A stretch of DNA of 55,300 nt from a virus (taxonomy: Duplodnaviria; Caudoviricetes), in the IMG/VR virus record IMGVR_UViG_3300038797_000105, positions 1 through 55,300 of that record; one strand, given 5' to 3'. The position numbers and the translations under genes are program-made. The notes beneath the pieces are model-generated. The model searched no databases. It saw only the letters and a program-made list of their open reading frames with translations, and was not told the DNA's origin. This document shows, piece after piece, positions 1 through 55,300 of the stretch. Numbering within the stretch: position 1 is the first letter of the stretch; the number at the start of each line of letters is the position of its first letter.

Positions 1-120
1 AAATTCCCGTTCTACTTCAAGGCTGGTTCCTACGTGATCGACAACGAAGGCCCGGTAACCGAAGGCGGCTGGGTAGTGTACGAGTCTTTCGACGTGTTCA
101 ACGGCGCGTTGCAACCCTAA
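1..120 (+). CDS. 3' end of polysaccharide lyase family 7 (alginate lyase-like) gene, truncated by window edge
   Basis: Frame 1 reads KFPFYFKAGSYVIDNEGPVTEGGWVVYESFDVFNGALQP*; YFKAGxY is the PL7 C-terminal motif. Confidence 0.7.
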   Translation, partial: KFPFYFKAGSYVIDNEGPVTEGGWVVYESFDVFNGALQP

Positions 121-263
121 AATCCAATCAGCCCCGAGCTGACTGACCAGATCCTGGAAGAGTCCAAGTCAGGCTTCCCTTACTGACTCTTCCAACTGGC
201 CTAATCAAAAAATCCACCATGCCGCATCCGGCCACGGAGGGCGGCGCCTGCATGGAGAAAGCC

Positions 264-647
264 ATGAGCAACTACAACTGCGACTACGTTCGCCGACACT
301 ACGACGTACCGGCTGAGATTGGGCGGCGCGTGATCGCCAACGGGGAGCCGGGCGTAATCATCGCCGACCGTGGCCACTATATCGGCGTCATCCTCGACAG
401 CGACCCGAAGAAGCGCATCCGCAACTACCACCCAACTTGGGAGATGCGGTACAGCGAAATGGCCGAAACGCTGCCGCTGAAGCGCTACCAGGTGCTCGTC
501 GCCGGCTGGGGCTGGTGGGACATCACCAATCGAACAATTGTCGATGTGTTCGCCAGCACACCTTCGCAAGCCAAGTACAAGGCTTACGAGCGGTGCGAGT
601 ACCACGACATCGAATGCATGTTCGGCTTCAAAGTTCGCCGGGCCTGA
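264..647 (+). CDS. Phage early hypothetical protein, paralog of 47514 gene
   Basis: N-terminal ~70 aa nearly identical to 47514 ORF; GGAG RBS upstream. Confidence 0.8.
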   Translation: MSNYNCDYVRRHYDVPAEIGRRVIANGEPGVIIADRGHYIGVILDSDPKKRIRNYHPTWEMRYSEMAETLPLKRYQVLVAGWGWWDITNRTIVDVFASTPSQAKYKAYERCEYHDIECMFGFKVRRA

Positions 648-652
648 CCCTA

Positions 653-680
653 CGGCGCTGCCCGCCAGCGCCTTCCCCTA
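653..680. repeat. GC hairpin repeat CGGCGCTGCCCGCCAGCGCCT(TCCCCTA), copy 1 of 3
   Basis: Same 21-mer at 47936 and 48301; stem GGCGCTG/CAGCGCC. Confidence 0.9.
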
Positions 681-938
681 TGCCAGCTTTACTGCCACTT
701 GAAGGGAAACCGCAGCAGCTGCAGCCAATGCGGCGGCGCTATTCCACCGAGCTTGAGCGCTCAGCGTCTTGATGAGATCCGCGTCATTCACGACGATGCC
801 TTTCCAGTACTCACCATCCGGCTTCCCTTTCAGCTCATCGGGTGGATCAACCTTCACAAGCGCGGCGACCACCCAGCACAACGCTGAGACCGCCCCAGCT
901 GCAATCGACCCGTAATCCGCGAGCATCACCCAGTTCAT
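678..938 (-). CDS. Small two-TM membrane protein (antisense moron)
   Basis: MNWVMLADYG..., AAGGAG RBS, two hydrophobic segments. Confidence 0.7.
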   Translation of the reverse strand: MNWVMLADYGSIAAGAVSALCWVVAALVKVDPPDELKGKPDGEYWKGIVVNDADLIKTLSAQARWNSAAALAAAAAVSLQVAVKLA

Positions 939-999
939 AGCGATCTCCTTTATCGAGACGCCAGCAATACCCCACTTCAACGAATCACGCCACCCCCGC

Positions 1000-1278
1000 T
1001 CAGTGGATCTCTGCCGTGGAGATGACCTGTGCGACTGTCCAGGTGATTATGGGGAGCTCGTCTTTTTTCGCATGGAGCTGAATCCATTGTCGCGCGGTGG
1101 CTAGATCGAACCTGCGGTTGCTATCCAGCATCTTCTGCTGAGCTTCAAGGGTTATCACATAGGCGCCACAGCCCTTGCACGATACTCCTAAGCCTTTGAT
1201 ACCGACCTCTATCTCCTCTGCATCGTCTCGTTCACAGATCTCGCAGACGCAAGTTTCCATACCGAATCCCTCAGACAT
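1000..1278 (-). CDS. Small zinc-ribbon protein (antisense moron)
   Basis: CEIC and CKGC pairs; start uncertain (1278 or 1260). Confidence 0.55.
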   Translation of the reverse strand: MSEGFGMETCVCEICERDDAEEIEVGIKGLGVSCKGCGAYVITLEAQQKMLDSNRRFDLATARQWIQLHAKKDELPIITWTVAQVISTAEIH

Positions 1279-1311
1279 ATCGAATAACTCTAGTCGATAG
1301 AAGGCATCCAC

Positions 1312-1878
1312 ATGCCCACAGAAAACCGATCCAGCAACACAGAGATGGTCAGCGACAGCGAAATGACGGAGTGCCAGTTCCACAATAACTGCGGCGGCTG
1401 GTGTGAGACACGCCGAGAGCTGGAGCACAACCTGTGCGAGCACTGCCTTGAGTCGCACGACGAAGAAATGTCCGAGCCAGCGACACCATATGGCTGGCAC
1501 GTTGAGTGGGCTGACTCAGGCGATCACTACCTGTTCACAAAGGTCGAGAAGCGTATTGAATCCCTGCGCCTTGATTCAGACGTCAAGGTCGTCCAGCTCT
1601 ACACCCACGCCGATACTGGCGAGGTTGAGCGACTGAGCAAGGCGCTCACGCTGCTGCTGACCACCGGCGCCAGCGCGCAGGACAACGTCATCGACATCGA
1701 GCACGACAGCCAGCGCGGCGTCACCTGCTACATCCTCAACGGCGCGGGGATCAGCTGCATCCCCGACAGCCAGCTGCAGGCCGGCAACCAGCGCCAGCTC
1801 TCCCCGCACGAAACCCAACCCGAACCTACACCCGCTCTGGCGCCTGGGCGCTGGATTGATGAGAGGTATCAGCTGTGA
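1312..1878 (+). CDS. Phage hypothetical protein, probably a deletion fusion of two early genes
   Basis: Cys-rich N-half; C-terminal ~75 aa match the stand-alone gene 51888-52139. Confidence 0.65.
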   Translation: MPTENRSSNTEMVSDSEMTECQFHNNCGGWCETRRELEHNLCEHCLESHDEEMSEPATPYGWHVEWADSGDHYLFTKVEKRIESLRLDSDVKVVQLYTHADTGEVERLSKALTLLLTTGASAQDNVIDIEHDSQRGVTCYILNGAGISCIPDSQLQAGNQRQLSPHETQPEPTPALAPGRWIDERYQL

Positions 1879-2300
1879 GTCGAGCAGTCACTGAGCAAGA
1901 TTTCCGCCGGCCCGAGTTCCGCGAGGCCAAGGTCGAAGACTATGAGTTTCGCGCAGATGGCGCCCTGGTTCGCAAATACCGCTGGGAGCAAGGCATACAC
2001 CGGATTCACAACATCGTTGGACGGATCGGTCGAGAGTTCGAGATCCACGATGTGGTTGCCTCCGTCGAAAAGCTGAAGGGCCAATGGCTCGACGCCGATC
2101 CTGACGATGATCCGATAGCTGAGCGAATTGACGTCCGGCTGTCGTGCGGCAGCGTGCTGGCAGGCTGCGTACGCACCGGCACCTTCGCCTATCAATGGCC
2201 GTTCGGTCAGTTCAACTTCACCAGCAAGGACTTCGGCGGGGACGTGATCGAGTATCAGCCGCTGCCTGAGCCGGAGCAGAATCTGGAGGCCCAATCATGA
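1875..2300 (+). CDS. Phage hypothetical protein
   Basis: GTGA overlap with upstream stop; 141 aa. Confidence 0.7.
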   Translation: MSRAVTEQDFRRPEFREAKVEDYEFRADGALVRKYRWEQGIHRIHNIVGRIGREFEIHDVVASVEKLKGQWLDADPDDDPIAERIDVRLSCGSVLAGCVRTGTFAYQWPFGQFNFTSKDFGGDVIEYQPLPEPEQNLEAQS

Positions 2301-2349
2301 TCATGCCCCTGATGTACATGGCCTACCTGATCTACAAAGGACCTCGCCC

Positions 2350-2526
2350 ATGAACCTGATCGACTGCTACGTCACGAAGATCCTCGGCGAGCCGTACCGC
2401 AAGTTCGGCCACTGGTGGGTATCGGTGGAATACACGGCCGAGGGCTGGCCGGGCACCAAAGAAATCATGTTCCGCACCGAGGAAGCTGCCCGGGCGGCGA
2501 AGGTCGGGCACCACTTTTTGGCCTGA
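2350..2526 (+). CDS. Small phage hypothetical protein (58 aa, MNLIDCYVTKILGEPY...)
   Basis: Read manually; ATGA-coupled to an 18-aa ORF at 2297-2353; AAGGA RBS. Confidence 0.6.
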   Translation: MNLIDCYVTKILGEPYRKFGHWWVSVEYTAEGWPGTKEIMFRTEEAARAAKVGHHFLA

Positions 2527-2543
2527 ACGGCACGGAGATCCAT

Positions 2544-2945
2544 ATGGCAAACGCCACTGCCGCATTACAGCCTGGCCTGCTGCCCAGAATCCTACGGGTT
2601 GGCGGAGCACCCGGCTACCTCGGGATGTGCAAGGAAGAATTCAAAAACATGGTCAGACCCTATGTTCGCGAATTCCCTATCGGGAAACAGGGCGTTGGGT
2701 TCGATCGTTTGGAGCTGGACGCCTGGATGGATGCATACATCGAGGCCATGGCCGTTGGAAAGGCGAGCAATCAGGACAACAATCGGCCCCGCAGCGAGCG
2801 CCGAGGAGGTAGTACATGGCGCAAAAACGAACCCCGGGCCTCTACGAGAGGAACGGGATCTGGCATATCGACAAGGTCGTCAGAGGAACGAGACTTCAAG
2901 AAAGCACTGGCACAAGCGAAAGGCACGAAGCAGAGCAGTACCTAG
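2544..2945 (+). CDS. Excisionase-like / AlpA-type HTH protein of remnant
   Basis: APGYLGMCKEEF HTH-like segment; overlaps integrase 5' end; paralog of 53835. Confidence 0.7.
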   Translation: MANATAALQPGLLPRILRVGGAPGYLGMCKEEFKNMVRPYVREFPIGKQGVGFDRLELDAWMDAYIEAMAVGKASNQDNNRPRSERRGGSTWRKNEPRASTRGTGSGISTRSSEERDFKKALAQAKGTKQSST

Positions 2946-4011
2946 CTCATCGGCTGGAGAAACTGAGGCAGGCAAAGATCTACGGGGTCCGGCAGGTGCG
3001 CACCTGACGGGAAGCCGCAACGCGGTTTCTCGTCGAGTTCAACCACCAGGCATCCATTGGGCTTTCTGCGACGTACCTGGAGCAGCTTGATCCGTTTATA
3101 GGTGACCTGCCGGTGACTCACATCGACGACGGGACACTTGCTGCGTACATCAAGCACAAGTTGAAGCCTGGGCTCAGTTCGACAGGGAAGGTCAAGCCTC
3201 CCGCATCAAACAGGACGATAAACATCGCCTTGCAGCGGGTGGTGAGGATATTGAATCTGTGTTCAAGGAAGTGGCGAGACGCAGAAAAGCGCCCCTGGCT
3301 AGACACCGTGCCGATGATCACGATGCTAGAGGAGAAACGATCGAGCAGGAAGCCTTACCCGATGTCATGGGATGAGCAGTCGATACTGTTCGCCGAATTG
3401 CCGGATCACCTTCCGAGGATGGCCCTCTACAAGGTGAATACGGGCTGTCGCGAACAAGAGGTCTGCAAATTGAGGTGGGAGTGGGAGATCCGGGTACCGG
3501 AGCTGGGGACAAACGTTTTCCTGATCCCGGCGGGTTTCGGCGGGATCAGGAAAAGTCAGGGGTGAAGAACGGTGACGAGCGCCTAGTGGTGCTCAACAGT
3601 GTGGCGATGTCAGTCATTGATGGGCAACGCGGCCTTCATCCTGACATCGTCTTCCCCTATGGAGCACCCGATCAGTACGGCCCCACAGCGGTTCATAGGA
3701 TGAATGACTCGGCATGGAAAAAAGCTAGGGTGCGCGCCGCGGTGAAGTGGGAATCGCTTCACGGATCGCAGGCGCACCCCGGGTTCCGATCAATCAGGGT
3801 GCACGACCTGAAGCATACCTTCGGACGGAGGCTTCGGGCGGCGGGTGTTCTGGAAGAGGATCGGAAGGCGTTGCTCGGGCACAAGAATGGCAGTATCACC
3901 AGCCACTATTCAACAGCGGAGCTTGGGGCGCTGATTGAGTCAGCCAACAAGGTTTCCGCGACCGACTCTCGCGGGCCGGCATTAACCATACTGAGGAGGA
4001 AAGCAGGCTAA
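2816..4011 (+). pseudogene. Tyrosine integrase pseudogene
   Basis: In-frame TGA at 3005-3007 and frameshift near 3545-3550; the three pieces align colinearly with intact integrase 54119-55300. Confidence 0.92.
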
Positions 4012-4080
4012 ACCCCCGCAAAAGTCCCTGCGGGTATAAATGAAAAAGCCACCCGTAGGTGGCTAAGTCATTGGGATTAT

Positions 4081-4128
4081 TGGTCGGGACGGAGTGATTC
4101 GAACACTCGACCCCTTGCACCCCATGCA
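4081..4128 (-). other. att core: duplicated 3' half of tRNA-Pro(GGG), not a complete tRNA
   Basis: Minus strand TGCATGGGGTGCAAGGGGTCGAGTGTTCGAATCACTCCGTCCCGACCA has anticodon loop GGG, T-arm GTTCGAATC and CCA; D-arm and 5' acceptor strand absent. Confidence 0.88.
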
Positions 4129-4217
4129 TGTAAAGCTAACGTAGCTGCATGAAAATACAGGCTTTTCTCCTTGGTGCTCGCTGCAACGACGCCCAACGAA
4201 GCCGAACCGGTCCGAGC

Positions 4218-4238
4218 AAAGTCACTTTGAAAGTCACT
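4218..4238 (+). repeat. AAAGTCACT direct repeat, probable integrase arm-type sites
   Basis: Copies at 4218-4226 and 4230-4238; related AAAGTCCCT at 4021 on the other side of the core. Confidence 0.55.
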
Positions 4239-4337
4239 GGCCCTGTCCATCCCTCCTGCGGCGTTCTGCCGGCCGAACACACCCCCTCCCCTACAGCTCA
4301 TCACCCAGCGCTGGTCAGAATTACCCTACCTCGATTA

Positions 4338-4353
4338 CTGTATATCCAAACAG
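4338..4353. promoter_or_regulatory. LexA (SOS) box
   Basis: CTGTATATCCAAACAG fits CTGT-N8-ACAG, 17 bp upstream of GTG 4371. Confidence 0.75.
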
Positions 4354-4370
4354 TACAGGTAGGTGGCACC

Positions 4371-4685
4371 GTGATCATCGAAGACGACAGCTTCGCGCTG
4401 GGCATGCCCACGCCCATGGAAATGCTGGAACAGCATGCACTCCTGCTCCAAGGAGAGAACGAGCAGTTGCAACAGGGCCTCTCCAGGGCAAGGAAAAACA
4501 TCGAGAAGCTGGTGGCGATCAACCAGACCCAGGCCGATCAGATCACCCAACTGAACAGTAGGATTGAACGGCTGACTTGGGATTTGTCCAGAGTAAACGT
4601 AGAGCTCACCGAACTGACAAACCGGCAGCTCGGTGGACCATCTCCAACCTGGGGAGGCATGCCACCGGAGTCATACCAAGGGTAA
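4371..4685 (+). CDS. SOS-box-preceded coiled-coil hypothetical protein
   Basis: AGGTGG RBS, heptad-rich Leu/Gln sequence. Confidence 0.65.
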   Translation: MIIEDDSFALGMPTPMEMLEQHALLLQGENEQLQQGLSRARKNIEKLVAINQTQADQITQLNSRIERLTWDLSRVNVELTELTNRQLGGPSPTWGGMPPESYQG

Positions 4686-4687
4686 AA

Positions 4688-4797
4688 TCAGTGGCTAATC
4701 TGGGCTGGGCCGCCGAGTGCCTGGCATTGATACTCCTGCACGGCCTCCATTAGCGATTCAGCCTCGAGTCGCAAGCGCTCGACTTCTTCAGCAGCCG
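4688..4797 (-). pseudogene. Possible C-terminal gene fragment (AAEEVERLRLEAESLMEAVQEYQ...)
   Basis: Protein-like frame without a good start; resembles, from recollection, small genes at Pseudomonas prophage ends. Confidence 0.3.
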
Positions 4798-4922
4798 TCA
4801 GGGAATGAGGTTGAACTAGTCGACTGTAAATCAACCAGCCAGGCAGGCCCTGTGGCCGTGCTTTCGATGTACCTAAAGGAGGACACCAGAGGCCCTCCTA
4901 TATGAGTTCAACGGCCTGCGTT

Positions 4923-5243
4923 TTACTGCACCTTGTTCGCAGCATGGGGCGCGCTGGACTTTTTCCTGGCCTGGTGCTGACGGTAATAGCCGGTGACGAG
5001 CGTATAGGCGGCCCACGAGAATACGAGTACTGAGGCGATTAGCCAGCCTGACGAGGCCATAGCATTGAAGAACCCTGCGAATATGGGATCTGCCCAAAAT
5101 TTGACGACCGAGAAACTCAACCAAGGCATAAAGATGATGTAGAGAATCGGCGACCAAAAACCCCAGAAAAGGATGGTGCCGATAGGGCGAAAGCCGGCTG
5201 CTCCACCGTAATCGCCCGGTGACACCTTCGTTCTTTTAGCCAT
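4923..5243 (-). CDS. Membrane protein moron
   Basis: AGGAG RBS before MAKRTK; 2-3 hydrophobic helices; lower GC. Confidence 0.65.
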   Translation of the reverse strand: MAKRTKVSPGDYGGAAGFRPIGTILFWGFWSPILYIIFMPWLSFSVVKFWADPIFAGFFNAMASSGWLIASVLVFSWAAYTLVTGYYRQHQARKKSSAPHAANKVQ

Positions 5244-5560
5244 ATGTACTCCTAGTTTTTTACCGCAGGATGCGGACATTCCGTTGTTATTTGTGACGAC
5301 AGGATCTTCGGGGTAAGACACAGCCAAGCGGGATGAACCAGTATGAATCGCCCCTGGCTCATAAGCGTCTGGTTAATGCGCCTTGACGGTAGAGCTGGGA
5401 GGTAGCTCCGAGAGCACAAACCTTGGCTAAGCCTTCAACCAGATTTTGGACTCGACGCGGTCTTGATAGATAGCACCTTTCTCCGTGGCTCCCCCTGCTA
5501 GCGAGATAATCATATCAAAAAGAAATTGTGTCCGACCGGTCCTCATGCGCCCTGCCCCTT

Positions 5561-6091
5561 CTATTTGACCAAGGCTGCATAGGCCGCTTCGCATACCTGC
5601 CCCGCTATTCGACTTCGCGCAAACGCTTCTGCGAGACTTCCCGCCATTCGGTCAGCCTCTTCAAGCAATCCCCCGAGCACCACGACGGCGGAGGTTCCTG
5701 CCTGGCGCTGCTGGGTAGCGGTGGCACCGCAGGTTGCTGTTCGGTCGGCGCGCAGTCGGGCGATTTCGCCGCGCAGCCCACCAGCAGCAGACTCAGCAGC
5801 AGCGGCGCGGCCTTGGGCCATTTCCAGCTGTTGTCGTGCACTCTCTCCCTCCTCGTCCGCCAGGGCCTGGCGGCGTTGTTCTTCGGTTCTGGCCTGGGCT
5901 GCGGCGCGCCGGTCGCGCTCGGAAACCTCAAGGCGGTAGTCGGCCAAGGCCTTGGCGGACTTGGCAACCTCCACCAGGGCATCGGCAGTCGCGCCATCGG
6001 CAACCACCACCCGATACTGCTGGCCGCCGGCGACCAGCACCAAGGCGATCAGCCACCAGCACCATCCCGGTGCCGCGCCGAGCCAGGTCAC
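5561..6091 (-). CDS. Rz-like inner-membrane spanin
   Basis: N-terminal TM then Ala-rich coiled coil; directly after endolysin. Confidence 0.8.
   Translation of the reverse strand: MTWLGAAPGWCWWLIALVLVAGGQQYRVVVADGATADALVEVAKSAKALADYRLEVSERDRRAAAQARTEEQRRQALADEEGESARQQLEMAQGRAAAAESAAGGLRGEIARLRADRTATCGATATQQRQAGTSAVVVLGGLLEEADRMAGSLAEAFARSRIAGQVCEAAYAALVK
5605..5841 (-). CDS. Rz1-like outer-membrane spanin lipoprotein embedded in Rz
   Basis: GTG at 5841 after GAGGAGG; lipobox LLVG-C; Pro-rich mature part; alternative frame inside Rz. Confidence 0.75.
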   Translation of the reverse strand: MHDNSWKWPKAAPLLLSLLLVGCAAKSPDCAPTEQQPAVPPLPSSARQEPPPSWCSGDCLKRLTEWREVSQKRLREVE

Positions 6092-6534
6092 GCCAGCGCC
6101 CGCCGCACGCCTTCATTGATGATGGCGTCGGGATACGGATTGCCGCCGTTCTCGTGGATGATGATGCTCAGCACCATTCCGCGCAGGGTGGCCGGGTCTT
6201 TGATGTCGATAGGGTCCGTGGCCCGAACGCCCAGGCGCTTTGCAACGGCTGCTGCGTAGGCCTGGGTGTCGTTCTCGTTGCTCGGCGCCCAGCGGTTGAT
6301 GGTCTCTAGCACCGTGTCGATGCCCTTACCGCCCACGCCGGGCATGCCGTCCTTGCCTCGGTAGTTGATGAGCAGCTTGCCCAGGGCGCGAATGCCGTTC
6401 TCGGGATGGTCGAAGCGGGCGAAACGAGGCTTCGCTACGCCTTCTTCCAGGCCGAGCTGGCCCTGCCAGGCATTGCGCGGGTTGTAATCGATGTTGCCAG
6501 GGTTCTTGTTCCGGACGCCGCGAGGTGTGGTCAT
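6088..6534 (-). CDS. Putative endolysin (RNxNPGNI lysozyme-like family)
   Basis: GVRNKNPGNI, RWAP-ENDT, IIIHENG motifs; upstream of spanins. Confidence 0.75.
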   Translation of the reverse strand: MTTPRGVRNKNPGNIDYNPRNAWQGQLGLEEGVAKPRFARFDHPENGIRALGKLLINYRGKDGMPGVGGKGIDTVLETINRWAPSNENDTQAYAAAVAKRLGVRATDPIDIKDPATLRGMVLSIIIHENGGNPYPDAIINEGVRRALA

Positions 6535-6614
6535 GTTTTCTCCAGGCTCAAAAAAGCCCGCGCTGGGCGGGCATTGGGGAGGATCTGCAGCAGTTGCTGC
6601 TCTGTGATTGGCAT
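6531..6614 (-). pseudogene. 27-codon ORF starting with a GH19 endolysin-like N-terminus (MPITEQQLLQILPNARP)
   Basis: Own GGAGA RBS; stop overlaps endolysin ATG; N-terminus recognised from Pseudomonas GH19 lysins. Confidence 0.65.
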
Positions 6615-6680
6615 TCGTTTCTCCAGGCATAACAATCCCGCAAGCGCGGCAGGCTTAGCAGGCCTACCGCGCTCATAGGA

Positions 6681-8933
6681 TTAAGGGTTCAGAACTGCCA
6701 GCGCGCTTACGGCATCCGCGCGGCGGATTCGGTCGCCGTCCAGGTAGCGAGTGGAAGCAACAAATCCGGCCTTCACATCTACTGGCCCCCACGAGTATCC
6801 ACCGCGCCACTGGTAGCGCTCGCCTGCGGCAAGAGCGATGTAGTTCGGCGTGGTCGGGTTACGGACCAGCGGCCTGTTATATGCGGTGGTGTATTGCTTG
6901 GTCGATCCATCGCCGCCGCCCCGGATCATCCCACGCACAGGATCAACCTGACGGCTTTTCGCAATGCCGTACTCGCGGTCAATCCAAGCCGTCAATTGGC
7001 CATTGACGCTCGTCGTGATCACGGCCCACGCGTCGGGGTAGTCGATCGCGTTTCCAGAGTTAACCTTTCCATCCCAGTCGATAGGCTCGGGAAACTGGCC
7101 GCCGAGGTAGAACAGCTTGTCGTTCACGTTCGTAGTAACGATCTGACATGCATAGTCGATATACAGCTGCAGGTCTTCCAGCGCTAGGTAATCGACGTGG
7201 ACATTTGCTGCTCCCGGTACGAAGTCCACCTGCAGGCTCTGAAGCAGGCAGTAACGGTTTAGGCTGACGGTGTTGTTGGCCATCAGCTTGTTGACCACGT
7301 AACAGACAAGCTTGTCAGCCGTTCCGGAGTCGCCGGCCTTAAGCGGTACGCCATCCGCTTCCATCACGAACGAGACACTCTGCGCGGTCTTCAGATCGTT
7401 TACGAGATGATTGCCCCCCGTAAACTCCAGCGGGATTCTCCCGTCGCCATTATTTGCAGCCTCGAACGTGACCGGCGGAAGCCAATCGGTAGTACTTGTC
7501 ACCGTGACTCCACCATTCCTCAATGCCTGGATGAAGTTTGCCAGGTTGTTCGCGCCATTCAGTCCAAACTTGAATCCGCGAGTTCCAACTCCGTCCGGCC
7601 AGCTCAGATTGACGCTGCTAGCGGTCGCATCCACTTCATAGGTGATCCGAGAGCTGCCAGAGCTCGGAGCAGACAACGGCCACTCATAGCACGCGGGATC
7701 AATGACCTGTGAGTAGCCGTTCTGCGGGACGAAGTTCATCCCGTACTGCAATCCATAGGTCTGCAGCTTCGAAGCGTCCAGTGTGACCTCAATCCGGACG
7801 TCTGATTTGGTTTTGAGCAGGATCGTTTGAATGCCGAGCGTGCGGTCGATCGTAGGCTGTACATCGGTCAAGGTGGCAATGGTGGTCGCCGCACTGATGA
7901 TCGAGGCGTCGTAGCCGACAATGTCGACTTCCTCAATGATCCAGTTATCGGCAGCGGGAACCACATCGGCGTTGCCGTTCTGGAAGTAGCGCAGGCCGTA
8001 GTACTTGCCACGCTTAGCGTTGATCACCCGAGCATGCAGAATAACGAGCGTCTGCAGCTTGTTCGGCGCTGACACCCCACCGCCTCGGCTCGTCGACCTG
8101 AACGGCGCCAGCTGCCCAGAGTTGATGCTGATCGAGCTTGCGCTTTCGCTCTTCGCCGGGATGTACCGGCTTGGGTCGATGATATAGCTGTAACCTGGCT
8201 GCTCAGAGCTGTTCGCCGCGATCGGTGTACCTAACGCCGGTAGCTCAGCAGTATCAAGCGAAATCAGAACGCGAAGGTCGCTGACAACGGAGCTCGACAG
8301 AAGAACCGACTGGATACCATCTCGAGTGATGGTCGGCGTGGTCGCGTCTGTGATGTCGATCACGCTGGTTGCCGCGTTCGCCGCCGTCGCGTAGTTGGCT
8401 TGATCGATCTCTTCGATTCGCCAACCGTCGGGCTTGGCACCTGCCACTTGTGAGTTGCCGTTCACGTAATACGCGAGACGGTAGTACTTGCCGGCTCGCG
8501 CGCCGATGATGCAGATGTTTAGGATTGCCTTGCTGAATGCGGTGGGCTCAGCGCTGGTAACCCCGTTGCGAGTCATCTTGCGCAGCGGATAGACCTTGCC
8601 GCGGTTGATGGTCAGGGAATCCGAGTTCCAGGAAAGAATTGAAGAGATCTCGACAGCCACTCCGGCGTCATTTCGATAGCGCGTCTCTGCCTTATCGCCC
8701 GTCGCCGGCACCGTGAAGAAACGGTTGTTCGTGCCTGTTCCGCTGGTGGCGGTGAGGCCTGCCGCGACCGTTGTGTACACGCCCATGCTCGCGAGGAATT
8801 CGGCATAGATCTTTTTCAGCGTCGGCTTGGTGATGCCGTTGATGGTGACGAAGTCCTCGTCGGACAGAAACAGCGTGCTGCCAAGGGCGACAAGCTGGTT
8901 GAACAGCTGCAGAGATTCTGCGCCGGTGGCCAT
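6681..8933 (-). CDS. Tail fiber/spike receptor-binding protein with internal duplicated domain
   Basis: 750 aa, follows central tail protein, beta-rich. Confidence 0.7.
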   Translation of the reverse strand: MATGAESLQLFNQLVALGSTLFLSDEDFVTINGITKPTLKKIYAEFLASMGVYTTVAAGLTATSGTGTNNRFFTVPATGDKAETRYRNDAGVAVEISSILSWNSDSLTINRGKVYPLRKMTRNGVTSAEPTAFSKAILNICIIGARAGKYYRLAYYVNGNSQVAGAKPDGWRIEEIDQANYATAANAATSVIDITDATTPTITRDGIQSVLLSSSVVSDLRVLISLDTAELPALGTPIAANSSEQPGYSYIIDPSRYIPAKSESASSISINSGQLAPFRSTSRGGGVSAPNKLQTLVILHARVINAKRGKYYGLRYFQNGNADVVPAADNWIIEEVDIVGYDASIISAATTIATLTDVQPTIDRTLGIQTILLKTKSDVRIEVTLDASKLQTYGLQYGMNFVPQNGYSQVIDPACYEWPLSAPSSGSSRITYEVDATASSVNLSWPDGVGTRGFKFGLNGANNLANFIQALRNGGVTVTSTTDWLPPVTFEAANNGDGRIPLEFTGGNHLVNDLKTAQSVSFVMEADGVPLKAGDSGTADKLVCYVVNKLMANNTVSLNRYCLLQSLQVDFVPGAANVHVDYLALEDLQLYIDYACQIVTTNVNDKLFYLGGQFPEPIDWDGKVNSGNAIDYPDAWAVITTSVNGQLTAWIDREYGIAKSRQVDPVRGMIRGGGDGSTKQYTTAYNRPLVRNPTTPNYIALAAGERYQWRGGYSWGPVDVKAGFVASTRYLDGDRIRRADAVSALAVLNP

Positions 8934-8950
8934 AGTTCTTCCTCTTCAAA

Positions 8951-8964
8951 TCCCTGAACAGGGA
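8951..8964. promoter_or_regulatory. TCCCT-N4-AGGGA palindrome
   Basis: TCCCTGAACAGGGA; same motif at 35968 and 35994. Confidence 0.4.
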
Positions 8965-8974
8965 CTGGTCTTAA

Positions 8975-11900
8975 TCAGGCGGGCGTCTGGTCGTCGTAGG
9001 TGTAAACGCGGGTGTCGTAGGGCATGCCTTTCATTGCAACTGCACCGTCTCTACCTGGGTCAGAGCTGGTGATGAGAACCGGGTATGCCCAGCGAGGCGC
9101 GGGGCCGAACAGGATGTGCGGCGGCTCTAGCGAGCCATCGGTCAAGGGTGTGAAGCCCAGGGCATCGACCCTGACCACGTACTCGTTCACCTGAGTGGCG
9201 GTGAATGGCCCGGCCAGCGTGCCGTCAAGCTTGCGCACGCCTACCAGGTGCTCGCCTCCGGCTGCCCAGTTGTACGGCTCGGACGAGTGCAAATAGGTGC
9301 CGAGGTCAGTCACTTGGAAGTCGAGCAGGATGGCGCTCTGGCAACGCTTCGGCGCGTCATCAGCCACGGCGGCAAAGCTCAGGTAGCCGCTGTTGCTGCC
9401 GTCCATCTCGGTTTCCCAGGTGTACACGTCAGTGCGGAACTTCTGATGCCCGCGCCGGCGCATGCCGAACCGCCAGGCACGGGTCTTGTCGCTGAACCCC
9501 GGCATCTTGATCTTCTCGACCTTGGTACCCAGATCCCCCGGCCATCGGCACTCGACCGTTTCCCACGCCCAGGTGCTGCGTGAGAAGTACTCCACATCCA
9601 CGCCGTCGAAGTCGTTGATCGACGGCATGGCGCCGCTGATCTTCAGCATCTTGGTCATGTTCTGTGGTGAGTAGGTCTGCGTTTTTGGGCCGTAGGAGAC
9701 GTCGAATGCAGCCCGCGCACCGTCCCGAACCGGGCGCAACAGGCCCCGGAATGTCACCAGTTCGCCAAAGCCACAGGCCAGGGCGTTGTTGATCATGTCC
9801 TTGACCGTGATCGTGGAGTCGAGCGTCTCGTCGTAGGTGTCGCCGCGCGCAACGCAGATATCGTGGAAGGCCTGCCATTCAGGCAAGTCCAAGTCATCGT
9901 CGGTGTAGCCGCGCTGCTTCAGCTGGTAGATGCACCACGGAACGATGTCGCGGGTTGGCCCGGTACCGCCATCCATCAGCGGCAGAACTCGCGTAGCCTC
10001 GACACTGATTTGGCTTTCCGACTGAGCCGACAGACGATCCCCGCCACGAATGTTGCAGGTCATGACCGTCAGCCCAGGGTAACTGGTCGGCGAGTTCTGC
10101 ATGCGGCCGCGCAACGCGGTCCATGTCGCATCATCCCGAGCTTCTTCGTTTACGCGGCCAGGGCGATCAACATACAGCTCTCGAATCCTGCACTCTGGGC
10201 GCATTGGATACGGCGGTGTCGTTCGGTTGGTGAAGCCCTGTGCATCAAGAGAGCCGCCGGTGTGTGCCTTCTCAATGACGGTCCAATCACCAGCTACATC
10301 CATGTCGCGGTATTCGAACACATGGTACGCGGTGACCTCGTAGATCTGGCCCTCTCGACCAATGCCGCACAATCCGTTGGCAAACGTGACCGTCCACTCG
10401 ATCTCGGTGACCTTCTCACCCTCTGGACAACAGGCAACCGGCCCGCGATAGCCGCCCTGCAGGTTCGATGGATCCAGCGTGATCAGGCCATTCACCGTCT
10501 GCATGGCGTTGAAGCCTGGCCATCCGGTGTCGGCAGCCCCTGAAGAGGCTAGGCGCTCGACCTCGAGCAGGCTGGCACTGAAGGCTGTGATCCGATACCG
10601 CAGGCCACGCGGTCCGATGGTTGCCAGGCCCTGGCCCAGCGCCAAGCCGACCACTGGCGAGCCGCCGTCGTAGTCTAGAGTCATCTCGGCTGGCTGCTCC
10701 GGGATGGCACTGGTGGTGGCCGTGCCGGTGACGCCCACTGGCGAGGCGCCCAAGATAGTCGTCGCGCCAGTTGCGGTGATGGCCTGGCCGGCGAACGGTG
10801 TCAGCTCGACAATGCGCAGCACACTGCCGCTCACTTGCGCCTGGAACGGCTTACCGCTGAACTGCGTATTGAGCGCCGATACCAGCCCGGACAGGTTGGT
10901 AGTCGCGGTGTTCAGCGTGATCGGGTAGCTAGTCGCGCCGCGGAACAAGGTGAAGCTCAGCGGGGTGACGTTGAAGTCGTACCGGGTTGGCGCCGCTGAA
11001 CCGGTCAGCATCGATGCCGTGCCAGGGTTGGCCGGCACTGCAGGACTGTATGGCGTGTAGCTGTGCACGACGTACAGGCCAGCATTCGCACCGGCCACCT
11101 CAATCAGCATGCCTGGCACGGGATTGAGCATCTCAAGCGGGCCACGAATGATGTCACGCCCCGCGCCGCCGTCGATCACCGTGTAGGCGTACGGGGCAAG
11201 CGCGCGGATGATGATCCCGTTCGACCAGTCGTCCGGGAACTGGCCGGAGCCGCCCGGAACGCTGATAGTTTTACCAGCGAACTGATACGCCGAAGCTGTG
11301 GCGGACCGGGTAATGTCGGTGGCCACGGTCAATTCCAGACCAGCAGAGCCGCTGGAACTGGCCCCGACCTCTGGTGCATTGAACCAATTGATATGAGCCG
11401 GATCGGCGCTCAGGTCGGCCCCTGGCGGGTAGATGGTGAAGGTTGCGTCAGCACCAAGAGATATGAGGGGAGTTTCGCCAACCTTCACCTTCGCCAGCGG
11501 GATGTCGTATTCGCCCTCGCCTATGTACAGCAGCATCTCCACACGCAAGTCTCGCGGTGCGACATGGGCGCTACGCGGCTGTGCGAGGTAGGAGCCATAG
11601 GTGCGCTGATGGCCGGCGATCTGTCGCACCGGGTCGCCCAGCTTGACCTTGTTGCCCTTTGCGCTTGCGTCCATCAGCGGGTCGCCCTGCTGCGTGCCCG
11701 CACTGGACGGCATGCCAGGCATCTTGGGCATAACCAGCTTGGCGAATGCCTTCACCCCAGCAAAAAGGGTGAACCCCATGAAGGCCTGCTCCAGACCTTT
11801 CGGCTCCCGATAGATCTGCAACAAGTCGACAGGCTTGAATTTCACCTTGTGCCACAGGTGCTGCTCGATCACCTCATCGTTCAGTACCACGCTGATTGGC

Positions 11901-12031
11901 GGGCTCTCGCGGCGCTCATACGAAGGCGCCAAAGATTTCAGCCACTCTTCGATGGTGATTCGGCGGTCGGTCTTCCACATGCCCATTGGAGCAGTGTTAG
12001 ACATCTTGTTCGGATAGAACTCGACGGTCAT
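8975..12031 (-). CDS. Central tail fiber / host-specificity TipJ-like protein
   Basis: 1018 aa, position after NlpC/P60 gene, DGVDVEY motif. Confidence 0.8.
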   Translation of the reverse strand: MTVEFYPNKMSNTAPMGMWKTDRRITIEEWLKSLAPSYERRESPPISVVLNDEVIEQHLWHKVKFKPVDLLQIYREPKGLEQAFMGFTLFAGVKAFAKLVMPKMPGMPSSAGTQQGDPLMDASAKGNKVKLGDPVRQIAGHQRTYGSYLAQPRSAHVAPRDLRVEMLLYIGEGEYDIPLAKVKVGETPLISLGADATFTIYPPGADLSADPAHINWFNAPEVGASSSGSAGLELTVATDITRSATASAYQFAGKTISVPGGSGQFPDDWSNGIIIRALAPYAYTVIDGGAGRDIIRGPLEMLNPVPGMLIEVAGANAGLYVVHSYTPYSPAVPANPGTASMLTGSAAPTRYDFNVTPLSFTLFRGATSYPITLNTATTNLSGLVSALNTQFSGKPFQAQVSGSVLRIVELTPFAGQAITATGATTILGASPVGVTGTATTSAIPEQPAEMTLDYDGGSPVVGLALGQGLATIGPRGLRYRITAFSASLLEVERLASSGAADTGWPGFNAMQTVNGLITLDPSNLQGGYRGPVACCPEGEKVTEIEWTVTFANGLCGIGREGQIYEVTAYHVFEYRDMDVAGDWTVIEKAHTGGSLDAQGFTNRTTPPYPMRPECRIRELYVDRPGRVNEEARDDATWTALRGRMQNSPTSYPGLTVMTCNIRGGDRLSAQSESQISVEATRVLPLMDGGTGPTRDIVPWCIYQLKQRGYTDDDLDLPEWQAFHDICVARGDTYDETLDSTITVKDMINNALACGFGELVTFRGLLRPVRDGARAAFDVSYGPKTQTYSPQNMTKMLKISGAMPSINDFDGVDVEYFSRSTWAWETVECRWPGDLGTKVEKIKMPGFSDKTRAWRFGMRRRGHQKFRTDVYTWETEMDGSNSGYLSFAAVADDAPKRCQSAILLDFQVTDLGTYLHSSEPYNWAAGGEHLVGVRKLDGTLAGPFTATQVNEYVVRVDALGFTPLTDGSLEPPHILFGPAPRWAYPVLITSSDPGRDGAVAMKGMPYDTRVYTYDDQTPA

Positions 12032-12405
12032 CGGTAGTACACCACCCTGGGATATGCGGCTTCAAAGTCGCCAGTTGTCCGGAGGCAGGCGCCGCCGGGG
12101 TTTGTGTCCAGCACCTTCAGCCGGTCTTCGCTGCGCACCACCACGCCTACATGCAGGCACAGCGCGCCGCGGAATACGGCGGCAATGGCCCCGGGTTCTG
12201 GCTGGCACTCCTCCATGCCTTGGCGCAGGTCGTGATAGGCCTCGGTGTTGGCCCTGAGCTTGTTCTTGCCCACGGCGCCAAGGCTTGGCAAAAGGGGAAG
12301 GCCGAACACCTCGTGACGCACAGCGATGCACAGCCCCCAGCAATCGAAGGCAATAGGACCCCTTGCACCCTCGCGATACGGGGCGCGCATGTATTTCTCG
12401 ATCAT
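12028..12405 (-). CDS. NlpC/P60 tail tip protein (gpK-like)
   Basis: FDCWGL and HVGVV motifs. Confidence 0.85.
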   Translation of the reverse strand: MIEKYMRAPYREGARGPIAFDCWGLCIAVRHEVFGLPLLPSLGAVGKNKLRANTEAYHDLRQGMEECQPEPGAIAAVFRGALCLHVGVVVRSEDRLKVLDTNPGGACLRTTGDFEAAYPRVVYYR

Positions 12406-12407
12406 GG

Positions 12408-12887
12408 TTAGGTGTACTTCAGGCCTGGTGCCAAAGTGGTGGTCAGAATGGTGCGCAGACCATTTGTGTTGAGCAGGTCGTAGAAGCCGGCGGTGAGCTT
12501 GGCCACGTCGTCTTCATACTCACGACTGAGCAGCGTCATGCGGTACCGCTCGCTCGGGAATGACAGATCCTCGGCCAGGTAACGCCGGAAGGTGATGATG
12601 AAGCGCTTGTCGGCCGCCTTGGCTGCCTCCACCACCTCCTGCACCTCGCCGGTCACGTTGTCCAGGCCCAGCACCAGGTTCTGGAACGCGCTGTTGTCGT
12701 TCTTGGGTAGGGCGTAGTCCATGGCCATCGCGATGAAGGTGAGCGTTCGGCCGTCCTCCGTTGTGCAGACCCTGTCCTCCCAGCCAGAGCAGTAGAGGTG
12801 GGATACGGTGCCGCCCTCCTCGCGCGCCTCGATGGTGTCGACCAGCTCTCCTCGGCCCGAGGCGTAACACTCCTCGATCAGGCTCAT
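12408..12887 (-). CDS. Tail tip protein (DUF1833/gpL-like)
   Basis: Synteny; LGLDNVTGE motif. Confidence 0.7.
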   Translation of the reverse strand: MSLIEECYASGRGELVDTIEAREEGGTVSHLYCSGWEDRVCTTEDGRTLTFIAMAMDYALPKNDNSAFQNLVLGLDNVTGEVQEVVEAAKAADKRFIITFRRYLAEDLSFPSERYRMTLLSREYEDDVAKLTAGFYDLLNTNGLRTILTTTLAPGLKYT

Positions 12888-13360
12888 AGGAAGTACCTCG
12901 TGTACCACTTGTCCAGGCTGCCAGAGAGCTGGCTGTTGAACTGATCGAGTGGCATGCCTACCGAAACACCGATGTACTGGTCTTCGGTCAGAACAGGCCG
13001 CTCTTTTAGCTGCATAACCGCCGAGTACCGCCAGCGGCTGACCTGGGTCAGGTCCGGCCCCTGGTAGATACCCTTGAAGTGCGCGGTGTAGGTCTTGAAC
13101 CCGACCGGCGTCTGCAAGGGCATCTCGAACCAGTCAAAGCCGTTGTTGATGGCCCAGACATACCAGCCCTCAAACAGCGCAGCCTCGGTCTCGCTGAAGT
13201 TGAAGTTGACCTTCACCTCGGTTGGAACGTACCGGTGCCTGACTCGATAACGGGTGCGCCCAGTGACCATCGGAGTGGCCCGCATCGGGTCAACCGTGCT
13301 TAGGCCATAGCCCTCCTGGAGGGGCAGTGGCAATTCTGCCGGGTACTGAATCATTGCCAC
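12884..13360 (-). CDS. Distal tail protein (gpM-like)
   Basis: Directly after tape measure; GxDWFEMPL motif. Confidence 0.7.
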   Translation of the reverse strand: MAMIQYPAELPLPLQEGYGLSTVDPMRATPMVTGRTRYRVRHRYVPTEVKVNFNFSETEAALFEGWYVWAINNGFDWFEMPLQTPVGFKTYTAHFKGIYQGPDLTQVSRWRYSAVMQLKERPVLTEDQYIGVSVGMPLDQFNSQLSGSLDKWYTRYFL

Positions 13361-13366
13361 TCCTCG

Positions 13367-16300
13367 TTATGAACCTGAGCGCCGGGCCCCGTATGCGCCA
13401 TCATAGGCATCCACGACATCGCCATACCCTGTCGCGAATTGATTGGCGACCTCTTCAACGGCACCTTTGACGGCGGCTTTGATGATCACGTCGACATCAC
13501 CATTTGGCTGCCTACGGGTCTCGACCTGGCTACCGTTTTGGTTGTAGATGTTGATGTTCTGTTGAATTCCGGGAGTTCCGCCCGATCCGGCCTGCATCGA
13601 GACAACCGACCCAGCCCCGCCGGCCACCGACACCCGCTCGTTAGAGTTGATCGCTTCGAGCAACTGCCGGTTGCGCTTGGTGGCCTTCGCGTTGACGACG
13701 AACTCGCCATTGCTGAGCCGGGCCGGGATGCTGTCAGACGTCCCTGTGCCAGAACCTGAGACATAGCCGCCGGTGGAAAACCCCTTGAACAGGGCGAACG
13801 CAGCCAGCAGAGCGGTACCGCCGACGATGGCCGCAGCGCCCAAAGTGCCCACGGACGCAACGAGTGCCGCGGGAAGCCATGCCGCCAGCGTGGTGCCTGC
13901 CGCTGCAACTTGAGCCGTCTCGACGGTGGCCGTCGCCGCCAGGCTGGATGCGGTGGCCACTCCATCAGCGGCAACCTTGGCCGACGCTACTGCTGCTGCG
14001 CCGGCAGTCTCCGCCGTGGTCACCGCCCCGACCTGGGCGATCTGCTGAGCCGCGACCGCCGCCGATGTCTGCCCGAACACCAGCTGCATCGCCTGGTTTA
14101 CGCCCCACTGCGCCGCCATCTGCCCTAGGGAGTTGATGACACTGCCGAACAGGCTGCGGGTGACATTCGAGACCGATTCGCCGAAGGTCTGGCCGTCCAG
14201 AGTCATGCTCTCGAAGGCGCTGCCGACACTGGATTGGATGCTGCCGAAGGCGCCGCTGAACAGGGCCTGCGTCTGGCCTGCCACGTTCGCCGCGCTCACC
14301 TGGAAGTTGGCGAGCGCTGCGTTCCAGCCATTCAACGGGCTGGAGATGGCCGCGTCGTACTGGGCGAACCCTGACTGCAATGCCTCCAGGCGCTTGGGCA
14401 GGTATTCCTGCTCCAGGTCGATCTGCGCCTGCAGCTCCTGCCGCTGCTTCTCCGTCGTGGCGTTGGCCAGTTCGGTACGCAATTGCAGGATGCGGTCAGT
14501 GGTCTGCTGCTCCAGCTGCACACGCTGCTGCATGCGCTGGGTCTGCTGGTCGCCCATACCCACGCCGGCGGCCGCGATGCTGTACTCGCTGCGCTGCCCC
14601 GCCAACTGCCGCTCCAACTGCGCCCGGTACTGCTCGGCCTGAGTGAGGCCTTGGGCGCCCTTGATGGCGGCGGCGTAGTTCAGCGAGGCCTGAGCCAGCG
14701 CCTTGCCGTATTCCTCCTGGCTGATCTTGCCCTTGCTCAATGCCAGGTCGAGCTGGGTTTGCTCTTTGGTAAGCGCGCGGGCGGCCTGGGCTGCTGGGTC
14801 ATACTGGCCATACAGGCGGGCGAAGGTGTTTTCCGCCTCAGCCACGCCACGGTTGACGTTCTTCGGTGCGTTCTTCTTCGCCTCGCGGGTCTTGATGTCC
14901 GCGATTTCCTGCTCGATGTTCTTGCGGGCCGTGGCGTAGTCGGCCTCTTCCTTGGCGCCGAAACCACCATTCTCCTTAGCTTTGTCTCTTATCCTATTGA
15001 GCTGTTCAAGCTCGTCATTCAGTCGCTGGGTTTGGGTGCGTGAATCTTTGGCAAATGCAGCTAGCTCTACCGAGCTCGCAATTGCGGCCTTGTTACTCTG
15101 GACCTGAGCCGACGCCACCTTTGCCCGTTCTTGCTGGGCATCAACTGCCTTCTGCGCTAGCTCAACCTGCTGTTCAAGTCCCTTGATAAGCGCCTTATCA
15201 CCGATCTCTCTGGCGGTTTGTAGCTGACTTTGCAGATGCTGCAGTTTGAACAGCTCAGGACTGGCTGACAGCCCGGTCTTGAGCTCATTCCAAGCACCTA
15301 CGATGCTCGTTTTAACCCCATCCCACGCCTTCGCTAACCCGCGAGTCGAGTCGATCATTTCCTTGTTGCGAGCATTCATTTCGTCAGCAACCGCACCTGA
15401 CAGGACACGAATAGCCTCCATTCGCTGCCCTTGACGCTCAAGGGAACGGACCTGGCTGTAAACAGCCTGGGTGATGACTCCGTACTTTTCGCTGTACTCC
15501 GCTGCCAGTTCGGAAACGCTACCTTTAGTTTTGGAAAGCTGATCGGCAATATCTGCTGAGCTCTTCCCAGTTGCTGCAGACAGCTCAGTCGCAGCCCTGG
15601 CAACTTCATCGAACACAGATCCAACCAGCCTGCCATTTCCCGCAAGAGCCATTACAGCCTGGTTTGCCTGCGTGAAATTTCGTCCACCTGCCAATGAAAG
15701 GGAAAGAGAGCTCAGTTGATCAGCGGTTTTTCCCGCCGCTTCGCCGGTCGAGATCAGGGCCTTGCGATAAGCCTCCGATTGCTCATAGCCCTTGTAGGCT
15801 GCGATAGCGAACACGCCGGCAGCTGATGCCGCCAGCGTAAATGGATTGACCAGTCCTAGAATGTAGCCCCCCATTGCTCTGGCAGCCGGACCGACGCCGC
15901 CGAACATGTCCTTGAGTTGTCCGCCCTGCTGAAGAAATACAGTTAGCGGCGCCTGTCCACCCTGGAGGCTGACTGCGATGTCAGTAAACTGAGCTGGCAA
16001 ACCCCTCAGGGCGGCCTGGTATGCCCGGGCTGACATTCCTGCCTTGTTCATTCCTTCAGCGGTGTTACCCAGGGCATCGCGCATCGTGTTGATACGCTGC
16101 GTGTACTCGACAAAGGTTTCACTCTCGACGATGCCCGCCTTCTTGAACTTGGCCAGCTTTTCCTGCATGTCGTCCAAGCGACCAAGCGCAGCAACAGTTG
16201 GGTTAATCTGCCCCAATAGCTGGGAAAGCTCTTTGCGCTGATCGTCGAGGCTTGAAGACAGGCCGTCAGCGCTCGACGCCGCACCTTCACCGGCGCGCTC

Positions 16301-16390
16301 CATGCGCTCAAGAGACCCTGTGAGGTCATCCGCATTGCGCTTCGCGCCCCGCGAGTCGATTGTTACCGCCAGGCGGGATTCCTGCGTCAT
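13367..16390 (-). CDS. Tail tape measure protein
   Basis: 1007 aa Ala-rich; AQFTDIAVSLQGGQ-LQQGGQLKDMFGG lambda-H motif. Confidence 0.93.
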   Translation of the reverse strand: MTQESRLAVTIDSRGAKRNADDLTGSLERMERAGEGAASSADGLSSSLDDQRKELSQLLGQINPTVAALGRLDDMQEKLAKFKKAGIVESETFVEYTQRINTMRDALGNTAEGMNKAGMSARAYQAALRGLPAQFTDIAVSLQGGQAPLTVFLQQGGQLKDMFGGVGPAARAMGGYILGLVNPFTLAASAAGVFAIAAYKGYEQSEAYRKALISTGEAAGKTADQLSSLSLSLAGGRNFTQANQAVMALAGNGRLVGSVFDEVARAATELSAATGKSSADIADQLSKTKGSVSELAAEYSEKYGVITQAVYSQVRSLERQGQRMEAIRVLSGAVADEMNARNKEMIDSTRGLAKAWDGVKTSIVGAWNELKTGLSASPELFKLQHLQSQLQTAREIGDKALIKGLEQQVELAQKAVDAQQERAKVASAQVQSNKAAIASSVELAAFAKDSRTQTQRLNDELEQLNRIRDKAKENGGFGAKEEADYATARKNIEQEIADIKTREAKKNAPKNVNRGVAEAENTFARLYGQYDPAAQAARALTKEQTQLDLALSKGKISQEEYGKALAQASLNYAAAIKGAQGLTQAEQYRAQLERQLAGQRSEYSIAAAGVGMGDQQTQRMQQRVQLEQQTTDRILQLRTELANATTEKQRQELQAQIDLEQEYLPKRLEALQSGFAQYDAAISSPLNGWNAALANFQVSAANVAGQTQALFSGAFGSIQSSVGSAFESMTLDGQTFGESVSNVTRSLFGSVINSLGQMAAQWGVNQAMQLVFGQTSAAVAAQQIAQVGAVTTAETAGAAAVASAKVAADGVATASSLAATATVETAQVAAAGTTLAAWLPAALVASVGTLGAAAIVGGTALLAAFALFKGFSTGGYVSGSGTGTSDSIPARLSNGEFVVNAKATKRNRQLLEAINSNERVSVAGGAGSVVSMQAGSGGTPGIQQNINIYNQNGSQVETRRQPNGDVDVIIKAAVKGAVEEVANQFATGYGDVVDAYDGAYGARRSGS

Positions 16391-16407
16391 ACCATTCTCC
16401 GGGCGTA

Positions 16408-16429
16408 AAAAAACCCGCCGAAGCGGGTC
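16408..16429 (-). terminator. Intrinsic terminator after lipoprotein moron
   Basis: ACCCGC-TTCG-GCGGGT followed by T run on minus strand. Confidence 0.7.
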
Positions 16430-16440
16430 TCAATTTATTT

Positions 16441-17214
16441 TCAGTAAATCCCTGGGTCGAAGCTTATTTTGTCAGTGAGCATGACACCCTTCTGGTCAAC
16501 AAGCCTTGCGCTTCCGATCTTGACCCTGAAGAACATGTGCTTCACTTCTCCCGCGTTTGGATTCTTTACTGTCGGGGAAGCATGTCGCACGCTTTCCCGA
16601 TAGAAAGGCCCTACTGGCGCGACCGTAACGCATAACTGAGTACCAGCTGCGCCTACTGTCGGCGCGCTCGCCGCAAGGAACGGATGAGGGAAAACCAGAC
16701 CGCCTGTGCGCATTGGATCAAGGACAAGATGCACGCTCTGTGCAAAGCGCACATCAACTATTGAGGTCGCGCCGAAGGCGTTCTGCCCCACGAACTCGCC
16801 CACCTTTTCACTGGTAAACTGAAATTCCAAACTTGGGAAGTTCACTCTTCCATCGCTGAACGTCTCGCCGTTGACTTCGCGATATCCAGCCACCTGCGCT
16901 TCGGAAAGAAATTCCTTATAAATGGTATTGCCAGTGCTCTGGTCAAATTTAAGGTAGTTTTCTGAGACCTTCTTGCATATCTCAAACGGAGGGAGCTTGC
17001 TCATCCGTGCTTGATAGTCGCTGTCCGTCTCGTATTTCCCCTGTCCACCACCAAGACTCTGAACTAGCCCAGAAAGCTCGGAAGCGGTCAGCTTCTTGGT
17101 AGGGGCAACTTGGTAGCCAGTGAATGGAGTGTATGCGGCTTCATGTGATCCTTGGCTTCCAGCGCACCCAATTAAGAGGCCAAAAACCCCAGCCAACGCT
17201 GTCTTTTTGAACAT
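16441..17214 (-). CDS. Lipoprotein moron in tail operon
   Basis: MFKK..LLIG-C lipobox, GGAGG RBS, lower GC. Confidence 0.75.
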   Translation of the reverse strand: MFKKTALAGVFGLLIGCAGSQGSHEAAYTPFTGYQVAPTKKLTASELSGLVQSLGGGQGKYETDSDYQARMSKLPPFEICKKVSENYLKFDQSTGNTIYKEFLSEAQVAGYREVNGETFSDGRVNFPSLEFQFTSEKVGEFVGQNAFGATSIVDVRFAQSVHLVLDPMRTGGLVFPHPFLAASAPTVGAAGTQLCVTVAPVGPFYRESVRHASPTVKNPNAGEVKHMFFRVKIGSARLVDQKGVMLTDKISFDPGIY

Positions 17215-17246
17215 TCCGATCCCTCCACTGGAAAAACAGGAATGTA

Positions 17247-17612
17247 TCATTTTTTGGGATTTTTCCTCTCTGCAGCCTTTTCTTGCTGCTCATCCCACCG
17301 CCTGCGGAACTCGTCGTCCAGGGCGAAGATGGCGGCGTCGAACTCTTCGCGGCATATCACCGATGGGTAGCGGTCAAGGTATTCGGCGATCGCGGAAGGT
17401 GCGATCGGGGCCGGCGCGCCCATCATGCCGACGTACTGCCGGGCCCGGCCAATGTGGCCGTAGGCCTCCAGGATCTCGGCGACCACATCGTCGATCTCGG
17501 GCGCTGCCGGAACCGGCGCTACGCCCTTGAGGCGCTCTCGCTTCCAGCGCTCCTTTTCACTGCTCGGCCCGGCCCAGTCCCTACCCCAGCGATATGCCGC
17601 TACTGCTTTTCC
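17247..17612 (-). CDS. Tail assembly chaperone gpT-like segment (frameshift extension)
   Basis: -1 frame ORF overlapping end of upstream chaperone; AIFALDD motif. Confidence 0.65.
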   Translation of the reverse strand, partial: GKAVAAYRWGRDWAGPSSEKERWKRERLKGVAPVPAAPEIDDVVAEILEAYGHIGRARQYVGMMGAPAPIAPSAIAEYLDRYPSVICREEFDAAIFALDDEFRRRWDEQQEKAAERKNPKK

Positions 17613-18085
17613 GCAGTGGCCGCGGCCTGCTCCTCGATGCGCTTGGCGATGTCCAAGGCTGTGCGCAGGGCCAGGAAGTAGATGCTGGGCATCTGCTCGA
17701 TCAGGGCCTTGCACAGCTGCGGTGTGTACTTGGCTGGTTCGCCAGGACGCTCTTCTACATCGATGCCCTGCCAGTCCTTGATCAGGTGCTTGGTGGCCAG
17801 GTCGATGAACAGGTCGTCGTCTGTTTCGAGTTCAACATCCGGGATGGAGTCGATGGTGAAGCCGGCAGTGCCGACCCCCGCCTGCTGGTTCAGCGCGGCG
17901 AGGTGCCGGCGGATCACGGCCTGGTGAGACTTGTAGATCGGGTTGGCGATGGATGCCACCAGAATCGCCGCCGTGTCCGGCCCCTTCTCGCACTTCACAG
18001 CCAGGCCGCCAAGGCCGACCTTGAAGTGCACCCAGCGCTCGCCGTTGATATCCAGTTCAGGCTTCTTTGCAATGGTGATGCCCAT
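17600..18085 (-). CDS. Tail assembly chaperone (gpG-like)
   Basis: Between tail tube and TMP; LIKDWQGI motif. Confidence 0.75.
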   Translation of the reverse strand: MGITIAKKPELDINGERWVHFKVGLGGLAVKCEKGPDTAAILVASIANPIYKSHQAVIRRHLAALNQQAGVGTAGFTIDSIPDVELETDDDLFIDLATKHLIKDWQGIDVEERPGEPAKYTPQLCKALIEQMPSIYFLALRTALDIAKRIEEQAAATAEKQ

Positions 18086-18142
18086 GGTATTCCTCTGCGG
18101 TAAAAGGCCCGACGCACACCGCAGGGCGCGCCGGGCAAATGG

Positions 18143-19312
18143 TTAAGCGGTTACGGTGACAGCGCAGGTGTCAGTCTTGGTGCCGTCAGCAGCGCTGGCC
18201 GCGGTGAGGGTGGCGGTTCCGACTGTCAGGCCCTTGACCAGACCGGTCTCGCTCACGCTCGCGATGGCCGGGGCGGAACTGGTCCAGGTGACTTGCTGGC
18301 TGGCACCGGCAGGGGTGACCACGACCTCCAGGTCGCGAGTTGCGCCAACGGCCAGGCTCACGGTGGCCGGGGTGACATCCACGGCGGCCACAACGATCGG
18401 CGCCGGCAGGCGGGTGATGGTCGGGGCCATGCGGCGGGCGGTGTAGTTCAGCTCAACTTGGATGATGTCGGTCGAGCCGCCGTCAGGCCAGTCAGCGGTC
18501 ACTTCCATCTCGGGGATCAGGAAGTTGTACCCGCCGTCGGCGTTGCCGATGGTGAATTCCAGGCTGATCGCGTCATTACCCTTCTGGGCTTTCCACAGCT
18601 CGTAGGCCATCTTCGACCAGCTGATGGTGATCGAGCCGGACGGGGTGAACGTGGTGGCGATGATGTTGCCCGGGTATGGGTTGCCGTTGCCGATACAGCG
18701 CTGGGTCTGCACGTTGTTGTCGAACTGCAGGTTGAAGCTGTCGACGCAGGCGTTGTCCTCGCCCACCTGGACGCCGTTGATCTTCAGGCCGCTGATGTCC
18801 TTGAAGCTGAAACGGCGCTGGCTGGCCTCGGGTTGGGCGTTGATGATGAACGACGTGTTGTCGCCCTTGTCGTCCCAGGAGCGCGCCGCCATGGTCATGG
18901 TGACCGTGACCTCGTTGTCGCCCGGGAAATCGAAGTTCATGGTGGCGACTTGCACGCCGCGGGCGATGGCCGATACGCCAATGTCGGTCGCGTAGGACGC
19001 GATCGAGAAGGTGATGCGGTCGTCGCCCATGGTCAGAACGTTGGCCGCCCAGGCCTTGCCGAAGCAGGAGGCCATGAACTCGTCAAGCGCGCCGTAGCGC
19101 CACTTGGTCTCGATGTCGCCACCCACATCCACGGTGGTCTGGGCAGTGCCCTGGGACATGCGGGTGAAGCCGATCTCGTTGTTCTCTTCCGAGTTGAAGG
19201 TCGGCATCAGGCCGTTGCTGATGCGCGTCAGCACGCTCCAGTCGCCGGCCGGCGTCACGCCGGGTGTTACTTCTTTGACCCAGGCCAGCTGGACCTTAGC
19301 GCCCGAACTCAT
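18143..19312 (-). CDS. Major tail tube protein with C-terminal Ig-like domain
   Basis: MSSGAKV..EVTPGVTP start; VTWTSS..ASVSETGLVKG Ig2 motif. Confidence 0.88.
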   Translation of the reverse strand: MSSGAKVQLAWVKEVTPGVTPAGDWSVLTRISNGLMPTFNSEENNEIGFTRMSQGTAQTTVDVGGDIETKWRYGALDEFMASCFGKAWAANVLTMGDDRITFSIASYATDIGVSAIARGVQVATMNFDFPGDNEVTVTMTMAARSWDDKGDNTSFIINAQPEASQRRFSFKDISGLKINGVQVGEDNACVDSFNLQFDNNVQTQRCIGNGNPYPGNIIATTFTPSGSITISWSKMAYELWKAQKGNDAISLEFTIGNADGGYNFLIPEMEVTADWPDGGSTDIIQVELNYTARRMAPTITRLPAPIVVAAVDVTPATVSLAVGATRDLEVVVTPAGASQQVTWTSSAPAIASVSETGLVKGLTVGTATLTAASAADGTKTDTCAVTVTA

Positions 19313-19406
19313 CGGTGCCTCCTTAGATCGTAGTGATCCGGGGAGGCGTGGCGACCAGAGGGGCCTTTCGGCGTGTCTGGTCAGCGTGCCCGGTGGTTCA
19401 GGTTGT

Positions 19407-19607
19407 TCAGATGTTCAGCTCGACCTCGACGGAGGTCAGGATTTGCCGACTGACCTCGCCGAACGTGGTGAGGTCGGTGTACTGGAGATTGACGTACTCG
19501 ACGCTGAGCCCGGTCTTCTCGTTGAAGGCCTTGATCGCGCCATGAATCTGCTCGGCCAGGATGCGGCGCTCCTCGCGCACCTGGTCAATGGTCATGCTTT
19601 CACTCAT
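19407..19607 (-). CDS. Small hypothetical protein
   Basis: 66 aa, overlaps upstream ORF. Confidence 0.55.
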   Translation of the reverse strand: MSESMTIDQVREERRILAEQIHGAIKAFNEKTGLSVEYVNLQYTDLTTFGEVSRQILTSVEVELNI

Positions 19608-19779
19608 GGCTGCTCACCTTGATGATTGTTGGGATTGGGTCGCCAAGCGCCCACTCAACCTGCTCCCCATCAAGCAGATCGGGCTCTTCGCGTGTTGCGC
19701 TGCCGAACGGGCCGCGCCTGTCATCGCGGACGAAGTAGCTGGTGCGCTCTACGACATTTCCATCAATTCGAACTTGCAT
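19600..19779 (-). CDS. Small hypothetical protein
   Basis: GGAGG RBS, 59 aa. Confidence 0.4.
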   Translation of the reverse strand: MQVRIDGNVVERTSYFVRDDRRGPFGSATREEPDLLDGEQVEWALGDPIPTIIKVSSHE

Positions 19780-19879
19780 CGCCGCCCTCCTTCGCCGAGA
19801 GCCAGCGCTCCCAGGCGGCAAGCGCAGCCTTAGCCGCGCGGATCAAGCTGCGGTGCAGCTCCACGGTTGTTTTGGACAT
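19763..19879 (-). CDS. 38-aa helical peptide (MSKTTVELHRSLIRAAKAALAAWERWL...)
   Basis: GAGG RBS right after tail terminator stop; read manually. Confidence 0.5.
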   Translation of the reverse strand: MSKTTVELHRSLIRAAKAALAAWERWLSAKEGGDASSN

Positions 19880-19888
19880 GCTTGCCTC

Positions 19889-20293
19889 TCAGTAGGCGCG
19901 ATATGGGACGCGGACGTTGACCTGGTACCAGTTGTTGCCGTCGTCACCGACGACCTGCGGGGATGCCTCGAAGAAGTCGAAAGGCCCCTCTGGCGCGCTG
20001 TAGTACTGGAACTGGGTAACCAGCGTGTCTACGGCCCTGGTGATGGCCAGGGTGCCGCTGTAGCTCGGCACGAACAGCTGGATAACCACTATGCCTGTCT
20101 GGCGCACGCAGGGGCCGATCCCGACCTCTGGCGTGCTGCTCAGACCATGCATGTCGGCAAGCCGAGCCCAGATGCTCCGCCCTACAGGATTGAACGGCTT
20201 TGGTGGGTTCGGGTAATCGACTGCATCAGCGGGGATCCCGGTCCATTGCGCCATGCGCCCGATGACGATGGCGCGGATTTGTTCGAAGGTCAT
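19889..20293 (-). CDS. Tail terminator-like protein
   Basis: Synteny; GIVVIQLFVP..G, WYQVNV motifs. Confidence 0.75.
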   Translation of the reverse strand: MTFEQIRAIVIGRMAQWTGIPADAVDYPNPPKPFNPVGRSIWARLADMHGLSSTPEVGIGPCVRQTGIVVIQLFVPSYSGTLAITRAVDTLVTQFQYYSAPEGPFDFFEASPQVVGDDGNNWYQVNVRVPYRAY

Positions 20294-20679
20294 GAGCTGT
20301 ACTTCTGCGCGACGCTGTTGAAGGAAACGCCGTAGATGCCGGCGGGAGCCTGCTTCGAATGGCCGTCTTCAAGCGGCACGGCGTACACCAGGTTGTTCTG
20401 GACGAACACTTGGGTGTAAGGCTCAAGGCCCGTCATGACCGAGAGCCCTCGGGATATGGTTTCCCCGCCTGACGGGTCTACCGTATCGAGACGGGTGTAG
20501 ACAGGCGCCCCGATGCTGACGATGTTGTTGCCACGGAAGCGCCCGGTATCGACCGGCGAAGCCAGGACGATCAGCTGGAGAACTTCCAGCGATATCGTTC
20601 GAACTCTCAGAGTAAGCTGCTCCTCTACCACGCCAGCGAACAGGCTCGGCGGCGTACTCCATCCCCTACTCTTGGCCAT
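20290..20679 (-). CDS. HK97 gp10-like neck/tail completion protein
   Basis: SPVDTGRFR, NNLVYA-PLEDGHSKQAP motifs. Confidence 0.8.
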   Translation of the reverse strand: MAKSRGWSTPPSLFAGVVEEQLTLRVRTISLEVLQLIVLASPVDTGRFRGNNIVSIGAPVYTRLDTVDPSGGETISRGLSVMTGLEPYTQVFVQNNLVYAVPLEDGHSKQAPAGIYGVSFNSVAQKYSS

Positions 20680-20681
20680 GG

Positions 20682-21062
20682 CTACTTCCTCAGCTGGACT
20701 TCGTAGTGCGCCTTTGCTGGATCAGGCGCCGGGCTGACCACGCGATAAACAGTGGGCTGCCCTGTCATCAGGTCCGTGACCGTTATTTGGTGTCCAACGG
20801 CCGGCCTTTCAGTGACTTCGTTGGCCAGGCAGATCAGCAGAAGGTCGCCAACCAAGATGTTCAGCCCGTCGATGCGCCGGCTGTCGTAGCTGTCGAGCAC
20901 GCCGCGGCCGGTGTAGGTGACGGGTTGGGCCGTGGTCGTTTCGTTCACAGGATCCCAGACACCTGGTCCCATGTAGGTGCCAGTGAATGTGGATACGGCA
21001 TCAGCCAGGTCGGTATCGAACGCAGCGGCCAGATCAGACTGGATATCGCTTCGCAGGCCCAT
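20682..21062 (-). CDS. Head-tail joining/closure protein
   Basis: Synteny; WDPV..T motif. Confidence 0.65.
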   Translation of the reverse strand: MGLRSDIQSDLAAAFDTDLADAVSTFTGTYMGPGVWDPVNETTTAQPVTYTGRGVLDSYDSRRIDGLNILVGDLLLICLANEVTERPAVGHQITVTDLMTGQPTVYRVVSPAPDPAKAHYEVQLRK

Positions 21063-21063
21063 A

Positions 21064-21435
21064 TCAGCACCTCACGACTTTGGTCTGACCGCTGTTGTTC
21101 AGATAGTGCGCCAGCAGCGCCAGGGCGAACGACTCGCCAGCGCTGATGGTGCGGGATGATTCCGAGTAGGACTTGCTACTGGAAACGCTGCCAGCCTGGA
21201 CCGACTTGCTCAGCACGCCGGTCTCCTTGCTGCCGTAGATGTTGCCGGCCGCAGCCTCTCGGGCGATCTCTGCGCCGGCCTGGATCACGTCATCCGGCAC
21301 CGGATCGAACTCAGGCAGGCCGAGATTGGTAAGCCAAGTGTTGGCCATCAGCACCGCCCTGGCCTTCTGGTCGTCGGGCGCCCAGGCCGGCCCAAGCAGG
21401 GCGTCTACCTGCTCGACGGTGATGTAGGTGATCAT
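21064..21435 (-). CDS. Head-tail connector/adaptor
   Basis: TYITVEQVD start; synteny after capsid. Confidence 0.65.
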   Translation of the reverse strand: MITYITVEQVDALLGPAWAPDDQKARAVLMANTWLTNLGLPEFDPVPDDVIQAGAEIAREAAAGNIYGSKETGVLSKSVQAGSVSSSKSYSESSRTISAGESFALALLAHYLNNSGQTKVVRC

Positions 21436-21731
21436 TACTTGACCTCGCCCAGCATCTTCTGGAGGTCTTCCAGGCTAGCGTCAGGGCCGAACTGAACCCC
21501 TTTTTCAGTCAGAGCGGCCTGCAGCTTTGCCTTCAGCTCGGCTTCTTCAGTGGCCTTCTTCTCGGTAGCGGACTTCCCAGCCCTGGAGCCTTTGGCTTCC
21601 TTGAGCGGCTCTGGATGCTCGTAGCCCTCGGGCGCAAACCGGGCATCGATGATCTTGTAGCCCTTCTGTCGCAGCTCAGACTTTCGCTCAGCAGTGACCG
21701 GGTGTTTCTCGTAAACGACTTTTTCGCCCAT
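21435..21731 (-). CDS. Small capsid-associated protein
   Basis: GGAG RBS; LEM/HeH-like C-terminus. Confidence 0.6.
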   Translation of the reverse strand: MGEKVVYEKHPVTAERKSELRQKGYKIIDARFAPEGYEHPEPLKEAKGSRAGKSATEKKATEEAELKAKLQAALTEKGVQFGPDASLEDLQKMLGEVK

Positions 21732-21780
21732 GGCGGACTCCTGGCAGGTGGTTCGGGCGACCCGAAGGCCGCCGTCTCGG

Positions 21781-22749
21781 TTACTTGGCTGCGTCGCCGA
21801 TGGTGATAACGCCAGCCGAGGCTTTGATGCTGTTCGCAACCAGATCCCAGTTCGACCCGGTCGCCAGCTCGGCGCTGGTCGGCGACTTGCCGCCGTTGGC
21901 GGTGTCCCAGGTGAAGCCCTTGAGGCCCATGCCGAAGGTGTAATCAGCCTGCATGGTGGTCTCGATGCGCTCCTTGCCGTTGGAGGTCTGGATATTGGTG
22001 ATCAGGTCGGAACCATCCATCACCATTGCCGCACCGTCAGCCAGGCTCAGCACCTTCTGCTTGTTCGGGGTGCCAGTCTCGTACAGCGCCGCGGCGTCAG
22101 TGATGATCACTGCCTTCCCGAGGATGTCGACTACCTGCACGCCGCTGAAGGTGAACAGCTTTTCGGCGTTAGCCAGGTTCTGACCCATCAGGCGGTGGTA
22201 CATGGCACCAGTCATCACCTGCGCAACAAGACGCTGCGAAGCGTCACCGAACAGCGCGTGGGCGTTGTTGATGGCGATGTAGTTGATTCCGGCGGTCGCC
22301 GAAACGTCATTGGTGGCGGATGGCTGGTTGCTGATAGCAGCGACCAGGGCCGCGATGGCGGTGTTCAGCTGGTCCGACATGATGGCTTCGGACAGGTTGC
22401 GGCTGATGACTTCCAGAGCTTCTTCGGGGTTCTTCTGGACCCACGAAAGCTGCGAAGGCTCCCACAGGATCGGGCCAAAGCCGCCTGCGATCTTCACCGA
22501 GTCGTACTGCTTCTGGGTCAGCGGGGTGGCTGCCTGAGCGCCGTTCGCGGCGTAACGATCAACACGGCGCTGGGCGCTGTGCAGGCCAGCCCAGAACGAC
22601 TCCTGCAAGAAGTCGCCGTCGATGCCCTGAGTGGTCAGGCGGATAGAGCCGGCCGAAGCAGCGTTGAACTTCTCAACGTCCTGAGCCAGGGTTTCGATGG
22701 TGGTGCGCTTGAGGTATTCGTTGAACACCTTCATGTTCGAAAGGGCCAT
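21781..22749 (-). CDS. Major capsid protein
   Basis: 322 aa after scaffold; strong codon bias; GFTWDTANGGKSPT C-terminus. Confidence 0.88.
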   Translation of the reverse strand: MALSNMKVFNEYLKRTTIETLAQDVEKFNAASAGSIRLTTQGIDGDFLQESFWAGLHSAQRRVDRYAANGAQAATPLTQKQYDSVKIAGGFGPILWEPSQLSWVQKNPEEALEVISRNLSEAIMSDQLNTAIAALVAAISNQPSATNDVSATAGINYIAINNAHALFGDASQRLVAQVMTGAMYHRLMGQNLANAEKLFTFSGVQVVDILGKAVIITDAAALYETGTPNKQKVLSLADGAAMVMDGSDLITNIQTSNGKERIETTMQADYTFGMGLKGFTWDTANGGKSPTSAELATGSNWDLVANSIKASAGVITIGDAAK

Positions 22750-22758
22750 TGGGCCTCC

Positions 22759-23505
22759 TTATTCGCTTGCGGTCAGGCCCTTGATGGCTTCCAGGCGCTC
22801 GGCCTTGGAGCCACCGAAGTTGCCCTTCGTGGTTTTGTGCTGTCCACCGCCATTCGGAGCACCGCCGCCATTGGCGCCGGAACTCTTGAGGATGTGGTCG
22901 CGATGGGGGTACTGCGAGACGAGGGTTTCGAGCGCTTCGTTGAAGTCGGCCAGTTCGCCCGGACGGGAGCGACTGAAGACCTTCTGACCTTGGGCGTCAT
23001 AAGCGACGACCTTGCCTTCCTCGATCTTGAAGTTGCTGCCGAAGGCGGCCTGCACCATGTCGGCCGGAACAGCCATCTTCTCGGCGATGAACTGGGAACG
23101 CGCGAAGCTGCCGCCGATCTTCTCGGCATACAGCTGCTGCTCGAAGCCCTGCGCCTTGGTGTTGGCCTCGTCCAGCTGGGTCTGGAAGGCCTTGCTGATC
23201 TCGCCTTTCACCTTCTCGATCTCGCCGGCATCCACCAGCTTCTTGGCGTCGAGGTTGGCGACGGTCTCCAGGGCTTTTCGCGCCGCAGCGGCATCCTCGA
23301 TGCCTTCGAAAGCCTTCGCGATCTTCTCGAAGTCGTCGGCGCGCTCACGATGCGACCTGGCCTCGGCGTTCAGTCGGGTGATGGTGTTACGAGTGCCCGC
23401 AGCATCGAAGGCTACCTCCTTGCCATCGTCCTCGACATAGACCGGCTTGCCATCCTGGATCTCAGCGTACTGCTTGCCATCCACTTCAACGGTTTTGAGT
23501 TTCAT
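22759..23505 (-). CDS. Capsid scaffold protein (DUF6651-like)
   Basis: MKLKTVEVDGK start, coiled coil, Gly-rich tail. Confidence 0.8.
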   Translation of the reverse strand: MKLKTVEVDGKQYAEIQDGKPVYVEDDGKEVAFDAAGTRNTITRLNAEARSHRERADDFEKIAKAFEGIEDAAAARKALETVANLDAKKLVDAGEIEKVKGEISKAFQTQLDEANTKAQGFEQQLYAEKIGGSFARSQFIAEKMAVPADMVQAAFGSNFKIEEGKVVAYDAQGQKVFSRSRPGELADFNEALETLVSQYPHRDHILKSSGANGGGAPNGGGQHKTTKGNFGGSKAERLEAIKGLTASE

Positions 23506-23617
23506 CTCGTCTCTCTGGGCCATCCGGCCTGTTGGTGAGCCATCCGGCCCCAGGTCGCCCCGTCCATCCGAACCGCAGGCATGAAAAAGCCCCGCACTGG
23601 GCGAGGCTCTGAAATTG

Positions 23618-23654
23618 CGCGCCACGAAATGGCGCTTCGGTATTTTGTGGTGCG
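23618..23654. repeat. Bipartite palindrome copy 1
   Basis: CGCGCCACGAAAT-N11-ATTTTGTGGTGCG; also at 29381 and 35818. Confidence 0.85.
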
Positions 23655-23656
23655 AG

Positions 23657-24736
23657 CTACAGCAGGCGCTCCCGCAACTCATCGAGCGTCAGGAACTTGC
23701 CCTTGTCGTTGTAGAAGTCCTGCAGCTTCAGCTTGTCTTGGCGCAGCAGCTTCCCGCGTTCCGGGCCGAGGATCTCGTCCTGGCGGGTCGCTGGTTGGCG
23801 AGCGAGCCATTGCGCGTAGGTGGTCTGCTGCGGCACCTGGCCGTCCATGGTTGCCCTCGTTGCCGCGTCACTGACCCCCAGCGCCAAGGCGCTCTTGAGG
23901 ATCGGAAGCTTGGTCGAGCGGCAGCAGAAGTGGATGCGGCCAGGGCCGGCGAGCCACGGAACCTTGTGCCCAATGGGCTGGTAGGTTCCCAGCGTGTAAG
24001 GCAGGCGGTCGCGGATTCGGCAGGTTGCCGACGTTCGGCTGTCCAGCGTACTCAGCCACTCAACGTGACTAATGATGTCGCTGTTGGCCTCAAACGCCTT
24101 GTCGCTGGCCGTCTCTGCCGTGCTCGACATCGCAGATCGGACAACCGCCTCCACCTCGCGTCGAGGCTTCTGCAGGATGCCGTCAGCGTACTTCTCCGCC
24201 TTGGTACCCATGATCTGCCGGACGATCTCCGGCGTCGTGCGGCCCTCAAGAGCACCGGACCTAACGGCATCGCGGATCGACACAGCCCGGTCAGCTTCGA
24301 TACCGGCCATCCACTCGCTGAGTAGCCGCCCTTGGAACGGCCTTGCCAGCGCAATGGCGCGCACCTGACTGAACTCGGCCACGGCAACTGGGAATCGCGC
24401 CTGCACAAGCTCAGGAACAGCCGCTGCCAGTGCGCCGGCCTGAAAAGCAATCTCGTAGCCGGCCACGCCGTCGATTACGCCTGTAAGCGCCTGCTGCAGG
24501 CTAAAGAACGTCGATTGGTTGATCCGCAGCACAGGAGCCAGGGCAGCATCGATCGCTGCAACGGAAGCGCCCACATCCAAGCTTTCGAGGGCCGCTATCA
24601 ACGCCGCCCGCAACTCTGGATCGGCGCTATTGAGGGCCTTGATGATCGCCATGACCTGGCTGTTGCTCAGCCTGGACAGGTCAACCTCATGCCCGATCAG
24701 CTCGTCCAGCAGCTTCTCGTTGGCGGTCTTCATCAC
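23657..24736 (-). CDS. Minor head protein (SPP1 gp7/MuF family)
   Basis: WLSTLDSRTS-TC and HFCCRS motifs. Confidence 0.88.
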   Translation of the reverse strand: MMKTANEKLLDELIGHEVDLSRLSNSQVMAIIKALNSADPELRAALIAALESLDVGASVAAIDAALAPVLRINQSTFFSLQQALTGVIDGVAGYEIAFQAGALAAAVPELVQARFPVAVAEFSQVRAIALARPFQGRLLSEWMAGIEADRAVSIRDAVRSGALEGRTTPEIVRQIMGTKAEKYADGILQKPRREVEAVVRSAMSSTAETASDKAFEANSDIISHVEWLSTLDSRTSATCRIRDRLPYTLGTYQPIGHKVPWLAGPGRIHFCCRSTKLPILKSALALGVSDAATRATMDGQVPQQTTYAQWLARQPATRQDEILGPERGKLLRQDKLKLQDFYNDKGKFLTLDELRERLL

Positions 24737-26145
24737 AGCGTACCGAGGGCCGGGCCCTGGCCCTCAATCTTCGCCAGTTCCTCTTCCCAGTCGTATTCGT
24801 CGCTGATGACGCCGCGGCGCTGCATCTCGGTGAACAGCGTCTCCTTGCTGATCATCCCGGCATTGGCCATGGACACCAGCGTCGGTAGCGACACCTCGGG
24901 CATGTAGTCGACATCGAAGTTGCCGCGCATCTCGACGGTGCCGCCCTCGCCCAGGCCTCGGTAATCGGCCATGAACTGGAGCAGCTGCGCCAGACAGTCT
25001 GCGAAGTGGTGCGCCATGCGCGCCAGCGGTGACAATTCCTGTGCCGCCTCCTCTTCCGCCTGCGTGGCGGTCTTGGTTGCAGTTTTGTCCGGCGTCAGCA
25101 GCTTGGCCCCGGCCATGCGCATCTCGTTGATAAGGTCCTGCAGTGCGGTGCGGCCGGACTCAACGGCCTTGCCGGTGTGCTCGATGTACTTGAGGTCGCC
25201 GTCCTTGGGCAGATCGGTCAGCTGGCCAGTACCCACCTTGAACTCTGGCGGGACCACCTTTCCCTGATTGTCGTACTGCGTCTGGATGCCGATGCGCACC
25301 AGGATCGGCACGCGAATGACATGCAGGATGTTGTCCTGGTCGCTCTGGCTCTGCCAGTGCTTCACGTTGAGGTACGCCAGCTCGATCAGGGGCGGCCTGG
25401 CCGTCATGAATCCGGTGCGGCCGGTGTAGAAGGTGACCCAGGGGATCGAAGCCAGGCTATTGGTGCCTTCCTCGTGCAGTTCCCAGGTGCCGCCAGATGT
25501 TGCCTGCCTCCCCTGTACTGCCTTTGCCGATTTGCGATAAGTCCGCCAGGCGCCAGGCTCCAGCACACGGATTTGCTCGACACACTTGGCGCCAAACTCG
25601 CCGTCCTCCTCCTCGACCACCTCGATGTAGCGGACCATGGTCAGGACGCCGCCCTTCGAGCGCCAGCCCAGTACCTGCTCAGGCCTCACCATGACAACAT
25701 AGGGACGCACCCCGGCGGCCTGCTCGTCTGCCTGGGTCTTCAGCTCTCCCGCGGGCGGGTGATCGACGAAGGCGTGGCACAGCCCGTGGCTCAGGCCCTC
25801 GGTGAAGAACCCCACCGCCCAGGCGTTCAGGTCGTTGCCGGCGTGGTCGATGTCCTTGGTCATCTCGACAATGACTTCGGGCACATCGTCGCCAACCTGA
25901 AGCGGCTCAGCGAACACACGGGACGTCATGTTGCCGACCGTTTCGGAGTACGCAGGCAGCAGGGTCGAGAGACGCAGGCGCTCCTTGAAGGCCTCGTCGT
26001 CTTCGGCTGGATACTGCGGCAGCAGGGACTTGCCCGCAGCGCGCATCGCCATCGTACCGCCCATGAGCGGCGAGATCACGGCCCAGTAGGCGCGCATCGC
26101 GTCGACAGCGGGCAGCGTCATGCTCGGGTTATCGCTCATGGTCAC
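24733..26145 (-). CDS. Portal protein (DUF4055-like)
   Basis: 470 aa after terminase; PPLIELA-LNVKHWQSQSD motif. Confidence 0.88.
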   Translation of the reverse strand: MTMSDNPSMTLPAVDAMRAYWAVISPLMGGTMAMRAAGKSLLPQYPAEDDEAFKERLRLSTLLPAYSETVGNMTSRVFAEPLQVGDDVPEVIVEMTKDIDHAGNDLNAWAVGFFTEGLSHGLCHAFVDHPPAGELKTQADEQAAGVRPYVVMVRPEQVLGWRSKGGVLTMVRYIEVVEEEDGEFGAKCVEQIRVLEPGAWRTYRKSAKAVQGRQATSGGTWELHEEGTNSLASIPWVTFYTGRTGFMTARPPLIELAYLNVKHWQSQSDQDNILHVIRVPILVRIGIQTQYDNQGKVVPPEFKVGTGQLTDLPKDGDLKYIEHTGKAVESGRTALQDLINEMRMAGAKLLTPDKTATKTATQAEEEAAQELSPLARMAHHFADCLAQLLQFMADYRGLGEGGTVEMRGNFDVDYMPEVSLPTLVSMANAGMISKETLFTEMQRRGVISDEYDWEEELAKIEGQGPALGTL

Positions 26146-27461
26146 ATTCTCAGGGATTGGCTTGTGGTCGTCGCCACGTTGATCGGGTATCGCTTGGCGA
26201 TGAAGTAGCCGGCGGCGTCGTTCATGTGGTCATGGCCCTTCTTAGGGTCTTTGTCGGGTTCGCCATGCTTGTCGTAGGTCTGCCGCTCCAGGCAAAGCGT
26301 CAACTGTGGGCACTGGTCCATGTTGACCTTCAATCGGCGCTCGCCGTAGCTGTTCAGCAGCATGGCATTGACCGAGTTCACCCGGTCTTTGACGCTCGGG
26401 TTCTGGGTATCCACGATCACCGTGAATCCGGCCTTGCGCAGCAGGGAAAGATCCGACTCGCTGGCGTTTTTGCTACTGGTGTTCTGGCCACTGGCGTCGG
26501 GATAGACCGCTATGCCGTGACCGGGGAACCTGGCCTTGATCTTCTCGATCATCTCCGGCGTGTCACGAACCGAGTGGAACTCATCCAGGGCCAGGGGCAG
26601 GCCATCGCGGACGACATAGACCACCGCGGCCATCTTCATGACGTTGAAGTCCATGCCGATGTGCAAGGCCTCGCCCGGCTTGATTCGCTCGCTGGTGCGG
26701 CTCTCGCTTCGGCTGAAGGTGTAGTAAACGACCCCGGCATAGTTCTCGAAGCTGGCTTCGTACTCTTGCCGGAACGTGCGCGGGTCCATCTTTCGGCGTG
26801 CCGCGTCCAGCTCTTCAGCCGGTACGTTTCCGCCCTGCAGCGATGTGTAGAGCCAGCTCTTGTGGTCTGGCTCGCCACCGGTCTGGCCGTCGCGGTATGT
26901 GTCGAAGCAGTGGTTGAAGCCCTTTGGGGTGCCGATGCGCAGCGCATGACCGCCCTTGCACTTGCCGATGCCAGGTACGACGTACTCGCAGGTGGACAGC
27001 ATCGGTCGCAGGACTTCTTCCCAGGCAGCCCACTTACAGTCCGCCCATTCGTCCACCAGCACGAAAAACAGGCCGGAGCCGCGCAGGTCGTCGTAGTTCT
27101 CCAGGCCGACACAGCGAATCAGGTGACCGCTCTTGAGCGTGATCAGCATGTCCGACTCGTTCGGCTTGCACTCCCGCCACTCTCGCGGGATGGCCTGCTT
27201 CAGTCGGCGCCAGAACACTCGGCGGGCCTGCTTCTGCGTCGGGGCTGCGTACCAGATCTCATCCTCGACGCTCACGCCCCACTCTGCAGCCAGCCGCGCC
27301 GCGCGCCGCATCTCAGCCTTGCCGAGGAAGGTCTTGCCAAATCGACGCCCGCACACCGCGTCACGGAAGCGCGCGTTACGCTGAAATCCCCAGACGTAGA
27401 TGTTCGCCTGCTTAGGCGTCAGCTTGACCGGCGCCTCATAGGTACGGGGTAGCGGGGACAT
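26142..27461 (-). CDS. Terminase large subunit
   Basis: CGRRFGKT Walker A, VLVDE Walker B, IGMDFN nuclease, DH-NDAAGY. Confidence 0.95.
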   Translation of the reverse strand: MSPLPRTYEAPVKLTPKQANIYVWGFQRNARFRDAVCGRRFGKTFLGKAEMRRAARLAAEWGVSVEDEIWYAAPTQKQARRVFWRRLKQAIPREWRECKPNESDMLITLKSGHLIRCVGLENYDDLRGSGLFFVLVDEWADCKWAAWEEVLRPMLSTCEYVVPGIGKCKGGHALRIGTPKGFNHCFDTYRDGQTGGEPDHKSWLYTSLQGGNVPAEELDAARRKMDPRTFRQEYEASFENYAGVVYYTFSRSESRTSERIKPGEALHIGMDFNVMKMAAVVYVVRDGLPLALDEFHSVRDTPEMIEKIKARFPGHGIAVYPDASGQNTSSKNASESDLSLLRKAGFTVIVDTQNPSVKDRVNSVNAMLLNSYGERRLKVNMDQCPQLTLCLERQTYDKHGEPDKDPKKGHDHMNDAAGYFIAKRYPINVATTTSQSLRM

Positions 27462-27912
27462 TCTCATCAGGCTCCAGGGTGTACTCAGCAACTGCGTGTG
27501 GCTGATCCGCCTGGGAGCCCAGGGGCTTGTCGGGTTCGATCTTGCGGTTCACGTACATGTCGCCGCATTCCTTGGCCGCCTGCTCGTACAGCTGAGCGGT
27601 CAGTGCCAGGTTTCGCATGTTCTCGGCCTTCTCGGCCATTCGCCCAAGCCCGCGCAGCCGGAAAGCTCGGTTGGCGATTGGGATATCTGCCGTTTCTTCG
27701 CGAAAGCGCTTTCGGCATTCATGGAACAGGTCAGCCCACTTTTGGGCCAGGCCTCTGCCTGCATACTTGGTGGGGTCATGCGACTCGCACTGCTGGCGAC
27801 TCACCTCGACCCCGAATTCCTTCTTGACGGCTTCAGCAACCTGCGACGGTGTATCGAAGCAGGCCAGAGCCTGAACAATGAAGGCTTTGACCTCGCTTCG
27901 TAGTGCTGCCAT
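27436..27912 (-). CDS. Terminase small subunit (DUF2280-like)
   Basis: MAAL-EVKAFIVQALACFDTPSQV start; overlaps terL. Confidence 0.8.
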   Translation of the reverse strand: MAALRSEVKAFIVQALACFDTPSQVAEAVKKEFGVEVSRQQCESHDPTKYAGRGLAQKWADLFHECRKRFREETADIPIANRAFRLRGLGRMAEKAENMRNLALTAQLYEQAAKECGDMYVNRKIEPDKPLGSQADQPHAVAEYTLEPDENVPATPYL

Positions 27913-27942
27913 AGGGTTGTCATCCGTCAGGACCCGTCAAAA

Positions 27943-28551
27943 TCAGGCCGACTTTAGTAGGCAGGTTCCGCAGGCCCTCGAAATGTTGATCTTGGCCACC
28001 TCAGGCGGCCGGCTTGCAGCGTCGATCAGCTGCTGTACGTCGTGGCTGGCACCGTAGCGGCGAACCACGCCGATGAACTCTTCGACGTCGTGCCCGCGCA
28101 TCTCCAGCTTGGGCATGCCGTCCTGGGTGAACTTGGGCGCACCGTACTGATCAGTCGCTTGGGCGATGTGGTAGAGCTCGTGCTCGACCAGGGCGCAGAA
28201 CTCTGCCTCGGTGCACTGGGCGCAGTAGTCGCCGGCCAGGGTAATGAGGAATTCTGGCTCTTCGCCGAACCAATCCCGCATCTGCTGCTCTTGCCGTGCC
28301 TTCTGCCATCCGCCAGCGCGGAACATCAGCTGCTCGGCCTGGCCGAGGACTACCCGCCCCTGTTTCGCGAACCCAGTCGAGGCCCAGAGCACGCCGACGT
28401 TGGCGTCGATCAGGTGGGCATGCTCGGGGTTATGGATGCTGCCAGTGTCGGCAAGGATCTCGGCCTGGACCCAGTCCCACACACCGGTTGCCGGTTGCAG
28501 GGTAAGCCACAGGGATTCGAGCAGGTCTACCGGCGGCATTGGTCTGCTCAT
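27943..28551 (-). CDS. Putative phage metallopeptidase
   Basis: HELYH and HDVEEF motifs. Confidence 0.8.
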   Translation of the reverse strand: MSRPMPPVDLLESLWLTLQPATGVWDWVQAEILADTGSIHNPEHAHLIDANVGVLWASTGFAKQGRVVLGQAEQLMFRAGGWQKARQEQQMRDWFGEEPEFLITLAGDYCAQCTEAEFCALVEHELYHIAQATDQYGAPKFTQDGMPKLEMRGHDVEEFIGVVRRYGASHDVQQLIDAASRPPEVAKINISRACGTCLLKSA

Positions 28552-28560
28552 CTCTTAGCC

Positions 28561-28983
28561 TCAGAATATCGGGTAGGTGGACGCCAGCTTAACGCCAATG
28601 TGACAAGCGAAAGCGAGGAAGATCGTCCTGTTACGCCATCGATAAAAGAAACCGGTTTTGTCGCCGATTCCTTTGGTGGCTTCAAGGGCCTTGGAGAAAT
28701 CTCTACCTGGGTTTCCTGCGCACAGCTCTAGGTAGCGAGCGTTCATCTTTAGGAGGTGAATTGTCCAGGCGATCCGCTTGAAACCCAACCATGCAGACAG
28801 GACAAGCACCAGAAGCGGCAGAAGCAACAAGGTCTCTTCATTCCAACCCAGCTGTGCATACTTCTGCGTCTGTGCGAGGTATGCGGACGCCGCCAGTGTT
28901 GCCCCCAACACGAACTGGTCGAAGTTCAGGCTTCCCTTGTAGTAATGGTCATCTAAAGCAGTCACTCGCGGATCTTCAATCAT
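28561..28983 (-). CDS. Membrane protein moron
   Basis: GGAG RBS; 2-3 hydrophobic segments; lower GC. Confidence 0.65.
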   Translation of the reverse strand: MIEDPRVTALDDHYYKGSLNFDQFVLGATLAASAYLAQTQKYAQLGWNEETLLLLPLLVLVLSAWLGFKRIAWTIHLLKMNARYLELCAGNPGRDFSKALEATKGIGDKTGFFYRWRNRTIFLAFACHIGVKLASTYPIF

Positions 28984-29016
28984 GCTTGGCTCCCCGCCCT
29001 GTACGAGGCGAGAATG

Positions 29017-29208
29017 TTACCGCGTCACCATCTTGTGCGTCTCGGCATAGGCATGACCATGCAGCAGGCCAACCAGCAGCCCCTGCGGAAGGCCGGCTTC
29101 CTTGGCGGCATCAATCGCCTTCACCAGGGCAGCATCGAGCTCGGCAACCGCGTGGACGATATCCATGCCGACCGGGAGCTCATGGCGTATGCGAGTGACG
29201 TTGTTCAT
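29017..29208 (-). CDS. Small hypothetical protein
   Basis: 63 aa, GAGG RBS. Confidence 0.65.
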   Translation of the reverse strand: MNNVTRIRHELPVGMDIVHAVAELDAALVKAIDAAKEAGLPQGLLVGLLHGHAYAETHKMVTR

Positions 29209-29369
29209 TCGGGATGAACCTCAATCTTGATGCCGCGGCCCACCCAGTAACTGACACGCTCCGGGCATGGCTCACGACCGGTCAGTTGTGCCAGGGCCAG
29301 AACACCGGCCAAGTAGTACTTCAGCCACCACCGCTGGCGGCAGACGATATGAGCAGTTACCGAAGCCAT
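29205..29369 (-). CDS. Small hypothetical protein (MASVTAHIVCRQRWWLKYYL...)
   Basis: GAGGA RBS; ATGA-coupled to next gene. Confidence 0.55.
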   Translation of the reverse strand: MASVTAHIVCRQRWWLKYYLAGVLALAQLTGREPCPERVSYWVGRGIKIEVHPE

Positions 29370-29380
29370 TGGCCATTCCT

Positions 29381-29417
29381 CGCGCCACGAAATGGCGCCT
29401 ATCGAATTTGTGGTGCG
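29381..29417. repeat. Bipartite palindrome copy 2
   Basis: CGCGCCACGAAAT-N11-AATTTGTGGTGCG. Confidence 0.85.
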
Positions 29418-29419
29418 GA

Positions 29420-29767
29420 CTAGCGCTTGCGCCGCTCGATGCCTCTCGGCCCATACCGGCAATCCTTCAGGCAGTGCTCGCAGCGCAGGGCCTGGCAGAG
29501 CCACACCTGCACACGCGGCCACCAGGTGACCATGAAAATGTGCCGCACCCCGGCCATGGCCAGAGTGGCGTGCATGGTGAGTACCGCCGTGGTCTGGCCG
29601 AAGAACAGGCTCTGATTGCGGGCCATCACGACAAACCCGCTGATGGCGATCGCCGAATAGATCAGCTTGCCGATCACCCCGTCGCGCACCCTTCCGCTCA
29701 GTACGCACCAGGTTGCCCAGAAGGCGATCAGGCCGCAGGCGATGGTGTTGATGGTTTCAAGGCTCAT
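29420..29767 (-). CDS. Holin-associated membrane protein (holin/antiholin candidate)
   Basis: Three TM segments; coupled to upstream holin. Confidence 0.65.
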   Translation of the reverse strand: MSLETINTIACGLIAFWATWCVLSGRVRDGVIGKLIYSAIAISGFVVMARNQSLFFGQTTAVLTMHATLAMAGVRHIFMVTWWPRVQVWLCQALRCEHCLKDCRYGPRGIERRKR

Positions 29768-30093
29768 GGCTGGTTGCCTCCCCCGAACCTCTGGCGGATA
29801 AGCGCCCAAAGGTCAGCGGCTTTGATTGCTCGGTTGATGGCGGCAAGTAGGGAGCCACCGAAGGTGCCGAGCAGGAAGCCAACACCAGCGACGGTATTCG
29901 GCTCGGTGACGCCCAGGTATGAACTGACCATCCCCGTCAGGTACAGCGCGCATGCCACACCGGTGATCAGGAAGATCATCCAGGCGCGCCAGTCGGTCAG
30001 GTCGTCTTTGTGCCACCAACTGGCGACGATAACCCCGAATAGGCCCGCAATTAGCAGATCAAGCCTGTCGAGCAGGCGATGAAAATTCTCCAT
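29764..30093 (-). CDS. Holin
   Basis: Three TM segments, basic C-terminus, first late membrane gene. Confidence 0.7.
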   Translation of the reverse strand: MENFHRLLDRLDLLIAGLFGVIVASWWHKDDLTDWRAWMIFLITGVACALYLTGMVSSYLGVTEPNTVAGVGFLLGTFGGSLLAAINRAIKAADLWALIRQRFGGGNQP

Positions 30094-30282
30094 GCGCTCG
30101 ACTCCGGGGGCATGCTTAGAATGGGTAGCCTAGGCAGCACTCCCTGCTCAGAGCGAAGAGTGCGGCAGGACCGAAAAGAAAAGGCCCAGCGCGATGGCAA
30201 GACCTGGAAGCTTTACTTGAGCTAGAGTCGCACTTTTCTGCTAAGAGCCCCACGCTAGGGGGCCCAAAGCATTCAGCAGAGC

Positions 30283-30615
30283 TTACGCAACAGTGCCATC
30301 AGGGTTCAGAAAGTCCCAGCGAATGAGAGCCGGAATGTTGTAGGTCTGGGTGAGCTGCATATAAACCCCAAGCCCGGCAGGAATGATGATGGGCTGAAAG
30401 CCCGCCTCACCCTGAGAAATGATAGGCAGATCCCTGGACGAGGTAGTCGTCGGGGCTGTCACGCCAACGCTTACGATGTTATTGGCCCAGGTACGCAGAT
30501 CGTATAGCACAATGCCGTTAACATTTTCTTCTGGCTTAAACAGCGTGCCAACGCTGGCGGCCATACCGCTGAAGGACAGATTTTTGAAGTGCTTGCCGAG
30601 GACTCGTACAGTCAT
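30283..30615 (-). CDS. Unknown beta-rich 110-aa protein downstream of com
   Basis: AGGTG RBS, 8 bp after com stop. Confidence 0.75.
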   Translation of the reverse strand: MTVRVLGKHFKNLSFSGMAASVGTLFKPEENVNGIVLYDLRTWANNIVSVGVTAPTTTSSRDLPIISQGEAGFQPIIIPAGLGVYMQLTQTYNIPALIRWDFLNPDGTVA

Positions 30616-30623
30616 TTTGTCAC

Positions 30624-30809
30624 CTATTGAGTAGAATGATTAATCGCGGAGAATTCCGCTTTCATGTCGCTCACAGGCGATAGCTCGGGGCTAGCGGCCC
30701 TCACATGATTCAGCGTCCCACATCGGGAGCACTTGATCTGGAGCTGAGTGATTCCCGCCGCTCGGGCGAGGAGTCGTTTGCAATTACCGCAACGGATATC
30801 TCTAAGCAT
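30624..30809 (-). CDS. com: Mu Com-family zinc-finger regulator
   Basis: IRCGNCKRLLA...IKCSRCGTLN. Confidence 0.88.
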   Translation of the reverse strand: MLRDIRCGNCKRLLARAAGITQLQIKCSRCGTLNHVRAASPELSPVSDMKAEFSAINHSTQ

Positions 30810-30845
30810 CTGCAAAGCCTTAAGTTTTTCTGCTAGGCTCCGCCC

Positions 30846-30950
30846 CGCTCGCGCGAGCAGTGAGGGCCTTGGCTGGCTTGCAGGTACAGTCTGCGATCTG
30901 GCGTCTCCCTTGGGTGTTACAGCACCCTCTGGAGTCGCCCTCTCTTTTTC
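30846..30950 (+). ncRNA. Candidate antisense sRNA to com leader
   Basis: TGcTAGGCT extended -10 at 30831-30839; long 3' hairpin with GGGTGTTACAGCACCC and T run. Confidence 0.45.
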
Positions 30951-31008
30951 TCGCCGCACAAATGACAAAGCCCCGACTAGTTCGGGGCTTTTGCTTTTCT
31001 GCGGGCAC

Positions 31009-31104
31009 AAAAAAACCGGCGCTTTGGCCGGTTTCTAGATGAGCTTGCCGAAGGCAAAACTCTAACAATGGACAAATAGTGCCACCACGCGTGCGGGAAC
31101 GCAA
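31009..31104 (-). promoter_or_regulatory. Late promoter pR'-like element followed by terminator
   Basis: TTGCGT-17bp-CACTAT just after Q stop; AAACCGGC..GCCGGTTTTTTTT hairpin; second hairpin 30968-30992. Confidence 0.5.
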
Positions 31105-31111
31105 TAGGCCC

Positions 31112-31702
31112 TCATGCGGCCTCCTTCATTTCGTAAATTGTGGCCGCCACCGGCGACAGTGCACGCTTGTCGATGTCCTCGCAGACCTCGAAGCAGATCT
31201 GTACGAAAGGTTCCCAGTCACGAGTCCAAGCGCAAGCCGGAAGGCTCACCCCGTACTCTTCGTCAATCCAGCGCTTGAACCACTCGGGGCTGGCAAACGG
31301 ATCCTGTGCCGAAGACTGCCCGCCCTGGTGCATGCGGCGGTACCGGAACATCACGCCCTTGGCCACGTACTCGCAGCGTTCGCGCTTGGCGGCGGTCATT
31401 CGCCCGGACCTGGCCATCGCCATGCCGAAGATCACTTCCTCTGCCACCTCGCGCTCATCGTCGCTGCAGCTCGGGGCATACATGAAATTGCCGAAGGCCC
31501 GTAGGCTTCCGGGGAGCTTGAAGATTGCAGCCTGCACCCCACCGGCCAAGGCCTGGTGCACCGCATGGCTGGCCTTGCGCTGCTTCTCGGTGGTCTGCAC
31601 CATCGCGCCCAGCAGCCCAAGCTGCTCGATGAATGAACCCTGGCTATCCCAGGCCGTGTACAGGCAGTCGTGCCAGGCCTGACGCGCGCTGTTCAGTTGC
31701 AT
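31112..31702 (-). CDS. Late antitermination protein Q-like
   Basis: Position after nin genes and before late promoter; GGAGG RBS. Confidence 0.6.
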   Translation of the reverse strand: MQLNSARQAWHDCLYTAWDSQGSFIEQLGLLGAMVQTTEKQRKASHAVHQALAGGVQAAIFKLPGSLRAFGNFMYAPSCSDDEREVAEEVIFGMAMARSGRMTAAKRERCEYVAKGVMFRYRRMHQGGQSSAQDPFASPEWFKRWIDEEYGVSLPACAWTRDWEPFVQICFEVCEDIDKRALSPVAATIYEMKEAA

Positions 31703-31824
31703 GGGCCGCCCTCCTCGCGCTTGCGCTTCGCCGCCGTGCGCATACCCCACACGATGCACAGCGAACCGAGGATCGCCATTGCCAGGAGCAGGACCTGGCC
31801 GGTATCAGTGGATGTCCAGGTCAT
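31693..31824 (-). CDS. 43-aa single-TM peptide
   Basis: ATGA-coupled to ninG; read manually. Confidence 0.45.
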   Translation of the reverse strand: MTWTSTDTGQVLLLAMAILGSLCIVWGMRTAAKRKREEGGPCN

Positions 31825-32402
31825 GCTGCTTGCTCCTTCAGATGTTTGATCTTTGCCCGGTACTCGGCATTGATGGCCTTCAGGTCGTCGATGGTGTAGC
31901 GCTTGGCCTCATGAGGCCCTTCGATCCAATCAACCCGCTCTTGACCAATGCGGCGGATCAGCTCGAGGCGGTACTCGACAATGTTTCCTGAAAGCTGCGT
32001 ATTGCATGGCGAGCACTGCTTGTGCACGTTGAGCGGATCAAAGCGCAACTCAGGGCATGCAGCGGTCGTGCGGTAATGCCCGGCGTCATACTTGCCCTGG
32101 TGGTGCCGGCCGCAGCTGATGCATGGCTGCGCTTCGTCGCGCAGGCGCACCCACTGGTTGAACACGGCCTGGGCTTCTTTCACGTAGTCAGCCCGGCTCT
32201 TGAGCTTCTGCTTGCGCACCTGGATCTCTTGGCGCTCACGCTGGGCGATCGCCTTCCGCGCCACCGCCTGGTTCTCCGGTTTCTTCGCCAGCTCCAGAGC
32301 GCACTTCACCCCGCACGCTTTCTGCGTCGACAGCGATGGCCGGAACTTGCCGCCGCAGGACTTGCAGGTCTTCTGCTTCACTTCCTTGAGAGCTGTCCTC
32401 AC
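31821..32402 (-). CDS. ninG: NinG/Rap recombination endonuclease
   Basis: CISCG, DAGHYR, NVHKQC-PCN motifs. Confidence 0.9.
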   Translation of the reverse strand: MRTALKEVKQKTCKSCGGKFRPSLSTQKACGVKCALELAKKPENQAVARKAIAQRERQEIQVRKQKLKSRADYVKEAQAVFNQWVRLRDEAQPCISCGRHHQGKYDAGHYRTTAACPELRFDPLNVHKQCSPCNTQLSGNIVEYRLELIRRIGQERVDWIEGPHEAKRYTIDDLKAINAEYRAKIKHLKEQAA

Positions 32403-32869
32403 GCAGCGGCCTCCCCAAGCAGGTCAGCGAAGTGCACGCCGCGGGCGGCAAACTCCTCGACGATCCGGTCCGTGTAATGGCAACCCTGCGCGCGGTCGAA
32501 TAGGCGAGTGACCGGGAAGCCGTCCGGCCCGAACATGGCGCATGGACCCATCAGGCGCAGCTTCACGTCGTAGTCCAGGTGGATGAACGACTCCGCCCAG
32601 CCGGTGCGGAACTCAGCGCAGCCGGCGCGCATGATCGGCACGCCCAGGTGCAGCTTGCAGTACCGGCGCACGTCCTCGATGTCACCCATCTCGGTGCTCT
32701 TGGCGATGCGCTCGTACATCGCAAACCACAGTGCGTTCTGGTCCAGAGTGCGGTCCTTACCCGGACGCATGCTCACCACGACGAATTTCTTCTCGCGGAA
32801 CAGCCGGGTCAGCATGGTGATGGCCTCCGATAGCTTGGCCTGGCTGTTTACGCTGATCTTCTCGGTCAT
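32399..32869 (-). CDS. NinB-like protein
   Basis: RTLDQNAL motif; nin region. Confidence 0.6.
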   Translation of the reverse strand: MTEKISVNSQAKLSEAITMLTRLFREKKFVVVSMRPGKDRTLDQNALWFAMYERIAKSTEMGDIEDVRRYCKLHLGVPIMRAGCAEFRTGWAESFIHLDYDVKLRLMGPCAMFGPDGFPVTRLFDRAQGCHYTDRIVEEFAARGVHFADLLGEAAA

Positions 32870-33105
32870 GGCATCACCTCAAAGTCAGCGAGGATCCGTG
32901 CATAGGTCTTCCAATGGCTGCGCGCTGTCCAGTCGCATCCGGCCGGCTCAAGGTACGCGGCGGGCTTATGGCCGATTTCCTCACCACTTGGATAACGGAC
33001 GAGGTAGATCCCGCCATCGCGCTTGCGCCGCAGTTTCTTCCCCTTCAAGTGGGCCAACTCGTCAGGCCATTCCTGCATCCCGCTGAATTTTTCAAATGAG
33101 GACAT
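32866..33105 (-). CDS. Hypothetical protein
   Basis: 79 aa between P and ninB. Confidence 0.55.
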   Translation of the reverse strand: MSSFEKFSGMQEWPDELAHLKGKKLRRKRDGGIYLVRYPSGEEIGHKPAAYLEPAGCDWTARSHWKTYARILADFEVMP

Positions 33106-33110
33106 TAGGC

Positions 33111-33836
33111 TCACACCCCCTCCCCGGCCGGCTGCCCGGCGCGCTTGATGTTCAACTTGGCCAGCAGGTGTGCACGGCACGCTGCGGCGCTCGATGGGAT
33201 CTGCTGCAGGTCCAGCAGGCGGGCCTGGCGCTGGTTGGCGTACTCGTCGGCCAGCTCGATCAGGCTCTTCTGGCTGTCGTGACCGATGCCCGTGGCGATC
33301 TTGCCGTCCAGTGGCTGGCCTTCCTTCGCCCGGCGCAGCACGATCTCGTAGGCACGGTCGAAGCGCGCCTGCAGACCCTTGTCGTTCTGCTGGGCAGAGC
33401 GCAGGTCGAACAGGCCAGTGGCCACGGCGGCGATCTTCACGCCTTCGTGGCTGTAGACGCCCATCAGCGCCTCAACCCAGGCAGCAGCCGGAGCCGGCAT
33501 GCCGAAGTCCTCGGGCGTCGGCTGGCACATGGAGATGAACTCGCCCACGCTCGGCGCGAAGGGCTTCTTGAGCTTGCGGCACTTCTCGATACCGAACTCG
33601 ATCTGCTCGATCGTGCGGATGCCCTCGGCGGCGAACTCCTTGATCCACTCCTCCTTGGCAGCGGCCAGGGCCTCGGTGGATGGCCAGGCTTGGCGCCAGG
33701 CCGGGAAGATGCCGCGCAGGCGACGGAACAGGCCGTTGACCACCTCGGCAGTCTCCAGGGAAACCACCACCGGCCCACCGTGAAGCTCTGGCGGACGGTT
33801 CTGCATGACCGCCATCAGTTCGTTTGCTGATTTCAT
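33111..33836 (-). CDS. Replication protein P-like helicase loader
   Basis: IFPAW and PFAPSVGEFI-MC motifs. Confidence 0.85.
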   Translation of the reverse strand: MKSANELMAVMQNRPPELHGGPVVVSLETAEVVNGLFRRLRGIFPAWRQAWPSTEALAAAKEEWIKEFAAEGIRTIEQIEFGIEKCRKLKKPFAPSVGEFISMCQPTPEDFGMPAPAAAWVEALMGVYSHEGVKIAAVATGLFDLRSAQQNDKGLQARFDRAYEIVLRRAKEGQPLDGKIATGIGHDSQKSLIELADEYANQRQARLLDLQQIPSSAAACRAHLLAKLNIKRAGQPAGEGV

Positions 33837-34570
33837 GTGCGCACCATCAGCCCTTCGGCCCAGGATGAGTCGTTGAAGTCGGGTTCGTTGCTTTGGCGGC
33901 TACCGCGCGGCTGGGCACCAGGCAGCACCTTCTCCGGGAACAGGCCGGTCCAGCCGTTGCTGATGGACTGGTTGATCACGGCGTCGGGTGCGTGGTGGCC
34001 GGCCAGGGTCTTGGCCTGCTTCGCGCAGGTGGTGGCCGTCAGCGGTTTGCGGATCTCTCTGCGGTGCTGGCACCAGTCGGCCCAGGTCTGCTCGCTCACG
34101 TTGGCGGGCTTGCAGGTCATTGGGTCAAACTTCGGGGTCTTCTTCTTCGCCGAGGGAGCGGCAGCGACCGTCTGCTCTACTGGTTCAGTGACTGGTTCAA
34201 AAGAGTGACTGGTTCTGGTGCTTTCTGGGCCTACAGGGGGTGTAGGCTGTGGGCCTACACCTGTGCTTTCTGGGCCTACAGGGGTGCTGTTTTGGCCTAC
34301 AGGGTTACGCAAGGTCAGGTAGTACAGGTTGGTGGAGTTGCCCTTCGGCCCTTCGCGGTTTTCGATGCGCACCAGGCCCTGGGCCTCCAAGTGCTTGATG
34401 TGCTTGCGAACGGTGCTCCGGTCGATCTCGCATTGATCGGCGATGTGCTGATACGACGGCCAGCACTCGCCCTGGTCGCTTGCGTTGTCGGCCAGTTTGA
34501 TCAGCACCAGCTTGCGCAGCGGATTGCCGACCTTAGTCTTCATGGCCTTGACCATCAGCTCCATGCTCAC
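33833..34570 (-). CDS. Replication initiator (O-like, HTH_36)
   Basis: KLVLIKLADNA-DQGECWPSY; SISNGWTGLF. Confidence 0.88.
   Translation of the reverse strand: MSMELMVKAMKTKVGNPLRKLVLIKLADNASDQGECWPSYQHIADQCEIDRSTVRKHIKHLEAQGLVRIENREGPKGNSTNLYYLTLRNPVGQNSTPVGPESTGVGPQPTPPVGPESTRTSHSFEPVTEPVEQTVAAAPSAKKKTPKFDPMTCKPANVSEQTWADWCQHRREIRKPLTATTCAKQAKTLAGHHAPDAVINQSISNGWTGLFPEKVLPGAQPRGSRQSNEPDFNDSSWAEGLMVRT
34178..34303. repeat. Replication origin iterons inside initiator gene
   Basis: Four (T)GGCCTACA repeats including two GTGCTTTCTGGGCCTACAGGGG; three ACTGGTTC. Confidence 0.75.
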
Positions 34571-35097
34571 TGGGCACGCCCCTTAGCCATGGCTGCGTAA
34601 TCCGCCTCTTTGGCGGACGAGAAGAAGCCTGAGCCCACAACCTCTTCGTAGATCTTGCGCATATCACTCAGCGCACACTCGACCATGCGAGCATGACTTA
34701 CACCATGATTCGCTCGCTGCATCAGTGGCTGGTCGTAGTAGCCCGGTACCCCAAGGCCATGGTCGTGCCGGATGGCCATACTCATGAGCAGTCCTGGGGT
34801 TGGCGCAACTGGCACCAGGACCATTCCATCGAGGACTGCACGCAAGCTTTCATTTTCCAGCGCTACAGAAGCGTTTACCGAACTCCTGCAGTCACGGAGG
34901 TTTTCGTTCTCCTCAGCCAGCCGTTCGATCTCCGCGATCAGGGCCAGGATTGTCTTCGGCATCGCCTGCTGAAGGTAATCCTGCACCACCTTGATCTCAG
35001 CAGGGTCCGCGCCAACGGCCATAGTGATATGTACGTTGGTCGTGACCGCGTCAGCGGCCTTGGCCAGCGCCTTAAGCTTCTCCTTGTCGACGCTCAT
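34567..35097 (-). CDS. Ead/Ea22-like hypothetical protein
   Basis: DKEKLKALA...PKTILALIAEIERL. Confidence 0.65.
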   Translation of the reverse strand: MSVDKEKLKALAKAADAVTTNVHITMAVGADPAEIKVVQDYLQQAMPKTILALIAEIERLAEENENLRDCRSSVNASVALENESLRAVLDGMVLVPVAPTPGLLMSMAIRHDHGLGVPGYYDQPLMQRANHGVSHARMVECALSDMRKIYEEVVGSGFFSSAKEADYAAMAKGRAQ

Positions 35098-35894
35098 GCT
35101 GCACCCCGCACGGCCTTGTCGTGGGTGTGCAGGCCGTCCCAGTTCTTCTTCATGGGCAGCTGGCCGGCCAGGTACAGCTCGTACAGGCGCACGGCGCCCT
35201 TTCGCAACAGCACAGGCGTGAAGGCGATGAATGGGTCTTTGCCGTGTGGCGCGACCTCGTGCTGATGCTCGGTCATGTACTTGTCGCGGGCGTACGAGCC
35301 GACGCGCCAGCGGGTACCGGACTTGCTCTCGTTGAAGAGCCAGCTGCGGCCCTCCAGGTAGTGACCGATCTGCATGACGTTGACCCCATTGAGGCCCTTG
35401 CAGAACTGGGTGGCGGTCATGCCTTCCTTGAACAGGTTTTCAAGGTGCTCGATCTTTGTGGCCTGGGCCTCGACCTGGACGGTAAGCAGGACGCGGGCTT
35501 TTTCCGACTCCAAGGCCATCTGGAGGATTTCCAACTTACTGAGGTCGGCGGGTGCGGCCGGCGCGACCTGGGCTTCGAGTTCGCGCCAGCGCTTTATGAC
35601 AGCCATGCGCATAGCGGCGCTGTAGCCGGTGAGCAGGCATTCGGTGTGCTCGCGGTCCAGGCAATACTCGCGCCGAGCCCGGTTTTGCGAGTCGAAATAG
35701 ATCTGTCCAAACTTGGACGCATCTTCTTTCAGATCGCCAAGCATCTTCTCGATGTCGCGCTTGACGTGCTGATGCTGCTTTCCAGTCAGTTCAGCGATCT
35801 CGCGCGATGACATCGTGCGCGCCACAGAATCGTGGTTCGCATTTTGTGGTGCGGCCCTCGACAGGGCCTGTACACTTTGGGTCTGCATATGCAT
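35094..35894 (-). CDS. Rha-family antirepressor with KilAC-like C-terminus (start may be 35813)
   Basis: TMSSREIAELTGKQH-HVKRDI; LLTGYSA-MRMAVIKRW. Confidence 0.85.
   Translation of the reverse strand: MHMQTQSVQALSRAAPQNANHDSVARTMSSREIAELTGKQHQHVKRDIEKMLGDLKEDASKFGQIYFDSQNRARREYCLDREHTECLLTGYSAAMRMAVIKRWRELEAQVAPAAPADLSKLEILQMALESEKARVLLTVQVEAQATKIEHLENLFKEGMTATQFCKGLNGVNVMQIGHYLEGRSWLFNESKSGTRWRVGSYARDKYMTEHQHEVAPHGKDPFIAFTPVLLRKGAVRLYELYLAGQLPMKKNWDGLHTHDKAVRGAA
35818..35853. repeat. Bipartite palindrome copy 3
   Basis: CGCGCCACAGAAT-N10-ATTTTGTGGTGCG. Confidence 0.8.
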
Positions 35895-35966
35895 AATTCC
35901 CCTACAGAGTTTTGTATTGCAGAGAGCCGGGCCGCGAACCCGGCTTTTTTGTCTCTGCGATTTGGC

Positions 35967-36007
35967 GTCCCTTATCAGGGACTGACGCCTGGGTCCCTAA
36001 TTAGGGA
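35967..36007. promoter_or_regulatory. Two TCCCT-N4-AGGGA palindromes
   Basis: GTCCCTTATCAGGGAC and TCCCTAATTAGGGA. Confidence 0.6.
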
Positions 36008-36015
36008 TCAGACGG

Positions 36016-36228
36016 TTACCTTGGCGCCGCGAACGGCACCACGTTGTTGCTCTTGGGCTTTCCCCGCTGGCCGAGGAAGTGCGTGGCCTTTTTCAGGATC
36101 TGCGCGGCCAGTTCGTCGGTGCTGACGCCGACCTCTTCCGCCCAGGCCTCCAGGTCCGCGAAGTCATTCCGGCGGAACCGGGCGATCTCCACGTCGTGCT
36201 GCTGGACTGCTTCGTTTGCAGGCGACAT
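36016..36228 (-). CDS. Small RHH-like protein B2
   Basis: LEAWAEEVGVSTDELAAQIL; NVVPF tail. Confidence 0.7.
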   Translation of the reverse strand: MSPANEAVQQHDVEIARFRRNDFADLEAWAEEVGVSTDELAAQILKKATHFLGQRGKPKSNNVVPFAAPR

Positions 36229-36248
36229 TCGTTCTCCCCTCGACCTAT

Positions 36249-36455
36249 TCAGGCCCTGGCCTTCTTCTCGTTGATCAGCGGCAGGTGGCCGTGCTCTTTC
36301 TTGAACGCCAGCGCGGCCAGGATGATTTCCCGGGCCAGCACGCTGTGCTGCGCCTTGAGCTCCAGGGCGTACCCCTTCAGCTCGTTGAAGTCCTCGTCAT
36401 CCAAGCGAACCTTGACCTGGTGGTCGTGGCGGTGAGCTTTGTCGTCGTAGGCCAT
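36249..36455 (-). CDS. Small RHH-like protein A2
   Basis: HRHDHQVKVRLDDE..SVLAREII. Confidence 0.75.
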   Translation of the reverse strand: MAYDDKAHRHDHQVKVRLDDEDFNELKGYALELKAQHSVLAREIILAALAFKKEHGHLPLINEKKARA

Positions 36456-36518
36456 CGGGTGATCCCCTGCTCGCTCTAGTCAGTCGTTCGGGCTTATCAG
36501 TTACGTGTTAGAGCCGGT

Positions 36519-36698
36519 TCAGGCCCTGCGTTGAAATGGTGATACGTTTCCCCGTGGATTCCGGGGCTTGGTTCGGCTGGCCAGCTCTCGATCGATCATT
36601 TCCGCAGCGAGCGCTTCAGGGGTCATGCCCCTCCGTTCCGCCTCTCGCTCCAGCTGCTCCATCAATCGCTGCTCCAGACCGACCTCTTGGATCGGCAT
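36519..36698 (-). CDS. Small RHH-like protein B1 (59 aa, absent from ORF track)
   Basis: GAGGAGG RBS; LEREAERRGMTPEALAAEMI; NVSPF tail. Confidence 0.75.
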   Translation of the reverse strand: MPIQEVGLEQRLMEQLEREAERRGMTPEALAAEMIDRELASRTKPRNPRGNVSPFQRRA

Positions 36699-36716
36699 AG
36701 GGCCTCCTCGCGGCCT

Positions 36717-36905
36717 TCAGGCTGCGCTCTGATCGCCGGTATTCTCCGAAGCCAACGCAGCCAGCTGCGCTTCCAGCAGCTCACGGCACAGAACTGCGCG
36801 CTGGGTGCGGTGATACGCGGCCAACGCCTGAATCAAGTTGAAAGTGTCCTCATCGACCCGGACCTTGATCTCGCGGTCATGCAGGTGCTTGGGGTTGGCG
36901 TACAT
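36717..36905 (-). CDS. Small RHH-like protein A1
   Basis: HLHDREIKVRVDED..AVLCRELL; AGGAG RBS. Confidence 0.75.
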   Translation of the reverse strand: MYANPKHLHDREIKVRVDEDTFNLIQALAAYHRTQRAVLCRELLEAQLAALASENTGDQSAA

Positions 36906-36935
36906 GCGGGGATTGCTCCTTGCTGTTGGAAGTTG

Positions 36936-37151
36936 TTAGGCGGCGGCTCTAGCCGGGGGAAACGCGTCGTCCAGTGCGCACATAGCGCCAAGCTTGTTCA
37001 GCGCTTCTACGATCTGGCGCGCCTCTTGGAGGCCTGGGTTCCTCAGGCCGGATTCGTAGTTGGCCAGCCTTGACTGGTTCCAGCCGAGCTGACGTCGCAG
37101 CGCTGCCTGGGTAACGCCAGCCCTTTCGCGAATCGTTCGGACTTGGTTCAT
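36936..37151 (-). CDS. cro: Cro-like HTH repressor
   Basis: XRE HTH (TQAAL..WNQSRLANYESG), divergent from cI. Confidence 0.85.
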   Translation of the reverse strand: MNQVRTIRERAGVTQAALRRQLGWNQSRLANYESGLRNPGLQEARQIVEALNKLGAMCALDDAFPPARAAA

Positions 37152-37176
37152 ACGGTTTTCCTCCATTGATGACCGA

Positions 37177-37248
37177 AGGATAAAACACGTATCGTGTTAA
37201 ATGCAATCACAATAAGTGAAAGCCGGGTATTTCGTTTCGTGATGAAAT
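37177..37248. promoter_or_regulatory. OR region: three operators, PR and PRM
   Basis: AACACGTATCGTGTT 37184, ATCACAATAAGTGAA 37206, ATTTCGTTTCGTGAT 37229; minus-strand TTGCAT..TATCCT. Confidence 0.75.
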
Positions 37249-37255
37249 CCCGCGC

Positions 37256-38062
37256 ATGAATGAATCACTGAGTCAGCGCATTAAGCGCTTGAGAAAAGCG
37301 ACCGGGATGTCACAGGCGCAGCTCGCAGATGCCTGCGGCTGGAAATCGCAGTCGCGCGTTGGTAACTATGAAGCTGGCACGCGAGAGCCCACGCTGGCCG
37401 ACATCGCCTCCATTGCTTCCGCCCTCGGCGTGGATCAGTCCGAACTGCTGCTGAATTCTCCGCCACCAGAGATCCCAAGCACTCAGCCGCGAAGCACTGC
37501 CGACCTGGTCAAGCAGATGCTCGCCAAGAGTGGCAGAGGTATCCCTGAGGAGGCTCGCAAGAGGCTGCTCGCAGCTGCCGAAGAGCCGGCGCCTCCAAAT
37601 GTGATTGCTGCCGAATTCCAGCGCCCAGGCCTCATCGGCGATGAGGTGTGGATTGCCCACTACGATGTCCGGGCTGCAATGGGTGGCGGCGAAATCGCCC
37701 ATGATTTCCCCGAGATGCTCAAGGATGTGCGGGTCAGCCCAAGCCACCTTCGCGAATTGGGCGTTGAGTTCGAAGAGCACTACCACCTGAAGATGGTCAC
37801 AGGCTGGGGGCAGTCGATGGAGCCCACCATCAAGCATCGCGACCCGCTGATCGTGAACATCAACATCCGCGAATTTGTGGGTGACGGGATCTATCTCTTC
37901 CACTGGGATGACCACATTTACATCAAGCGTCTGCAGGTGGCTGATGAGGATCACTTCGAGATGATCTCGGACAACACCAGGCACAAGGATCGGCTGATCC
38001 GCCGGGACATGACCTACATCCAGGCCAGGGTTCTGTTGGTATGGAATGCCCACTTGGTGTAG
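37256..38062 (+). CDS. cI: CI repressor (HTH + S24 peptidase)
   Basis: HTH; AMGGG cleavage region, GQSMEP serine, IKRL lysine. Confidence 0.93.
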   Translation: MNESLSQRIKRLRKATGMSQAQLADACGWKSQSRVGNYEAGTREPTLADIASIASALGVDQSELLLNSPPPEIPSTQPRSTADLVKQMLAKSGRGIPEEARKRLLAAAEEPAPPNVIAAEFQRPGLIGDEVWIAHYDVRAAMGGGEIAHDFPEMLKDVRVSPSHLRELGVEFEEHYHLKMVTGWGQSMEPTIKHRDPLIVNINIREFVGDGIYLFHWDDHIYIKRLQVADEDHFEMISDNTRHKDRLIRRDMTYIQARVLLVWNAHLV

Positions 38063-38138
38063 TCATGCCCCTAACCAAGCCCAACCAGCAGCTGCGCCGC
38101 CACCGCGAAGGCCTGCTTTAGAAATCAACCAAGGGAAA

Positions 38139-38465
38139 ATGGAATTGGCCGAAGACATACAGCAGGACATAGACGTTACGGTAACGCTTGAGCAGTTCAT
38201 ACAGTTCTTGTCTGATGTTGGTCGGAGCTCAAAATGCCCGGTTTGTCCGCATGACGGGGCGTGGAGTTTCTACATCGATAAAAAGGATGGAACCGGGATG
38301 AAATCTCGGATGGCTATCACTCATGTGATCAGCACCTATCGAGAATCTCCGGATGACACTTATCCAGTGCTCACCATGGAATGCCCAAATTGCGGGTTTG
38401 TCGCCTATACGAATGCTAACTCAGTAGCCAATAAAATTCGGCTCAAGGAAAGCGGCAATGAGTAA
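38139..38465 (+). CDS. Zinc-binding hypothetical protein downstream of cI
   Basis: CPVC and CPNC; lower GC. Confidence 0.75.
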   Translation: MELAEDIQQDIDVTVTLEQFIQFLSDVGRSSKCPVCPHDGAWSFYIDKKDGTGMKSRMAITHVISTYRESPDDTYPVLTMECPNCGFVAYTNANSVANKIRLKESGNE

Positions 38466-38763
38466 TGTCGTATCTGGAAAGTGGGGTGACAGATCCAACG
38501 GCTCGGACCATACTGGCGGCAACGGAGGAGGATCTGACTTGGAAGCTCGCGTTGCAAGACTCGAAACCCATGTCGAATACATCCGGCGCGATCTGGATGT
38601 AATGACTGCGGATCTGAAAGAGGTCCATAGCGATTTGACATCGATCAAGCGCCGCATGGCCTATCTAGGTGGTGCAGGATTTGTCGTGGCTGCAATATTT
38701 GCATGGGTCATCAACAACCGATTCGATGAGGTTGTAAAAATCCTCACGAAGGTATCCGGATAG
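38458..38763 (+). CDS. Coiled-coil protein with C-terminal TM
   Basis: GGNGGG linker, LEARVARLE coil, hydrophobic tail; overlaps previous gene. Confidence 0.75.
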   Translation: MSNVVSGKWGDRSNGSDHTGGNGGGSDLEARVARLETHVEYIRRDLDVMTADLKEVHSDLTSIKRRMAYLGGAGFVVAAIFAWVINNRFDEVVKILTKVSG

Positions 38764-38770
38764 AATCCAG

Positions 38771-38796
38771 GAAAGCCCGCCTCGGCGGGCTTTTTC
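38771..38796. terminator. Bidirectional intrinsic terminator
   Basis: GAAAGCCCGC-CTCG-GCGGGCTTTTTC between convergent genes. Confidence 0.8.
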
Positions 38797-38803
38797 ATGC
38801 CCG

Positions 38804-39130
38804 TCAGAAAGGCGCCTCCTCCTCTACCCTCTCCTCCTCCCAATCCCGCTCCACGACCAGGTCGTCGCGATCCTCGGCACTCTGCAGTTCCCACCTCACC
38901 GTCACGCTCTCGTCGTCATTGAAGGTCAGGTCAAGCTCTGGCGTCTCTGAAAGCAGCCCCATCACCTCTTCCCACTCCATGTCGCCATCCGTGTCCAGGC
39001 GATGGATCGTCACCCAGCGCTGTGTCTGCGCCAGGGGGTGATTAATCATCGACGAAACGCGGAGCGCTAGCCGCTCAATTCCGGTCATTTCCTGGCGCTC
39101 TTTGGCCGCCGTTTTTTTCTGCTTGGACAT
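38804..39130 (-). CDS. DUF1654-like protein
   Basis: ERLALRVSSMINHP-AQ-QRWVTIHRLDTDGD. Confidence 0.75.
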   Translation of the reverse strand: MSKQKKTAAKERQEMTGIERLALRVSSMINHPLAQTQRWVTIHRLDTDGDMEWEEVMGLLSETPELDLTFNDDESVTVRWELQSAEDRDDLVVERDWEEERVEEEAPF

Positions 39131-39146
39131 AGACCGCTCTCCATTA

Positions 39147-39162
39147 CTGTATATCCATCCAG
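39147..39162. promoter_or_regulatory. LexA (SOS) box
   Basis: CTGTATATCCATCCAG, 16 bp upstream of the DUF1654 gene. Confidence 0.7.
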
Positions 39163-39180
39163 CACTGTCGGCGAGCATAC

Positions 39181-39286
39181 ATCACGCTCTGTGAAACGTG
39201 AACCCGGCTTGTGAGGATTTTCCTCATCACACCCGGAAAAATAAATCACATATCGTGTTGACATTAAAAACACGATGCGTGATATT
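39181..39286 (+). promoter_or_regulatory. PL promoter with OL operators
   Basis: TTGACA 39258 -17bp- GATATT 39281; operators ATCACGCTCTGTGAA 39181, ATCACATATCGTGTT 39245, AACACGATGCGTGAT 39269. Confidence 0.8.
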
Positions 39287-39338
39287 TGCCTCAACACGCA
39301 GTCACCGAACAGGGACTGCGGAGGCCCTCAAGCCTCAC

Positions 39339-39350
39339 CGCTCTTTCACA
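39339..39350 (+). promoter_or_regulatory. boxA-like antitermination element
   Basis: CGCTCTTTCACA vs consensus CGCTCTTTAACA. Confidence 0.6.
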
Positions 39351-39907
39351 TTGATGGGAACCTCGCGGATCGATCCCGGCAACGGCACAGCGCGAGCAAT
39401 AAATTCGATCCCCATGCCAGCTCTGGAACTGGCCAGCTCGAAATCAGGCGGAACGTCATTACGGCAGGAACATTGGCCGGGCCACGGAAAGCGGATGGAG
39501 GGTTGCGCTGCAAACGCTCCCTGCCGGGATGCCCTCAGAACGGGTGTCAGTGCCTGGCACAGCGCGAGCAGCGATTAACCAAAAGGAGGAACCAGCCAAT
39601 GAAGTAGCAAGACCAGCCGGAACACGGACCGGCAACCCACGACGGACTGACCCACCCAGCGGGCCATAGAGCTGCAGTCGGCAGTCGTGTAGCGAACACC
39701 TAACCCAGTGACCACCACGCCGAGGCCGATCGACGCGAGGTGATAGGGAAGCTCAAGGCCAAGCGAACTGAGAGCAGGGCCGTCGGCGGCTGAGCTCGAA
39801 CGACCAATGTTGACGCACTGCCCCGGCCTGTCGCCAGTAGCGAGGCCGGGATTTCACCAGGTGCCATTCCATGAGTGGCATCTGGGAAATCAACCGGAGT
39901 GACACCA

Positions 39908-40225
39908 ATGGAAATCACGTTCCCAGCAGAAAGCGTCAGCGTGGATAGCAGCTATCACACCAGCGGCGTGATGGTCACGGTAGAGGCAAATGGCCGCGAG
40001 ATTGCCGCCAAGCTCGATCTGGATGATCGCCTTTACGATCTCGACCCTGTCGACATCATCAGCGAGGTGGGCGTCGAGAACATTCTCGAGTCCATTGATG
40101 AGGACGTTGTCCGCAAGTTTCTTCTCGAAAACAGCGACCCAGATGACACGCTGGAGCACATCGGACTCGACAAGATCCATGAGTTCCTCTCTCACGGCGG
40201 CGACGATAGAAACTTGCCGGCCTGA
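39908..40225 (+). CDS. Acidic early hypothetical protein
   Basis: GGAG RBS; first ORF of PL operon. Confidence 0.7.
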   Translation: MEITFPAESVSVDSSYHTSGVMVTVEANGREIAAKLDLDDRLYDLDPVDIISEVGVENILESIDEDVVRKFLLENSDPDDTLEHIGLDKIHEFLSHGGDDRNLPA

Positions 40226-40254
40226 CCTGATCAACCGCCCTGGAGGGCAAGACG

Positions 40255-40560
40255 ATGAGCTGCACCTGCATCAGCGATGCCGTGAAGCTGGTTACGGACC
40301 AGCTTGCTGAGGAGGCGCCAGGATCCGGGTCTTTCTACATGCGCGCAGAGGGACACAACCTTTCATTGAACATCGAGACCGGAAAGGCCATGCGCCGATT
40401 CTGCGTCGAAGTCACCGGCCACTACATGGCGCCGAAGAAAACCGGCGGCATGAAGCGCGTGAACAAAACGGTGTCGGTAGTCGCCAACTACTGCCCATTG
40501 TGCGGCAAAGCGTGCACCGCCGAGGCCCCGGAAGAGACAACCAGCGCCACGTCAGCCTGA
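40255..40560 (+). CDS. Zinc-binding hypothetical protein
   Basis: CTC and YCPLCG. Confidence 0.75.
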   Translation: MSCTCISDAVKLVTDQLAEEAPGSGSFYMRAEGHNLSLNIETGKAMRRFCVEVTGHYMAPKKTGGMKRVNKTVSVVANYCPLCGKACTAEAPEETTSATSA

Positions 40561-40974
40561 CGTTAACTGCCCGATGCCCTGCTCCCCATCGCAGGCTGCA
40601 TCGGTGATCCACATTGAACGCGAGTTGATCGCCGCGAATTGTGAGCCTGGATAGCGTCTCGCCCTCTGGTGAGGCGTCCGGTCACCCGGTTTGTCCCGGA
40701 ATGTGGATCACCGATGCAGTTTTCATCGATTTAAAGCTCATCACCGTGAGCCTTATGCAATTTAAGGCGCACCACAGTAAACCTTAATCGACGTACACGC
40801 AGGCGAATCCGGGGCCTACTAGGCCAGACCAGATGCATGTGAGGTAGCGCTCACCGCCTGCACCCTTCCCCTTCACATCGACCGCATTGGCGGGTGCCAG
40901 GCTGGCTTTTCACGCCCAGTTTGGTCACTGCGCCTGGCATCCGACCAATGCGGTTGGCTACCGAGGTTCACACG

Positions 40975-41190
40975 ATGAGCAAAGACACAGGAGGCCCAGC
41001 CTTCCCATTCGAAGGCGGCGACAACAACGGTATGCAGCCCGGCTATGGCATGCACCTGCGCGACTACTTCGCGGCCAAGGCCATGCAGGCATCAAGGTCC
41101 AGGCAGTCTCAGTACGCTAGCTGGGATGATCTGGCGAAAGACTCATACGAAATTGCCGACGCCATGCTCGCCGCCCGGGTGAAGCCATGA
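40975..41190 (+). CDS. Conserved small phage protein
   Basis: GGPAFP..GM-LRDYFAAKAMQ..SYEIADAMLAAR. Confidence 0.8.
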   Translation: MSKDTGGPAFPFEGGDNNGMQPGYGMHLRDYFAAKAMQASRSRQSQYASWDDLAKDSYEIADAMLAARVKP

Positions 41191-41438
41191 GCGGAATGAG
41201 CGTTTCCGGCCAGATCATGATTCAAGAACCTGAAGCCGGCGGATTTTCGGCCCATGTCTACCCAACACGCCTTGATGCTGCCATTCAGTTGCTGCGCGTG
41301 ATGATTCGCCGCGCCGCTGACGAGCAGCAAGCCATGGTCCAGATCGAAAATGCCGTAGCCGAACTGATCAGCGAGGAGCGACACGATTTGGATATGGAAA
41401 TGGCAACCGAACGCCGGCGCCGTGGAGAAGAGCCATGA
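41187..41438 (+). CDS. Hypothetical protein
   Basis: ATGA-coupled chain. Confidence 0.6.
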   Translation: MSGMSVSGQIMIQEPEAGGFSAHVYPTRLDAAIQLLRVMIRRAADEQQAMVQIENAVAELISEERHDLDMEMATERRRRGEEP

Positions 41439-41650
41439 GCGGCTGGATCAAGTGCAGCGACAGGCTGCCACCTGCTCCAGGCAGCTACCTCACCCACTCT
41501 CCGCAATCTCCTTACCCGGTTCACATCGGGGTTTGGCTTAGTCATGAGCAGGCGTGGGAGCACGAATGGCATCGCAAGAAGAGAAGCGAGCTCAAACCTC
41601 GCACTTGGATAACGCACTGGCACGAACTGCCAGCCATTCCCACTGAGTAA
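41435..41650 (+). CDS. DUF551-like protein
   Basis: WIKCSDRLP...ITHW-ELP. Confidence 0.8.
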   Translation: MSGWIKCSDRLPPAPGSYLTHSPQSPYPVHIGVWLSHEQAWEHEWHRKKRSELKPRTWITHWHELPAIPTE

Positions 41651-41670
41651 CCCACCACCTGGAGGCGACC

Positions 41671-42087
41671 ATGGGCGCACTTCGAGCAGAACAATGGCAT
41701 TACGACGAGCAGTTGCCTCCGGCGGTGAGTGAAAGCGCCGATGAGGAAGCTGTGCGCATCTGGATCGACAACGGCGTTGCCGAGCTGCTGGCACGCCGGG
41801 ACTACCTGTTCCCGCTTAAGGGCAAGCAGGTCGGCGTCACCTTTGATCGGCTGGCTCTGGCAGTCGATGAGCACGCCATGTGCGAGCTGAGCGGAAGCGG
41901 CAGCAACACGGTGCTTGGTCGCCTGCTGCTGGACACCACGATAGGCACCCAGGGAGACGCCAAGATTTCGGCTATCGAGATCTTGGCGGTTCGTGAACCA
42001 GCCAAACTGTTCGAGCAGCTGGCCCGCGATCTTCTGGAACCCTTCGCCAAAGAAGGAGTGCTGGCCCAGGCTGAGGCTGAGATATGA
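41671..42087 (+). CDS. Hypothetical protein
   Basis: GGAGG RBS. Confidence 0.7.
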   Translation: MGALRAEQWHYDEQLPPAVSESADEEAVRIWIDNGVAELLARRDYLFPLKGKQVGVTFDRLALAVDEHAMCELSGSGSNTVLGRLLLDTTIGTQGDAKISAIEILAVREPAKLFEQLARDLLEPFAKEGVLAQAEAEI

Positions 42088-42278
42088 GAAGCCCTCATGT
42101 CCTGATCGACCAACAGCTTGATGCCATGGCGCACCCAGAAACGCCACCAAGCTACTCGGCAATCATCAGCCATCAGCTAGCCCAGATGATGCGCGACTGC
42201 CGCATAACCATCGAAGAGTTCAACCACTACTGCGAGCGCCTCAACAAGATCGTTGATGGGCGCAAGGAGGTTGCATGA
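42084..42278 (+). CDS. Hypothetical protein
   Basis: Coupled chain. Confidence 0.65.
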   Translation: MRSPHVLIDQQLDAMAHPETPPSYSAIISHQLAQMMRDCRITIEEFNHYCERLNKIVDGRKEVA

Positions 42279-42493
42279 CTACGCCGATCTTTCCGTCGCT
42301 CATCGACGACCAGGTGGCCGAGGTCGCCCAAGCCGTGCCAGACGATCGAATCCTGCTGGTGTTCAAGGGCCTGACCATGGAGGACGCCATGAACCAGGCG
42401 CGCCTGGCTCATATCGAGAATCCTGCGGCTTGGTCGGGGCGTGCTTACCTCTGCGGCATGTGCACGCTGGCCTACGAGGTTAGAGCGCAATGA
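42275..42493 (+). CDS. Hypothetical protein
   Basis: Coupled chain, GGAGG RBS. Confidence 0.65.
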   Translation: MTTPIFPSLIDDQVAEVAQAVPDDRILLVFKGLTMEDAMNQARLAHIENPAAWSGRAYLCGMCTLAYEVRAQ

Positions 42494-42966
42494 AGGTTCT
42501 GCTGAGCCAGAAACGCTTGAAGCAAGTCATCTCCTACGATCCAGAAAGTGGCGACATGACCCGCATTGATAACGGGCGTGTGGCCGGGACAATTAACGGT
42601 GATGGATACCGCTCTGTGATGGTGGATGGCCGTCTATATCAAGCCCACAGGCTTGCATGGCTTTACGTTCACGGGTCCTTCCCACCTGATTGCATCGACC
42701 ACATAAATGGCATTCGAACTGACAACAGGATTGAAAACCTAAGACCTGCCACCAAAAGCCAGAACACGATGAATTCGAAGGCCCCATCAACCAACTCTAC
42801 CGGGGTCAAGAACGTAAGCCGAAATCGAGGCGGATATCTCGTTGGGGTGAAGGTAGGCGGCCGACGCGTTTCCAAGTGGTTCGCAGACCTTGAATCCGCT
42901 TCAGCTTGCGCTGACATCCTGAGAAATCGCCTGCATGGCGAATATGCCTGCAAGGCCAGACTATGA
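42490..42966 (+). CDS. HNH endonuclease (homing type)
   Basis: AHRLAW..IDHING-RTDNRIENLR..QN. Confidence 0.9.
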   Translation: MKVLLSQKRLKQVISYDPESGDMTRIDNGRVAGTINGDGYRSVMVDGRLYQAHRLAWLYVHGSFPPDCIDHINGIRTDNRIENLRPATKSQNTMNSKAPSTNSTGVKNVSRNRGGYLVGVKVGGRRVSKWFADLESASACADILRNRLHGEYACKARL

Positions 42967-43079
42967 CCAGCTACCAGCGGGCCCGCCGCATAGCCACCTG
43001 GCGCGGCAGCTTCATCGCCCTCACCTTCTGCACCGGCTGGCTCCTCCTGAGCGCCCTGGCCGGCAGCATCACCCAGTAA
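42963..43079 (+). CDS. 38-aa membrane peptide
   Basis: MTSYQRARR then TM; read manually. Confidence 0.5.
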   Translation: MTSYQRARRIATWRGSFIALTFCTGWLLLSALAGSITQ

Positions 43080-43123
43080 CCACATAATCAGCGTCCACCG
43101 CATGGATGGCGCGGGAGTTTCGC

Positions 43124-44248
43124 ATGTCCGCAGAACAGAAACTGATAGCGATCGAAGAGATCAGCGAAGACAACGCCCCGGCCATCTACGTGGCCGGCGG
43201 CCTTCAGCAATTCATCGATCTGGTTAAGGGTGAGGTCCTGGGCGAAGTGCCCGATCTGAAAACCCGCAAGGGCCGCGAGCGCATCGCCAGCCTGGCCGCC
43301 AAGGTCAGCAAGTCGAAGACCGCGGTCGAGAAGCCGGGCCGCGACTACCTGCGCCGCCTCAAGGAAATGCCTAAGGTGGTCGAGGCTGAGCTGCGCGAGT
43401 TCGTGACCAAGATGGACGCGCTGCGGGACGAGACGCGACGGCCGCTCACCGAGTGGGAACAGGCCGAGGCCGAGCGAGTTAAAGGGCATGAGATGCGCAT
43501 GCTTGGCCTTCGTTCAGAAGTCTCTGATCTCGGATCGCTCAGCCGCGACGAGTTACTGAGCAGCATTGCCAGAGTCGAGGCTGTTGCCCTGGATGAAACC
43601 TGGGAAGAGTTCGCAGCCGAGGCCGGCCAGGCTAAAGACCAGGTTCTGGCCGCGCTGCGTGAAGCCTTGGCGGCAAAACAGAAGTACGAAGCAGAGCAGG
43701 CCGAGCTGGCCCGCCTGCGCCGCGAAGCAGAAGAACGCGCCGAGCAGGACCGCATCAGGCTGGCACAAGAGGCTGCGGTTGAGGCCGAGCGCCAGCGCGT
43801 GGCCCAGCAGCAGCAAGCAGAACGCGAAGCCGCAGCCCGCCGAGAGCAGGAACTGCTTGACCAGGCCGCTGCGCAAGAGCGCGAAGCCGAGAATCAGCGC
43901 CTCCAGCTCAAGTTGCAGGCCGAGCAAGCTGAGCGCGCCCGGATCCAGGCTGAAGCTGACCGCGTTGCCGCCGAGCAGCGGATGGAGCAAGAGCGTCAGG
44001 CGGCAGCCCGCCGGCAAGAGGAGGCAGCCGAGCAGGCCCGCCAGGACGAGCGCCGCCGCGCTGATGCCGCTGCCGCGGAGATTCTTCGCCAGCAAGAAGC
44101 TCGCGAGGCCGACAAGGCGCATCGAGCCAGCATCAACCGCGCCGCCCTGGAATCCTTCATGGCCGAGGGCATGCCTGAAGCCTGCGCCAAGCAAGCGGTC
44201 ACCCTGATCGCCCAGCGCAAGATCCCGAACATCGCCATTTCCTACTGA
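43124..44248 (+). CDS. Coiled-coil early protein upstream of recT
   Basis: PDLKTRKGRERIASLAAKV; E/R/A-rich. Confidence 0.8.
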   Translation: MSAEQKLIAIEEISEDNAPAIYVAGGLQQFIDLVKGEVLGEVPDLKTRKGRERIASLAAKVSKSKTAVEKPGRDYLRRLKEMPKVVEAELREFVTKMDALRDETRRPLTEWEQAEAERVKGHEMRMLGLRSEVSDLGSLSRDELLSSIARVEAVALDETWEEFAAEAGQAKDQVLAALREALAAKQKYEAEQAELARLRREAEERAEQDRIRLAQEAAVEAERQRVAQQQQAEREAAARREQELLDQAAAQEREAENQRLQLKLQAEQAERARIQAEADRVAAEQRMEQERQAAARRQEEAAEQARQDERRRADAAAAEILRQQEAREADKAHRASINRAALESFMAEGMPEACAKQAVTLIAQRKIPNIAISY

Positions 44249-44255
44249 GGTCGCC

Positions 44256-45200
44256 ATGAGCCAGGCAGTAGCCATAATCTCGCAAGACATCTATGCCCAG
44301 CGGAATCAGTTCGCCAACGTACTGACGGATCGCTCGCTGAACTTCGAGCGCGAGGCCGAATTCGCCATCCAGGTGATCACCTCGAGCGAGTACGCAACCA
44401 AGGTCGCGATGCAGAACCGGCAGTCGGTGGCCAATGCGATCACCAACATCGCCGCCATCGGCATCAGCTTGAACCCGGCCAAGAAGCAAGCGTACCTGGT
44501 ACCGCGAGACGGCCGCATCTGCTTGGACATCAGCTACATCGGCTTGATGGACCTGGCCATGTCGACCGGCGCCATCCGCTGGGCGCAGGCCGAACTGGTC
44601 TACGCCGCAGACGCTTTCAGCCTGAACGGCTTCGACAAGCCGCCGACCCATTCCTACAACCCGTTCGCCAAGGATCGCGGCGAGGTGATCGGCGTGTACG
44701 TGGTGGTCAAGACCGCCGACGGCGATTACCTGACCGAAACCATGAGCCTCGAGGATGTGAACGCCATCCGGGACCGCTCAAGCGCCTGGAAGGCCTGGGT
44801 CAGCAAGAACAAATCCTGCCCATGGGTCACCGACCCGGGCGAGATGGCCAAGAAGACCGTGGTGAAGCGCGGTTACAAATACTGGCCAAAGACCGAGCGC
44901 CTGGAGCAAGCCATTCACCACTTGAACACCGATGGCGGCGAGGGCCTGGCCAGCGTGGCTGGCTCGGCGCCTACCGACCCAGAGATGGTGAACAACTGGA
45001 TCTCGCTGGCACAGAAGGCCGGGAGCCTGGAGGCACTTACCGACGTGTACCAGCAGGGAACCTCAGCAATGAGGCAGACGAAGGACGCGACAGGCCATGC
45101 CCGATTCAAGGCCGAGGTCACTAAGCGCGCCGATGACATCAAGGCAGAATCGGCGCCCATCGATGGCGAATCTGAGGAGGTGTTAGATGGAGCAGCGTAG
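44256..45200 (+). CDS. recT: RecT-family recombinase
   Basis: AYLVPR, ISYIG, PW-TD-EMAKKTVVKR. Confidence 0.9.
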   Translation: MSQAVAIISQDIYAQRNQFANVLTDRSLNFEREAEFAIQVITSSEYATKVAMQNRQSVANAITNIAAIGISLNPAKKQAYLVPRDGRICLDISYIGLMDLAMSTGAIRWAQAELVYAADAFSLNGFDKPPTHSYNPFAKDRGEVIGVYVVVKTADGDYLTETMSLEDVNAIRDRSSAWKAWVSKNKSCPWVTDPGEMAKKTVVKRGYKYWPKTERLEQAIHHLNTDGGEGLASVAGSAPTDPEMVNNWISLAQKAGSLEALTDVYQQGTSAMRQTKDATGHARFKAEVTKRADDIKAESAPIDGESEEVLDGAA

Positions 45201-45816
45201 CGCTGAATGGTTCGCGGCACGCCTTGGCTGTGTCACGGCGAGCCGGGTAAAAGACGTGATGGCGAGCGGCCGGGGTGGCGCGCCGTCTGCTACCCGCAAG
45301 AACTACATGATGGAGCTGCTGTGCGAGCGCCTCACCGGTCAGCAGAGCGGTCCAGACCTGTCCAGCAAACCCGCCGTGCAGCGCGGCGTCGAGCTTGAGC
45401 CGTTTGCGTGCATGGCCTACGAGGCTGACAAAGGCCTGATGGTGATTGAAACCGGGCTGGTCATGCACCCAAGCATTCCTGGCTTTGGCGCTTCGCCAGA
45501 CGGGCTGGTCGGTGAGGATGGCGTGCTTGAGATCAAGTGCCCAAACACGGCTACCCACATCGCCACCATGCAGTCCGAACGGCACGACCCGCAGTACGAG
45601 TGGCAGATGCTGGCCCAGATGGCCTGCACCGGCAGGGCCTGGGCGGACTTCGTCAGCTACGACGACCGCCTGCCTGAGCCCCTTCAGTACGTGTGCCATC
45701 GCTTCGAGCGGGACTTCAAGCGCATCCGCGAAATGGAGGCCGAGATCAAGGCGTTTCTGGAAGAGCTCGGCGACCTGGAGAAGGATATGCGCGAGCGGAT
45801 GAAGGAGGCAGCATGA
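45187..45816 (+). CDS. YqaJ/lambda-exo family exonuclease
   Basis: QRSAEWFAARLG-VTAS, GASPDGL, LEIKCP. Confidence 0.92.
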   Translation: MEQRSAEWFAARLGCVTASRVKDVMASGRGGAPSATRKNYMMELLCERLTGQQSGPDLSSKPAVQRGVELEPFACMAYEADKGLMVIETGLVMHPSIPGFGASPDGLVGEDGVLEIKCPNTATHIATMQSERHDPQYEWQMLAQMACTGRAWADFVSYDDRLPEPLQYVCHRFERDFKRIREMEAEIKAFLEELGDLEKDMRERMKEAA

Positions 45817-46325
45817 ACCCATCAATCGACCTGGAGGCCGCACAAGCGGCCTTCTTTGCCTCTGGTGGTCAGCTTGTCGTGCTGGAGGGATTCACCTACC
45901 GGCCACTTCCCGAGCGCAAGCACCCAGACCCCAAGCAGAGGCCGGCCAAGCCTGCTGCGTGCAAGGCCGAAAGACAGCAGGTAATCAAAGCCAGGACCCG
46001 CGCAGCGAAGATCGCCGAGTTGGCCAAGACCATGAGCTGCGGTGAGGTTGCGGAGCTCCTTGGGGAAACCAAAGGCGCGCTGTGGGGCGTGGCTGCGCGG
46101 GAGGGCTTCAAGTTCTTCTCCCCGCCCAGGGCGGCCCGGCCAACGAAGTCCGCGGCTGATCAGGAAAAGGAATATCGAGCGCTCGCCGATCAGATTATCG
46201 CTCTCCGTGACGCCGGCGATTCTCGGACCCGGGTAACCGCGAAGCTGGGGATAGGGAATCGCAAGCTCGAGCGAATCCTGGTGGCATTCAAGATCAACTT
46301 CCCGCTTCAGCGGCACCGGGGGTAG
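45813..46325 (+). CDS. Hypothetical protein with HTH-like segments
   Basis: AFFASGGQ motif; coupled to exonuclease. Confidence 0.7.
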   Translation: MNPSIDLEAAQAAFFASGGQLVVLEGFTYRPLPERKHPDPKQRPAKPAACKAERQQVIKARTRAAKIAELAKTMSCGEVAELLGETKGALWGVAAREGFKFFSPPRAARPTKSAADQEKEYRALADQIIALRDAGDSRTRVTAKLGIGNRKLERILVAFKINFPLQRHRG

Positions 46326-46327
46326 CC

Positions 46328-46537
46328 ATGCCAAGAGTCAAGCCGGAAAAGATTCACCCACTGCCCTACTACCACGGGCGTACAACTCGGGCTGCTGGCC
46401 GGTGCCGAGCCTACCAGCCTCACCCCGAAATGTCGGTCGATAGCGCCTGGTGGCTTGCGGGCTGGCATGACTGCGATATGGAGTTATCCCATGAACCGAA
46501 AAATCCGCCGATCGCTGCAGCTGCACAGGCGGCGTGA
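46328..46537 (+). CDS. Small hypothetical protein
   Basis: WWLAGWHD motif. Confidence 0.5.
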   Translation: MPRVKPEKIHPLPYYHGRTTRAAGRCRAYQPHPEMSVDSAWWLAGWHDCDMELSHEPKNPPIAAAAQAA

Positions 46538-46578
46538 GCAGTTCAACCTACCGCCCAGCGGATTGAAGGAGGTGCCGT

Positions 46579-47199
46579 ATGGCGATGACACCGCAGGAGC
46601 GCGACAAGCGCCGGCGCGAGAAACAGGAGCGAATGGGCGAGCAAGATTTGCGCTTGAAGGTGACCGACACCCACGGCAGCCAGCTTGCTGACCTGATGAC
46701 CTGGGGAAAAATGGTGGAAAGCGGCGAAGCGCTCACCCTGCTGATCTACAACGCGCACAGGCTTGGTCATTCGAAGTTCCCGTACTTCGCCGCCGGCGCC
46801 CACCTTGAGATCGAAAGCGATCAACACATCAAGGCAGAACGAATCGAAATCAGGCTCATGGCAAGGCGCGGCACCATCCAGCAGCTCGATGAAATGGGCG
46901 AGTGGATCAACATCGCCGACCGAAGCGGTATCGTCCGAGTGTTGATTGAGCGCGCCCATGCACTTGGGCCGATTCAGGCCCTCATGCTTCTGGCACTGCC
47001 TCCGCGCCACGATTTCGTTATCAGCAACTCCGTGGCGCGCGCCCTGGATCAATGGCGGATGCAGCGTGAACTTCGTGCGCCAGACATCAGGCTGGGTAGC
47101 GACCCGGACGATAGAGGCATCTGCTTGCCAGCGCCATCAGTCCTTGAAAAGAACCCGGCCATTAGCATAAGCGCCGATAGACTGAAGTTCTCGAGTTGA
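46579..47199 (+). CDS. Hypothetical protein with internal duplication
   Basis: GGAGG RBS; two similar ~55-aa units. Confidence 0.7.
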   Translation: MAMTPQERDKRRREKQERMGEQDLRLKVTDTHGSQLADLMTWGKMVESGEALTLLIYNAHRLGHSKFPYFAAGAHLEIESDQHIKAERIEIRLMARRGTIQQLDEMGEWINIADRSGIVRVLIERAHALGPIQALMLLALPPRHDFVISNSVARALDQWRMQRELRAPDIRLGSDPDDRGICLPAPSVLEKNPAISISADRLKFSS

Positions 47200-47370
47200 G
47201 AGTGTTGAAGCTCCTTTGAGTATTAACTGGCCCTCTCCCATTCCAGCGTTGGTAGCCAGTTGGCAAAGATCACTTAAGGGGCGCCCCGCAACCGACATTT
47301 CAATCGAAACACCCGAAGCGAGAAGCTCGACCAGTTCATTCTGAGGCCTTGTTTCGAAACCCATCAGCAT
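47137..47370 (-). CDS. Antisense moron, 77 aa
   Basis: AAGGAG RBS, TATAAAT-like -10 near 47400, lower GC. Confidence 0.7.
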   Translation of the reverse strand: MLMGFETRPQNELVELLASGVSIEMSVAGRPLSDLCQLATNAGMGEGQLILKGASTLSTRELQSIGAYANGRVLFKD

Positions 47371-47513
47371 CTCCTTAATCCGGCCTAATGCCGGTAGCCA
47401 TTTATACCTCAGCGCCTAACTAAAAACCGTTCAGGTTGACATTCCGAAGCCAGACAAACCCTCTTCAGATTTGAGCGCACTGCCACGGCGTGCCTGCATG
47501 CATAGAGAAAGCC

Positions 47514-48041
47514 ATGAGCAACTACAGCTGCGACTACGTTCGCCGCCATTACGACGTACCGGCTGAAATCGGGCGCCGCGTGATCGCCAACGGTGAGCCC
47601 GGCGTCATCATGGCCGACCGCGGCCACTACATCGGCGTCATCCTGGACAGCGACCCGAAGAAGCGCATCCGCAACTACCACCCAACCTGGGAAATGCAGT
47701 ACGGCGAGATGGCCGAGAATCTGCCGCTCAAGCACTGGGAAGTCCTCACCAACGGCATGTACGATTGGGATGACGTCCGCTACATGCTTGGTGATGCTCG
47801 CCATTACGTGCGGCGCATTTGGGCAGCAACCCGCAGCCAGGCCAAATACCGGGCATATCAGGAACTGGCCGAGTGTTTCAACTATGACGCAACAGCCATG
47901 CTGAGCTTCAAGGTTCGCGCCGCAGCCTGCCCCTCCGGCGCTGCCCGCCAGCGCCTCAGGAGCCTTCGCTTTTCACCTGGCAAATCCCGTTGGCCCGGTT
48001 CTTCCCGGTATACGAGACATCAGGCGAGCCGTCCGGGTTGA
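47514..48041 (+). CDS. Early hypothetical protein, paralog of 264-647, with stop-loss extension
   Basis: TGC at 47928 aligns with TGA at 645. Confidence 0.75.
   Translation: MSNYSCDYVRRHYDVPAEIGRRVIANGEPGVIMADRGHYIGVILDSDPKKRIRNYHPTWEMQYGEMAENLPLKHWEVLTNGMYDWDDVRYMLGDARHYVRRIWAATRSQAKYRAYQELAECFNYDATAMLSFKVRAAACPSGAARQRLRSLRFSPGKSRWPGSSRYTRHQASRPG
47936..47956. repeat. GC hairpin repeat copy 2
   Basis: CGGCGCTGCCCGCCAGCGCCT. Confidence 0.9.
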
Positions 48042-48252
48042 TCGACAATGAGATTGTCACCCCACTGCCTTTGGCTTCGAAGTAGTTCTCGTTGAACTTC
48101 TTCAGCTTGCCTTCCTTGCCATTGATGTAAATCGGGCCGCCCTTGTCGGCGTGTACCTCGATGTTGCCTGGGCACGTGGCATTCACCAGCGGAATACCAG
48201 CCTGGACCGCGCCCGACACCGCCAGCAAAGCACCAATCATTAGTCGCTTCAT
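47956..48252 (-). CDS. Secreted small beta protein (antisense moron)
   Basis: Signal peptide AVQA; two Cys; AAGGAG RBS. Confidence 0.8.
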   Translation of the reverse strand: MKRLMIGALLAVSGAVQAGIPLVNATCPGNIEVHADKGGPIYINGKEGKLKKFNENYFEAKGSGVTISLSINPDGSPDVSYTGKNRANGICQVKSEGS

Positions 48253-48300
48253 CTAACGCTCCTTGAGTGGATTGACCGAGATCGAAGCAATAGCCCAATT

Positions 48301-48329
48301 CGGCGCTGCCCGCCAGCGCCTTCCCCTAT
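48301..48329. repeat. GC hairpin repeat copy 3
   Basis: CGGCGCTGCCCGCCAGCGCCTTCCCCTAT, identical to 653-681. Confidence 0.9.
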
Positions 48330-48505
48330 TCAACGGCAGGGTTGGCGCCCAGGCCTTTTCGGTAGCGGGCAATCGCGATGATCTGGCGTAAGCAGATGAC
48401 CATTTCCTTCTTCATCTGTTCGTCCGGCAAGCCGATCTTTTTCAGCATTGCCTGGGCTTCTTCCTCGATCGAGGCAAGGGCCTCGGTATCGCTTTTCAGT
48501 GTCAT
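48326..48505 (-). CDS. 59-aa helical protein (antisense moron; not in ORF track)
   Basis: GGAGG RBS; MTLKSDTEALASIEEEAQAML...PAVE*. Confidence 0.7.
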   Translation of the reverse strand: MTLKSDTEALASIEEEAQAMLKKIGLPDEQMKKEMVICLRQIIAIARYRKGLGANPAVE

Positions 48506-48600
48506 GCGACCTCCAACAGGTCGAGTCAGCCATGAATTGATAGCTCACCAGAACAATGCGCGCCACCAAGGCGCCTTACCCGTATCAAAGCATGAACATC

Positions 48601-49251
48601 TCAAGCTTCAGCGCTCGTGAAATCTCGCTTGTCGGCAAGCGCAACCTTGTACTTTTCAAGAGCTTCTTGGACTACTTCATTATCACCCGTAATTTCGGAA
48701 TACTGATATTTAACCCAGCGATCTTGAACTCGCTTGTAACGCTCATCAACTTCGCGCAAACGACGGACCACACCCTGAATCCGTATCATCTTCGTTATCA
48801 CAACTGAATGGGACACTACAAGATCGTAACTTCCCAACTCATGAGCCGGAATTCCTTTCAGCATTTCCATGTTACTTTCAAAAAGTCCGCCCACGTGATA
48901 GTCCCACATCAATAGAAAACCATTCAACGTCGGCCCACCCTCAACAAACTCAGACAACTTTCTGACATTTTTGCAAGCGCTTTCCATCACAGCCAAATAG
49001 GCACCCTCACGAAGCTCTGCCCTCTTTGCATCCGTGTTTATTTGGCTAGCAATTTGTTTCCGCCCTACTGCTAATGCCCCCCAAATCGCACCGATAGAGC
49101 CAAAAGCCTGAACCCAACTAGCAAGCTCGCTTTTACTAAGGTCATACATCCTGATCAAAAGAATAGACACAAAGCAAATCGCAAGAGCCAAACAAATATT
49201 CTGAACTGATAGCCAGGGCTTCAATAGGCTCTTGCCGTACTCGTTAAGCAT
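48601..49251 (-). CDS. Membrane-anchored protein (antisense moron)
   Basis: Two N-terminal TMs, ASWVQAFGSIGAI motif; low GC. Confidence 0.7.
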   Translation of the reverse strand: MLNEYGKSLLKPWLSVQNICLALAICFVSILLIRMYDLSKSELASWVQAFGSIGAIWGALAVGRKQIASQINTDAKRAELREGAYLAVMESACKNVRKLSEFVEGGPTLNGFLLMWDYHVGGLFESNMEMLKGIPAHELGSYDLVVSHSVVITKMIRIQGVVRRLREVDERYKRVQDRWVKYQYSEITGDNEVVQEALEKYKVALADKRDFTSAEA

Positions 49252-49300
49252 CTTCACTACCCATCCTTGTTTTCTGAAATCATACGCGCGAGATATCCTC

Positions 49301-50224
49301 ATGCCCACAGCAATCGACCTGTTCGCCGGCCTCGGCGGATGGAGCACCGGCGCGCGCGCCGCAGGCGTCCAGGTTCTCTGGGCGGCGAACCACTGGCCTG
49401 ATGCCGTGAAGTGGCACAGCGCCAACCATCCCGACACGCAGCATGTTTGCCAAGACTTGCACCAGGCGCGCTGGGAGCAGGTGCCGGCGCACGACATCCT
49501 GCTTGCCTCACCATGCTGCCAGGGCCACGCCAAGGCCCGCGGGAAGAAGTCGGGCAACCCGGAACACGACGCTTCGCGCTCGACGGCCTGGGCCCCGGTG
49601 TCGGCGCTTGAGTTCCACCGGCCGCAGGCGGCAGTGATCGAGAACGTGCCGGAGTTCACCGACTGGCTGCTCTACCCAGCTTGGTTGCAGGCCATCCAAG
49701 CGATGGGCTACCAGTGTGCGCCGCACATCGTGGACTGCGCCGACCTCGGCGTGCCGCAACACCGGGTGCGCCTGTTCATGGTCCTGACGCGCAGCAAGGC
49801 CCCACTGATGCTGCAGTTACCGCAGGAGCGGCATGTGCCGGCAAGCAGCTTCCTCGACTTCGACGCCGGCCGCTGGTCACAGATCGAGAAACCAGGCCGG
49901 GCCCAGGCCACCCTCGACAGGGTGCGCAACGGGCGCCAGCGCTTCGGCGACCGGTTCATCATGCCCTACTACGGCAAGGGCTCCGGCACCACTGGCCGCG
50001 ACATCAACCGGCCGATCGGCACCATCACCACCCTGGACCGCTGGGCCCTGGTCGACGGCGACCGCATGCGGATGCTCAGCGCCGGCGAGGCCCTGGCCGC
50101 GATGTCGTTCCCGGCTGACACCCTTCGCCCGGACAACCACCGGCTGACCATGCACATGGCCGGAAATGCGGTACCGCCACTGGCCGGACAGCGAGTGATT
50201 GAATCTCTGTTGGCGGCAGCATAG
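49301..50224 (+). CDS. DNA cytosine-C5 methyltransferase
   Basis: DLFAGLGG, SPCCQG, ENV, QHRVR, GNAV motifs. Confidence 0.93.
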   Translation: MPTAIDLFAGLGGWSTGARAAGVQVLWAANHWPDAVKWHSANHPDTQHVCQDLHQARWEQVPAHDILLASPCCQGHAKARGKKSGNPEHDASRSTAWAPVSALEFHRPQAAVIENVPEFTDWLLYPAWLQAIQAMGYQCAPHIVDCADLGVPQHRVRLFMVLTRSKAPLMLQLPQERHVPASSFLDFDAGRWSQIEKPGRAQATLDRVRNGRQRFGDRFIMPYYGKGSGTTGRDINRPIGTITTLDRWALVDGDRMRMLSAGEALAAMSFPADTLRPDNHRLTMHMAGNAVPPLAGQRVIESLLAAA

Positions 50225-50323
50225 AGCGCGCCGACAACCATCGCTTCAGGTCGCTAAGCGCTTAGTTCATAATACTGCGTCGAATTAATGAGGCACCAAT
50301 CCGATTCATACACGATGTTTGAC

Positions 50324-51445
50324 TCAAGCCTCAATCAGACCCTCGCGCTCAAGCACCTGTCTAATATCCTCAAACTTTGCAGTTATATTTCCCTTGGGGA
50401 AGCGAATTTGACCAAGACCTTGAATGTTAGAGAATTCCTCGCAGCCTTCTTCCAGCAAAACAATAGCCTTTGTGAATCCTAGGCGGCCTTGAAACAAGCC
50501 CACCTCGTGAATAACATTGGTTCTAGCTTCAACCTTGCCATCGACTTGCTCATCCTCTGCAGTCATAACTATAAATGCAACAGCTGCCGAATCGAGCATT
50601 TGAGTTAAGCGCTGAATGTTTGTTATGCCCGCGACAGGCACTCGATTGAATTCGTCATATGGAAGCCCTAAACGATCCTTAACGAAATCTTTCAAGTCTC
50701 GCCATACTTGCGATCGTCCGTGACCAATAAAAACGTTGGTACCAACTACAGATTCCTGCATTTTTTTCTTCTCAGAACGAAGCGAATAGGAATAGGCCTT
50801 TCTTAGCACTGGCAAAAGACGCTCGCAAGCTAATAGGGGAGACTTTAAAGCTACGCATTTTGCCCACAGCGCGAGGTGCGGTGGAGTGCGCAGGCCTTGG
50901 CTAAATGCCAAAGAATCACGGCTAGTCACCTGCGCCGGACGCGCATGATTGATGAAATCTTTTTCAGCAAGCAAATGTACTTTCTTCAGCTCTTCGGAAA
51001 GAGTTTTATAGAAACCGTCAGCAAGCGCTTCAGCCTGCACAACCAGAATCACATCCAGTTCTTCTTTGACTGATTTGAATAGCGCATCACCTTCTGCGCA
51101 GAACAGCTCTATTTGAGTAAGATCCGGATTTCCAGCCATCTCCACAATTGCTTCATAAATACCATCGAACTCATATTCGAGCCACGGACCATTAGTCCCA
51201 CGCCCGTACATTTCTTGCATACCCCATTCGGAACTAAAATGATGGCCGGGGTGTGGGACTTCTAAATTTTCATAGTAGATATTTGAATGATAACCGATCC
51301 AAGAACCACTCCATGCCTTCCCAGCCTTATTTTGCGCCTCTAACAGCGATTCCACTCCGGAGTAGTCAATCCGCTCACCTTTTTCTAAGTAAAGCTCGAC
51401 CTTTGCTAGAAGGGACTTCAACTCCGAGCTGACACCATCATCCAT
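50324..51445 (-). CDS. TIR-domain protein (CAP12/Pycsar-type TIR) with unknown N-terminal domain
   Basis: VFIGHGR, AFIVMTAED, ARTNVIHEVGLFQGRLG, FSNIQGL. Confidence 0.88.
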   Translation of the reverse strand: MDDGVSSELKSLLAKVELYLEKGERIDYSGVESLLEAQNKAGKAWSGSWIGYHSNIYYENLEVPHPGHHFSSEWGMQEMYGRGTNGPWLEYEFDGIYEAIVEMAGNPDLTQIELFCAEGDALFKSVKEELDVILVVQAEALADGFYKTLSEELKKVHLLAEKDFINHARPAQVTSRDSLAFSQGLRTPPHLALWAKCVALKSPLLACERLLPVLRKAYSYSLRSEKKKMQESVVGTNVFIGHGRSQVWRDLKDFVKDRLGLPYDEFNRVPVAGITNIQRLTQMLDSAAVAFIVMTAEDEQVDGKVEARTNVIHEVGLFQGRLGFTKAIVLLEEGCEEFSNIQGLGQIRFPKGNITAKFEDIRQVLEREGLIEA

Positions 51446-51570
51446 TACAGCCTCCAGTAATTATGAGCCTTTAGGTGATTATTGCTCGTAGCTATCACAA
51501 AAACCATCCCGCCGCACATCGGCGCCTCAACCGCATCTCACTGCCGCGATATGGCGGCCAAGGAACGACC

Positions 51571-51891
51571 GTGCCTCTAGAAAAAACTGCTCTCGACTCC
51601 ATCGATCTGGACGCCCTGCATGTCGCCGCCAAGGCCGCTGCCGAGGATGTGATCCGCTCCCACGGCTGGAAGGGAATGGTCGAAGACGCCGACCTGCTGG
51701 GAACCGATGAGCGTTACCTGGTTCTGGCTGACCCAGCCGTGGTTGCCGGGCTCATCACGGAAATCAAGGCCCTTCGGCGAGCTCTGGGCGGCATGCTGTT
51801 CGCCTTCGACGACGGCGTAGGCGAGGACTGGTCGCAAAGCGTGCTCGACTTCGCCCGTCAGGTCACCCCAGCAGTCGAGTTCAAGCCATGA
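51571..51891 (+). CDS. Ead/Ea22-like hypothetical protein
   Basis: AAGGA RBS; LADPAVV-GLI-EI motif. Confidence 0.65.
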   Translation: MPLEKTALDSIDLDALHVAAKAAAEDVIRSHGWKGMVEDADLLGTDERYLVLADPAVVAGLITEIKALRRALGGMLFAFDDGVGEDWSQSVLDFARQVTPAVEFKP

Positions 51892-52139
51892 CCCGCCTCG
51901 CCCTCTGCCTCCTGCTGCTGGCCACCGGCGCCAGCGCCACCGAGAACGTCATCGACGTGCAGCACGACAGCCAGCGCGGCGTCACCTGCTACCTGCTGAA
52001 CGGGGTCGGAATCAGCTGCATTCCCGACAGCCAGCTGCAGGCCGGCAACGAGCGCCAGCTCTCCCCGCACGAAAAAGATTCAGGGCCTACACCCGCACTG
52101 GCGCCTGGGCGCTGGATTGATGAGAGGTATCAGCTGTGA
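51888..52139 (+). CDS. Small secreted protein
   Basis: Signal peptide; HDSQRGVTCY..GISCIP. Confidence 0.75.
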   Translation: MTRLALCLLLLATGASATENVIDVQHDSQRGVTCYLLNGVGISCIPDSQLQAGNERQLSPHEKDSGPTPALAPGRWIDERYQL

Positions 52140-52717
52140 GCAAGATCGGCTGGAGCAAGGCGCCACAAGGGGCAAACCAGTACCAGCCCGCAGCCACACC
52201 CAATAACCGCCCCGTTTTTTGGCGAGTTGAAGACGGTGCAGCGCGCGAGGTGTGGGCTATGAACCCCGATGGCACCGTGCGCGACCACTTCACCTATGGT
52301 CCTGAGGGATGCCTGGCTTTCTTCCCTTGGCGCTGCATCGTCAAGCCTGTCGATTGGAATGGCGAAGGCCTGGCGCCCGTTGGTGCTGATGTCGAATGCA
52401 CATTCGCTGTTGAAGACAAGAAGATCTGGCATCGCGGGGCCGTCGTTTATCGTGGCGTGCAACCAGAAGGTGACGATTTCATCGTCGTGAAGACGGAGCA
52501 GTTTTCTGCCTGCTACCGAGAAGGCGGGGGCATGGTGCGGCCGTACCGAACACCGGAACAACGCGCAGAAGAAGTCCGCAAGGTTGAAATCGCCGAGCTG
52601 GCTGATGACATATCGGCTTATCAGGATCACCAGGACCCAGGCGAGCGGCATTTCAGGTTGGCCACCTTCCTGATCGACCAGGGCTACGGAAAGCAGGTGA
52701 AGACATGTCCGACCTGA
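52136..52717 (+). CDS. Hypothetical protein
   Basis: WSKAP-GA and WNGEGL-PVG motifs; coupled. Confidence 0.75.
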   Translation: MSKIGWSKAPQGANQYQPAATPNNRPVFWRVEDGAAREVWAMNPDGTVRDHFTYGPEGCLAFFPWRCIVKPVDWNGEGLAPVGADVECTFAVEDKKIWHRGAVVYRGVQPEGDDFIVVKTEQFSACYREGGGMVRPYRTPEQRAEEVRKVEIAELADDISAYQDHQDPGERHFRLATFLIDQGYGKQVKTCPT

Positions 52718-53127
52718 TCGAAGTGAAGACGACCGACCTGGTCGGCGAGGCGCTGGGGTGGGCCGTGGGCAAGGCGGAAGGTCTGGACGTGTTCCTGGCA
52801 CCACCCGGCTACAACGGCGTGCCCTGGCGCGTGTTCGCCCGGCACCAGGGCCAGGCCATCGAGCACACCAAACGCTACAACCCGTGGGAAGACTGGGCGC
52901 TGGGTGGGCCCCTGGCTGTGAAATATCAGGTCTCGCTCATCCCGGAAGCCCATGAAGGGCCCGAGGGCACTGAGATGTCGGAGCGCTGGCGGGCCAGCGT
53001 TTACTACAAGGCCGGCGAGCACTACGGCACGGACTATTGCGACACCGCCCTGATTGCTGCGAGCCAGGCAGTAGTCGCCACTGAGTTCGGCGATACCGTC
53101 CAGGTGCCCAAGGAGCTGCTGTTGTGA
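52705..53127 (+). CDS. NinX/DUF2591-like protein
   Basis: L-GEALGWAVGKAEG..YNP-EDWALGGPL. Confidence 0.75.
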   Translation: MSDLIEVKTTDLVGEALGWAVGKAEGLDVFLAPPGYNGVPWRVFARHQGQAIEHTKRYNPWEDWALGGPLAVKYQVSLIPEAHEGPEGTEMSERWRASVYYKAGEHYGTDYCDTALIAASQAVVATEFGDTVQVPKELLL

Positions 53128-53318
53128 TCCCGCGCAAAGGCTATTTACGCCGAAAGCTCGAAGCCACCCTGTTACGTCTGGCGGCCTCAATCCTCATGGG
53201 CCGCAACGTCAACAGGTCGCTGGTTGTAAGCCGGCGCGACAACAACGACATGTGGCACATGGCCGAAAGGCTCGAGTCCATTGCCGATCGCATCTCCAGC
53301 GGCTACCCAAACGCCTAA
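53124..53318 (+). CDS. Hypothetical protein
   Basis: Coupled; AGGAG RBS. Confidence 0.6.
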   Translation: MIPRKGYLRRKLEATLLRLAASILMGRNVNRSLVVSRRDNNDMWHMAERLESIADRISSGYPNA

Positions 53319-53374
53319 CCCCTCCCCCAACCACTCAAGCCCGCCGACATGCGCGGGCATGGAGAGCTATTGCC

Positions 53375-53788
53375 ATGACGAAAGAAGAACTGGCCGCCCA
53401 ACTGAACGGCCTCGAATACCCGACCCGCATCCCCGGCGCGCTGATCGTCGCAGCACAGAGTGCTGGCCTGGTGATCCTCTGCGGAGCCAGCGACGACCTG
53501 ATGGAATTCTACGGCGCCCGGCGTGAGGAGATCGGCTGCTACGACGGTGGCACCGCATTCGTCGATGCAGATGGCGTCCTGCCTGATCGCGATTGCCTGG
53601 ATGGAGATGAGGAGCTCGCCGAGTACGTGCAGCGACAGAAGTCGGCCAAATCGATCGAGGCCCTGTGGTGTAAGGAAGACGGCTACAGCTGGACCTACAA
53701 GACCGAAATCCCGCACGCCACTTTTGAAGTAGCTGATGGCGACGAGCCGTATTGCCGCGGCATCGTCTTCTCTCTCACTGGGCTGTAA
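53375..53788 (+). CDS. Hypothetical protein
   Basis: GASDDLMEF and YCRGIVF motifs. Confidence 0.75.
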   Translation: MTKEELAAQLNGLEYPTRIPGALIVAAQSAGLVILCGASDDLMEFYGARREEIGCYDGGTAFVDADGVLPDRDCLDGDEELAEYVQRQKSAKSIEALWCKEDGYSWTYKTEIPHATFEVADGDEPYCRGIVFSLTGL

Positions 53789-53834
53789 CCCCTCCCCACC
53801 TCTGCCGCCATGCGCGGCGTGGAGACATGCATTC

Positions 53835-54251
53835 ATGGCAAACGCAACTGCTGCCAAGGTTTCCGCCATCGCGCCGCGGTTCATCCGATTCGGCGATGCG
53901 CCTGGCTATCTCGGCATGTGCCGGGACGAATTCAACAAAACCGTAAGACCACACGTTCAGGAATTCCCGATCGGGAAGCAGGGCGTGGCCTTTGATCGGC
54001 TGGAGCTGGATGAGTGGGCTGATGCCTACATCGCCGCGAAGTCGATTGAAAAAGCCTCCGTTCAGGACAACAATCGGCCCCGCAGCGAGCGCCAAGGGAA
54101 AGCCGACAAGGAGAACCCATGGCCAAAAAGGCAATCACAGGCCTCCAGAAAATGCCCAGCGGCATCTGGAAAATCGACAAAGTCTACCGGGGAGAGCGAA
54201 TTCAAGAGAGCACTGGCACTTGTGACCGGCAAGAGGCCGAGCAGTACCTGA
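53835..54251 (+). CDS. Excisionase-like protein
   Basis: APGYLGMCRDEF; overlaps integrase start. Confidence 0.7.
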   Translation: MANATAAKVSAIAPRFIRFGDAPGYLGMCRDEFNKTVRPHVQEFPIGKQGVAFDRLELDEWADAYIAAKSIEKASVQDNNRPRSERQGKADKENPWPKRQSQASRKCPAASGKSTKSTGESEFKRALALVTGKRPSST

Positions 54252-55300
54252 TCCACCTGCTGGAGAAAATGCGGCAGCGGAAAGTGTACGGCGTCCGGGA
54301 GATCAAGACGTTCGCCACGGCAGCGGCGAAGTACCTGGTCGAGAACAAAGAGCAGCCCTCCATTAGGCTCACAGCGCTTTATCTGGATCAGGTGGTCGAA
54401 TACATCGGCCACCTTCCATTGACGCACATTGATGACGAGGCGCTGGCGGACTACATCCGTGATCGCAAGGCTGATTCAGTGATGCCAGATGGGAAGGTGA
54501 AGAAAGGCGTCAGCAACAGGACGGTCAACATCGCGATCGAGCGAGTCATTCGCGTCCTGCAGTTGGCGTGCCGAAAGTGGCGGGATGAAGAGCGCAGGCC
54601 CTGGCTGGACAGCGTGCCGCTGCTCACCAAGCTGGATGAGAAGAAGTCGAGCCGACAGCCCTACCCGATGTCATGGGAGGAGCAATCGATTCTCTTCGGT
54701 GAGTTGCCAGACCATCTTCAGCGAATGGCCCTGTTCAAGGTGAACACGGGCTGTCGCGAACAGGAGGTCTGCAAGTTGAGGTGGGATTGGGAGATCTTCG
54801 TGCCGGAACTGGACGCCAGTGTGTTTCTGATACCTGCCGAGTTCGGCGGCAGGCATGAGAACTCTGGAGTCAAAAACCGGGAGGAGCGCCTAGTCGTGCT
54901 GAACAACGTCGCCAAGTCGATCATCGATGGGCAGCGCGGCATCAGTCGGGAGTGGGTTTTCCCATACAACGGCACCGCGATGCACCGGATGAACGACTCG
55001 GCCTGGAAGAAAGCGCGGATGCGTGCGGCAAAGCTCTGGCAGGAGCAACATTTGCGACCGGCGCACCCTGGGTTCGCTTCCATCAGGGTTCACGACCTGA
55101 AGCATACATTCGGACGAAGACTGAAAGCAGCAGCCGTCAGCTTGGAAGATCGCAAGTCGTTACTTGGCCACAAAAGCGGAAGCGTGACCAGTCACTACTC
55201 CGGCGCGGAGATTGGTCAGATGATAGATGCGGCAAACAAGGTATCAGCCACCGACTCGCGTGGACCAGTGCTGACAATTTTGAAGAGGAGGATCGGATGA
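54119..55300 (+). CDS. int: Tyrosine integrase (intact)
   Basis: TGCREQE, HDLKHTF, LLGH, TSHYS. Confidence 0.95.
   Translation: MAKKAITGLQKMPSGIWKIDKVYRGERIQESTGTCDRQEAEQYLIHLLEKMRQRKVYGVREIKTFATAAAKYLVENKEQPSIRLTALYLDQVVEYIGHLPLTHIDDEALADYIRDRKADSVMPDGKVKKGVSNRTVNIAIERVIRVLQLACRKWRDEERRPWLDSVPLLTKLDEKKSSRQPYPMSWEEQSILFGELPDHLQRMALFKVNTGCREQEVCKLRWDWEIFVPELDASVFLIPAEFGGRHENSGVKNREERLVVLNNVAKSIIDGQRGISREWVFPYNGTAMHRMNDSAWKKARMRAAKLWQEQHLRPAHPGFASIRVHDLKHTFGRRLKAAAVSLEDRKSLLGHKSGSVTSHYSGAEIGQMIDAANKVSATDSRGPVLTILKRRIG

Follow-up and report, generated by a model that had tools for sequence, protein, structure and literature searches.

A one-gene sensor and TIR effector, probably an abortive-infection module, carried by a Pseudomonas siphovirus-like prophage

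Bacterial TIR proteins that act as single genes have been described in several settings. The closest validated case is SpbK of ICEBs1 in Bacillus subtilis, a single-gene TIR NADase of 267 aa with a 94-residue N-terminal domain, and this domain is reported to bind the portal protein YonE of phage SPbeta, whereupon NAD+ collapses and the infection aborts, with the catalytic Glu being essential (PMC11984713). Since SpbK has been validated in that study, the concept of a sensor and a TIR domain in one gene is already known. In addition, the single TIR proteins TIR-II, V, VI and IX of E. coli are reported to defend and to need the TIR active site (Wang et al., 2024; PMC11350192). The studied members of the CAP12/Pycsar-type TIR class are described as NADases that are activated by oligomerisation (10.64898/2026.04.30.722052). 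The PDC systems, which include a single-gene TIR protein of the same TIR subfamily, are presented as candidate systems (10.1101/2024.01.29.577857). The systematic TIR survey of Yirmiya et al. left out stand-alone TIR proteins (10.64898/2025.12.03.692087).

Here, we describe a stand-alone TIR gene in a window of 55,300 bases, the whole stretch of DNA that was analysed, which is an IMG/VR provirus record rated complete by CheckV. PHROG matches indicate a siphovirus-like temperate phage with a large terminase, portal, head morphogenesis, tape measure and tail proteins, and with a CI-like repressor, Ant, an O-like initiator, NinG, RecT and HNH. A tyrosine integrase recognised by Pfam runs past the right end of the window. 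A 10-kb structural stretch gave megablast matches to 12 phage records, 11 of which are Pseudomonas phages, and the nearest protein homologues of the TIR protein also come from Pseudomonas. The TIR gene is located in the early region, where its neighbours lie on the other strand and a C5 DNA methylase gene converges with it. The ORF listing of the window gives a frame of 373 aa with an ATG start on the minus strand (50324-51445), and the best homologue in a word-index protein search reached E 1e-237, so that the gene is far beyond chance. The TIR gene bears the signature of an acquired moron because its GC is 0.463 and its GC3 is 0.433, compared with a window GC of 0.598 and a methylase-gene GC of 0.68. 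Its features are as follows.

50324..51445, minus strand: whole gene, 373 aa, an N-domain without curated family followed by a CAP12/Pycsar-type TIR
51510..51524, minus strand: terminator-like GC hairpin and T-run just upstream of the TIR gene, a consensus match only
51451..51455, minus strand: ribosome-binding site GGAGG, 5 nt upstream of the ATG, read from the sequence
50747..51445, minus strand: N-terminal domain, residues 1-233, a helical bundle with loop/beta inserts and no curated family
51170..51316, minus strand: conserved loop/beta insert, residues 44-92, with the motifs WSGSWxGYH..YY and PPPGxHFSxEWG and invariant G51, Y57 and Y58
50870..50941, minus strand: second conserved loop, residues 169-192, with the motif P..SRD..A..QG...PPH and invariant D177, A180 and H190
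50399..50737, minus strand: TIR domain, PF10137 match over residues 237-349; the conserved C-terminal helix continues to the stop codon at 50324
50504-50506, minus strand: GAG codon of the putative catalytic Glu314, within NVIHEVG (residues 310-316)

A simple consensus scan of the TIR gene's own strand found no sigma-70-like promoter upstream of it. The hairpin at 51510..51524 may set the gene apart as a unit of its own, which is uncertain, as terminator-like sites are not enriched (one found against a mean of 2.2 in shuffles). The methylase (49301-50224, plus strand; PF00145, E 1e-35; GC 0.68, GC3 0.86) is an orphan with no restriction enzyme seen adjoining it, and its best PADLOC match is DrmMII (2.4e-42). 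On its far side is a low-GC, moron-like ORF (48601-49240, minus strand; GC 0.459, GC3 0.376) whose N-terminal part contains a hydrophobic segment. Pfam and PADLOC gave nothing for it, and its only match, to phrog_33632, is weak. In a related prophage (L082), the TIR gene occupies the equivalent site, next to a methylase and close to the integrase, and the methylase at the matching position is a different one of 713 aa. This layout suggested a three-gene cassette of TIR, DNA methylase and low-GC membrane ORF, which we rejected because the genes in third position are not related to each other (BLASTP E 18). Elsewhere in the window, a 135-aa ORF near the small terminase region (28791-29198, plus strand) has a GC3 of 0.38, against 0.6-0.85 in most genes, and may be another acquired accessory gene.

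The C-terminal part was assigned by profile and by fold. Pfam PF10137 (CAP12-PCTIR_TIR) matched residues 237-349 with an E of 4.4e-20 and 72.3 bits (cut-off 24.7). Glu314 is kept in at least 90% of 73 aligned full-length homologues, and in alignment its counterpart in the solved Cap12 chain 9lmq_A is the Glu of the NVVFEFG motif. A full-length AlphaFold model had a pLDDT of 90.6, and Foldseek matched its TIR part only, over 134-150 columns, to the TIR-STING chains 9lmq_D (2.4e-6) and 7un8_A (1.2e-5); it also returned the CMP N-glycosidase MilB (4jel, E 5.2e-3). Among 50,697 phage records, the sole match was a gene of Microcystis phage vB_MaeS-yong1 (MT855965.1, 3421-3687), which is 57% identical to TIR residues 280-368 and is annotated 'CMP/hydroxymethyl hydrolase'; it may be a mislabelled CAP12-type TIR.

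The N-terminal domain has no such relatives. Residues 1-233, about 233 in all, had no match in Pfam, NCBIfam or PADLOC, and phrog_16442 of PHROGs extends back only to residue 165. When folded alone with AF2, the domain gave a bundle of long helices with a pLDDT of 96.7 and a pTM of 0.88. Foldseek of this model returned nothing in the PDB (best E 1.0) or in BFVD (best E 0.65), and a wide VIA-align search returned only generic helical bundles of the vinculin/talin/FAT type at Z 8-10.7 over about 110 of 230 residues, a Z within the range common for helical proteins. An HEPN-like chain (1jog) appeared there at Z 8.1 and was rejected because the R-x4-6-H motif is absent from the sequence as judged by eye. 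The ESM Atlas search with the N-domain found its own family only, and by Pfam and fold search the domain is not of the STING, SAVED, cNMP-binding, CARF or SLOG fold. These results bear out the first-pass annotation, which had described a C-terminal TIR with a putative catalytic Glu, of the class of the Cap12 and Pycsar effectors (here PF10137, the NV..E.G motif and the TIR-STING fold matches, a class assignment by likeness), joined to an N-terminal part of about 230 aa without known family; the Foldseek search of that part, which it had proposed as a check, agrees with it.

Conservation within the N-domain is uneven. Mean pairwise identity is 22-24% in the helices, 53% in the loop of residues 44-92 and 46% in the loop of residues 169-192, compared to 63% in the TIR domain. 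In a 73-homologue alignment, the invariant residues of the N-domain are the six listed above, and W74, E73, W88, E90 and R176 are near-invariant in the two loops. The invariant loops would be compatible with a conserved pocket or with a relay that leads to the TIR domain. The N-domain as a whole changes fast. Among the 30 closest homologues, the TIR domains are 82-100% identical to that of the window's protein, whereas identity falls to 38-42% in the N-domain, to 17-35% in its helices and to 17-27% in helices 1-43, and one relative (P0002) has 98% identity in the TIR domain compared to 74% in the N-domain. From these alignments, a constrained effector with a fast-changing sensor would fit either an arms race or module shuffling.

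The N-domain is also joined to other effectors. A phmmer search with residues 1-230 against 1.84 billion representatives found 841 clusters at E ≤ 1e-3, of which 521 also reached E ≤ 1e-10. Fifty of 150 listed N-domain relatives were scanned with Pfam; none of the 50 had a Pfam family on the N-domain part, and the domain that follows it was PF10137 in 11 (some truncated), TIR_2 in two, GGDEF, a protein kinase and PNP_UDP_1 in one each, and no family in 34. Of 27 relatives that are short or without family, 12 are cut or frameshifted TIR forms, and five (P0122, P0123, P0155, P0175 and P0187) have one to three hydrophobic, transmembrane helices after the N-domain. The N-domain is joined to GGDEF, a PD-T4-6-like kinase or a PNP nucleosidase in P0156, P0158 and P0263, and it is preceded by an N-terminal extension of 120-190 residues in P0169 and P0256. 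In PADLOC, the C-terminal domain of the kinase fusion matches PD-T4-6 (2e-38), the PNP fusion matches the CBASS 'PN-superfamily' effector and PDC-M60C, and the TIR_2 fusion matches pAgo-associated, SAVED-TIR and ThsB models. A dedicated search for longer fused forms found none, which is weak evidence, and the kinase fusion itself has 667 aa. One N-domain joined to TIR, transmembrane, PNP or kinase outputs has the layout of an immune sensor module, and swapping among transmembrane, TIR and PNP effectors is a hallmark of abortive-infection systems such as CBASS and Pycsar. The GGDEF fusion could possibly have a plain signalling role.

The family is large and scattered. Of 8000 candidates scored in a word-index search, 6075 proteins reached E ≤ 0.001, and the best 120 of the 6075 all have PF10137, with lengths of 345-414 aa, query coverage of 88-100% and identity of 51-95%. 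The source names of the listed homologues include Pseudomonas, Verrucomicrobia, Binatia, Limnochorda, a cyanobacterium and Phycisphaerae, under the generic database names 'TIR domain-containing protein' or 'nucleotide-binding protein'. With one genome per species, a relative is encoded in at least 563 of 604 candidate stretches, and the 80 loci that were kept span many bacterial phyla and one Methanotrichaceae archaeon. Horizontal transfer fits this distribution because identity is high across phyla and the spread is patchy. The complete E. coli genomes include one carrier among 5426, and four plasmid records hold full-length copies (at least 80% coverage).

The surroundings of the gene were compared in 76 loci, after removal of four of the 80 in which the focal ORF was disrupted or fell short of 300 aa. 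Pfam was applied to 132 immediate neighbours, and the resulting family names were sorted by our own judgement. A defence-type immediate neighbour was found in about 19 of the 76 loci, as a raw count; these neighbours include N6/N4 methylases, Type ISP, Mrr, DpnI, SIR2_2, TIR_2, a second CAP12-type TIR, BrnT, PIN, HipA and AAA_21 with DUF4435 (an Abi-like ATPase). A mobile-element neighbour (integrases, Phage_GPA, Ash, IS200, relaxase, TraG or ICE proteins) was found in about 10, and defence and mobile neighbours together account for about 29 of the 76 loci. The remaining neighbours are less telling, as Pfam gave no family for 65 of the 132 and several are housekeeping genes. In two loci, a short CAP12-type TIR protein directly adjoins the family member (L021:7071-7874 and L073:5554-6414), and the former is a full PDC-S35 match at 328 bits; from this adjacency, different stand-alone TIR genes stack side by side.

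Viral carriers are diverse. IMG/VR holds 17 matching loci, seven of which include the N-domain, and in six of seven viral loci (the exception is L086) the GC of the TIR gene is below that of most neighbouring ORFs. Besides the related prophage described above, the TIR gene lies between a Q antiterminator and lysis genes in L083 and adjoins packaging genes in L086 and L088. Two further loci (L084 and L085) are filamentous-phage-like, and the family gene travels alone on these contigs of about 8-9 kb. The single E. coli carrier (L099, the O55:H7 DEC5E chromosome, locus 7919-10016) has the gene beside hipBA, where a filamentous prophage ends. All three are integrated filamentous prophages with replication protein II/X, a Zot-family protein and a secretin, and they share the order of an HTH regulator, a 139-aa phrog_4174 protein and the TIR gene at the prophage end.

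No partner gene accompanies the TIR gene. Six-frame profile searches of the 55.3-kb provirus record found no SMODS, Guanylate_cyc or cNMP_binding domain, and none for SAVED or STING_LBD, for which the blanks are weak as the control genomes were silent too. Furthermore, 527 neighbour ORFs from the 76 loci, taken as up to four longest non-overlapping frames per side (crude calls), were clustered, and the largest common neighbour family spans three loci.

Taken together, these results suggest that the gene is probably a one-gene abortive-infection module, consisting of a sensor and a TIR effector and carried as a moron by the Pseudomonas siphovirus-like prophage. We favour this reading because the studied members of the TIR class are oligomerisation-activated NADases and Glu314 is conserved, because no partner recurs beyond three of the 76 loci, and because the contexts are mobile or defence-like (about 29 of the 76 loci, prophages, plasmids and the PDC-S35 neighbour). 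It is further favoured because fusions link the N-domain to other effector types too and it diverges faster than the TIR domain, as in an arms race, because the GC of the TIR gene looks foreign (0.463 against 0.598 here, and in six of seven viral loci), and because SpbK offers a precedent for the same logic. We infer that the protein would be inactive in the resting lysogen, and that a cue of infection by another phage would be recognised by the N-terminal helical domain. Recognition would then gather the TIR domains into an oligomer that is active, as with other TIRs of the CAP12/Pycsar type, and Glu314-dependent hydrolysis would deplete NAD+, so that the infected cell would stop before phage progeny are made. 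For the prophage in the window, this would amount to superinfection exclusion that benefits the lysogen.

The cue could plausibly be a phage protein or another macromolecule, and a small molecule or a host-state cue is a more tentative choice. Two points speak against direct recognition of a phage protein: the characterised PF10137 TIRs are all switched on by a nucleotide signal, and Tyr/Asp/His loops that stay invariant across phyla look more like a small-molecule pocket or a catalytic site than like a surface that tracks variable phage proteins. The abortive-infection reading itself is weakened by the GGDEF and kinase fusions, which could be ordinary signal transduction, by the many neighbours that lack a Pfam family or are housekeeping genes, and by the blank promoter scan.

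These same loops lead to a broader, and doubtful, proposal, in which the N-domain is a new and widespread class of immune sensor. Within the variable bundle, a pocket of invariant Tyr, Trp, Asp and His residues would recognise either a conserved small molecule that derives from infection or some feature universal to infection, with no dedicated signal synthase, and the bundle would serve six or more effector types (TIR of two kinds, transmembrane, PNP, kinase and GGDEF) in bacteria and at least one archaeon. The N-domain does behave like a portable sensor for several immune effectors. If the proposal were true, the family would form a partner-less 'receptor-effector' branch parallel to the CBASS and Pycsar effectors and would point to a danger signal. 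Finding the trigger would add a recognition module to bacterial innate immunity, and it would also explain why mobile elements as dissimilar as 8-kb filamentous phages and ICEs carry the domain. A family of thousands has been left unexamined because the survey of Yirmiya et al. set stand-alone TIR proteins aside (10.64898/2025.12.03.692087).

It is unlikely that the protein is instead a receptor-effector whose signal, a diffusible nucleotide or metabolite, comes from an enzyme encoded elsewhere, by the host or by the infecting phage, with the N-domain loops as the ligand pocket. The studied PF10137 TIR effectors, Cap12 and PycTIR, are all ligand-gated according to the naming of the family and a recent report (10.64898/2026.04.30.722052). 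A pocket would be consistent with Y57, Y58, D177 and H190 being invariant, and W74, E73, W88, E90 and R176 nearly so, in two loops on a variable scaffold, and the effector set of TIR, transmembrane and PNP mirrors CBASS and Pycsar. However, neither a cyclase nor any other conserved adjoining gene was found in the 76 loci, and SMODS exceeded the cut-off in only two of 30 carrier genomes (28 fell below; some genomes are incomplete). The gene being alone on filamentous-phage contigs of 8-9 kb also argues against such a receptor, as does an N-domain that has none of the STING, SAVED, cNMP-binding, CARF and SLOG folds and whose helices evolve fast. The first-pass annotation had proposed a single-gene system with no cyclase, STING or cNMP-binding partner in the window, in which the N-terminal domain is the sensor. 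The blank six-frame searches (weak for STING), the limit of three loci per neighbour family, the solitary carriage on diverse mobile elements and the 28 genomes without SMODS uphold its first two points, and the third is supported indirectly by the fusions to several immune-type effectors and by an N-domain that evolves much faster than the TIR domain.

A non-immune role, either as a toxin for the stabilisation of, or addiction to, mobile elements or as a regulatory NAD-consuming enzyme that answers a cellular cue, appears quite improbable. The TIR gene is indeed found on or near mobile DNA, and GGDEF and kinase are outputs typical of signal transduction. However, no conserved antitoxin-like small gene adjoins the TIR gene among the 76 loci, the best matches of the kinase and PNP fusions are defence models (PD-T4-6, 2e-38, and the PN effector of CBASS), and the swaps among transmembrane, TIR and PNP outputs are those expected of abortive infection. 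Finally, it is very improbable that the C-terminal domain acts without NAD+ depletion, as an N-glycosidase on another nucleotide (compare MilB 4jel at E 5.2e-3 and the 'CMP/hydroxymethyl hydrolase' label in MT855965.1) or as the source of a cADPR-type signal for a separate effector (Thoeris TIRs make signals; 10.64898/2025.12.03.692087), since by sequence and by fold the domain is closest to the NAD+-cleaving TIRs of Cap12 and TIR-STING and no effector gene accompanies the TIR gene.

Compared with the known systems, the one-gene abortive-infection module proposed here shares its effector with Cap12 and PycTIR, which have the same PF10137 subfamily and NV..E.G motif and, as TIR-STING chains, provide the best structural matches. 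It differs from Cap12, in the form of TIR-STING or TIR-SAVED, in having no STING or SAVED sensor domain and no CD-NTase operon, and it scored 35 and 29 bits with the NCBIfam Cap12 models, against cut-offs of 450. It differs from PycTIR in having no cNMP_binding domain and no adjacent pyrimidine cyclase, and the PADLOC match of 28 bits covers the TIR domain only. Membership of either group was rejected since such sensor domains and a cyclase are missing and the scores are far below the equivalog cut-offs. The best PADLOC match is PDC-S35, a single-gene TIR protein of the same TIR subfamily, and membership of this system was rejected as well, at 46 bits over residues 222-350 only, against 328 bits over the full length of a true member; hhalign against PDC-S35 aligned residues 232-370 only. 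Both PDC-S35 and PHROG 16442 are shorter CAP12-type TIR proteins. The E. coli proteins TIR-II, V, VI and IX are described with a TPR domain or as 'only a short TIR domain' (PMC11350192), in contrast to the N-domain of about 230 residues found here, and the family is unlikely to be among the 32 clusters tested by Wang et al., because it occurs in one of 5426 complete E. coli genomes. Keyword and accession searches, which cover main texts, found no paper on this N-domain and TIR family and no experiment on any member.

SpbK remains the nearest parallel. None of the PADLOC matches at E ≤ 0.01 was named SpbK. Like SpbK, the protein is encoded by one gene on a mobile element and joins an N-terminal sensor to a TIR domain that is C-terminal and has a catalytic Glu; unlike SpbK, its N-domain has about 233 residues and motifs of its own, and the likeness is one of architecture. 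By this analogy, the protein of the window most likely works like SpbK. The kind of system is known, and the sensor domain and the family are new.
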